Of a stretch of 46,294 nucleotides of DNA, positions 1 to 46,294 are shown in pieces. Within the stretch, counting starts at the first letter, position 1; each line of letters begins with the position of its first letter. A program made the position numbers and the translations under genes. Origin of the DNA: a virus (lineage: Duplodnaviria > Heunggongvirae > Uroviricota > Caudoviricetes); the IMG/VR virus record IMGVR_UViG_3300031555_010707. One strand, written 5' to 3'. The notes below the pieces were generated by a model, which searched no databases, was not told the DNA's origin, and saw only the letters and a program-made list of their open reading frames with translations.

Positions 1-1046
1 AGGTAACAAGGGCGGCGAGTACACGACCAGGGGAGGCTTCACCGCCTAAAGAGACTCTTGACAAACATGTTTGTACGCGGTGCGGTCAGATCTTCAAGAG
101 GCAGAAAAACAATTTCCCCTGTTCTCAAAGTCCTTTGTTCCGAGGAAACGGCGGATACTTGCCTGTATGCAATCGTTGTCTTGACGATCTATTCGAGCAC
201 TACAAATATGTTCTCGGAGACGAGCAGGAAGCCATGCGGAGAATCTGCATGAAATTCGACATTTATTGGCATTCCGAGATTTACGGGATGGTCAGTAAGG
301 CCAATACTTCTGCATCTCGGGTTCGCGGATATATCAGTAAGACGAACCTACTTAAATATGTAGGAAAAACGTATGACGATACGCTTGATGAAGAATCACA
401 GATTGTGCCCATTGGATATACGGCAACTATCGGTGACTTCGATGTGGATCAGCCGGTAGAGTTCGGTAATATCCCTTCTCCTACGGCAGAGGTTATTGAT
501 TTCTGGGGGCCGGGATATACCCCCGAGGTATATTATGATCTTGACCGCCGTTATAAGAAATGGACAAGCGGTAAAGAAGATGCAATTGACGAGAGTAGTG
601 CGGCTCTGTATAAACAGGTCTGCCTGTGTGAAGTAAATATTGCAAGAAATATGGCTGCAGGCAAGCCCATCGAGGCAGCACAGAAATCCATGGGCGAGTT
701 GCTCGGAAGTCTTAATGTGAAGCCCATTCAGAAAAAGCAGGATGAAGCGGCGAATGAATCATTTGATAATTTGCCCTTTGGTCTGGGCATTAAGATGTGC
801 GAGAATATGAGGCCAATCCCCAAGCCCGATCCACGGTTCGACGACGTGGACGGAATTGTGAGATATATTTCGATTTGGTTCCTCGGGCATCTTTGCAAGA
901 TGCTTGGTATCCGTAATACATACTGCAAATTGTATGAAGACGAGATTGCCCGATTGCGGATAGAGCGCCCAGAACTCGAATCCGAAGATGACGAAAGCGT
1001 CTTTAATGACATCTTTGGAGATGATATTCGTGAAGACGGCAGCTAA
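1..1046 (+). CDS. Conserved phage protein upstream of terminase, 5'-truncated by the window; N-terminal Zn-finger; possible terminase small subunit
   Basis: The frame of ORF 135..1046 is open from base 3 and reads ...KHVCTRCGQIFKRQKNNFPCSQSPLFRGNGGYLPVCNRC (two CxxC pairs); its stop overlaps the terminase start. Confidence 0.6.
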   Translation, partial: VTRAASTRPGEASPPKETLDKHVCTRCGQIFKRQKNNFPCSQSPLFRGNGGYLPVCNRCLDDLFEHYKYVLGDEQEAMRRICMKFDIYWHSEIYGMVSKANTSASRVRGYISKTNLLKYVGKTYDDTLDEESQIVPIGYTATIGDFDVDQPVEFGNIPSPTAEVIDFWGPGYTPEVYYDLDRRYKKWTSGKEDAIDESSAALYKQVCLCEVNIARNMAAGKPIEAAQKSMGELLGSLNVKPIQKKQDEAANESFDNLPFGLGIKMCENMRPIPKPDPRFDDVDGIVRYISIWFLGHLCKMLGIRNTYCKLYEDEIARLRIERPELESEDDESVFNDIFGDDIREDGS

Positions 1047-1248
1047 AACCGTAAGACTGCACGAGGGCGCGAAGAACGAGCATCAAGAACGGGTTCTTGA
1101 AGGCGTTGCAATTTGGGCGTCTTATTATCGTGCAAACATCCACAGGTTCGTCGAAGATTATTTCCATATCCAATTGAAACTATTTCAAATATTCCTGCTG
1201 TACATGATGAATGTGTGCAGCACGTTTGTGTTCATTGCGTGCAGAGGT
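1030..1248 (+). CDS. terL: Terminase large subunit, exon 1 (start GTG 1030 or ATG 1021)
   Basis: GGAG at 1017-1020; exon ends FVFIACRG (GGT 1246-1248), the first half of a Walker A motif completed by LGKS in exon 2. Confidence 0.85.
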
Positions 1249-1295
1249 CGATATAGTAATCGCGCAAAAGGGTTTGGCGGATAGACACCGCCCGC

Positions 1296-1314
1296 CCTCC
1301 TAACTTAAGGAGGG
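1296..1314 (+). promoter_or_regulatory. Hairpin sequestering the Shine-Dalgarno of the homing endonuclease
   Basis: CCCTCCT-aactta-AGGAGGG: the AAGGAGG SD forms the 3' arm of a 7-bp stem. Confidence 0.65.
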
Positions 1315-1320
1315 ATTTAT

Positions 1321-2157
1321 ATTAAAAGTGGTAGAAAGAGTATTTTTTCATTAGCGGAACAAGAATACATTCGTAGCAACTATCTTAATATGCCGTATAG
1401 CGACATCGCAGATATACTTGGATTCACCGAGCGTCAAATACGGGGGTGGATAAATAACCATTGCTGCAAAAAGAACAGGGTGTTCAACGCAAATTATTTT
1501 GACTGCATCGACTCTCCTGTAAAGGCATACTTCCTCGGTCTGATATATGCAGATGGCTGGATTTCTGCTCATAAAAGAAAAGAAACAGGTACTTATGCGT
1601 ATGAATTCGGAATTCAGCTGCAAAGAAATGATCGGTATTTGCTCGATTTGCTCAACTCCGAATTAGGAGGAGTTCACAAAATTGAAGACACTGAAGCCAA
1701 TTTTGTTATTGCAGACAATAAATATCCGAGTCATGTCCTATCGTCTGTTCTGCGAATTTATTCTAAGCGGCTTGTCATGTCATTGATGAATCACCATATC
1801 ACTACGGACAAGACTTATTCCAATCTGTTTCCAGTAGTGGATGACAGTCTGTTCATATATTTCATAAAAGGTTATTTTGATGGCGATGGATGCGTATCTG
1901 CAAATAAATATGGAAAGCCTGTAATTCATTTTACTGCGTTTGGAGATGAGTTTCTTCTTTATGTTCAGAAGAAGCTCGACGAATTGTACAATATAAAATC
2001 ATCAATTTACGCTGAAAATGACAGAAAACATAGGCTTATGATTTTCAGAAATGACGACGTATGCAGGTTCTATGATGTACTATACGCCGATAACTGTAAT
2101 GTGCAACTAAAGAGAAAATACGATAAATACTCAACCCTACTTGGCCTCTCCGCTTAG
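1321..2157 (+). CDS. Intron-encoded double-motif LAGLIDADG homing endonuclease with N-terminal HTH-like region (ATT 1321 likely start; first ATG at 1390)
   Basis: Motifs YFLGLIYADG and FIKGYFDGDG; frame open from 1309 after an in-frame TAA at 1306; SD at 1307-1313. Confidence 0.88.
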   Translation: MKSGRKSIFSLAEQEYIRSNYLNMPYSDIADILGFTERQIRGWINNHCCKKNRVFNANYFDCIDSPVKAYFLGLIYADGWISAHKRKETGTYAYEFGIQLQRNDRYLLDLLNSELGGVHKIEDTEANFVIADNKYPSHVLSSVLRIYSKRLVMSLMNHHITTDKTYSNLFPVVDDSLFIYFIKGYFDGDGCVSANKYGKPVIHFTAFGDEFLLYVQKKLDELYNIKSSIYAENDRKHRLMIFRNDDVCRFYDVLYADNCNVQLKRKYDKYSTLLGLSA

Positions 2158-2388
2158 TAATAAGCGGTTTAGAAGCGGGCAAAATCGGTGGAGCCTAAGT
2201 GTAGTCCATATGGTAATACCGAGGTAAACGGAGATCACCGTCACTGTAACGCATAGCTGGTGAGCATTAGGAGAGCAATAATCCAGCCACGAGTGCCCGC
2301 CTTCCTATATAATAGGAAGAAAATGTATGCTGATCTTGTGGGAAACCATAAGAGCCGAGAGATAAAAAACTCTCGGGATAACATAATG

Positions 2389-3969
2389 CTTGGTAAGTCA
2401 TATCTCAGCGCTGTATTCTGCTGTGCAAGATGTATCCTCTATCCAGGAACTCACATCTGCATTGCTTCCGGAACGAGAGGTCAGAGTATCAACGTGCTTG
2501 AGAAGATTATGACTGAATTGAAGGACGAGTCCCCAGAGCTTAATAGCGAAATAGACTGGAACAACACGTCCATCAACAACACAAACGCCAAGGTAACTTT
2601 CCGTAACGGCTCGTTTATTAAAGTCGTAACTGCAAGCGACTCATCTCGTGGTAATCGTGCAAACGTATTGCTGATCGATGAGTTCCGTATGGTTAAGAAG
2701 GATGTCATTGACACCATTCTCAGAAAGTTCCTGTCGGGCGGTATGAGACGCCCGGGATATTTGAAGAATCCTCAGTATAAGCACTTGAAAGAGCACTCGA
2801 AGACGCTATATTTGTCAAGTGCTTTCTATAAGGATCATTGGTCGTATACGAGATGCAAAGATAGCTGCCGCTTTATGTTGGATGAAACGAAGAGCAGCTT
2901 TGTTTGCGGATTTCCATATCAGCTTTCCGTACAGGAAGGGCTACTGCTGGAAGAGGATGTCATTGAGGAAATGTCCGAATCGGACTTCAATGAGATTAAA
3001 TGGGCTATGGAGATGTGTGCCGAGTTCTGGGGAGATACCGAGGGTTCCTTCTTTGGGTTTGAGGCTGTGTCCAAGAACCGAAAGATTGAGTATCCGATGT
3101 TCCCAGAGGAGATTTCTTCCAAATTGCCCTCCGCCAGCAAAATCAAGATACAGCCAAAGCAACCAGGCGAAAAAAGAATACTATCTGCCGATATTGCGCT
3201 TATGGCTTCAACAAAACATAAGAACGACGCTTCCGCAATCTTCGTTAACCAGCTCATGCCTACCAAGGCTGGTAAGTACACAAACAATATTGTGTACACC
3301 GAGAGCAATGAAGGTATGCACACCGAAGACGAAGCACTAAGAATTCGCAAACTGTTTGATGAATTTGATTGCGATTATATCGTATTGGATACTCGAAACG
3401 TCGGTCTGAGTATATATGACGTACTTGCCAGAGATTTGGCTGACCCTGATACGGGCGAGGTTTACCCTGCCCTGTCTTGCTGCAATAATGCAGATTTGGC
3501 ATCCAGATGTACGTCATATGGAGCTGCAAAAGTTATTTGGTCGGTCAATGGTTCTGCGAAGTTCAACAATGACTGCGCCATTGCTTTGAGAGAAGGCTTC
3601 AGAACTGGCAAGATTCGTTTGCTTACTACTGAGTATGACGGAGAAGGCGCACTGGCGGCTTTGAAGGGCTTCAACAATCTGAGCCTTTCAGATCGTTCAA
3701 TGATGCTTACCCCATATGTCAATACAACACTGTTGATCGGTGAATTGATTAACCTAAAGCACGACAGTAGTGGCGGTACGATGAAGCTGAGTGAAAAGAG
3801 TGGTTCAAGAAAGGATAGATATTCCAGCTTGAGCTATAACTACTGGGTTTCTATTCAGCTTGAAAATGAAATGCGCAAGAATGCAAACAGATCGTCCGAT
3901 TCGTTGGGTGAAGTGTTTGTTGTTCGTGCGCCTAAAGACAAATTGCGAGAAAGGAGAGGTCGCCGATAA
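2389..3969 (+). CDS. terL: Terminase large subunit, exon 2 (spliced protein about 599 aa)
   Basis: LGKS completes Walker A; Walker B VLLIDEF; coupling motif YLSSA; RNase H-like nuclease motif LSADIA. Confidence 0.9.
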   Translation, partial: LGKSYLSAVFCCARCILYPGTHICIASGTRGQSINVLEKIMTELKDESPELNSEIDWNNTSINNTNAKVTFRNGSFIKVVTASDSSRGNRANVLLIDEFRMVKKDVIDTILRKFLSGGMRRPGYLKNPQYKHLKEHSKTLYLSSAFYKDHWSYTRCKDSCRFMLDETKSSFVCGFPYQLSVQEGLLLEEDVIEEMSESDFNEIKWAMEMCAEFWGDTEGSFFGFEAVSKNRKIEYPMFPEEISSKLPSASKIKIQPKQPGEKRILSADIALMASTKHKNDASAIFVNQLMPTKAGKYTNNIVYTESNEGMHTEDEALRIRKLFDEFDCDYIVLDTRNVGLSIYDVLARDLADPDTGEVYPALSCCNNADLASRCTSYGAAKVIWSVNGSAKFNNDCAIALREGFRTGKIRLLTTEYDGEGALAALKGFNNLSLSDRSMMLTPYVNTTLLIGELINLKHDSSGGTMKLSEKSGSRKDRYSSLSYNYWVSIQLENEMRKNANRSSDSLGEVFVVRAPKDKLRERRGRR

Positions 3970-5486
3970 TGGCAAGAAAAATTACGGCTATACAGGATTT
4001 TTCTGAGAACAATCGCCGCGATGTCGGCGTATCATCAGAGTTTCCTTTCGCAGCAAGGGTTCCTGAACGATTTGCCACAATCAATAAATTGATCCTGCGG
4101 GATCTGAATGGAACGAATACGTCTCCGACTTTCTACTTGTATACTAAGGATGAGATTGCTTCTTATCTGAAGAATCCATATCAGTATGAGAAGAATCTGC
4201 GCAATGCTGTTATTTATCTGTATGGCGCGAGTTCTCATTTTAGGAGACTGATTCAATACTTTGTTTCCCTGACGGATCTTTCTTATGTTGTTTCCCCATT
4301 CCGTATTGATACTGCTACTGCAAAGCCGCAAACAATCAAGAGGAATTATAGAAGAGTTCTCAATCTCCTGTCTTCGATGGACATTAAGAATCAATTTGAA
4401 AAGATTCTGACTGTCTGTCTGAGAGAGGACATTTTTTATGGAACGATTTGGGAGACTTCGGATAGTATTATCATTCAGCAGTTGCCATCCGACTATTGCG
4501 CTGTTTCCGTAATTGAAGACAATGTGCTGAACGTATCCTTTGACTTTTCTTATTTCAGATCATATCCTGACAATCTTCCTTTATATCCTCCTGAGTTTCA
4601 AACGAAATTCAACTTGTATGAAAAGGACGTTGCCAAGATGAGATGGCAGGAGCTTGATTCCCCCACGTCGTTTGCTATCAAGTGTAACAAAGACATTCTG
4701 AATTACTCTATGCCTCCGTTCGCCGGAATCCTGCGCGAGATATACGATCTGGAAGATTATAAGCAACTCAAGCTCACCAAGACAGAACTTGAAAACTATG
4801 CGCTGCTGGTTATGACGCTGGGGATTGACGCAGACGGCAACTGGCAAATGGATTTGACAAAGGCTCAGGAATTCTATCACAATCTCGATGACATTGTGCC
4901 GGAAGAAATCGGCACTGTCCTCTCACCCATGCCTATCAATAAGATTAGCTTTGAACGCAATCATGCCGGCGATACAAATACGATTGCTGATGCAACATCG
5001 AATTTGTTCAAAGCAGCCGGCGTATCGGAACTTATGTTCAATAGCGACAAGGCATCTTCTAATGCTCTGCTTCTGTCCATCAAAGCCGACCAGGCTATGA
5101 CATACAGTATCGTGAAGAGCATCGAATGCATGGTGAACCGTTTTGTCAAGCGACATAGCTTTGGCAAATATTTCAAAGTTACTTTCCTTGATTGCAGCCC
5201 ATTTAATAGGAAGGAAGTCGGAGATCAATACCTGAAGGCTTGTCAGTACGGAATGCCTATGGTGTCCTATTATTGCGCATCTCAGGGCTTGCTTCAGGAT
5301 GAAATGGACTGTATGAACTTCCTCGAAGACACTGTTCTCGGTATCAAGGGTCGCTTTATGCCCTTGCAGAGTTCTTCTACTCAAGCAGCAACAAGTGATA
5401 CTGATGGTGAGGTTGGTAGACCTACAAGCGAGATCGACGAACTGTCTGATAATGGAGAGAAGTCGCAGGAAAGGGATGAAGAATAA
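3969..5486 (+). CDS. Portal protein
   Basis: 505 aa, overlaps terL stop, canonical position, acidic C-terminal tail. Confidence 0.75.
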   Translation: MARKITAIQDFSENNRRDVGVSSEFPFAARVPERFATINKLILRDLNGTNTSPTFYLYTKDEIASYLKNPYQYEKNLRNAVIYLYGASSHFRRLIQYFVSLTDLSYVVSPFRIDTATAKPQTIKRNYRRVLNLLSSMDIKNQFEKILTVCLREDIFYGTIWETSDSIIIQQLPSDYCAVSVIEDNVLNVSFDFSYFRSYPDNLPLYPPEFQTKFNLYEKDVAKMRWQELDSPTSFAIKCNKDILNYSMPPFAGILREIYDLEDYKQLKLTKTELENYALLVMTLGIDADGNWQMDLTKAQEFYHNLDDIVPEEIGTVLSPMPINKISFERNHAGDTNTIADATSNLFKAAGVSELMFNSDKASSNALLLSIKADQAMTYSIVKSIECMVNRFVKRHSFGKYFKVTFLDCSPFNRKEVGDQYLKACQYGMPMVSYYCASQGLLQDEMDCMNFLEDTVLGIKGRFMPLQSSSTQAATSDTDGEVGRPTSEIDELSDNGEKSQERDEE

Positions 5487-5673
5487 TATGAAATTTATCT
5501 ACGTTATGGACAAAAAGGCCAAGAAAGAACTGCTTAAAAAAGGCTTTACTCTGTTGAAAGAGGATGAAGCAAACAGTATCTGGGTATTTGAAAACAAATA
5601 CGTCAACGATGAGGCTTGCTTTAATCTGGATGTGGAGTGTTTCCATGTTCTTTCAGATGTCCTGACATTCTGA
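5476..5673 (+). CDS. Small hypothetical phage protein
   Basis: ATG 5476 (or 5488) after a purine-rich RBS within ORF 5395..5673; fills the gap between portal and the next gene. Confidence 0.55.
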   Translation: MKNNMKFIYVMDKKAKKELLKKGFTLLKEDEANSIWVFENKYVNDEACFNLDVECFHVLSDVLTF

Positions 5674-5674
5674 C

Positions 5675-5696
5675 GCGCCGTAACAGGCGCTTTTAT
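5675..5696 (+). terminator. Putative intrinsic terminator
   Basis: GCGCC-gtaaca-GGCGC followed by TTTT. Confidence 0.4.
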
Positions 5697-5720
5697 TATG
5701 CTCGAAAGGAGGTGGAGGCA

Positions 5721-7391
5721 ATGATGAAAGATGCTACACAAAATGAGAGCTGCAATGTGGTTTTTGAATCATCAATTGCTGATTGGACGGAAGTGAATTC
5801 TTCTTTTGACAGAGGAATTTTGCGAATTGCTTATCACGGCAAGAACAGAAACAAAATGTTCATCAGCAAAAAGGCATTCAATGATGCAATAAAATCAGTA
5901 TTTAATTGCCCTGTTGTTTGCAATTACATCCGCGAGACTGACTCTGTGGGTGCGCATGATGTCGATATTGTCAAGAAAGACGGAGAAGTGCGCATGGTGA
6001 ATATCACCACCCCTGTTGGCGTTGTGCCTGAGAGTGCTAATGTGTGGTGGACTGAAGTAACGGAAGCGAATGGCGAAGTGCATGAGTATCTTTGCACGGA
6101 CATTCTGATTTGGAAACGACAGGAAGCCTATGAGCACCTTAAGGAAAATGGCATTACAGATGAGTCTATGGAAATCCGCATTATCAGCGGAAATAAAAAG
6201 GATGATGGATTGTACCATATTGACAAGTTCGAATTTCTTGCCTTTTGCCTGCTTGAAAGTGCTCCCCCTTGCTTTGAGTCTGCCAGCATTGAGCTGTTTA
6301 CTTTGAATGACTTCAAGACCAAATATGCCCAGATGATGGAGGATGTGAAGCGAGAATTCACTACAGTCATTACTGCTTCGGCAGATGACATACATACACA
6401 ATCTTGCTCGAAAGGAGGAACATGTGAGTTGGATGTAAATGAGCTGATGACCAAATACAGCCTTTCTGCCGAAGATATTACCTTTGATACAACTGATATG
6501 CCGATTGAAGAGATCGAGCGTAAGTTTGCTGAGATCAAAGCCGCTAAGGACGGCACTGCCGCCTTTGATGAAGAAGATACCGGCGAAGAGGCCACTGGGG
6601 ATGAGGCTGCGGCTGATGCTACCAGCGAAGGCGGAGATGAAGATAATCCCGAAGATGGATCTGATGAATCTGAGACGCCGGACGAAGATGAGCATCAGGA
6701 TGATGACGATGATGATCCTATGAAAAAGAAGCAGGATTATTCTCTCACTGCCAGCCAGTTCATGAGCGAGCTTTACGATGCGCTTGATGCCGTAAGATAC
6801 AACGATCCTTACTGGGGAGATGTATGCAAGTATTGTTTCCTTGATTATGATGCGACGCTGAATGAAGTGTACGTTATCGACATGGAAGATTACAAGCTGT
6901 ACGGTATGCCATTCAGCATGAATGGAGACAAAGTTGTTGTTGACTTTGCTCAGTGCAAGCGTAAGAAGACTTGCTATGTTGATTTCGACGAAGGCGAAGC
7001 CGCTTTTGCCGAGAACAAGGCTTTTGCCAATCTGATTCCCAAGCTCCATGAAAAGTTCAAAGCACTGGACGAAGAGCTGAAGACACTCAGAACTTTCAAA
7101 GAAAAGATCGACGAACAAGCCCGCAAGGATGAAGCGAATAGCGTTTTCGCAAAATTCTCTGACCTTACAGGGAATGCGGACTTTGAGGCACTGCAGGAAA
7201 ATTACGGTGATATGACCGCAAGCCAAATCGAAGAGAAATGCTTTGCAATTCGTGGCCGCAGTATGTCCACGAATTTTTCTTTGGGTTCACAAACCAAACC
7301 GATTCGTCTGCCTATTGAAACGCAGACAAGAAAAGATGCCGACGAACCATATGGCGGAATTTTCGCTAAGTACGGAATCGGCAACAGATAA
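5721..7391 (+). CDS. Prohead protease/scaffold-like head protein
   Basis: AAGGAGGTGGAGG RBS before ATG 5721; N-terminal globular domain, long acidic linker, coiled C-terminus; lies between portal and capsid. Confidence 0.6.
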   Translation: MMKDATQNESCNVVFESSIADWTEVNSSFDRGILRIAYHGKNRNKMFISKKAFNDAIKSVFNCPVVCNYIRETDSVGAHDVDIVKKDGEVRMVNITTPVGVVPESANVWWTEVTEANGEVHEYLCTDILIWKRQEAYEHLKENGITDESMEIRIISGNKKDDGLYHIDKFEFLAFCLLESAPPCFESASIELFTLNDFKTKYAQMMEDVKREFTTVITASADDIHTQSCSKGGTCELDVNELMTKYSLSAEDITFDTTDMPIEEIERKFAEIKAAKDGTAAFDEEDTGEEATGDEAAADATSEGGDEDNPEDGSDESETPDEDEHQDDDDDDPMKKKQDYSLTASQFMSELYDALDAVRYNDPYWGDVCKYCFLDYDATLNEVYVIDMEDYKLYGMPFSMNGDKVVVDFAQCKRKKTCYVDFDEGEAAFAENKAFANLIPKLHEKFKALDEELKTLRTFKEKIDEQARKDEANSVFAKFSDLTGNADFEALQENYGDMTASQIEEKCFAIRGRSMSTNFSLGSQTKPIRLPIETQTRKDADEPYGGIFAKYGIGNR

Positions 7392-7409
7392 CAATGGAGG
7401 TATACAAAT

Positions 7410-7922
7410 ATGGCTAATGTAAAGCATGGTGTGATTCGCACCGACCGTATGTACGGTACTGACGTTGGCGCCAATCTGGTTTCCGTGAAATATATGGGCG
7501 CTGGCACTACCGAGACGGCCATTGATAATGGTTGTGTCGTTGCGCTGGACGGCCTGATGGCTGGTCAGCGTGAAATTTATAAGGGCGTCACTCCCGCCGC
7601 CAATACTGCGCTGGGCAAGATCGCTCTGATTGCCACCCCCGAGGTGATGTACGACGAGCGCAAAAAGAACCTGGAGGATTACGAGAATGAAGCTGGCGTT
7701 ACTTGCCGTGGCTACATTCTGCACTCCAATGACATTTTCAGCGTGACCGCTGAGGCTCTGGCTGCCGCTGCAGAGATTGCTGTTGGCAACATTGTTGAGG
7801 TTCAGGCTGGTGTCAAGCTGAAGGTCGTTGCTTCTGCTACTTCTGGCTCTACCGCCGTTGGCAAGGTTATTGCCATTGAGAAGGCCGGCAGATATACCTA
7901 TTACGTCATCCAGGTTGACTAA
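7410..7922 (+). CDS. Head decoration/capsid-associated protein
   Basis: 170 aa, GGAGG RBS, strongly biased codon use, immediately upstream of the capsid gene. Confidence 0.5.
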   Translation: MANVKHGVIRTDRMYGTDVGANLVSVKYMGAGTTETAIDNGCVVALDGLMAGQREIYKGVTPAANTALGKIALIATPEVMYDERKKNLEDYENEAGVTCRGYILHSNDIFSVTAEALAAAAEIAVGNIVEVQAGVKLKVVASATSGSTAVGKVIAIEKAGRYTYYVIQVD

Positions 7923-7954
7923 TGGGCGCAAATCATAAAAGGAGGTAAACAACT

Positions 7955-8965
7955 ATGGTTAATGATATTGTTCAGGTTGCCGTTGATGCTTATCATGGCA
8001 ATGTGACTAAATATTCCGTTGGCGACTCCATGCAGCTGCTTCAGAAGGCACTGGTTGAGGCTAACGGTGGCAGCACTAAGCTGAACTACAAGGCCATCCG
8101 TGATGGCAAGTGCGTGGGTCTGTTTGCTCTGGTTGAAGAGATGCTGATGCGCACCGTAATCGAAGGTCTGCAGGGTGATGAATATTTCAACTCTCTGGTG
8201 GACTTCCGAAATGTCGCACTGGGCGACAAGAACCTGTTCGAAATCGAAGACGGCGACCTGCTGTTCGATGTCGCTGACGCCGCTGAGGGTACTCAGGCTA
8301 TTCGTCGTCAGAGACTCGGCGGAGTGAGCGAAACGTCCATCAACACCCAGTTCAAGGTGGTTAAGATCTATGAAGAGCTGAACCGCGTTCTGTCTGGTCA
8401 GGTGGACTTCAATCGCTTTATCGCAAAGGTTTCTGAGTCTTTCCGCCAGAAGCTGCTCAATGACATCTATGGCCTGTGGAGCAATGCAAGCGCTGCTGAC
8501 TTTGGTGGCGATGCTTATTTCACCGCTGGCACCTACGATGAGGACGAGCTGCTTGAGCTGATCTCTCACGTTGAGGCAGCTGCTAATGGTCGCAAGGCTA
8601 CCATTATCGGCACCAAGGTGGGTCTGCGCAATCTGGCTCCTTCTATCCAGGGCACTGAGTCCAAGTCTGACCTGTACAACATGGGCTACTACGGCAAGTT
8701 CTACGGCACTGATGTCGTGGCTATTCCTCAGCGTCATAAGATCGGCTCTACTGAGTTTGTGCATGATGATAAGTTGCTGACCATCGTTGCCGGTGGCGAC
8801 AAGCCCATCAAGTGCGTGTACGAAGGTCAGTCCACCATTATCCCTGGTGAACTGTTCAAGAACCAAGACCTGACTCAGGATTACCTGTACGGCGAGAAGT
8901 ACGGCATGGGTATTATCCTGGCTGGCGGCAACGCTGGTATTGGTCGCTACAAGATGACTGCCTAA
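7955..8965 (+). CDS. Major capsid protein
   Basis: 336 aa, AAGGAGGT RBS, highly biased codons, followed by a terminator; synteny. Confidence 0.75.
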   Translation: MVNDIVQVAVDAYHGNVTKYSVGDSMQLLQKALVEANGGSTKLNYKAIRDGKCVGLFALVEEMLMRTVIEGLQGDEYFNSLVDFRNVALGDKNLFEIEDGDLLFDVADAAEGTQAIRRQRLGGVSETSINTQFKVVKIYEELNRVLSGQVDFNRFIAKVSESFRQKLLNDIYGLWSNASAADFGGDAYFTAGTYDEDELLELISHVEAAANGRKATIIGTKVGLRNLAPSIQGTESKSDLYNMGYYGKFYGTDVVAIPQRHKIGSTEFVHDDKLLTIVAGGDKPIKCVYEGQSTIIPGELFKNQDLTQDYLYGEKYGMGIILAGGNAGIGRYKMTA

Positions 8966-8975
8966 TGTAACAACG

Positions 8976-9012
8976 GCGGGCTGGAAGAGATAAACTTCTG
9001 GCCCGCTTTTTT
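8976..9012 (+). terminator. Intrinsic terminator after capsid gene
   Basis: GCGGGC-tg-GAAG...CTTC-tg-GCCCGC followed by TTTTTT. Confidence 0.65.
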
Positions 9013-9030
9013 GAATGAAAGGAATGTAAT

Positions 9031-9648
9031 ATGCCAAGAAAAATTACAACTACTCCGTCTGCAGATGCGGTGGAGACTAAGAATGTCGTTAAAAAGACGG
9101 CTGCTCCTGCTAAAGAAGTCAAAACGGCTAAGCAGGAACCACTTGTGGTCGAACAGGAAACTCCTGTGGCCGAAATGGAAACTAAGCAGCAGTATCGCGT
9201 AAAGAATACGCTCACCCCCGGCACTTTTGTTACCGTCAGAAATGGTTTCAATGGACGACTGGTATACAAGAGTTCAAGAACCCACGAAAAATATGTGTGG
9301 GAGGGCTTTGGGGCTGAACAGGACATTGAACTTCAGGAACTGAAGAATGCCAAGAGTGCTCATAAGGCATATTTTGAGCGCAACTGGTTTCTGTTTGACG
9401 ATCCAGAAGTTATTCGTTATCTGGGAGTTGAAAGATTCTATGCTTCCGCTCTGAGTTTTGACGAATTCGACGAACTGTTCACCAAGACTCCTGATGAGAT
9501 CAAGGTTCGTATTGCTGCTATCCCTGACGGACAGAAGCAGTCCCTGATCTATAAGGCGAAGCAGATGATCGCCGATGGAGAAATTGATTCGATTAAGATG
9601 GTCGATGCACTGGAAGAGAGTCTCGGCGTTGAATTGATCGAGCGATAA
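9031..9648 (+). CDS. Hypothetical phage head-associated protein
   Basis: 205 aa, AAAGGA RBS, low-complexity K/A/T N-terminus. Confidence 0.6.
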   Translation: MPRKITTTPSADAVETKNVVKKTAAPAKEVKTAKQEPLVVEQETPVAEMETKQQYRVKNTLTPGTFVTVRNGFNGRLVYKSSRTHEKYVWEGFGAEQDIELQELKNAKSAHKAYFERNWFLFDDPEVIRYLGVERFYASALSFDEFDELFTKTPDEIKVRIAAIPDGQKQSLIYKAKQMIADGEIDSIKMVDALEESLGVELIER

Positions 9649-9663
9649 AGGAGGCGGCGACCG

Positions 9664-10113
9664 ATGACCGTTTCCTATGACGTTTTCACAAAAGCATTCT
9701 TGGATAAAGTTACAGAGTATAGATTCTGTACCTTTAGCGAGAACAACAGACAAGCTCTGGTGGACGGATATATGAAGCGTGCATGTGCCAAATTTGGCGA
9801 GGTGTGCAAGTACGACATCATGAATGGAGATGACGAAACTCGCACATTTACACTCGATGGCATTACCTCTGGCGAGCTTGATGAAATCGCTGATATTGTA
9901 AGCGAAGGTATGCTCGTACAGTGGATGAAGCCATATGTGTTCATGCAGAAGAATCTTGAGATGATCTTGGTCACATCCGATCATTCTGTTCATTCACAGG
10001 CAGAGCTGGTAAACCGTGTTACCGGCTTGTATAGTCTTTGCAACAAGAATTACACCAATATGGTAAGAGAATATTCTTACCGACATGGTGATTTAACGGG
10101 GTTGCATCTATGA
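9664..10113 (+). CDS. Putative head-tail adaptor
   Basis: 149 aa, AAGGAGG RBS, helical, position after capsid. Confidence 0.45.
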   Translation: MTVSYDVFTKAFLDKVTEYRFCTFSENNRQALVDGYMKRACAKFGEVCKYDIMNGDDETRTFTLDGITSGELDEIADIVSEGMLVQWMKPYVFMQKNLEMILVTSDHSVHSQAELVNRVTGLYSLCNKNYTNMVREYSYRHGDLTGLHL

Positions 10114-10439
10114 TGACAATCTATAACACCGAAATCAGTAATCGCATGGTTTCTAATTATATGAACGCTCTCGTTAATAGGTTTTACAAGATTCTGCCTA
10201 TTAAAGAAAGTGGAGAAGATACATTGAAGCGCTACCTTGAGAGTCTCCAGAGAGAAATGATCGGGCTGCGTGATCTTATTGTCTTTATTCAAGACGATGA
10301 TAGGTATCTTACGCTTCTGGCGATTATTCAATATTTCATTGACCACGACACGGATGTGGGCACTGTAAGAACAGATGTATTCAGGGCTATTAGCATCCTG
10401 AAGAAGCTGCAAAAGAAATACTGCACAAGTGAGGGGTGA
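10110..10439 (+). CDS. Hypothetical phage protein
   Basis: 109 aa, ATGA overlap with the upstream gene. Confidence 0.55.
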   Translation: MMTIYNTEISNRMVSNYMNALVNRFYKILPIKESGEDTLKRYLESLQREMIGLRDLIVFIQDDDRYLTLLAIIQYFIDHDTDVGTVRTDVFRAISILKKLQKKYCTSEG

Positions 10440-11236
10440 TACCTTTGAGTGTATGGGAATCATACATGGAAAGAATCTCTCAGGCAGGAACTATGCGCGA
10501 TGCGTTGGTAGAGCAAGCGAGAAGTTCCATCGCTCAAATGTCTTACGATTCCCCCTCCTGCCGCCATGTAAAAATTGATGGCGTATGGCAGCATGTGCTG
10601 ATTACTCATCGTCAGGCATTGAATGAAAAACGCATTTGTTCTATTCCTGGCGAACATCTGACCCATGGTGGACTCGTTGATTTTGCAAGATCGAAGTGGC
10701 TTATCACTGAGCTTGATGCAGACAATGAGATATATGATCGTGGCTTGATGTTGCGATGTAACTATTTGCTGCGTTGGATTGGGTCTGACGGAGAGTTAAA
10801 AGAGAAATGGTGCATTGTTGAAGACGGCACAAAATATCTGATCGGTGAATACACCGAAGATATGATGGCGATTGGTGATGCAAGAATTGCTCTGACGATT
10901 GCTAAAGATAAAGATACAAGCGAATTGTGCAGAGGCGCCCGATTCCTTGTTGACGATCCTGATACGGACAAGCCTTTGGCATATCAGATCACGAAGCCCA
11001 ACAAGCTGTTCAACGTCTTCAACGGAGAAGGCGTTTTCAAATTCATTCTGAATGAAGTTCAGCTTACCAAAGAAGATAATGTGGAGCTTCGAATTGCCGA
11101 CTATACATCGTGGAAGCCAAGTATTCCCAAGGATGGAGATCACATCGATAGTGATCTAACCATTGGACAGATTGTTGATGCTGCCACGGCAAAGGCAAAC
11201 GAAAAGCCGGATGACAACAAAAAGGGGTGGATCTAA
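10436..11236 (+). CDS. Putative head closure/neck protein
   Basis: 266 aa, beta-rich, overlaps upstream stop; synteny. Confidence 0.45.
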   Translation: MIPLSVWESYMERISQAGTMRDALVEQARSSIAQMSYDSPSCRHVKIDGVWQHVLITHRQALNEKRICSIPGEHLTHGGLVDFARSKWLITELDADNEIYDRGLMLRCNYLLRWIGSDGELKEKWCIVEDGTKYLIGEYTEDMMAIGDARIALTIAKDKDTSELCRGARFLVDDPDTDKPLAYQITKPNKLFNVFNGEGVFKFILNEVQLTKEDNVELRIADYTSWKPSIPKDGDHIDSDLTIGQIVDAATAKANEKPDDNKKGWI

Positions 11237-11737
11237 GTGCAGCTTGAGGAATTTTATGACTATAAAAATCTGCTTATGGAGCACCTGTGCTGCGACCCTG
11301 ATATTGTCAAGCTGGTGACGGATAATGATGGGGCTGCTGTGCCAAATCATGATTTGCCCTATTATCAGATTTTTCCCTATGAATATGTACCCGAAACCGT
11401 AAATGATGCAAAAACATTTATCTGCTTTGATACGGATATTGTAAGCGTTCCAAATAAAACGGTGTATGTCCCTGTAATTTATGTGTGGGTTTTCACTCAC
11501 AAGAGTAGGCTTCGTGCAAAAGAAGGCGGATGTACGCTGGATAAAATGGCTGTTGCTGTTAATCGGCTCTTAAACGGTAACAGATACTACGGTTTAGGTG
11601 AACTAAAACTTGATTCAGTAAGACGGTTCAAGCCGATTACTGATTATCAAGGAAGAGTTCTAACTTTCTACGCCAAGGATTTCAACAGAAGATGGACAAA
11701 GCCTGATATTCCTGCTAATCGCAAAGAAGGAATCTAA
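11237..11737 (+). CDS. Putative tail terminator/neck protein
   Basis: 166 aa, GTG start with AAGGGG RBS; synteny. Confidence 0.4.
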   Translation: MQLEEFYDYKNLLMEHLCCDPDIVKLVTDNDGAAVPNHDLPYYQIFPYEYVPETVNDAKTFICFDTDIVSVPNKTVYVPVIYVWVFTHKSRLRAKEGGCTLDKMAVAVNRLLNGNRYYGLGELKLDSVRRFKPITDYQGRVLTFYAKDFNRRWTKPDIPANRKEGI

Positions 11738-12450
11738 TGGCAAGCAAGTTGTATAAAACCAGTATCGAAGTCAGTGACGCTATATCGGTTATGGTTCCAA
11801 CTGTAGGCCAGATTATCGATAACGAGGATGATTACTATCAGGTTGCTTGTATGATAGTTGCTACTCCTTATGATATGATGGTTCAATTGGACGATGCTCA
11901 TATAGACTTTACGAAGATCGATGACTTTGACTTGTTTATACTTCTGTTTGAGAATCTAAGGGCGATGAACACATCACTAATATTTGGCGAACTCGATCTT
12001 TCAGGCATGAAGGTTGCGAGATTCGAAGGTACAGGCGAACTTGTTCTGGTGGACAAAGAACGAGATATTACAATTGATCGTGTTGTTCACGCAAAGCTAT
12101 GCGATAGTATCCGCAATATGCTTCATATGGAGAAGAACAACAAGAAACCTGGTAATGAAGAAGCCCGCAAGTACCTTATTGATAGAGAACGAAAACGCCA
12201 GAAAAGAGCCAAGAGCAAGCAAAGAGATTCTCAACTTGAGAATTATATCGTTGCGCTTGTGAATACAGAGCAGTTTCCTTATAACTACGAAACTGTTCGT
12301 AATATTTCAATTTATCAGTTCTATGCCAGTCTGAATCAGATTGCTCACAAAATTAAATATGACAATACGATGATTGGCTATTACGCAGGAACCATCAAAT
12401 TCGAAGACCTGGCTCCTGCAGATAGAACATGGATACTAAATACCCAATAA
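11737..12450 (+). CDS. Hypothetical phage tail-module protein
   Basis: 237 aa, TAATG overlap with upstream gene. Confidence 0.55.
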   Translation: MASKLYKTSIEVSDAISVMVPTVGQIIDNEDDYYQVACMIVATPYDMMVQLDDAHIDFTKIDDFDLFILLFENLRAMNTSLIFGELDLSGMKVARFEGTGELVLVDKERDITIDRVVHAKLCDSIRNMLHMEKNNKKPGNEEARKYLIDRERKRQKRAKSKQRDSQLENYIVALVNTEQFPYNYETVRNISIYQFYASLNQIAHKIKYDNTMIGYYAGTIKFEDLAPADRTWILNTQ

Positions 12451-12464
12451 GGAGGAAAACTATT

Positions 12465-13262
12465 ATGGTGAATGTTGCAGATCTTATGATTACTTCACTG
12501 GATACGATCACCGCGTATAGCCTGACCGGCGATCCCCGCTTTGTGCTGGATGAGCTTCAGGATGCGACTATCGCAAATACTGAGGAGAAGACCGACATTA
12601 CCGGTAAGAATGGCCGTAAGCTGAATTCTCTGAAGAGAAACAAGGCTGTCAAGATTACTGGTACGAACGGCATTCTGTCCGCAGGTATGATGGAAGCTCA
12701 GGTCGGTTCTCAGTTTGTCAGCAAGGACAGCACTCCTGTTGACCATGTTGACTATCAGGTCATTACTGGCAATGCGGCAACTACTGAATTCAAGGCTGTC
12801 GGTACTGCCGGAGCCGAAATTCGTGCCGTGTATATTGTCGGTGCAAACAACGTGGCTTCTACGAAGCTGACTCAGGACACTACTGTGGGTGAAGGTAAGT
12901 TTACTTATGATCCCGAGACGAAGGCTCTGGCCTTTGCTGAGGGTGCATATCCCGATGGCACTGCCATCCGTGTGTTCTATACCCGCAATATCGCTGGTGA
13001 CGTGCTGGAGAACCTCTCCGACAAGTACAGCGAAAAGCTGCGCCTGACCATTGACGGTACTGCTGAAGACAAGTGCGGCACGATTTACCGCATTCAGTTC
13101 CGCATCCCCAAGGCTGACTTCAGCGGCAACTTCGATCTGGCTCTGGGCGGCGACCAGACTGTTCATGCCTTCGAGGCTGAGTCTCTGGCCGGTTCTTGTG
13201 GCGGTAGCGGTGCCCTGTGGGACTACACCGTTTTCGCCAGCGACGCCGCTGATGCGGCCTAA
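12465..13262 (+). CDS. Major tail (tube) protein
   Basis: TAAGGAGG RBS before ATG 12465; T/G/A-rich beta protein with capsid-like codon bias. Confidence 0.65.
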   Translation: MVNVADLMITSLDTITAYSLTGDPRFVLDELQDATIANTEEKTDITGKNGRKLNSLKRNKAVKITGTNGILSAGMMEAQVGSQFVSKDSTPVDHVDYQVITGNAATTEFKAVGTAGAEIRAVYIVGANNVASTKLTQDTTVGEGKFTYDPETKALAFAEGAYPDGTAIRVFYTRNIAGDVLENLSDKYSEKLRLTIDGTAEDKCGTIYRIQFRIPKADFSGNFDLALGGDQTVHAFEAESLAGSCGGSGALWDYTVFASDAADAA

Positions 13263-13267
13263 TACAT

Positions 13268-13453
13268 ATGCCCAAAGTCACCAAAGAGTGTAAGGTGTGC
13301 GGCAAGCAATATACCGCTTGCTGCACTGCCAACTGGGGTGTATTTCGCTGGCGCGATGTAGCTTGCAGCATGGAGTGCGCACAGGAATATTTCCGGCGCG
13401 TTGAAGAGTCCCGCAAAAAAGATCGGGATGAAAGCAAAGCAAGTGAAGAATAA
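13268..13453 (+). CDS. Small Cys-rich (putative Zn-binding) protein
   Basis: CKVC...CC...CSMEC in 61 aa. Confidence 0.55.
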   Translation: MPKVTKECKVCGKQYTACCTANWGVFRWRDVACSMECAQEYFRRVEESRKKDRDESKASEE

Positions 13454-13465
13454 CCAATGAATGTT

Positions 13466-13510
13466 GGGAGGAGAAATTTTGACGATACGACTTTTCTCCT
13501 CCCTTCTTTT
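13466..13510 (+). terminator. Intrinsic terminator
   Basis: GGGAGGAGAAA ... TTTCTCCTCCC 11-bp stem followed by TTCTTTT. Confidence 0.6.
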
Positions 13511-13537
13511 CAGCGGAATGTTCAACTTGCGACGGAG

Positions 13538-14014
13538 ATGATAATCATAGAGCGTTCAAAATACAATGTTGATCCTGACAAAGCAAAACGAACGTTTGAC
13601 GGAATTGTTTTTGCAAGCGTTATGGAAATGAAATACTATCGGGATGTAGTATTGCCTCTTTCGAGGAGTGGCGAGATTACTCACTATGAATTACAAAAGG
13701 AGTATGTGCTACAACCAAAGTACATCCATGAAGGTAAAGCTATCCGCCCCATTACATATGTGGCGGATTTTTATATCGAATATTCAGACGGGCACATTGA
13801 GGTCATTGATACCAAAGGATGCGCCGATTCTGTTGCAAAGATCAAAAAGAAAATGTTCATGTACCAGTACCCTGATCTTCCATATAGATGGATTACATAT
13901 GTCAAGAAATGGGGCGGCTGGTGTGACTATGATGAAGTAAAACGGCTTAGAAAAGAAGCTAAAGCTGCTGCCAAAGAGGCAGAGAAAGAAAGGACGAACA
14001 ATAATGGCAAGTAA
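13538..14014 (+). CDS. DUF1064-like PD-(D/E)xK nuclease
   Basis: Motifs FDGIVFASVMEMKYY, QKEYVLQP, ITYVADFYIEY, EVIDTKG. Confidence 0.65.
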   Translation: MIIIERSKYNVDPDKAKRTFDGIVFASVMEMKYYRDVVLPLSRSGEITHYELQKEYVLQPKYIHEGKAIRPITYVADFYIEYSDGHIEVIDTKGCADSVAKIKKKMFMYQYPDLPYRWITYVKKWGGWCDYDEVKRLRKEAKAAAKEAEKERTNNNGK

Positions 14015-14708
14015 GAAGTTTACTATCAATACTCTGATGGAATCTATCCCCGAGGTTAACAAGACTGACATCAAGCTCGAAGGCGAATACTTCAAGGATG
14101 TGACCGTTCAGGTGCGGCGCACTCTTCCCTTGGAAGATGCTATGAATTTTGTCAAGGATATTACTGCCACCTGTATCGATGACGAGCAGGCTGAGTTCAT
14201 GCCCGAGCTGTTTGATTTTGCGGTTCGTATGTATGTCGTGATGTACTATGCCAACGTCGATCTGAGCAAGGATGTAAAGAAGGCATATCGCATTCTTTAT
14301 GATACTACGCTGTTCGAGCAGGTATATGCTCATGTAAATACGGCACAGAGCACCAATCTCATTCTCTCTGCCGAAAAGCGTATTGAGCATTGGAAAAACA
14401 TTCTGTCTTCTTCTTTGGCTGGAAAAGTGTCCGAGATGCTGCGCAAGATGGAAGATGTGATGGCTGGCAGCGAAGAGATGATGGCAGCTATCGATGGCGA
14501 TGAGTTCAAGGCCGCTGTTGCTCGTCTTTCTGATTCTGGTGTGCTGAAAACGAACGAGCCTTCTGTTCCTGCGGAATTGAATGATTCTATTACGGAATCT
14601 GTGACACCTGACGACGTTGCCAAAGCAACTGAGCTGATGGCTGGACTTATGCCTCAGAATGCGCCCAGCGCTCCTGGCAATGTTGTATACATGAAGAAAA
14701 AGAAGTGA
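14004..14708 (+). CDS. Hypothetical protein, possible tail assembly chaperone
   Basis: 234 aa helical protein upstream of TMP. Confidence 0.45.
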   Translation: MASKKFTINTLMESIPEVNKTDIKLEGEYFKDVTVQVRRTLPLEDAMNFVKDITATCIDDEQAEFMPELFDFAVRMYVVMYYANVDLSKDVKKAYRILYDTTLFEQVYAHVNTAQSTNLILSAEKRIEHWKNILSSSLAGKVSEMLRKMEDVMAGSEEMMAAIDGDEFKAAVARLSDSGVLKTNEPSVPAELNDSITESVTPDDVAKATELMAGLMPQNAPSAPGNVVYMKKKK

Positions 14709-14714
14709 TGAGCT

Positions 14715-15179
14715 GTGGCTATTACTTGGTATGACAACATAGATGATTTGATTGATGCTGTTAGCTCTCCTCCGACCGAGGATGTCATAAAGCTAATTGC
14801 AGATGAAGTCGAAGCCATTTTGCTGAAACACATAAAATCTGACATTTATGGAGTATACACACCCAAAGAGGGTGCGTGGGTCGGCGGGTCTACCTATATT
14901 CGCCGCCATGTTTTAGAAGACAACATTAAATCTACCCTGGAAGCGGATGGAACGCTTGTGACTACCAGTGATGCTCCTGCGGGACAATCTGTAGTCAAGG
15001 GATATAATTTTTCCAATGCGGATTCTGGGTTCTTGCAGCTGCTGGAATCCGGGCATATGGGGATCTGGAAAAACGGTTTTGCCAGACCTGTAGTAGCAAA
15101 TGCGCAGAAGGAAGTTGATAATAGCGCGAAGATTCGCTCCATTCTCGAAAGCGGAACGAAGAGGGTGATGAACAAATAA
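14715..15179 (+). CDS. Hypothetical tail-module protein (HK97 gp10-like?)
   Basis: 154 aa, directly upstream of TMP. Confidence 0.35.
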   Translation: MAITWYDNIDDLIDAVSSPPTEDVIKLIADEVEAILLKHIKSDIYGVYTPKEGAWVGGSTYIRRHVLEDNIKSTLEADGTLVTTSDAPAGQSVVKGYNFSNADSGFLQLLESGHMGIWKNGFARPVVANAQKEVDNSAKIRSILESGTKRVMNK

Positions 15180-15189
15180 CGAGTGCAAG

Positions 15190-15224
15190 GCACGGACGGG
15201 CTAATTGCCCTCCGTGTCTTTTTG
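15190..15224 (+). terminator. Intrinsic terminator/attenuator upstream of TMP
   Basis: GCACGGA-c-GGGC-taatt-GCCC-TCCGTGT followed by CTTTTT. Confidence 0.55.
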
Positions 15225-15242
15225 CATAAGGAAGGTGAGACT

Positions 15243-18200
15243 GTGGCATTTGGTGTAAAAGTTAAGCTGGACGTAGAGGTTATCGGCGGTAGCAAGCTAC
15301 GCTCTCAAATCCAGCAAGCTGTCGAAAACGCTACACAAGGTAAGCCCATAAAGATCAGGCACCTGTCTATTGATCTTGGAAGACAGGAAGCACAACGTAT
15401 TTCTAAACAACTTGAAAGTGCAATTGCCTCACAAGACATTACTATCAAGATCGCAAAGATTGATGCCAGCAAGCCTGTAGCTCAGTTGAAAAAGCAACTT
15501 ACTACTATGCTTAGCGGACTTTCAATTACGGGACTCAAGGATTTCCTTGGTGCGGACGGTGTAGCCAGCTCTTACGACAAAGCGACGGCAGCTGCAAATA
15601 AATTGGCAGAAGCTCAGGAAAATGTCAGAAAAAGAACTGAGGAAGCCAATGTTGCACTTAAGACGCTGAAGACCGTTCAGTCTACGCTCAATACAGTTTT
15701 CAAGAGTTCTTCCGGCGTTGGCGATCAAGCCAAGCTGGAGGCTTATCTTACTACATATCGTGAGCTTCTTGTTGCCAGCGAATCTGCGAAAAATATGCAG
15801 GGTGATGCGCAGGCAGCAGAAGTAATTCGAATTACAGCCGCCACCGTTGCGCTGAAGCAGCAGGTTGATGCTCAGCTTGAAGCCGAAAAGGCTGCGAAGA
15901 AGAAAGCGACGGCAGCAAAATCTGCGGAAGAAACCGCACGTCAGGCTTCAACAGAAGCTGAACGACAAATGCGGAAAGAAGCCACTCTGGCTAAGCAAAT
16001 ATCTCAGCTCTACCAAAGAATAAATGCGTGGGCTAAGAATAATCCAAAAGCATATGCTGCGAACAAAGTAGCTATTGATGCCATGTTGTCAAGTCTTAGC
16101 AACGGAAGCATTGAGGCTGCTTCAGGGTTAAAGCAACTGGATGCTCGCTTCCAGGAGATTATAACTTCTACTCAGCAAGCGGGGCTTACAGGAAAAACAT
16201 TTTTTGACGTTCTAAAGGCTGGTTGGGCAAAGTTCGGAGGCTGGACGCTTGTTACTAAGAGTATGATGGCTGCCATTAACACCGTAAAAGATATGGTGAA
16301 AGCGGTTATTGAACTCGATACTGCAATGACTGAGTTGAAAAAAGTTACTGATCTCTCTTCTCAGGCATATGCAAACTTTGCAGCAAAAGCGACGCAGACA
16401 GCAAAACGCATTGGAGCAAGTGTAGCTGATACAGTAAGTGCCACTGCAGATTTTGCAAGACTTGGTTATAACATAGAAGAGGCTGCTTCTTTGGCTGAGG
16501 CAGCGTTGGTCTACAAAAACGTCGGCGACGGAATCGAAGATATTACTATTGCAACTGAATCTTTGATTTCAACGCTTAAGGCATTTGGCATTGAAGCCAA
16601 TAGTGCAATGAACATTGTTGATATGTTCAACGAAGTTGGCAATAACTTTGCAATTTCTTCCAGCGGCATTGGCGATGCACTTCAGCGTTCCGCATCAGCG
16701 CTTGCGGCTGCCGGCAATACTATTGAGCAGAGTATCGGTCTGGTAACTGCTATGAACTCCGTAGTTCAGAACCCCGAATCGGTTGGTACTGCACTTAAGA
16801 CACTTACGATGTATCTTAGAGCCGCAAAGACAGAGGCGGAAGAAGCTGGCGTTGAAACCGAAGGAATGGCGGATAGTGTTGCGGAGCTTCGCGGAGAGCT
16901 GAAGGATTTGACTGGTGTTGACATCATGATTGATGATAGCACTTTCAAATCCACATATCAGATTATCAAAGAAATTGCAAAGGTTTGGGATAGCCTAACT
17001 GACGTAAGTCGAAGCAATGTTCTCAACCTTCTTGGCGGTAAACGCAACGCAAACGTTATTGCATCTCTTATTACCAATTTCGAAGATGCTGAGAAAGCCA
17101 TGAAGAGTGCGATGAACTCTTTGGGATCTGCGACTGTTGAAAACGAAAAGTATCTTGACAGTATTGCTGGAAAAATTTCCGTCTTTAAGGCGAATTTTGA
17201 AGAGCTCTCAAGCACAATCGTCGATTCAGATCTGGTCAAATTTATAGTTGATTTCGGAACTGGCGTTATTGGAGTTCTTACGAAGCTAATCAATGTCATG
17301 AATATGCTCGGTGGACTCAAGACAATACTTCTGGCTGTGTCAAGTGCTTTTCTTGTTCTGAAGGGCGGAATGCTTGGGCTAATGGCAGCAAACACTGTTA
17401 CTGTTCTGTTTACTAAAGTTCGTTCTGCGATTACAAGTATTACCGCAATTGTCCCTTCTGCTATTGCTGCGTGGAAAGCCTATGCCGCAGGTATCGTATC
17501 TGCCAACACTGCCATACAGGCGTCTATTCCTGTTATCGGACTGATTCTTGCTGCAATTTCTGCTGTTGTTGCTGGCGTTTCTTATTTCTCATCAGCAACT
17601 GATAAAGCTGCAGATGAAGCTGAAACATCAATCGAAGACCTGAAGTCAGAATTATCTTCACTATTGGCCTCAACACAATCAATAGTTACCAAATTCAGGA
17701 ATCTTCGAGATTCAGCCGAAGAGACAATTCCAAGATTTATCGAACTTGCAAAGGGAGTCAATTCACTTGGAGAACAAGTTGATTTGACTGATGAAGAATA
17801 TGACGAATTTCTCAGTCTGAACAATCAGATTGCAGAAATGTTTCCGGAACTCAACCTTGGCATGGATAGTAATGGGAATGCCATGCTTTCTTTGTCCTAT
17901 TCCGCTGAAACTCTTACAAAGTCCTTGTGGGGATTAGTGGAAGCACAAAGAGCTGTTGCTAACGAAGAATTGGCAAAGACGATGCCAGATGTCTTATCCA
18001 ATCTTGCCGCACAAGGCGAAGAGTATGTCACTCAGCTTGAAAATCTTGATAGAGAAATCTATTATGCTGCTCGTACTATATATTACAATGCGGGTCAACT
18101 TTCAAAAAAAGATTTGCCCAAAGATTACGAGTATGACCAGCGTAAATATGTAGAAATACTGGACAAGTATGGAATCGACTATGTTAATGAATCTGGAAAG

Positions 18201-21200
18201 ATAGTTGTTCAGGAAATCGAGAGCGCTATTTCAATCTTGCAGGATGTTTGGGATAGACAGGCTCTTGATATTATTCGTACATATGAGAATTCTTGGAAAC
18301 AGTTGAATCCTATTGCTAATGCTTGGGCACAAATCAACCCTCTGTATGAGACGTTGAACAAACCCATGCAGGATATTGTCCAGTATATGATTGCTGGTCT
18401 TGACATTAAATCGATTGCACCGACGTCTGCTGATGATATTTGGAATTATATTCAAGGTAATATTATAGCACCGCTTTATAATTCTGCGCCAGAGGTAAAA
18501 GAGGCGTTTGCAAGCATTACGAACTGGCAAGAGATGCTCCAAGACGGAGATATGTCAAGTGAAGAATTTGCGAATCACATTAGAGACGCATTTACTTTGC
18601 TTTTCTCAGCAATGTCTACAGAACAGATCGATGAGTTCAAGTCTCATTTTGTGTCCGGTCTTGCCTCAATGGGTGTTGCTGGTGATGATTTCGATGCAGT
18701 TTTGAGTAACCTGATTACCGAATGGTCAACATTTGGAAAGAAGTCTTCCGAAGTTGCCTCTGAAACAAGCAGTCTTTCGGATGCCATATCTCGTTTGCAA
18801 AAAGGATACGATTTATTGGCAAAAGCCCAGGCTGAAATGAGATCAAATGGTGGTTTATCAGTAGATACAATTTCTTCTATTGCTACCATGCTTGGTGAGG
18901 GCGAAAAGATTACTGATTACCTCACTTATGAGAATGGCTTAATCAAACTCAATGAGGAAGCATGGAAAACCAGAGCTGCATCGATGATGACCGGCAATAT
19001 TGCCGCTATTGAAAAGCAAATTGCTGATCTTCAGGTTGAGAATGCAGCATTGTCCCAAGTTCCTGAAGACGCATGGGCAAACTCGGAGCTTATCGATCAG
19101 AACACGGAGTCGATTGCCGCTCTTAATGAAGAACTGGAACTTTATCGTGCAATTTATAATGAGATCGTTAATGGTTCTACTGATCCAATGAATCTCTCCA
19201 CGATGATTTCTGGTCTGGACAGTATTGGCAACAAAGCAAAAGGACTTCTGAGCGTTCTGAAAGATCTTGAAAACGGCACGGCTATGTCTGCCGGTGAAAT
19301 GGCCAATCTTTCTCTGCAATACGAAGAACTGTTTGGCATGGCTCCAGAGTACGATCTTACAACTTTGGAAGGTCAGAAATCCGCTATCGAAGCAATCATC
19401 TCTGCTTATGAGGCAGAATTTGACGCGATTATCGATACTCAAATTGCCGAGCTTGAAACCGCAAAGACAAGAGAAGGAATCACCGAAGCCGAAATAGCTG
19501 CTATTGACGCGAAGATTGCAAGGCTCAATACCCTTAAGGGTTTGGAATTGTCTGACATTTATGGTGATGGCGAAGACACGGTAACAAAACAAACCGAAAG
19601 ATATGGCGAACTTACGGATGCAATTAACGGGGTATCAAAAGCCATCAAACTTCTTACGGATATTCAGTCCGGTGAAGGCGATACTCTCGATATGTTGCAG
19701 ACTGTCGTCGGCATTCTGCAAGACGCAGAGAATTTGAACCTTGAAGACTTCATCAGTGGCTTCAGTGATGCTGGTGGTATTAACTGGAATGAAGAAGCGA
19801 TTCGCGCATGGTCTGATTCTCTTGTAGAAGCTGTGCCAGGCATTGAAGAGCTTAATGAGAAGTTCCCTGGCCTTACGCAGTATCTGAAAGATATGGCGGT
19901 CGCCGAAATAGAGGCAACCACCGAAGCTGAGAAGTTAGCTACTGCCTTTGACAATGTATCAAAGGTTCTTGATTTCGCTTCGAATCTTGATACAGAAGGA
20001 AATGATCCTCTTGAAATGATCCAGACTGCCACCGAACTGGCAGGGCTTGTTGAAGGAACTGATTGGACGAGTTGGGTGTCTGGTTTCGATAAGGCAACGG
20101 GAGCGATTTCTTGGAACGAAGAAGCCATTAAGTCTTTTACTGGTTCACTTGTTGACGCTATTCCTAATCTTCAGACTTTGGAAGATACATTCCCCGGCAT
20201 TACAGATTATCTGAAAGAAAATGCTTTCGCTGCTGCTGAAGCTGAAGTATCTTACGAAGCACTGTCTGATGCAATCAGCGGTGTTGGTAAAGCAGCAGAT
20301 TTGCTGACGGAAATCCATTCCGGCAGCTCCGATATTCTTGGAATGCTTGATGCCGTTGTTGAAATGGCAGAACAGAGCGGGCAGAGTCTCGATGAGTTCT
20401 TCACGGTTGCGAATGGCGAATTTACTTGGAACGAGGAGACTATTCGTGCCTGGTCGGATGCACTTGTTGAAAAGATTCGTGGACTGCCCGGTGTAACGGA
20501 CGAAGCCATTGAAGCAATTAAGGCAATGGCTCGTGCTGAAGTTGAGGCGGCTACGGCATCTGATCTGCTTTCTCAGGCAATCAGTGGAGTTAAGACCGCA
20601 TCCTCCCTGTTGACAGACATCAAGTCCGGTGAAGGCGATACTCTCGATATGTTGCAGACTGTGGCAGATATGGCGCAGCAGTCTGGCCAGAGTTTGAATG
20701 AGTTCTTCACTATCTCCGGTACGGAGATAAAATGGGATGAAGATGCCATCGTTGATTGGGCTGGCAATCTGGTTGATAGGCTGTCACAGGTTGTCGAAAT
20801 ATCTCCGGAGGTACAAGCGTATCTCAAAGGAATGATTGCTGCTGAGATTGAAGCAGCAACTGCGGCGGAGCGTATGGAGGCTGTTTACTCCAATATGCAG
20901 GCTGCAGCTGGTTCACATGGCGAATACGGCGGATATACACAGATTACATACGAGGATTACCAATCACTGATTGAGGCTGACCATCGATATGCCGCTGCGG
21001 TTGAATATCAGAACGGTGTTATGGTACTTAACGGCGCAAAGCATGATGAGATTACCGCTAAAATTCTTGACGAAACTCGCGCAATGGCAATGGCTGAAAA
21101 GCAAGCCATTCTGATGAGTGATGAATATCAGGAGTTGAGACGAAATCTTGATGCTGGTCTTCTGACCGAAGGTGAGGATCTGCAACGTTTGCTCGATCTG

Positions 21201-24200
21201 GAAACTCAAATCAAAGGATACGATGTTCTTGCGAAAGAGATTGACAATGCGACAAGTGCCTACTATCGCTGGTTGAACCGTAAGGGTGATGACGGCATGG
21301 ATCGCTACTCTCAGGCTATGTCTGCCTTTGAGTTAATCGATGACACATTGAACGACAAAGAAAGTGAATACTATGGTCGAATCGGACGCGAAGAGTTTGG
21401 TCTGGCTGTAGACTTCGTTCTTGGCGAGCATGTTGAGTTGAATACACCCGAGTTTGACAGAGCGATGAAGTTGGCAGAGCGTTACCTTACGGAAGGAGCA
21501 GAAGGAGCCGGCAACTTCTATGATGACTTGGTAAGCCACGGATTACTGGATGCGACAACAGGCGCTCTTGATTCTTCCATAGCTGAGATTGCCAAGACTT
21601 TGGGCGTATCTGAAGAAATGGTACGAACAATGATTGACAGGATTAACGAGTACCAAGAGGAAGCAAATAAGATTGAAGTTACTGAGCCGGAAGTCAGTGT
21701 AAGCACAGAAGATACCGAGACTGCTCTGGATCAGGTGATTACATCTCTCGAATCCGCCAATGAGTACATTTCAACGATTAGCGAAACCCCACTTGTTATA
21801 GCGGTTCAGGAAGAAGAAAAGACGACGACTGGTTTGACAATGATAAGCGATATGCTTGAAGCAATCAAGACCAGTCTGGCTACTATTCTTCAGAATCCTA
21901 TGGCTTTCAATGTGGACGACCTCTATTCTTCTGTTCAAAGCATCTTTGGCTATCTGGCCGAAATTGGTACAGCTATTGAAACCGCAAACGGCCTTGAATT
22001 GGACATCGATGGAAGTGGTAGCGTTGAAACTCTGGATGCGCTGAATTCTGCGGCTGAAGTTGTTGTTACTTCTCTTACGGCCATTTCTAATATTCTGACG
22101 GCGATTATTGCTTCAAGGGACGGCATCAACAAACAGGGAATCAGTATAACAACGGGTAGAACTTCATCACTGCTGGGCAGTGTATCTTCCAGCTTGAGCT
22201 CCATCATTGGCAAACTCAATCAGATTAAAGCGAATAGCAATATTACTATTCGAATCAATGAAATTACTACCAAGACTACTAAAACGTCTGGCGGCAGTTT
22301 CTGGTCGAATCTGTTTGGATCAGCAAGTGTTTCAGGCAATGCAGCTGTCCGTGGTACGGCTATGGCGGCTGGTGGGAATACGCTTGTCGGTGAGCTTGGT
22401 ATGGAAACGGTAGTCGATCCAGCAACGAATACATGGTACACCGTTGGTGAACGCGGTGCTGAGTTCGTCAAACTCCCGAAGAATGCCATCGTCTTTAACC
22501 ATAAGCAGACTGAAGAGCTGTTTGGTACAGGACATATTGACAGCAGAGGAGATGCCCTGGCTTCTGGTAATGCGGCTATTTCTCTGAAAGATATTGTATC
22601 AAAGGCTGGCTCTGTAATTTCTACGGTCAGTAAAGTAGCATCAGCTGTTTCAAAGACTACATCAAACACAAAGAAACAAACAACGCAAAAGAAAGCTACA
22701 AGTGCTGGCAGCACTACGTCCAGTTCGTCAAAATCCGTTTTGTCTGGAATTGTATCTGGGATTTCTAATGCAGTATCAAACGTGGTAGGTGCTGTTTCCA
22801 GCGCAGTTTCTGGTGTTGCGGCAGGAGTAGGTGCTTTTGTAAATGGTATTTCTGATGCTGTAAATGGCTCAGGGGTTCAAAGACCTGGCGGAGGAACCTC
22901 TTCTGGTGGTAACAAGACCGGAGGATCAACAGGTGGTTCTTCCGGCGGTGGTTCTAAAGAAGAAAACAAACTTGAAAAACTGAAGGAGCAATACGAAGAG
23001 CTCAACAAGCAAACTGAGCATCTTATTGCTCATCAGGAGTTCTTGTACAAACAGGCTGAAAAGGGATTGAATTATCCCGGTATGGAGCAATCGCTTCAGA
23101 ATCAGGCTGAATTGTATAAGAAAATAATGTCTGATTCTCAGGCGGCTGTTACTGCGATGATTGCTGCAGGAGCAAGTGATACTGACGAAGAGCTGCAAGC
23201 AATGGAAGAGGCGTATTGGAGTGCCTATGAAAGCCTTTATGATACGCTTGACCAGATCAACTCTTTGTATGTCGATGCGCTCAACGAGAAGATTGATGGA
23301 ATCCAAAGTGCATATGAGAATCTGAAAGTTGCTGCTGAGGAATTCAATAGCGGAGGTATTACTGTTGATACATTCCAGGCGTTGATCGAGAACGGTGTTC
23401 AGTATATGAGCCTTCTCGATAATATCAATGGCCAGTATGTCATTAACACAGAAGGCATCCAACGCATGATGGCTGCGCAGAAGGAACAGTTGGCAATTGA
23501 GTCGGCTTTGTCCTATCTGCAAAAGCTGAAAACGGCTTTGGCTGATGGAGAAACGAATGCTGTTGCTGCCCTTGTCAATATGACCGAGGCGCTTAGCACT
23601 TCTACATGGGATGCTGTGTATGCGCAGGCTGCTTTGCTGAGAGGTTCCGGTGGGCTTACTGAAGCGCAATACGCTCAGGTTATCGCCAATATTGATGCTC
23701 TTAGGGCTATCGCGGCAGCTGTAAATACAGATATTACAGCCAGTGCTCAAGATAATGCAAATACGCAGGCTGAGAAAAACGAAGCGCAAATCGATGCTCT
23801 GGAGGAAATTCTGAGCCTTACCGAAGACTTGATTAAGGCCGATGCCGAGGAAAGAATTGAAGCTCTTGAAGATGAAATTGATGCGTATCAGAAGATCATT
23901 GATCTGAAGAAAGAATCTCTGAGAGCCAGTAAGGAAGAAGATAACTACACCAAGAATGTAGCTCAAAAGACTGGCGAGATTGCAAAGATTCAGGCCAGAA
24001 TCGATCAGCTCAAACTGGATGATAGTCGTGAAGCCCGTGCCGAACGGGCAAGGCTTGAAGAAGAGTTGGCTGGTCTGCAGAGCGACCTTGGCGATTTGCA
24101 GAGCGATCATTCTTACGACATGCAGGAAAGTGCTTTGGATCAGGCTGCTCAAGAATTTGAGGATGCCAGACAACAGGAAATTGAAGCTATCGAAGATAGC

Positions 24201-25172
24201 ATTAGTTCTGCTGAAAAGTTGTATCAGGCCGCACTCGAACGGTTGAATAGCGGATGGGATACTCTCTACGATGATCTTATTGCGTGGAACACAGAGATGG
24301 GTTCTTCACTGAATAGTGAAATCACGGAGAATTGGCTTGCTGCGGCAGAAGCGGTTCAGCTCTATGGCTCCTATTTGCAGGCCGTAAATGGCTTGAAGCA
24401 AGAGCAGGAGTCAGCAAGCTCTACTGGTTCGAGCAACACTGTAGCTACGGGCACTCCTACGACAATTCCGACAGCTCCCTCTGTCCCCTCTACCCCGCCT
24501 GCATCAGAGCGGACAGAACCGACTCCTTCTGAACCAGAACCAGAACCTATCAAAAAGGTTAAGGTTGTTGACGGCAGATGGAACGTGAGAACCGGCCCGA
24601 GCACTTCTAAGAAGATTCTTGGCGTTGTTGGCGAAGGCACTGTTCTTGAATATCGTGGACAAACATCAGGTAACTGGTATGCTGTCAGATACAAGAACCA
24701 AGATGCTTGGATCAACAACGGAGGCAGCAAGCTCATTGAAGAATTGCCGCAATATCACCAAGGCGGTGTTGCTGGTGATAAGGCGACTCTAAAAGATAAT
24801 GAGATTCTTTCTGTTCTGGAGGAGGGCGAACTTGTTCTGACAGATAAGATGAAGAAAGCGGCATACAAGCTGATTGACTTCAAAGATTATCTGGAGAAGA
24901 AGCTCGGAACCGCTATTGGTTCTGTGTCCGCCCCGCTTCCGCAGCTACCAGCATTGGCCGGTGTCGGTGCTCTTGGCAATGGAGGCGTGGACATTGGGCA
25001 GATGAATTTCAGCCCGACTATCCAAGTCGAAATCAACCACAGCGGCGCTATGTCTGATAAAGACGCACGGCAATATGGCAAGACGATTGCTGATACTGCC
25101 ATGAACGAACTTTATGAAGGATTCCGCCAGCGTGGTATAGGAAAGATTTTCGGCACAAAACCAACACAATAA
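15243..25172 (+). CDS. Tape measure protein (about 3309 aa) with C-terminal SH3b-like domain
   Basis: GTG 15243 with AAGGTGA RBS; TP901-type TMP core (ELDTAMTELKKVT...VGNNFAISSSGIG...GKRNANV); Ala-rich helices; SH3b-like WNVRTGPST...NWYAVRY near the C-terminus. Confidence 0.88.
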   Translation: MAFGVKVKLDVEVIGGSKLRSQIQQAVENATQGKPIKIRHLSIDLGRQEAQRISKQLESAIASQDITIKIAKIDASKPVAQLKKQLTTMLSGLSITGLKDFLGADGVASSYDKATAAANKLAEAQENVRKRTEEANVALKTLKTVQSTLNTVFKSSSGVGDQAKLEAYLTTYRELLVASESAKNMQGDAQAAEVIRITAATVALKQQVDAQLEAEKAAKKKATAAKSAEETARQASTEAERQMRKEATLAKQISQLYQRINAWAKNNPKAYAANKVAIDAMLSSLSNGSIEAASGLKQLDARFQEIITSTQQAGLTGKTFFDVLKAGWAKFGGWTLVTKSMMAAINTVKDMVKAVIELDTAMTELKKVTDLSSQAYANFAAKATQTAKRIGASVADTVSATADFARLGYNIEEAASLAEAALVYKNVGDGIEDITIATESLISTLKAFGIEANSAMNIVDMFNEVGNNFAISSSGIGDALQRSASALAAAGNTIEQSIGLVTAMNSVVQNPESVGTALKTLTMYLRAAKTEAEEAGVETEGMADSVAELRGELKDLTGVDIMIDDSTFKSTYQIIKEIAKVWDSLTDVSRSNVLNLLGGKRNANVIASLITNFEDAEKAMKSAMNSLGSATVENEKYLDSIAGKISVFKANFEELSSTIVDSDLVKFIVDFGTGVIGVLTKLINVMNMLGGLKTILLAVSSAFLVLKGGMLGLMAANTVTVLFTKVRSAITSITAIVPSAIAAWKAYAAGIVSANTAIQASIPVIGLILAAISAVVAGVSYFSSATDKAADEAETSIEDLKSELSSLLASTQSIVTKFRNLRDSAEETIPRFIELAKGVNSLGEQVDLTDEEYDEFLSLNNQIAEMFPELNLGMDSNGNAMLSLSYSAETLTKSLWGLVEAQRAVANEELAKTMPDVLSNLAAQGEEYVTQLENLDREIYYAARTIYYNAGQLSKKDLPKDYEYDQRKYVEILDKYGIDYVNESGKIVVQEIESAISILQDVWDRQALDIIRTYENSWKQLNPIANAWAQINPLYETLNKPMQDIVQYMIAGLDIKSIAPTSADDIWNYIQGNIIAPLYNSAPEVKEAFASITNWQEMLQDGDMSSEEFANHIRDAFTLLFSAMSTEQIDEFKSHFVSGLASMGVAGDDFDAVLSNLITEWSTFGKKSSEVASETSSLSDAISRLQKGYDLLAKAQAEMRSNGGLSVDTISSIATMLGEGEKITDYLTYENGLIKLNEEAWKTRAASMMTGNIAAIEKQIADLQVENAALSQVPEDAWANSELIDQNTESIAALNEELELYRAIYNEIVNGSTDPMNLSTMISGLDSIGNKAKGLLSVLKDLENGTAMSAGEMANLSLQYEELFGMAPEYDLTTLEGQKSAIEAIISAYEAEFDAIIDTQIAELETAKTREGITEAEIAAIDAKIARLNTLKGLELSDIYGDGEDTVTKQTERYGELTDAINGVSKAIKLLTDIQSGEGDTLDMLQTVVGILQDAENLNLEDFISGFSDAGGINWNEEAIRAWSDSLVEAVPGIEELNEKFPGLTQYLKDMAVAEIEATTEAEKLATAFDNVSKVLDFASNLDTEGNDPLEMIQTATELAGLVEGTDWTSWVSGFDKATGAISWNEEAIKSFTGSLVDAIPNLQTLEDTFPGITDYLKENAFAAAEAEVSYEALSDAISGVGKAADLLTEIHSGSSDILGMLDAVVEMAEQSGQSLDEFFTVANGEFTWNEETIRAWSDALVEKIRGLPGVTDEAIEAIKAMARAEVEAATASDLLSQAISGVKTASSLLTDIKSGEGDTLDMLQTVADMAQQSGQSLNEFFTISGTEIKWDEDAIVDWAGNLVDRLSQVVEISPEVQAYLKGMIAAEIEAATAAERMEAVYSNMQAAAGSHGEYGGYTQITYEDYQSLIEADHRYAAAVEYQNGVMVLNGAKHDEITAKILDETRAMAMAEKQAILMSDEYQELRRNLDAGLLTEGEDLQRLLDLETQIKGYDVLAKEIDNATSAYYRWLNRKGDDGMDRYSQAMSAFELIDDTLNDKESEYYGRIGREEFGLAVDFVLGEHVELNTPEFDRAMKLAERYLTEGAEGAGNFYDDLVSHGLLDATTGALDSSIAEIAKTLGVSEEMVRTMIDRINEYQEEANKIEVTEPEVSVSTEDTETALDQVITSLESANEYISTISETPLVIAVQEEEKTTTGLTMISDMLEAIKTSLATILQNPMAFNVDDLYSSVQSIFGYLAEIGTAIETANGLELDIDGSGSVETLDALNSAAEVVVTSLTAISNILTAIIASRDGINKQGISITTGRTSSLLGSVSSSLSSIIGKLNQIKANSNITIRINEITTKTTKTSGGSFWSNLFGSASVSGNAAVRGTAMAAGGNTLVGELGMETVVDPATNTWYTVGERGAEFVKLPKNAIVFNHKQTEELFGTGHIDSRGDALASGNAAISLKDIVSKAGSVISTVSKVASAVSKTTSNTKKQTTQKKATSAGSTTSSSSKSVLSGIVSGISNAVSNVVGAVSSAVSGVAAGVGAFVNGISDAVNGSGVQRPGGGTSSGGNKTGGSTGGSSGGGSKEENKLEKLKEQYEELNKQTEHLIAHQEFLYKQAEKGLNYPGMEQSLQNQAELYKKIMSDSQAAVTAMIAAGASDTDEELQAMEEAYWSAYESLYDTLDQINSLYVDALNEKIDGIQSAYENLKVAAEEFNSGGITVDTFQALIENGVQYMSLLDNINGQYVINTEGIQRMMAAQKEQLAIESALSYLQKLKTALADGETNAVAALVNMTEALSTSTWDAVYAQAALLRGSGGLTEAQYAQVIANIDALRAIAAAVNTDITASAQDNANTQAEKNEAQIDALEEILSLTEDLIKADAEERIEALEDEIDAYQKIIDLKKESLRASKEEDNYTKNVAQKTGEIAKIQARIDQLKLDDSREARAERARLEEELAGLQSDLGDLQSDHSYDMQESALDQAAQEFEDARQQEIEAIEDSISSAEKLYQAALERLNSGWDTLYDDLIAWNTEMGSSLNSEITENWLAAAEAVQLYGSYLQAVNGLKQEQESASSTGSSNTVATGTPTTIPTAPSVPSTPPASERTEPTPSEPEPEPIKKVKVVDGRWNVRTGPSTSKKILGVVGEGTVLEYRGQTSGNWYAVRYKNQDAWINNGGSKLIEELPQYHQGGVAGDKATLKDNEILSVLEEGELVLTDKMKKAAYKLIDFKDYLEKKLGTAIGSVSAPLPQLPALAGVGALGNGGVDIGQMNFSPTIQVEINHSGAMSDKDARQYGKTIADTAMNELYEGFRQRGIGKIFGTKPTQ
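19608..20880 (+). repeat. Four tandem ~102-109-aa repeats inside TMP; units 1 and 4 share an identical 40-nt block
   Basis: Unit starts LTDAINGVSKA / LATAFDNVSKV / LSDAISGVGKA / LSQAISGVKTA; AGTCCGGTGAAGGCGATACTCTCGATATGTTGCAGACTGT at 19666-19705 and 20623-20662. Confidence 0.8.
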
Positions 25173-25180
25173 CAACAATA

Positions 25181-25211
25181 ACCGGGAGGTGAAATACCCT
25201 CCCGGTATTTC
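25181..25211 (+). terminator. Intrinsic terminator after TMP
   Basis: ACCGGGAGG-tgaaatac-CCTCCCGGT followed by ATTTTCT. Confidence 0.55.
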
Positions 25212-25232
25212 TATAAGGAGGTGGCGCGGTAG

Positions 25233-28200
25233 ATGGTCGTAAAATTCTCTAACATCGACTTTAGCGAGCGACCAATACTGATACTGAAAAATGCCAGCGA
25301 TACACCTCTTGGCGTACTTGGATACGCTAAAAATGTTTCTGTTGATCTCAAATACAATGAGACATCAAGCATTGAATTTGAGGTTCCTGAATTTGTAGAT
25401 GGAGAAGCTACTCCATATTACAATGACATTGCTGGTATGCGCACGCTGGAACTTCAAGGAATTGGTCAGTTCACTTTGGTTTCTCCTTCTGAGAATGGAG
25501 ACGGCGTGCAGAGAAAAAAGGTGTGCAAAGGATATTCCCTTGAATACGAGTTCGTATACAAGAAGATTTCTCTTCCTGAGAGCACCTATAAGTTCTGGGA
25601 TGAACTAAACCCGCAGAATACTTTGCTGGGCATGATTATGGAGCTGATGCCGAGTTGGAGCATTGGTTCTGTCTCTATGACGTTGCAGAATAAGTATCGT
25701 ACTTTTGAAGTGAACAACGAGAATCTCTATAATCTTATCAAAGGAACGGTACAGAAGTCTTATAATTGTATCTTTGATTTTGATACGATGACCAGACGTG
25801 TATATGTTCGTGATGCTTCTGAAACGCCGGTTGACAAGCCTGTGTTTCTTTCGCTTGATAATCTTGTGAAGGAAATAGAGATTACAGAAAACACCGAGGA
25901 CATCTTCACTCGCCTTGATGTGAACGGAGCTGAAGGCGTAACCATTCGAGATGTAAGTCCATCGGGTACAAACAGGATTATCAATCTCGATTACTACATG
26001 ACTGAAGATAATTTCTCTCCTGCGTTGATTGCAAAATACTATGAATGGAAGCGTCTGTATGATGAAAACAGACAGCCATACTATACACGCTCTGTTCAGT
26101 ATGCTATTAAGACCGCCCAGAAGGTTACTGAGCTGGCAAAGCTCACTGATCTTCAAGGAGAGATGACCAGCTTGGAAAACCTTCAGGCTGTCGCTATTGA
26201 AGGAATTGCGCAAGGCTTGAAGACTCAGGCGGATTTGAATGAAGCTAACGCCAATATTGCTGCCAAGCAGATAGAAATTGACGCTAAGCAAGCTGAGATT
26301 GATGCTCTTCAAGCCGAGCTTGAAGCGATTCATCTTCAGCTAAAAGCAATCACAGAGGCTTGCAACTTTGAAAAGTATTTTACGGCTGCTGAATACAAGC
26401 TGTTGGATAGATACATCAAAGACGGTGAAATCACCGAAGCAAGTTTCGTTGTTGCCGAGGTTGCCTCATATGAGAATGCCGGAAACGGCAGGAGTGTCGG
26501 CTCAATTTCAGTATCATTCAGTGGATGCGAGATTGTGCAAATCGATGGAGTGAACGGCAGCAAAATATATGACATCAAAGGCGGAAATATAACTATCGCC
26601 GATGACCTGAGCGCTAATGTGGTTTCGGCTATCATTGATCGTCAGTCAAATGGTTCGTTTGTAGCAACGGCTTATTTGAGCTCTGGCACGATTGCGGGTA
26701 ATACATTTCCAAGCGCATGTGTTTCACTTACGGGCGACGGTGGCAGCATTACTGCAGGAGCAGATTCTGCAACTGTGAATCTGACAAATGGCTATCGGTA
26801 CTTTACCCTGGATGCAAGCGAATATGAAAAGCGCAGCGTCGCATGGGAGCTGTATGAATATGGCGAAGAAGTGCTGAATAAGTTGTCGGTTCCATCTTAT
26901 AGCTTCAATGTTACAAGCGCGAACTTCTTGACGCTGGACGAGTTTGTTACGTTTAAGAATGAACTTACTCTTGGTGAGAAGATTTATATCGACATGGGAG
27001 AACGCGGTGTTTTGCGTCCTATTGCGATTGGAGTCAGATTATCATTTGATGATCCTGAAAGCATGGATTTGCTGTTTAGCGATAGCTATGCTTCCGGGGA
27101 CAGCACATTCAGACTTATTGATTTGCTTGAACAGAGCATTTCTATGGGCAAGAATGTGGAGATGAGCAAGTTTATCTATTCTTCTTTCGTTGATAGTGGT
27201 GCAAGCACTGGTTTGCGCGATTTCATGACATCTGCGCTGGACGTTGCAAAGAATGCAATCATGTCCTCTACGAATCAGGCGATCTCATGGGATGGAGCAG
27301 GACTTAGGTTGCGCAAGTGGACGAATGATTCTCATACTGCATATGAGCCAGAACAAATCTGGATGAACAACAACAGTATTGTGATGACTGATGATAATTG
27401 GGCAACCGCCGAGATGGCGATTGGCAAGTTCCATGACGAGAATCTGGGAGATTGCTGGGGTATTGTTGCACCACGAATTGTCGGTACTTTGCTTGCCGGT
27501 GGTACTCTGGTCATTGAGAGTGCAAAGAGAGATGGCGATACTGCCCTTTTCCGCGTAGATGGAGATGGTTGCTATATCTACAATAGCGACATCAGTGTGT
27601 GCGGAGATCAGACTCATATTGTATTGAATCCTGACATTGGTTTTGTAATTGGTGCGTATCCCGTATATAGCATCAATGAAGAAACAGGCGTTAAAACACT
27701 CATTGAGGAAAACGCTAAGTTCTGGGCAGACACCAATGGTAATCTGAACCTTACAGGCAACATTACAGCGACAAGCCTGATTATCAAAGACGGTGATACT
27801 AATAAGCCGGTCGATGAATACGTTGGCGACAGAGTTGATCCCGTGCGTGAGTCTCTTGAAGATTTGATTGATACGGTTGACGGAGAAACCGTTATTCATT
27901 ATAGCACCTCTGCACCGACTAATCCAGACAACAAAGATATTTGGTACAATACTTCCAGCCATAAGATTTGGCGCTATGACAGTGATGCAAAAGCATGGGA
28001 AGACATTACCGATACATCCTTGGGCATCTCCTTAAAAAAAATCAGTGACGCTCAGGCAACGGCTGATGGGAAGATTATCACTTTTGCGCAGCCAAATCAG
28101 CCCACTGCAGCCGCTATTGGCGATTTGTGGATTGATACAGATGATAAGAACAAGTTGTATCGCTGGAATGGAACTAAATGGGAAGAATACAGAGATAAAA

Positions 28201-29942
28201 CCATTGCCGATGCTCAGCAGACTGCGGATAACGCCGTTGATTTTGCTAATCGCATCTATAATGGCGAAACGGGTATTTACTTCACAAGCTCAAATGTTTC
28301 ATCTCTTACGCTCAATAGCACAGTTGGTCTAAAGATTGTCGGCAAAGACAATACATACTTCCAAGTCATGAATACTGCTATGGGATTCTTCAAAGCAGAC
28401 GGATCGCCTATGCTCTACTACGAAAACGGCAACCTTACGCTGAACGGAATCATTGCTGCCACCGGAGGATATATCGGAGGCTCAGGCGGATGGATCATTG
28501 GCACAAACTGTATGTATAACGGAGGAGCAAATACCCTCGGTGCATCTGGCGGCATATATCTTGGCACAAGCGGCATAAGTGTTGGTTCAGCAATTACAAT
28601 GCAACCAAATGGTTCATTTGTAATCCGAGGTGATAATACTACAAGTGATGATTCGAACTATGTATTAAAGATTGTTCCGTATCAAAATGACCATGGAGAG
28701 ACAATCTATCAACTGTGCCTTGGCAATATTACTTTTGATGGTTCGTTTGTTTTGCCGCAAGAAAATGGCGGCACTGGCGGCACCGGCAGAGAAGATGTTG
28801 GACAATCAATTGGTATATACCGCGTTACTTCAACAACCGAAATGCAGAATTTGCAGAATTCGGTTAATGGCGACTTGTGCATCTTGAATTCAGAGGGCGC
28901 AGAAGGCGTATCAATCAGCGGCTCATATACTACATCAACAACCACAAGCCCCGGCTACTTGGCTATTGGCACATACAATGCGACAGGACACAGATATACC
29001 AACTACTTTGATATTTCGGGCATTGCATACTGGAATATCGCTAATCTATCTGGTGAAAATGTTTCATCAACATATGCTCGCGTTGGTGTTGGACATACCG
29101 TTAGTGGTGCGGCAGGTCTGTTTGTGCCACTCAAAATATCGGCAACCGGAGCAGTTACGTCCATTACCGTAACATTTAAGTTTGCAACAAGACCCGCAAA
29201 TTGTACACGCGACCTATGTTCAGAGTGGAAAAATGGCATTCATATTTCTCTTTATAAAGGTAATTCCGATTCCAAAGTTGCAACAACAACGTATATGATG
29301 CCAGACTCATGGAAAACCAGATCATCAACGCTCCGTACTGCGACTGTAACTTTGAATAGCTCGTCTGGTATAACTGCTGGCGAATACTATTTGGCATTCT
29401 ATACCAATAGCACATATTCTCTGATGTGGATTCAGCCAGCCAGCGTTGGCATTGCTGGCAAAAGCATCGGCACGTTGGATGGATTGTATTTGCGCAGTGG
29501 TAACATGTGGAAATCCATTGCAAGTAGCGCGAATTATGGCATTACTTATGTATTGCCGGCAGCAAGCACTTCTGCACTCGGCGGTGTAAAAATCGGTAGT
29601 AATATCAATTTGAGCGCAGATGGCACGATTAGTTTGTCGCAGAGTAACATCATATCAGCTCTTGGGTACACGCCAGCGAGCTCCAATGGAAGTAGTGTGT
29701 CGATTTCAAACAGGCTAACTGCCGGAACTCGCATCGCTACGATAACGGTAAATGGCGTAGCCTATGACTTGTATGCACCTACCAGCTCTGGAGAAGCTAC
29801 GGTTACTTATCCTATTGCCGTTAATAGCGGTGGTACGGGTGCAACGACTGCAAAACAAGCTGTGATTAACCTTGGCATCTTCTATTCGCCCTCATTGCCT
29901 TCCACGGGCACAGATGGGCAGATTTGTCTTGTTCCAGTATGA
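25233..29942 (+). CDS. Tail tip/hub (Tal-like) protein fused to fibre-like segments
   Basis: 1569 aa; N-terminal minor-tail-like domain, coiled coil, repeated (G)DLWIDT/DIWYNT modules, fibre-type motifs LPAASTSALGGVKIG and GGTGAT. Confidence 0.6.
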   Translation: MVVKFSNIDFSERPILILKNASDTPLGVLGYAKNVSVDLKYNETSSIEFEVPEFVDGEATPYYNDIAGMRTLELQGIGQFTLVSPSENGDGVQRKKVCKGYSLEYEFVYKKISLPESTYKFWDELNPQNTLLGMIMELMPSWSIGSVSMTLQNKYRTFEVNNENLYNLIKGTVQKSYNCIFDFDTMTRRVYVRDASETPVDKPVFLSLDNLVKEIEITENTEDIFTRLDVNGAEGVTIRDVSPSGTNRIINLDYYMTEDNFSPALIAKYYEWKRLYDENRQPYYTRSVQYAIKTAQKVTELAKLTDLQGEMTSLENLQAVAIEGIAQGLKTQADLNEANANIAAKQIEIDAKQAEIDALQAELEAIHLQLKAITEACNFEKYFTAAEYKLLDRYIKDGEITEASFVVAEVASYENAGNGRSVGSISVSFSGCEIVQIDGVNGSKIYDIKGGNITIADDLSANVVSAIIDRQSNGSFVATAYLSSGTIAGNTFPSACVSLTGDGGSITAGADSATVNLTNGYRYFTLDASEYEKRSVAWELYEYGEEVLNKLSVPSYSFNVTSANFLTLDEFVTFKNELTLGEKIYIDMGERGVLRPIAIGVRLSFDDPESMDLLFSDSYASGDSTFRLIDLLEQSISMGKNVEMSKFIYSSFVDSGASTGLRDFMTSALDVAKNAIMSSTNQAISWDGAGLRLRKWTNDSHTAYEPEQIWMNNNSIVMTDDNWATAEMAIGKFHDENLGDCWGIVAPRIVGTLLAGGTLVIESAKRDGDTALFRVDGDGCYIYNSDISVCGDQTHIVLNPDIGFVIGAYPVYSINEETGVKTLIEENAKFWADTNGNLNLTGNITATSLIIKDGDTNKPVDEYVGDRVDPVRESLEDLIDTVDGETVIHYSTSAPTNPDNKDIWYNTSSHKIWRYDSDAKAWEDITDTSLGISLKKISDAQATADGKIITFAQPNQPTAAAIGDLWIDTDDKNKLYRWNGTKWEEYRDKTIADAQQTADNAVDFANRIYNGETGIYFTSSNVSSLTLNSTVGLKIVGKDNTYFQVMNTAMGFFKADGSPMLYYENGNLTLNGIIAATGGYIGGSGGWIIGTNCMYNGGANTLGASGGIYLGTSGISVGSAITMQPNGSFVIRGDNTTSDDSNYVLKIVPYQNDHGETIYQLCLGNITFDGSFVLPQENGGTGGTGREDVGQSIGIYRVTSTTEMQNLQNSVNGDLCILNSEGAEGVSISGSYTTSTTTSPGYLAIGTYNATGHRYTNYFDISGIAYWNIANLSGENVSSTYARVGVGHTVSGAAGLFVPLKISATGAVTSITVTFKFATRPANCTRDLCSEWKNGIHISLYKGNSDSKVATTTYMMPDSWKTRSSTLRTATVTLNSSSGITAGEYYLAFYTNSTYSLMWIQPASVGIAGKSIGTLDGLYLRSGNMWKSIASSANYGITYVLPAASTSALGGVKIGSNINLSADGTISLSQSNIISALGYTPASSNGSSVSISNRLTAGTRIATITVNGVAYDLYAPTSSGEATVTYPIAVNSGGTGATTAKQAVINLGIFYSPSLPSTGTDGQICLVPV

Positions 29943-29954
29943 GGAGGATAGCAA

Positions 29955-30599
29955 ATGAAAACTTATGCTGAAGCAGCAACCTCGCTGAAATATGCGAGAT
30001 ATGGATCATCCTCTTGGAGCACGGACGCTTGTCAAGGCGCGTATGAAAACACTTCATCATCAGGTAGCCGCGTAGGAGTAATGGTTTTTCCCAATTTAGG
30101 AGTTAATCTGAAAGGAAAGTCAATCAAACAGATTAACTTTGAGATTACATGTTCTGGTGCTGGTTCAGGTAGTTCGGATAAAGTGCTCACGTTCCACGCT
30201 GCAAATTATCAATACATGAATACTTCCATTGAAGGAAGTGAGCAAGTTGGTTCGACGCTGGGAACGCTAACAGGAAAATTTTACGACAATACCTCGACCC
30301 ATGTTTTGAGCACTTCAAGCAATAGTGCTTTTTTTAATGCATTAAAAGAGTACCTCTATAACGGCAATTGCACTCTTGTTATATACAACGGAGAACGATG
30401 CACGAGCGATACGCAAGAGTATTCGACGAACTATGCGCGTATCACTGCGATTTGGATTAGCGTATGGTACGAAGACGCTACCGTATGGTATTGCAATAAT
30501 GGTCAGTGGATTGAGTGTAGCGTTTATTACTGCAATGGCGGTCAATGGGTGCAAGTGGTTCCTTATTACAATAGTGGCGGAACATGGATAAAAACATAG
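29955..30599 (+). CDS. Minor tail/fibre-associated protein
   Basis: 214 aa, GAGGAGG RBS, S/T/Y-rich with C-terminal YYxxGGxW repeats. Confidence 0.45.
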   Translation: MKTYAEAATSLKYARYGSSSWSTDACQGAYENTSSSGSRVGVMVFPNLGVNLKGKSIKQINFEITCSGAGSGSSDKVLTFHAANYQYMNTSIEGSEQVGSTLGTLTGKFYDNTSTHVLSTSSNSAFFNALKEYLYNGNCTLVIYNGERCTSDTQEYSTNYARITAIWISVWYEDATVWYCNNGQWIECSVYYCNGGQWVQVVPYYNSGGTWIKT

Positions 30600-30618
30600 A
30601 ATAAAAGGAGAAGGCTAT

Positions 30619-30984
30619 ATGAAACAATATCAGATTAACAAGGCTTACAGCGCACTGGGCAGACTTGCGAACATGCAGCTGCCCGTGCGTGATTCTCGAA
30701 ATCTCTACATGCTTTCCAAGCAGCTGGACAATGCTTACAACTTTGAGCTGGAGCAGGAAAAGAAGCTGATTGAAAAGTATCACGGCGTACTGACGGGCGA
30801 TGGTGGAGTCACATTCCCCAATAGCGATGAGGCAAAAAAGTTTGGCGAAGAGCTTGCTGAACTGAATAATCTGGAGGTCGAAGTCGAATTTGACCCCGTG
30901 GTTATTTCCTGCGATGCAATGGAAGATCAGCGTATTTCTCCATTTGATGTTGCCTGTCTGGACGGTTTTGTCATGTTCGAGTAA
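30619..30984 (+). CDS. Hypothetical phage protein (DUF1617-like?)
   Basis: 121 aa, AAGGAG RBS. Confidence 0.45.
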   Translation: MKQYQINKAYSALGRLANMQLPVRDSRNLYMLSKQLDNAYNFELEQEKKLIEKYHGVLTGDGGVTFPNSDEAKKFGEELAELNNLEVEVEFDPVVISCDAMEDQRISPFDVACLDGFVMFE

Positions 30985-31010
30985 CAAGCCTGTACTAACG
31001 GAGGTGGCAC

Positions 31011-31814
31011 ATGGCTTTCTGGGGTAAGGCATTTGTGTTCAATGACTTTCCCTGCGAAGAATTTGGCCTGATGCTATACGACATCGGAAACGAAACGCAG
31101 GGCGAAGGAGCTTTTGCCAGCACTGTTTCCATCGTTGAAGAGGTTGTCGGCGCACGATGGAAGCCATGGTTCTATGGAGTTAGATATGAAAAGAAACTCC
31201 AGATGGACATTATCTTTGGTGTTGACGAAAGACGACTTGACAAAGAAAAGTATCTTGACAGATATGAAATCGATGAGATCGCTTCTTGGCTCACAGGCCA
31301 CGACAAATATCTTTGGCTTGAAATCGAGCAAGAAGATATGGAATATGTACGTTACCATTGCATGATTTCAGAGCTCTCTATTGTCAGCTATGGAAATATT
31401 CCTTGGGCAATGAAGGCTTCGGTTATCTGCGATAGCCCTTATGCTTACCTGTACCCGCAGGAGTTTACCTACGCGATAAATGGCACGCAGACGATTGAGT
31501 TTTTGAACGAGAGCAGTCACAATGGGTATTATATGCCTATTCTGGAAATCAAAATGAATGGCGGCGGATCAATCTCTATTACGAATGAAACGGATAAAGG
31601 TAGGACGTTCAGGCTGACAAACGTGCCTGCCGCTGCATCCGACATTCTCGTCAACAATGATACATGCGTTATTACCAATAACGCCGATCTGAATCTGTAT
31701 CCTTATTTCAATTTCAAGTTTTTCAGGCTTGTTCGAGGATACAACACTTTATCAATTACGGGAAATTGTACGCTTACCATTCGTTGCGAGTTCCCGATCA
31801 ATGCAGGAGGATGA
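31011..31814 (+). CDS. Distal tail (Dit)-like protein
   Basis: GGAGGT RBS; Dit-like features (WLTGHDKYLWLEI, CDSPYAY, C-terminal RLVRGYNTLSITG). Confidence 0.65.
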   Translation: MAFWGKAFVFNDFPCEEFGLMLYDIGNETQGEGAFASTVSIVEEVVGARWKPWFYGVRYEKKLQMDIIFGVDERRLDKEKYLDRYEIDEIASWLTGHDKYLWLEIEQEDMEYVRYHCMISELSIVSYGNIPWAMKASVICDSPYAYLYPQEFTYAINGTQTIEFLNESSHNGYYMPILEIKMNGGGSISITNETDKGRTFRLTNVPAAASDILVNNDTCVITNNADLNLYPYFNFKFFRLVRGYNTLSITGNCTLTIRCEFPINAGG

Positions 31815-31819
31815 TTTTT

Positions 31820-32209
31820 ATGGACAAGACTGAATTTCCTGCATACATACTCCCTGACATCGAGATGTACGGCGGCGATACTGTTCCATGGGTGGTTACT
31901 TTGATTCGTGATGATGGATCGAAGTATTCTCTGGACACGGCATCTGAATGTATTTGTACATTGACCTTTTCTCCTTTTAAGGTGACTACGGGACTTGGCG
32001 GACGCGCTAATCCCGTAACTCCTCTGCTTACTAAATCAGGAGCTATTGAGGAAGCCTTGGACGGCAGTGCGACGATTGTATTTGACTTTGCGACCCAAGA
32101 TACGATTGGACTTCGTGGAAAGTTCCTGTATCAAATTGAGGTTGCGCATGATACTGATTTGCGCATTGCTCAGGGACATGTATATATCAAGCAGAACACA
32201 AACAGATAA
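31820..32209 (+). CDS. Baseplate upper (BppU N-terminal-like) protein
   Basis: GGAGG RBS 9 nt before ATG 31820; Ig-like pattern GDTVPW...DT..LRGKFLYQIEV. Confidence 0.45.
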   Translation: MDKTEFPAYILPDIEMYGGDTVPWVVTLIRDDGSKYSLDTASECICTLTFSPFKVTTGLGGRANPVTPLLTKSGAIEEALDGSATIVFDFATQDTIGLRGKFLYQIEVAHDTDLRIAQGHVYIKQNTNR

Positions 32210-32221
32210 GGAGGAGCTTAA

Positions 32222-32629
32222 ATGAACAGTACGCATTGGCTCAACAAAATCATGGACACCATGTATACCAGCAATTCTGCTGAGTTTTATATTGGCTTGT
32301 CCAGCACGGCTCCCGCTAAAGATGGAACCGGCGTTACTGAACCTACGGGCGGAAACTATGCTCGTGTAAAAGTACCTGCTTTCACCACACCTGATAATGG
32401 CATGGTCAAGAATACATCTGCATTGGAATTCCCTCGCAGTACGGCTGTATGGTTTGAATCTACTGCAAAGGCAACCTACTGGGTTTTGTTCGATGGAGCT
32501 GGCACTGGTGCAAAAGTGCTGTCCAGCGGCAATCTGGATGAAGCCAAGACCATCGAAAGCAATACGGTAATTACGATTGCTGCTGAAACGCTGAGTATCA
32601 CGCTGACTGACTATAGCCCCAGTGCCTAA
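32222..32629 (+). CDS. Small tail structural protein
   Basis: 135 aa; YIGLSSTAP...EPTGGNYARV...N..ALEFP motif typical of phage tail-fibre-adjacent proteins. Confidence 0.55.
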   Translation: MNSTHWLNKIMDTMYTSNSAEFYIGLSSTAPAKDGTGVTEPTGGNYARVKVPAFTTPDNGMVKNTSALEFPRSTAVWFESTAKATYWVLFDGAGTGAKVLSSGNLDEAKTIESNTVITIAAETLSITLTDYSPSA

Positions 32630-32647
32630 TAGGGAGGTAGTCGGTTT

Positions 32648-33382
32648 ATGGCAAAGATATTTTTCCCATACATAGACCGGCCTAAAGAATTTCCGTTTCT
32701 GCTGGGTCGCCAGATCCGATTTCCTTTCATAGTAGAAGATTTGGTTTACTACTGGACTTTTACTACGGAAGGCATTACTCTCTATCTCCATTCCGAAGAC
32801 ATACCAGAACAGACGCCAATTCTCAAAGACATTCTGTTGGAGGATACGGGAATTACGTTCTATCTCGCCAATGGTTCCATTGGCACACAGACAACTTTGT
32901 CTGAGGTAGTGTATATAGAGTTTGAACAGGTCGGACATGGTATTCACACTCTCGGAAGGCTTGACCCGCTGACGCTTGGGGAGATCGATCCATTTACGTT
33001 GGGCGAAATTACCGACGTCAGTGCAAACTGGAAGGCGTTGCGAAATGCTATTGTGGCTGCCGTAAGCAATATCACTTCAAGGGGCGATAACCTGCAGATG
33101 TTGCTTGAAAGTGACTCAGTAGTAGCAACGGAGAAGGCCATTTTCACAGGAAAGCTATCTTCCTTCATTCATACGACTGGCTTACGCAAGCAACGTACTA
33201 TGACACTGGGAGAGCTTGACCCTCATATTCTCGAAGACATTGACGCAATGCTGATGACATTCAGAGTATTCGAAAATGTTCCTGCAAGCGTGGTCAAATC
33301 AGTATCTCTTACGGATCATAAAACTGGGCTTTTATCTCCGAGAATAGCAATTGAACTGACAACGACAACTGAAAACACCTAA
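32648..33382 (+). CDS. Hypothetical tail protein with TLGE(L/I)DP repeats
   Basis: 244 aa, GGGAGGT RBS, repeats at ~32948-33013 and ~33203-33245. Confidence 0.5.
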   Translation: MAKIFFPYIDRPKEFPFLLGRQIRFPFIVEDLVYYWTFTTEGITLYLHSEDIPEQTPILKDILLEDTGITFYLANGSIGTQTTLSEVVYIEFEQVGHGIHTLGRLDPLTLGEIDPFTLGEITDVSANWKALRNAIVAAVSNITSRGDNLQMLLESDSVVATEKAIFTGKLSSFIHTTGLRKQRTMTLGELDPHILEDIDAMLMTFRVFENVPASVVKSVSLTDHKTGLLSPRIAIELTTTTENT

Positions 33383-33383
33383 A

Positions 33384-33413
33384 AGGATGGGCGGTAATTG
33401 CACCGCCCTCCTT
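33384..33413 (+). terminator. Intrinsic terminator upstream of the DGR target gene
   Basis: GGA-t-GGGCGGT-aattgc-ACCGCCC-TCC followed by TTTT. Confidence 0.55.
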
Positions 33414-33441
33414 TTCATTTGAACGGGAGGATAAAAAATAA

Positions 33442-36400
33442 ATGACGAGTCTGACTACGAATCTCAAGTTGTTCCTGACTGGCGCTGACGAAGTAGGTAT
33501 GACCTTCCTTGAATGGCGCACAGCCATGAATGGCATCGGTAACAACTCCAATATGGAGCTTATTGATGCAGCCATTGGCAATTTGATGAAGAGCAATGAC
33601 AACAAGGCTGACGGTTTTAGTTTTAATCCTGAAACCGGCGTTCTCCAGCTGACCAGCGGTGGTAAAGCGCTGGCTGGAGCAAACACGTCTGTCACTATTA
33701 ACCTGAGCAAATATTATACCAAAGACGAAGTGGACGAAATTCTTGAAGAGCTTCAGTCCAATCTCGCGGACAATGAGGCTTTGCAGAATATTCAGTCTAC
33801 GGCTGTTGGCGATATTGATTGGGTGGAAGACAGCCGCACCATGACTCTGTACAACCTGAACGGCGAAATCAAGAAGGAGCTGACCATTGAGGGCGGCGGT
33901 GGAGGCACTGGCGGCGGTACTGCTCACAGTATCCGCATTATCAACGGTATGAGTTCCACCTCTATCACCTCTGCATCTTCATCTTCGACGATCCTGAAGG
34001 CTATGTTCTACGAGTATTACGGCAGTGATTCTACCGGTCAGTCTGGTACGCTGGATGTGGACTACAAGCTGTCTACCGAATCTGAGTGGATTTCTCTGAA
34101 GAAGGGACAAGTGGTCGTTCAGGGCGTTTCCTTCGACGTTGATGTTACTGACATCTTGACCGTCGGCAAAACTACCAATGTGCGTTTGACTGTGACTGGC
34201 GGCGAGTCTTCTCTGAGCAGAACGCTTACCTATAATGTCGCTTCTGTGGAAGCCAGCATTGCAGCTATTAACTTCAATGCCGCCGATGTCTACACCGGAA
34301 ACGTGAACTTCCAATATCGCTGCATGGGTCGCGGACTGCAGAAGACCGTGTACTTCTACATCGATGGAGAGCTTTACGCCTACGAGGATGTTGGCACCAG
34401 CCACAACGAAACCAAGACCAAGCTGATTGAAATGATGGGTAATTATCAGTATGGTGCTCACGATCTGGTTGTTTACTTCGAGACTCCGGACGGAGCTAAG
34501 TCCAATGAAGTAAGACTGCCCATCCTCTATAACGATGGAACCGGCACCGAGCCGATGATCGGCGCAATCTGCATGACGGATGAAGTAACGTATGGCGATA
34601 CTCTGAGCATCGACTATGTTGTGTTCACTCCCAATCAGGAAAGTACCGATACTCTGAATATCAAAGTCTACGCCATCGAAGAAGATGATAAGGTTTACTA
34701 CTTCTCCACCACTCTGTCCAATGTGCAGAATGGCGTAATCTATAACTGGCAGAGCGCCAATCTGCCTGAAGCTGGAATGGCTTATGTCGAGTTCTCCAGC
34801 GGCGATACTGTAAAGACCATTTCAGTGATCGTCAATGAAATTAAGACGGACTATGACATTGAGCCTATCTCTACCAACCTGGTGTACCAATTCACGCCAG
34901 AGGGCAAGAGCAACAACGACAGCAACAGAGCAACGTATGAGCATGAATACACGACCGTCAATGGCGTTACCACCAAGGTTAAGGGCGTAAATGAAGGTTT
35001 TAACTGGGTATCTGATGGCTACGTTGATGGAGAATGTCTCACGATGAGCGGTACTGCAAAGCACACCATCAAGCTCCCCATTTTCTCTGCCAGCTACACC
35101 GACGATGAAGATCAGACGGTTAATCTGGAAAGCTCTGCAAATGCTCAGGTAACAACCAACGGACGTACTCTGGAATTTGAATTCTCCGTGAGCAGCGTCA
35201 CCGACCAGAATGCTCCGATCATCAAGTGCATGAATAACGACCATGCAGGCTTTATTGTTACACCACAGGTCTGCTATCTGCTGGCCTCAAATGGCAATAA
35301 CGTGGCTCTGGATGACACGGGCTTCATCGAAAACGAAGAATCTATTCCTGCCGCCTACATCAAGGACGACAAGAGAATCCGACTGAGCTTCGTTATCGAA
35401 CCTCTGGACACCGTAAATAACCGCCAGTGCGTTAATATCTACATCAACGGCGAGTTCGCTAACTCCAAGCCCTATGACTCCGCAAACGTATATCGTTCTA
35501 CTGAGTTCATTACCTTTGGCAGCGACACTTGCATCATGAAGCTGTATGATGTCCGCATCTATAACCGTGGCCTGACTACGGATGAAATTCGCCAGAACTT
35601 CATGACTTCCCCTGTTTCCGTTCAGGACAAGATTGCCAGATTGGAAGACAACGATGTTATGAACGATGATGGCGACGACGTTGATTACGAGAAGGCAAAG
35701 TATAAGTACCCCTGTCTGCTGATTATCGGTGAGCTTTCTCCTTACAAGGGCGCAAAGAAAAAGTGCGGTGCTATCCTGACCAAGCCTGATGGAAACGGTG
35801 GTTATACTACCGAATTTGCTCTGCTTGACAAGGATCAGGACGGCAACTACGTTTGCGACACAAACGTACAGGGTACTTCCTCTCAGAAATTCATGCGTAA
35901 GAACTACAAGTTGGCAATGAAGAAACTTTCTTATCTGGAAGATGGAAGCATTGAGCTTGATGAAGACGGCGCATATGTCAGAAAGAAAGTAAAGTATTCC
36001 CTGAAGGGCAAGGACGAAGAGGGCAACGATCTGTCTATCGGCGAATCTACGCTGTGTTACAAGATCGACTACATGTCTACCGACCACGGAAACACCTTTA
36101 ATGCAAATCTGGCAGATGGACTCTTTGCTGATAAGACCATTTCTCAGCAGGAAGATCCTCGCGTACAGAATACCATTTGGGGCTTCCGTTGCTTGCTGTT
36201 CCGCACCGACGCAGAAACCTATCCGAATGGCGTTATTGAATTCGCTGGCGACGGTTGTTTGAATAACGACAAGGGTAACACTAAGACCTTCGGTCTGGAA
36301 TGTGACGGCGATGAAGGAAATCAGACCAAGCGTCAGAAGTGGGAATTCCTGAACAACACGAACGCCATTTGTTTCTTCAAGAGTGACCGCCTGATGAAGG

Positions 36401-39400
36401 TAAATGATCCAAATGCAACGATTCTAAACAAAGAGGTCGTTAATGCACTGGAGTCCTGTTATCCCGATCAGGGTGATCTGAAGGATGATTTCGGACAGGA
36501 GCCTAACTACGACTACATTCAGGTGCTGTTCACTTGGGTTTGCCAGCGTGCGAATTTCTGGAACGCTTCTACCGAAACGGCTGCTGTTCCCTTCACATAC
36601 AATGGCAATAACTATAACACCGAGCGCGAATATCGCAAAGCGATCTTCTTGAATGAGTTCACGAAGCATTTCAACATGGATCATGCCATGACCTATTATG
36701 TCTTCATGGAATTCGTTGCACTTTGTGATAACCGTGCCAAGAATATGTTCCTTCGCTGCGAAGATGTTACCGTTGAGAACCTTGTATTCACCGACAGTTC
36801 CGTGACTAAGCTGGCTGATATTATCAACAGCGAAACCGGCGAAGTCGATGCCGACAAGATTGACTGGGAAAACTCTACTTTCGCAATTTGGCTGACTGAC
36901 CTGTATGACCTTGATAGCTGCTTCGGAGCTGAGAACTCAGGTTATGTGCGCATCCCGTATTATGCCGATTGGAACTATACGCTGAATGGAGCTAATCAGT
37001 TCAATGGCTATGACAGCGTACTTTGGCTGATGGTCGAGGAAGCTCTGGCCGACAAGATCAAAGAAAAGGCTCAGAGTCTGGCGAGCCAAGAACTGCTGTG
37101 CTATGAATCACTGTATCAGGTTCATATCAAGGACAATGCTATGCTGGTTTGCCCGGCTATTGTAAACCGAGATATGGAATACAAATACTCCGATCCGTGG
37201 ACAGACGGTTACTACGATTATTCTGTCAGCACGAGTAACCCCACCTGGGTACAGACTCAGGCATACAAGTATTTGCAGCGCGGTAGCCGAACGGAACAGA
37301 AGGAATCCTTCATTTACCGCCGCAGCCATTTGCTGTACTCCAAGTATCAGTGCGACCAGTACAGAAACAACAATATCAACTTCCGCGCCGGTCAGGACGT
37401 TCAGCCTGAAAACTCTGCCATCACTATGAAGGCAACTCAGGCTATGTACTTTGGCGTGAAGTATGGCGATACTGGCAACAACATCAATGCAAGCGGCAAG
37501 GTTGCTGCAGGCGTGGCACAGACCATCACGAGCACCCAGCGCATCGGTCGAAGTGATACCGTCTATCTCTATGGCGGCACTGACCTGACCGACATTGGTG
37601 ACATCTCTGCATTCTATCCCTACGAAATCCAGCTTCAGAAGGCCACTAAGCTGAAGAATCTGAAGATTGGTTCGGATGCAGCTGGCTATCAGAATACTTC
37701 TCTCGCCGGTCTTGATCTGAGTGCCTGCACGTTGCTGGAGAGCATCAATCTGATGGGATGCGTCGGACTGGCGAATCCTATTGACTTCTCCAAGAACACT
37801 CTCATTCGAAAGATTCATGCAGGTAATAGTATTATTCCTTATCTGAAACTGCCTAACGGCGGCGTTCTGGAGGAATTGAAGGTTGGTGCTGTGAATAACC
37901 TGACGGTTCTGAACATGACCGGCCTGACTACATTTGCCTACGATTCCCTCGATAATCTGACGAGACTCCATGTTGAGAACACCCCGAATATTCCCGTGCT
38001 GGATATTCTGAAGACTCGCATGAATTATCTGACTGATGGTATTCGTCTGATCGGCATCGACGCAGACATTGGTGATGATACTTCTGTTCTGGAGATGCTT
38101 GTAAGCGATACCGCAAAGGGCAAGTATCTGGACAATAACGGTATTCTGTCTACGGACGCTACGAGATACCCACAGGTCACAGGTACGGTGCATTGCACTA
38201 CGATTGGCTCTCATCTGCTGGGTGAGATCCAGAGCATCTATCCGAATCTGACAATCGATTACGAAAACATCGTTACTCAGTACGAGGTCAAGTTTGTCAA
38301 CTACGATAACACCGTACTCGACACTCAATATGTCGTACTGGGCGGCTCTGCCGTTGATCCTGTAACGAGAGAAAACAACCCAATCGCTACACCTACCCGT
38401 CCTATGACGACCTCTACGATCTTCACCTTCAAGGGTTGGGATTCTACGTTTACCATGATTACTGGTGCCACCACTATCACGGCAACGTACAGTGAAACGA
38501 CTCGTGAGTACACTGTTCGTTGGTACAACGGAGATAATCTCGTGCAGACTAAGAAGGTACTGTACGGTGGCGAAGCGACTTATGACGGAGAAACTCCCAC
38601 GGACACGTCCATGGAGCAGTATCTGACTTACAGGCTGTTTGACGGCTGGGACAACAGCACTGCCTACATCACGGGCGATCTTGACGTTCATGCTAAGTAT
38701 ACTCAGGCCGCAGCACCAAAGGTTTCTTCTGGTAAGACCCTGGCAAATATGACTCCCGTTGAATTGTACGCCATGGTACAAACCGGCGTATTGGCACCCA
38801 ACGGTGGATACAACAGCATCTCAACCAACACCGACTACTATGGCATGATTGAAAGCGGAGACGAATTCGATATGACCTTTGGTCATGATGTCGATTTCGA
38901 CAATGTTGACAGCCAAGAAATTATTCCTCTGGATGAGCCGAGAACATTCACGGGCAACGCCGGAGACTACCTCGACACGGGCATCAAGCTGTTCGATGAG
39001 GACAAGTCTTTCGTTCTGGCCGTTGATTTCCAATTTGGCTCAACCACTGAGAACGGCGTACTGGTTGGTTGTTCCGTCAATGACAATGGATTCCGTCTGC
39101 TCTATTCGGGCGGCGGCAAAGTGAACTTCGGTGGCTCCCTCTCTCCCTCAGTATCCTCTACGCTGGATCGTGAGATGCTTATCATCCGCAAGCGCAAGGG
39201 AGATAACAATCTGTATGTGTATGCTTCCAATAAGAGTGGTTCCAATCAGGTGTACAGCCGTATTGTGCGCACTCTGGCAACGGAGCATAATTCCACGCTG
39301 GCCTTCGGTTGCGCATGGGATTCCAACGACCAGTACGCATCCAACCTGACCGCTGGTACAATCCATTGGGCAAAGATCTGGATGGACGATCTGGGCGATG

Positions 39401-40002
39401 CTCAGTGCAGAAAACTGGCAGCATGGCCGAGAGAGGTGCAGACTATTCAGGCTGCCGGCAATGATGATTTCATCTTCCGTATGTTCACCAAGACTGGAAC
39501 CGGAAGCTATTCGGCTTGCTGCTTCCTGCTGAAGAATCTGATGAGCATTCGTCGCAATATGAACCCGACGAACGTCAATCAGGGCGGTTGGGCTGCTACG
39601 GCGATGCGCGAATGGCTCAACACTCGCGTGCTGAACGCACTGCCTGCCCAGTGGCGTTTGATCCTGCAACAAGTAGATGTGAAGTCCACCGCTGGTAATA
39701 TGAGCACGACTGAGTTCGCAACATCTCAGGATTACCTGTGGTTGCCGAGCTGCAAGGAAGTGAACTTCAATACCACCTCCGCCGGATACTCTGGTGAAAG
39801 CAACGGTATCTTCAACCTGTTTACTGACAATGCAAGCAGAGTCAAGTATCTCAACAATGGTGAAGGCGCTGCCAACGGCTGGTGGCTTCGTTCTCCGAAT
39901 ACCGGCAGCACGACGTACTTCAACATTGTCCTTTCGGATGGCAACGGCACCAACACCAGCGCGAGCTACGCGTATGGCGTGTGTTTCGGCTTCTGCATCT
40001 AA
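33442..40002 (+). CDS. Giant DGR target protein (putative adhesin/receptor-binding protein): Ig-like/LamG - CotH-like kinase - LRR - InlB-B-like repeats - LamG - C-terminal CLec-like (DUF6273-type) variable domain
   Basis: 2186 aa; LamG pattern ~35160-35600; GTSSQKF..KNYK, DNRAKN and YDLD motifs 35870-36915; LRR ~37620-38050; YxVxFxN..GW repeats ~38280-38700; C-terminal GGW..MRxWLN..WWLRSP..GVCFGFCI containing the VR. Confidence 0.8.
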   Translation: MTSLTTNLKLFLTGADEVGMTFLEWRTAMNGIGNNSNMELIDAAIGNLMKSNDNKADGFSFNPETGVLQLTSGGKALAGANTSVTINLSKYYTKDEVDEILEELQSNLADNEALQNIQSTAVGDIDWVEDSRTMTLYNLNGEIKKELTIEGGGGGTGGGTAHSIRIINGMSSTSITSASSSSTILKAMFYEYYGSDSTGQSGTLDVDYKLSTESEWISLKKGQVVVQGVSFDVDVTDILTVGKTTNVRLTVTGGESSLSRTLTYNVASVEASIAAINFNAADVYTGNVNFQYRCMGRGLQKTVYFYIDGELYAYEDVGTSHNETKTKLIEMMGNYQYGAHDLVVYFETPDGAKSNEVRLPILYNDGTGTEPMIGAICMTDEVTYGDTLSIDYVVFTPNQESTDTLNIKVYAIEEDDKVYYFSTTLSNVQNGVIYNWQSANLPEAGMAYVEFSSGDTVKTISVIVNEIKTDYDIEPISTNLVYQFTPEGKSNNDSNRATYEHEYTTVNGVTTKVKGVNEGFNWVSDGYVDGECLTMSGTAKHTIKLPIFSASYTDDEDQTVNLESSANAQVTTNGRTLEFEFSVSSVTDQNAPIIKCMNNDHAGFIVTPQVCYLLASNGNNVALDDTGFIENEESIPAAYIKDDKRIRLSFVIEPLDTVNNRQCVNIYINGEFANSKPYDSANVYRSTEFITFGSDTCIMKLYDVRIYNRGLTTDEIRQNFMTSPVSVQDKIARLEDNDVMNDDGDDVDYEKAKYKYPCLLIIGELSPYKGAKKKCGAILTKPDGNGGYTTEFALLDKDQDGNYVCDTNVQGTSSQKFMRKNYKLAMKKLSYLEDGSIELDEDGAYVRKKVKYSLKGKDEEGNDLSIGESTLCYKIDYMSTDHGNTFNANLADGLFADKTISQQEDPRVQNTIWGFRCLLFRTDAETYPNGVIEFAGDGCLNNDKGNTKTFGLECDGDEGNQTKRQKWEFLNNTNAICFFKSDRLMKVNDPNATILNKEVVNALESCYPDQGDLKDDFGQEPNYDYIQVLFTWVCQRANFWNASTETAAVPFTYNGNNYNTEREYRKAIFLNEFTKHFNMDHAMTYYVFMEFVALCDNRAKNMFLRCEDVTVENLVFTDSSVTKLADIINSETGEVDADKIDWENSTFAIWLTDLYDLDSCFGAENSGYVRIPYYADWNYTLNGANQFNGYDSVLWLMVEEALADKIKEKAQSLASQELLCYESLYQVHIKDNAMLVCPAIVNRDMEYKYSDPWTDGYYDYSVSTSNPTWVQTQAYKYLQRGSRTEQKESFIYRRSHLLYSKYQCDQYRNNNINFRAGQDVQPENSAITMKATQAMYFGVKYGDTGNNINASGKVAAGVAQTITSTQRIGRSDTVYLYGGTDLTDIGDISAFYPYEIQLQKATKLKNLKIGSDAAGYQNTSLAGLDLSACTLLESINLMGCVGLANPIDFSKNTLIRKIHAGNSIIPYLKLPNGGVLEELKVGAVNNLTVLNMTGLTTFAYDSLDNLTRLHVENTPNIPVLDILKTRMNYLTDGIRLIGIDADIGDDTSVLEMLVSDTAKGKYLDNNGILSTDATRYPQVTGTVHCTTIGSHLLGEIQSIYPNLTIDYENIVTQYEVKFVNYDNTVLDTQYVVLGGSAVDPVTRENNPIATPTRPMTTSTIFTFKGWDSTFTMITGATTITATYSETTREYTVRWYNGDNLVQTKKVLYGGEATYDGETPTDTSMEQYLTYRLFDGWDNSTAYITGDLDVHAKYTQAAAPKVSSGKTLANMTPVELYAMVQTGVLAPNGGYNSISTNTDYYGMIESGDEFDMTFGHDVDFDNVDSQEIIPLDEPRTFTGNAGDYLDTGIKLFDEDKSFVLAVDFQFGSTTENGVLVGCSVNDNGFRLLYSGGGKVNFGGSLSPSVSSTLDREMLIIRKRKGDNNLYVYASNKSGSNQVYSRIVRTLATEHNSTLAFGCAWDSNDQYASNLTAGTIHWAKIWMDDLGDAQCRKLAAWPREVQTIQAAGNDDFIFRMFTKTGTGSYSACCFLLKNLMSIRRNMNPTNVNQGGWAATAMREWLNTRVLNALPAQWRLILQQVDVKSTAGNMSTTEFATSQDYLWLPSCKEVNFNTTSAGYSGESNGIFNLFTDNASRVKYLNNGEGAANGWWLRSPNTGSTTYFNIVLSDGNGTNTSASYAYGVCFGFCI
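39866..39995 (+). repeat. DGR variable repeat (VR)
   Basis: 130-nt ungapped match to 40598-40727 with 16 mismatches, each opposite a TR adenine; encodes the final residues of the 2186-aa protein. Confidence 0.97.
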
Positions 40003-40032
40003 TCGCAGATCAAAATAGGCAAAATCGACAAA

Positions 40033-40080
40033 AGACAAAAAGGCGCCTCTCCCCCTGAGTGGGGAGGGCGCCGTTTGTCT
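40033..40080 (+). promoter_or_regulatory. GC-rich hairpin/cruciform downstream of VR (DGR target-recognition element; may also act as a terminator)
   Basis: AGACAAA-aa-GGCGCC-t-CTCCCC-ctgagt-GGGGAG-GGCGCC-g-TTTGTCT. Confidence 0.7.
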
Positions 40081-40108
40081 AACTATGAAGCTAAGGATGT
40101 GACCTACA

Positions 40109-40564
40109 ATTTCGGTAATCAAAAGCAAGCGTAGCGAATCCAGTATGCAATTCGTAGATACAGCAAGCAAATTACACATTTATACGGTCAAGCAATGCGT
40201 AAAATTTCCGAAGCGATATACGTTCTATGTTTCGCAGAACATATCGGATACGGCAAGTGAAATCCTGAAATGCGTTAAGAGCGCAAACAGCATCTATCCC
40301 ACAAATGCTCACGAGGTGCAGGTGAGGCGTGACTACTTCTTGCGGGCATATGCGGAAACTCAGAGCCTTGTCAGCCTGATTAACGATGCCAAAGAAATGT
40401 TTGATATTTCAGGAAGCGCAATGACCGGATGGATGGAGTTAATCCAAGCAGAACTGAATCTGCTGAAAGGCATTTTGAAAACGGATAAGCAACGATATAA
40501 GAAAATTTTGAACACGGACAGTTCTGACTCCGACATTGAAGAAACCGAAGAATCAGACGACTAA
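40109..40564 (+). CDS. avd: DGR accessory variability determinant (Avd-like four-helix protein); ATT 40109 likely start, first ATG 40145
   Basis: Located between VR and TR; helical ~150 aa; N-terminus (I)SVIKSKRSESSMQF resembles the MSVxKSKR start of Firmicutes DGR Avd proteins. Confidence 0.8.
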   Translation: MSVIKSKRSESSMQFVDTASKLHIYTVKQCVKFPKRYTFYVSQNISDTASEILKCVKSANSIYPTNAHEVQVRRDYFLRAYAETQSLVSLINDAKEMFDISGSAMTGWMELIQAELNLLKGILKTDKQRYKKILNTDSSDSDIEETEESDD

Positions 40565-40597
40565 CGATACATATAGGGGCTGTTCTATAATTCACAC

Positions 40598-40727
40598 GCG
40601 CTGCCAACAACTGGTGGCTTCGTTCTCCGAATACCGGCAACACGACGAACTTCAACAATGTCAATTCGGATGGCAACAACAACAACAACAACGCGAGCAA
40701 CACGAATGGCGTGTGTTTCGGATTCTG
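40598..40727 (+). repeat. DGR template repeat (TR)
   Basis: Non-coding copy of VR with 39 adenines and 16 AAC/AAT codons, including (AAC)6. Confidence 0.97.
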
Positions 40728-40988
40728 TGGGGCGACAAACAAATTATTACTGTCGTATGACCAGATCAGACAAAGTAACTCCTATTGGAGAGAAATCAGT
40801 ATCTACTACAGAAGGAGAATAGTTCCTTCCCTAAAAAGGTAAATTGACACCTCGGTATAACCGGTCGGACGCTTCTTGCATGGTTCTGCGATGGCATTAG
40901 CAGAATTTCATGGCCGTTGTTATCGGACAGCCAGATATGCCAATGGCGTGAAAACGCCAAGCTGTACGAGGTGTGGACGGAGCAGAGG
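40728..40988 (+). ncRNA. DGR RNA 3' spacer (structured region between TR and RT)
   Basis: Position typical of the DGR spacer; TTCTGC/GCAGAA stem ~40884-40905; CTACAGAA 40806-40813 is complementary to the TR 3' end. Confidence 0.5.
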
Positions 40989-42116
40989 ATGACAAGTATT
41001 GAACGACGGGAAATGCGCTACCAAAGGCGCAAAGCGAAACGAGAAGAAGCAAGAAAACGAAGAAACGAACTGTACGGCAATTTCGATAAGGTTTATACCT
41101 ATGAACACCTGTATCACTCTTATCTGATGTGCCGAAAGAATGTTCGATGGAAATCCAGCACGCAACGATATATTGCTAATGCTTCATTGAACGTGTATGA
41201 CGCTTACAAAAGATTGCACGAAGGCACGTTCAAAAGCCGTGGATTCTATGAATTCGATTTGTTTGAAAGAGGAAAGCCACGGCATATTCGAAGTGTTGAT
41301 GTACATGAGCGAGTGGTTCAAAGATGCACTTGCGACTATTCCCTCATTCCCATGTTGCAACCATCCTTCGTTTATGATAATGGCGCAAGCATGAAAAACA
41401 AAGGATACCATTTCGCGGTGAAAAGATTCAACCGCCATCTTCAACGGCATATCCGCAAACATGGAAATCGCGGATATGTTCTTTTATTTGATTTCTCCAG
41501 TTATTTTGACAGCATTCCTCATGACCTGTTGATGAAGATTCTTGATAAGGCTTACGATGACGAAAGAACTCTGAAGCTGATTAAGCACTTCATCGACATG
41601 TTTGGCGATAAAGGCATTGGCCTTGGAAGCCAAGTTTCGCAGGTGTTGGCACTTGCTGCTGCAAATGAACTCGACCACTTTATTAAGGAAGAGCTTCGTG
41701 CAAAGTGCTATGGGCGGTATATGGACGACGGCTATATTATCCACGAAAGCAAGGAATATCTGGAAGAATGTATGGAGAAGATCAATCAGAAGTGTATTGA
41801 AATGGGCTTGAAATTGAGCATCAAGAAAACACGAGTAGTTCCAATCTTCAGAGATTTCATGTGGCTCAAAATCCGTTATCGCGTAACGGAAACAGGACAC
41901 ATCGTAAAACGCATTTGGAGAAAGAGTGTGGTGCGTATGCGCAGAAAACTGAAGAAACTCAAAAGAAAGCTGGAACAAGGAGTGATAACGGCGTTCGACG
42001 TTTATCAATCTGTTCAGTCGTGGAAGAGCCATGCTCGTGGACTGGCAGTATATCACACTATGAAGAGACTGGATGAACTTATATTCAACCTATTTGGTAC
42101 AGAGGTGATTGTATGA
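40989..42116 (+). CDS. DGR reverse transcriptase
   Basis: Start MTSIERREMRYQRRK at ATG 40989; RT motifs ERVVQ, FDFSSYFDSI, GIGLGSQVSQ, YGRYMDD; adjacent to TR. Confidence 0.95.
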   Translation: MTSIERREMRYQRRKAKREEARKRRNELYGNFDKVYTYEHLYHSYLMCRKNVRWKSSTQRYIANASLNVYDAYKRLHEGTFKSRGFYEFDLFERGKPRHIRSVDVHERVVQRCTCDYSLIPMLQPSFVYDNGASMKNKGYHFAVKRFNRHLQRHIRKHGNRGYVLLFDFSSYFDSIPHDLLMKILDKAYDDERTLKLIKHFIDMFGDKGIGLGSQVSQVLALAAANELDHFIKEELRAKCYGRYMDDGYIIHESKEYLEECMEKINQKCIEMGLKLSIKKTRVVPIFRDFMWLKIRYRVTETGHIVKRIWRKSVVRMRRKLKKLKRKLEQGVITAFDVYQSVQSWKSHARGLAVYHTMKRLDELIFNLFGTEVIV

Positions 42117-42877
42117 ACTATTACAAGATTGTACTGGACAACAAGGTTGTGGACGTGCTTGAAGGTGCAAGCTGGGTAAAGCTGAGTCGGCGCGGGCGAA
42201 TTGTGCTCTGTGAACCGGCAGAAGCGCTTGGCGTTGTATCTTCAGATGGAAAGACAACCTGGAATCTGGACGGTACGCCAGGACTGGCAGGCTATGACTA
42301 CGAGTCTGTTACTGTCACCGACATTACGGAAACAGAGGCCACCGAACTGAAGACTCTGCTGGGACTGGGTGGAGAGGTAACAAACACTCCGAGTGGCAGC
42401 GAAGTCGAATTCCCGGAAGAGCCTGAAGTACCCGATGAACCTATTACGGATGGAACCCTGGAAGAAGTGAAGAAACGTAGTCTGGAGCGCCTGAGTGCAA
42501 TCTGCCAGCAAATTATTTTTGACGGATTCGACGCCACCCTGACTGATGGACAAGTAAAGCACTTTACCTTGAAGATTGAGGATCAGCTGAACCTGTTGTC
42601 CCTCTCTACACTTCTGGCCACTGGAGCAGAAGCCATTCCGTATCATGCGACTGGTGAATTGTGTGAATATTACAGCCCAGAAGATATGACGCTGATTATC
42701 ACGCAAGCTACTCAGTTCAAGACCTATCACACATCCTACTACAACAGCCTGAAGAACTGGGTTGAGTCTATGGACAGCATTGCTGAGATTGGCTCTGTCG
42801 CTTATGGCGACACCATTCCCTCAGAGTTCTGTTCTGTGGTTTTCAATCAGCTTGTACAGGCGCAAGAAGTGAGCTGA
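42113..42877 (+). CDS. Tail fibre assembly-like protein (C-terminal DUF4376-like)
   Basis: ATGA overlap with RT stop; C-terminal FTLKIEDQLNL..YHATGELCEYYSPEDM..YHTSYYNSLKNW pattern. Confidence 0.6.
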   Translation: MNYYKIVLDNKVVDVLEGASWVKLSRRGRIVLCEPAEALGVVSSDGKTTWNLDGTPGLAGYDYESVTVTDITETEATELKTLLGLGGEVTNTPSGSEVEFPEEPEVPDEPITDGTLEEVKKRSLERLSAICQQIIFDGFDATLTDGQVKHFTLKIEDQLNLLSLSTLLATGAEAIPYHATGELCEYYSPEDMTLIITQATQFKTYHTSYYNSLKNWVESMDSIAEIGSVAYGDTIPSEFCSVVFNQLVQAQEVS

Positions 42878-42882
42878 TTTGA

Positions 42883-43605
42883 TTGAAAAAGCTATATAAA
42901 ACACTGATTTTGTTTTTCATAGGAGGTGGACTTTACCTTCTGATCGAGATGCTCTGGAGGGCAATCATGGGCAGTCATCCAACGCATTGGGCTATGCTCT
43001 TTGTGGGAGGACTGTCCTTTGTCCTCGTAGGAGGCATCAACGAATGGATTCCGTGGGAACTGTCCCTTATGAAGCAAAGCCTGATCGGCACAGCGGTTAT
43101 ACTGCTGACGGAATTCATCAGCGGCTGTATTCTGAATCTATGGCTGGGGCTTGGAATTTGGGATTACTCAGACAAATTTCTCAATCTGTGCGGGCAAATC
43201 TGTCCTCAATTTGCAATCGGATGGTTTCTGCTTGCCGGTGTAGCTATTGTACTTGACGATTATCTTCGGTATTGGATGTTCGGAGAGGAGAAACCGCACT
43301 ATCAGATTGTTGAAGTGAAAAAGCGCAGACGCAAGAAAAAGAAGAAAGTAGAGTTTTCAAAGATTCTTGTAACTTGGGCACTGGTTCTTACAACGTTATG
43401 CGTGGCTCTCTCCTATGTTTTATCGTTCTCAGATCATGATCCTGCGTCTGATGTAACTGTTGCTGTTGCGTCAGCTTGTATCGCTATTGCCGTTGCTTAT
43501 GAAGCAAAGAGCTTCGGTGAAAAGAACAGCCGAAACAAATATGGCGTTGATAAAAATGGCTACAAGATCGAGCCTGCTTCTGATGATGAAAACGCTGTCG
43601 GCTAA
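42883..43605 (+). CDS. Multi-pass membrane protein (TMEM229/CmpB-like N-part plus 2-TM holin-like C-part)
   Basis: Four hydrophobic segments with WDYS..NL.GQIC motif, then a KKRRRKKKKK linker and two more TM segments. Confidence 0.55.
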   Translation: MKKLYKTLILFFIGGGLYLLIEMLWRAIMGSHPTHWAMLFVGGLSFVLVGGINEWIPWELSLMKQSLIGTAVILLTEFISGCILNLWLGLGIWDYSDKFLNLCGQICPQFAIGWFLLAGVAIVLDDYLRYWMFGEEKPHYQIVEVKKRRRKKKKKVEFSKILVTWALVLTTLCVALSYVLSFSDHDPASDVTVAVASACIAIAVAYEAKSFGEKNSRNKYGVDKNGYKIEPASDDENAVG

Positions 43606-43619
43606 CTAAGGAGGAAACT

Positions 43620-44339
43620 ATGAGTACAACCGATAATGCAAAAACCATTTGGGACTTCCTGAAAGGGAAGGGTCTAAACGATTATGCAGTTGCCGGTCTG
43701 ATGGGGAATCTGAAAGCTGAATCCGCATTGAACCCCAAGAATCTGCAAGGTAGCTATGAGAGGAAGCTCGGCTTTACAGACGAAACCTATACTGCAGCTG
43801 TAGATGACGGCTCGTACAATAACTTCGTAAAAGATAAAGCTGGCTACGGACTGGCGCAATGGACTTATTGGAGCAGAAAACAGAACCTGCTTAATTTCGC
43901 AAAGAGCAAAAATACTTCTATCGGAGATCTGTCCATGCAACTTGAATTCTTGTGGAAAGAATTGCAGGGGTACAAATCCGTTATGGAAACGCTTAATAAG
44001 GCTACTTCGATTCTGGAAGCCTCTAATGCGGTTCTTAAAGGCTACGAACGCCCTGCAAATCAAGGAGAAAGTGCCCAGAAGAAGAGAGAAGCATACGGGC
44101 AAGATTACTATGATAAGTATGCAAAGAAGCCCGAAGTCGAATTTGTTCCCTATGAGCCACCTGTCGCTACTATTGAACCTGCGCAAAGAACGCACACCGT
44201 AAAGCGCGGAGATACGCTTTGGGGTCTTGCAAAAAAGTATCTTGGGTCTGGGTTGAAGTGGACAAAGATTGCCAAACTCAATAACATTAAAGGCACTCTG
44301 ATTCGCACTGGACAGGTTCTCAAAATTCCAGAAAAGTAA
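43620..44339 (+). CDS. Cell-wall hydrolase: phage tail lysozyme (Phage_lysozyme2-like) plus LysM
   Basis: AGLMGNLKAESALNP, GYGLAQWT, YERPA; C-terminal HTVKRGDTLWGLAKKY LysM. Confidence 0.85.
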   Translation: MSTTDNAKTIWDFLKGKGLNDYAVAGLMGNLKAESALNPKNLQGSYERKLGFTDETYTAAVDDGSYNNFVKDKAGYGLAQWTYWSRKQNLLNFAKSKNTSIGDLSMQLEFLWKELQGYKSVMETLNKATSILEASNAVLKGYERPANQGESAQKKREAYGQDYYDKYAKKPEVEFVPYEPPVATIEPAQRTHTVKRGDTLWGLAKKYLGSGLKWTKIAKLNNIKGTLIRTGQVLKIPEK

Positions 44340-44377
44340 AAAATGAAAATAGAACCTAAGAAAGGCGGAGATATAAT

Positions 44378-45013
44378 GTGCTGAGCTACATTGAGTATTT
44401 GGAACAACATATAGGGCTTCCTGGCCTTATTGTGACAGCGCTTGTTGTGCTGTTTTTTATTTTGCAGATCGTTGGAGAGTTGCTTGAGTTCAAAGGTAAA
44501 ATTGTGCCGGAGTTTCTCAAGATTCGCAAGTTCTTTCAACGCAGAAAGCAAGAAAAGTTGGAAACACAACAGACAATCCAAGATGTCAGGAAGTTACTTG
44601 CTGAAGTCAATGCTCACTATTCCAAAGACAATATTACGAAACGGGATAGCTGGATGAACTGGGTTAACGACAGGGCAAAAGTCTATGACCGAACCATCGT
44701 TGATATGACAAAGAATATGAACGATGTTACCGAGGCACTTAATGCCAACACCCGGATGACCGAAGAGATGTTTATTCAGAGCAGCAGGGACAGAATTCTT
44801 GATTTTGCCACCAAGGCTTCCAACAAAGATGCTCTATTGTCCCGAGAGGAATTTAAGCGTATTTTCAAGGTATATGATGAGTACGAAAGATTCCTTGAAG
44901 AGCATGGGAAAACCAACGGCGAAATTGCAATTGCACACCGTGTTATCAATGAAGCATACGAGTACCGCTTGAAGCATTCTTCATTCATTGAGGACATCAG
45001 AGGTTACAAATAA
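44378..45013 (+). CDS. Single-TM coiled-coil membrane protein, putative holin-like
   Basis: N-terminal TM segment LIVTALVVLFFILQIV; lies between two lysins. Confidence 0.5.
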   Translation: MLSYIEYLEQHIGLPGLIVTALVVLFFILQIVGELLEFKGKIVPEFLKIRKFFQRRKQEKLETQQTIQDVRKLLAEVNAHYSKDNITKRDSWMNWVNDRAKVYDRTIVDMTKNMNDVTEALNANTRMTEEMFIQSSRDRILDFATKASNKDALLSREEFKRIFKVYDEYERFLEEHGKTNGEIAIAHRVINEAYEYRLKHSSFIEDIRGYK

Positions 45014-45027
45014 TGCAATAAACGAAA

Positions 45028-45058
45028 AGAGGGCGACTGTGTAATTACAGCCGCCCTT
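45028..45058 (+). terminator. Putative terminator hairpin
   Basis: AGGGCG-aCTGT-gtaatt-ACAGc-CGCCCT followed by TTCT. Confidence 0.45.
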
Positions 45059-45096
45059 TCTATATACGGGATTTCATTTGGAGGTAAGGTATTTTT

Positions 45097-46023
45097 ATGA
45101 CTGCGAACGAGAAGCGAGCAGCTGTAGCTGCTAAGTATAAATCTATTCTTGGAAGGAACTACTACAGTCAGCCGAAACGAGATTATTGCTTTAAGCAATA
45201 TAAAGATGGCAAATACTATTCCGATTGTTCCAGTTCAATTAGTTACTGCTATAAAGAAGCTGGCTTTGGATTTGGTATCCTGAATACAGTAGGCATGTAT
45301 CAGAGCAAGAAAATGACTACTGTGCCTGTAATCATCAAGAATGGACAGATTCAAAACCCAGAGGTACTTCGCATTGGAGACATGCTGTTATTTGCCGGAT
45401 CAGATTCTGGACGTGCATATGCAGGATATGTCGGCCATGTAGAAATGGTTTACGAAATCAATGGAACGAACGTAACCTTATGCGGACATGGCAGTGGTCG
45501 CCCGAGTACCAAGAAGATGACAACGTACTGCAAGAGCAGATATAATTCCAAGTCAACGACCGGACTCGGCAATAAGGGGCTGATTAAGGTTGTACGATTC
45601 ATTCAGGATGATGAAGGTGCTGTAACAGCCCCTATTGAGCCACAGAAGCCCACTACAGCCTCTCCGAGCAAAGATGTAGTGAAGATTACAGGTGGATCTG
45701 TGTACATTCGTACCGGCCCTGGAACGTCTTACAGCATGTATCAGGTTGCGAGACGAGGGGACGAATTTGAGCGGCTGGATTCTGAAGGCTGGATTGCGAT
45801 TCAGTTTGAGGGCAAGGTCAGATGGATTTCGGGTAAGTATGTAAGTCCTGCTGGCCTATGTTCTGGCAATACGGTAAATGTTCGCACTGGCGCAGGAACC
45901 GGGTTCCCATCTGTCGGAGTAGTTCGTAAGAATGACCGCTTGAATAAGGTCGATTACGAAGGATGGATTCCTGTAGTTATTGACCGGGATGTCAAATGGG
46001 TATCTGATAAATACGCCGACTAA
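45097..46023 (+). CDS. Endolysin: NlpC/P60 (CHAP-clan) peptidase plus two SH3b domains
   Basis: YYSDCSSSI (catalytic Cys), GHVEMV (His); IRTGPGT and VRTGAGT SH3b repeats. Confidence 0.85.
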   Translation: MTANEKRAAVAAKYKSILGRNYYSQPKRDYCFKQYKDGKYYSDCSSSISYCYKEAGFGFGILNTVGMYQSKKMTTVPVIIKNGQIQNPEVLRIGDMLLFAGSDSGRAYAGYVGHVEMVYEINGTNVTLCGHGSGRPSTKKMTTYCKSRYNSKSTTGLGNKGLIKVVRFIQDDEGAVTAPIEPQKPTTASPSKDVVKITGGSVYIRTGPGTSYSMYQVARRGDEFERLDSEGWIAIQFEGKVRWISGKYVSPAGLCSGNTVNVRTGAGTGFPSVGVVRKNDRLNKVDYEGWIPVVIDRDVKWVSDKYAD

Positions 46024-46050
46024 AAATGCGCGAGTGAATTGAAGTGAAAT

Positions 46051-46113
46051 AAAAAAAGGCCACTGAGCAATGAACGGTGATGATCCGTCAAAGTTCAGTG
46101 GCCTTATTTTTTT
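46051..46113. terminator. Bidirectional intrinsic terminator
   Basis: AAAAAAAGGCCACTGAGC ... GTTCAGTGGCCTTATTTTTTT; A-tract and T-tract flank the stem between convergent genes. Confidence 0.75.
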
Positions 46114-46195
46114 AGGGGTTAAGTAGAGATAGGTTGCTTGCGAATTGGCTCATGTTGATAATCAGGGTTATCGTTCGTATAAATGACACATGTGA

Positions 46196-46294
46196 GGGGT
46201 CTCCCTCGCGAATGCGCAGCGTGCGGCGGATTTCTTTGGGAACGACGATTCTCCCGAGATCATCAATTCGGCGGACGATTCCTGTTGCTCTCAT
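46196..46294 (-). pseudogene. spoVT: 5' fragment (33 codons) of a SpoVT-like regulator, truncated at a probable prophage attachment junction
   Basis: MRATGIVRRIDDLGRIVVPKEIRRTLRIREGDP closely matches the SpoVT N-terminus (B. subtilis MKATGIVRRIDDLGRVVIPKEIRRTLRIREGDPLEIF), then switches to unrelated SHVSFIRT... and stops at 46112. Confidence 0.8.

Follow-up and report, generated by a model that had tools for sequence, protein, structure and literature searches.

A roughly 123-kb virus related to Bacillus phage SPbeta is integrated precisely inside the canonical spoVT gene of an uncultured Clostridia bacterium from animal faeces, and its own large serine recombinase (LSR) made the insertion. 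Because spoVT probably acts in the developing spore itself, as suggested by its dependence on sigma-F and sigma-G in C. difficile (PMC3738446), rebuilding the gene would need excision in the heritable cell line rather than in the discarded mother cell. Full-text searches found no paper linking spoVT with a prophage, an attB site or a serine recombinase, and the element-split sporulation genes named in the papers we read (sigK, spsM, spoVFB, spoVR, gerE and yabG) are described as mother-cell or late-sporulation genes. The case presented here ties a spoVT-targeting recombinase family to a phage whose free form is seen in nature, and provides exact attP, attL and attR sequences, with attB inferred from the two junctions.

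The window, by which we mean the whole 46,294-nucleotide stretch analyzed (IMG/VR record IMGVR_UViG_3300031555_010707), ends in an ORF at 46112-46294 (-) encoding 60 aa, whose ATG is the last three bases of the window. Residues 1-33, encoded by 46196-46294 (-), are 33/33 identical to the start of the intact 184-aa SpoVT of a related genome (L019:11042-11596), but match Pfam PF04014 only over profile positions 1-26 of 48, meaning that the AbrB-type DNA-binding domain is cut roughly in half at codon 33 (46196-46198). An inverted repeat, GAGGG-gtct-CCCTC at 46194-46207, and the palindrome CACATGTG at 46187-46194 are both present; on their own they are chance-sized, and their meaning comes from spanning the recombinase crossover and the phage-derived att arm. 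A bidirectional intrinsic terminator at 46058-46103, with an A-run before it and a T-run after it, folds at -30.2 kcal/mol (z = -7.0 against shuffles), though a simple terminator scan missed it because its loop is long. This hairpin separates the 60-aa ORF from the convergent endolysin gene at 45097-46023 (+), the last phage gene before the junction, which carries SH3_3 repeats and a weak CHAP match. The virus record corresponding to this window (58852 bp, classed linear, about 50% complete by CheckV) matches window positions 1-46201 with one difference and ends at 46201, the first base of the shared att core, and the last 93 bases of the window are therefore host DNA. As these 93 bases are not found anywhere in the virus record on either strand, a circular wrap-around is rejected.

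The junction recurs in more than 20 contigs from several samples. The identical 60-aa ORF was found on 11 contigs from several JGI and ENA samples, always in the order sulfatase, ABC transporter, EamA, metallophosphatase, PfkB kinase, spoVT fragment and phage endolysin, and 23 contigs carry the host's exact PfkB protein, with the prophage present in every context shown. In public sequencing runs, one contig of run X1 (possibly the source) spans 44800-46294 with no differences, and a contig of a second run, X8, also bridges the junction. Interestingly, in run X9 the same phage end is joined to a spoVT 5' part written with different codons, so a near relative of the phage sits at the same place in another host. 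The related genome L019, whose PfkB is 85% identical, has PfkB, an intact spoVT, a mazG-family gene, hbs, an S4-domain gene and ispDF in that order and a single SpoVT_C match; spoVT followed by yabN (mazG family) and yabO (S4 domain) is probably also the conserved order in Bacillus subtilis, identifying the split copy as the canonical spoVT.

To find the other end of the prophage, we scanned metagenomes with SpoVT residues 34-184 and recovered nine loci in which the 3' part, beginning at GDP-LEI, is preceded by foreign in-frame sequence; in the three tested, this frame is an LSR (Resolvase, Recombinase, Zn ribbon) fused to SpoVT_C. For this host, we traced the downstream mazG gene, whose exact product lies on 24 contigs. 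In every context that reaches upstream of mazG, it is preceded by a 741-aa ORF (L072:7712-9937, on one such contig) with Resolvase (PF00239), Recombinase (PF07508), Zn_ribbon_recom (PF13408) and SpoVT_C domains, which is followed by mazG, hbs, an S4-domain gene, ispDF and luxS, and is itself preceded by phage early genes (NADAR, dUTPase, FolD, DNA methylase). One of these contigs (ENA contig 0NVsmWI6, 173 kb) also carries the window's LAGLIDADG and YonO-type genes, and the two ends are therefore physically linked. The fusion reads ...DSDGDP-LEIYTDHDGEVVLKKYSP... through to the normal SpoVT stop, joining the LSR in frame to SpoVT residues 31-184. Joining the window's 33 codons to it in silico gives an uninterrupted 184-aa SpoVT, identical to the L019 protein (which hits PF04014 and PF15714) at 170 of 184 residues (92%). 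Both halves are undamaged, and precise attL x attR recombination would rebuild the gene.

The 5' junction in the window (GGA GAC CCC) and the 3' junction in L072 (GGC GAC CCT) share only GACCC, at window 46197-46201 (-) (GGGTC on the + strand), inside codons 32-33. Among unfused relatives of the recombinase, the 617-aa P0026, which has the same three recombinase domains, ends in ...DSDGDP followed by exactly the 27 residues that follow codon 33 in the window. Thus, although the sequence-only reading correctly placed the prophage inside spoVT, the 27 residues that it considered unrelated are the native C-terminal tail of the phage's own LSR, encoded with its stop at 46112-46195 (-). Contigs carrying P0026 (123221 bp, 20012 bp and a Logan contig, from other samples) show the recombinase gene running convergently into the same endolysin, representing attP, the joined ends of the free phage. 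This free form is 98.8% identical to the window up to base 46201 and 97.9% identical to L072, where its alignment stops 7 nt later, such that the two alignments overlap by 7 nt at the core. The best dyad center of attP falls between the G and A of GACCC, with 15 of 25 complementary positions against at most 10 elsewhere, giving an inferred crossover dinucleotide of GA (46200-46201). The attP site has 10-bp perfect outer arms (TATAAATGAC / GTCATTTATA), with the phage-side arm TATAAATGAC at 46178-46187 pairing with the same 10-mer on the recombinase side. Since attP lies inside the 3' end of the recombinase ORF, integration swaps protein tails: the first 33 SpoVT residues receive the 27-residue recombinase tail, while the recombinase loses that tail and gains SpoVT(31-184).

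This insertion site is used repeatedly. Of the 120 best 90%-cluster representatives related to one such recombinase, 58 are fusions joined 154-155 residues from the C-terminus, and 52 of the 62 unfused ones carry G[DSA]P followed by a tail of about 27 residues. Among 121 relatives, 88 have SpoVT_C, and in five of these species representatives the only SpoVT_C match lies inside an open frame of 670 aa or more. The four of these five that were tested retain SpoIVA, Spo0A and SpoVAC/SpoVAEB as open frames, and three retain SASP. We infer that spoVT, being silent in growing cells, highly conserved and single-copy, is a cheap and reliable landing site, which would explain why a whole recombinase family targets this one spot. 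Such a highly conserved natural target may also make the family a useful integration tool for spore-forming Firmicutes.

We infer that no functional SpoVT can be made in the lysogen, because the DNA-binding domain is cut in half, and that mother-cell excision, as occurs for skin or SPbeta, cannot supply a protein acting in the forespore under sigma-F/sigma-G. A GNATA-N17/18-A-rich -10 motif conserved upstream of spoVT across 10 loci fits a forespore-type promoter, though this is a resemblance rather than a test. Our preferred reading, which we consider about as likely as not, is that excision is coupled to sporulation, in the forespore or just before septation, with the circular phage carried in the non-dividing spore and reintegrated by the recombinase at germination. 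We hold the explanation as a whole, from integration to fate, with moderate confidence, and the proposal in the sequence-only reading that the phage either disables or retunes spore maturation or excises in the spore line remains an inference, as nothing here shows when or in which compartment excision occurs. Several results do not favor regulated rescue. By eye, the region upstream of the recombinase reads as a housekeeping extended -10 promoter (TTGTTT-N18-TGaTATAAT) rather than a forespore type, though a consensus scan called no promoter there, and no recombination directionality factor was identified, albeit without a systematic search. No empty-site (attB) allele of this host was found: the closest intact SpoVT matches the rebuilt protein at only 172 of 184 residues among the cluster representatives and members compared, and contigs of four runs showed no host attB or attP joint, although contigs drop rare variants and thus say nothing about excision. 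Short X1 contigs with loose ends at 46196-46200 are intact spoVT genes of other community members (90-95% alike), and a sister species with an intact spoVT has three extra genes between PfkB and spoVT (PfkB DNA 75% identical) and is not the host's empty site. It is conceivable, though in our view less likely than not, that a large family of phages and islands in gut and rumen Clostridia excises in the germ line to let SpoVT be made and reintegrates at germination once the recombinase regains its native tail, with the tail swap sensing the integration state; this would be the first developmentally programmed, reversible DNA rearrangement in the heritable compartment of a sporulating bacterium.

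The main alternative, less likely but a serious possibility, is plain insertional inactivation, in which spoVT serves only as a conserved landing site, excision happens only on phage induction, and lysogens make few or defective spores or rely on rare cured cells, as could be tolerated in the gut or in enrichment culture. The missing attB allele, the vegetative-looking recombinase promoter and the presence of the prophage in all contexts shown for the host's PfkB and MazG proteins are consistent with this view, as is the fact that the lysogen contigs come largely from one series of faecal samples, so that constant lysogeny may reflect one strain. In contrast, the same site is used by very many elements in many species, and the retention of sporulation genes in the four split-spoVT genomes tested is hard to square with a lasting loss of sporulation, although recent insertions would look the same; indeed, as the phage is 98-99% identical to its free form, the intact spoVT halves may simply reflect a recent insertion rather than selection. 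If there is no rescue, these very common elements may handicap spore maturation in many gut Clostridia, which would matter for their transmission and persistence.

A further and rather doubtful possibility, not exclusive of the others, is that the products of the split gene are themselves functional, with the SpoVT(GAF) fusion or the loss of the native tail changing recombinase stability or directionality once integrated. In support, attP lies inside the recombinase ORF across the whole family, all 58 fusion ORFs are in frame and joined at the same residue, and the tail stays similar beyond the length of an att half-site; however, in-frame fusion follows automatically if the crossover lies in matching GDP codons, and tail conservation may partly reflect constraint on the att DNA. 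That a second, intact spoVT or functional paralogue in the host or on the phage makes the split copy irrelevant, a caveat raised in the sequence-only reading, is unlikely but not excluded. The host species was not found among the 61 relatives searched with the host-flank DNA (best 75% DNA identity) or among genome contigs (best PfkB 85%), so that copy number could be tested only in relatives. Of the 88 relatives with SpoVT_C, 83 show a single match; of the five with two, two are contig splits, one is a broken copy and one has two full matches on separate contigs. All five split-spoVT species have only the split copy, and no AbrB-type domain was found in the roughly half-complete 58.8-kb phage record. 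Finally, a phage-encoded AbrB-like mini-gene or an assembly chimera, the latter of which the end of the virus record at 46201 could by itself suggest, is refuted by the continuation of the 99 nt into host genes on every contig shown, by their replacement with the recombinase in the free phage, and by the independent assemblies and two sequencing runs that bridge the junction.

The closest known system is the SPbeta prophage in spsM of B. subtilis, which uses the SprA LSR and the SprB directionality factor (PMC4191935, PMC5499854). Like SPbeta, the element described here is a large phage with a recombinase gene at one prophage end, a free form, and an insertion inside a sporulation gene that leaves both halves intact. 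Unlike spsM, which is needed in the mother cell, where SPbeta excision was shown to occur specifically, spoVT is probably a forespore gene, and here attP lies inside the recombinase ORF, so the recombinase becomes fused to the C-terminus of its target. Serine-recombinase elements also split sporulation genes at fixed, exactly restorable sites in the case of skin in sigK (SpoIVCA in B. subtilis; CD1231 plus the directionality factor CD1234 in C. difficile; PMC5025042) and of vfbin/spoVFB, vrin/spoVR, gin/gerE and yin/yabG (PMC5595907, PMC10747680). In the papers read, sigK, spoVFB, spoVR, spsM and gerE are described as mother-cell genes and yabG only as a sporulation-specific protease gene, and most of those elements are defective prophages or non-phage elements, whereas the element here appears to be a complete phage. 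The accepted logic is that the mother cell dies and the rearrangement is never inherited, a logic that an SPbeta-like phage in spoVT appears to break. A functional analogue for the proposed cycle, for which no evidence was obtained here, may be the "active lysogeny" of Listeria phage phi10403S in comK (Feiner et al. 2015, cited in PMC10747680), which involves a different recombinase and host and probably entails excision in growing cells inside phagosomes, without lysis, followed by episomal persistence and reintegration.

Window positions 1-46195 (+) hold the late half of this prophage, comprising structural, tail, diversity-generating retroelement and lysis genes, while the early half and the recombinase lie outside the window. 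Pfam families YonG, YonD, YonB, YomW, YomV, YonV_C and RdRP (a YonO-type RNA polymerase) mark it as SPbeta-like. Its size of about 123 kb rests on the free-form contig and agrees with about 75.8 kb plus about 52.8 kb of phage DNA on two lysogen contigs of one sample and with the CheckV estimate for the 58.8-kb record. The closest deposited homologues of the RNA polymerase are in Clostridium phage c-st (42% identity) and Enterocloster phages CB473P1 and PMBT24 (38%), which belong to the same broad group of large temperate Firmicute phages, with about 30% identity to its match in the B. subtilis phage BUCT082. The recombinase, by comparison, has no relative in deposited phage genomes above 33% identity.

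The phage also carries a diversity-generating retroelement. A 130-nt template repeat (window 40598-40727) and a variable repeat at the 3' end of the gene encoding the 2186-aa tail protein (39866-39995) differ at 16 positions, and all 16 are adenines in the template; a reverse transcriptase gene (40917-42116) and a 139-aa ORF (40145-40564) lie beside them. Two separate lysis-type modules are also present, with a holin-like gene plus a 360-aa PG_binding_1 hydrolase found in the middle of the phage (8289-9775 of G000, the virus record for this window, locus L001) and a lysozyme/LysM gene plus an SH3 endolysin found at the right end (window 42883-46023). In addition to the serine recombinase used for integration, two tyrosine-recombinase genes encoding products of 271 and 355 aa lie inside the phage (G000 1892-2707 and 11243-12310), the second of which is next to an HU-like gene. 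A LAGLIDADG homing-endonuclease ORF (window 1390-2157) stands alone between the YonG-like gene and the next large structural genes, and is present in related contigs.

The first 1400 bases of G000 are a GC-rich stretch (57-66% GC, against about 43-55% further on), with a 77-nt direct repeat at the very start of the record and a 341-379-aa ORF with a helix-turn-helix domain; as this stretch is part of the phage in several independent contigs (L013-L016), it is not a chimera. At the other end, G000 stops at the first base of the att core (window 46201) and not at a gene boundary, while the window runs 93 bases further to the ATG of the spoVT fragment, and the two records were evidently cut by different rules.

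A related recombinase, the 627-aa protein P0046, found on contigs of up to 239727 bp, ends in a tail that is the antisense translation of the spoVT 5' part (…SPSRMRSVRRISLG…), meaning that it is joined to spoVT in inverted orientation, which would call for inversion rather than excision. In sequencing run X11, a contig with a loose end before window 46195 joins a spoVT 5' part (…GGAGAC) to a different sequence (TATATTTATACG…), and this is probably the junction of another element of the same family in another organism of that sample. Finally, a sister species found in the same samples (contigs L066 and L068 and a 135-kb contig) has three extra genes, encoding a 389-aa protein, a 305-aa Fer4 protein, and an AraC-type regulator, between PfkB and an intact spoVT.
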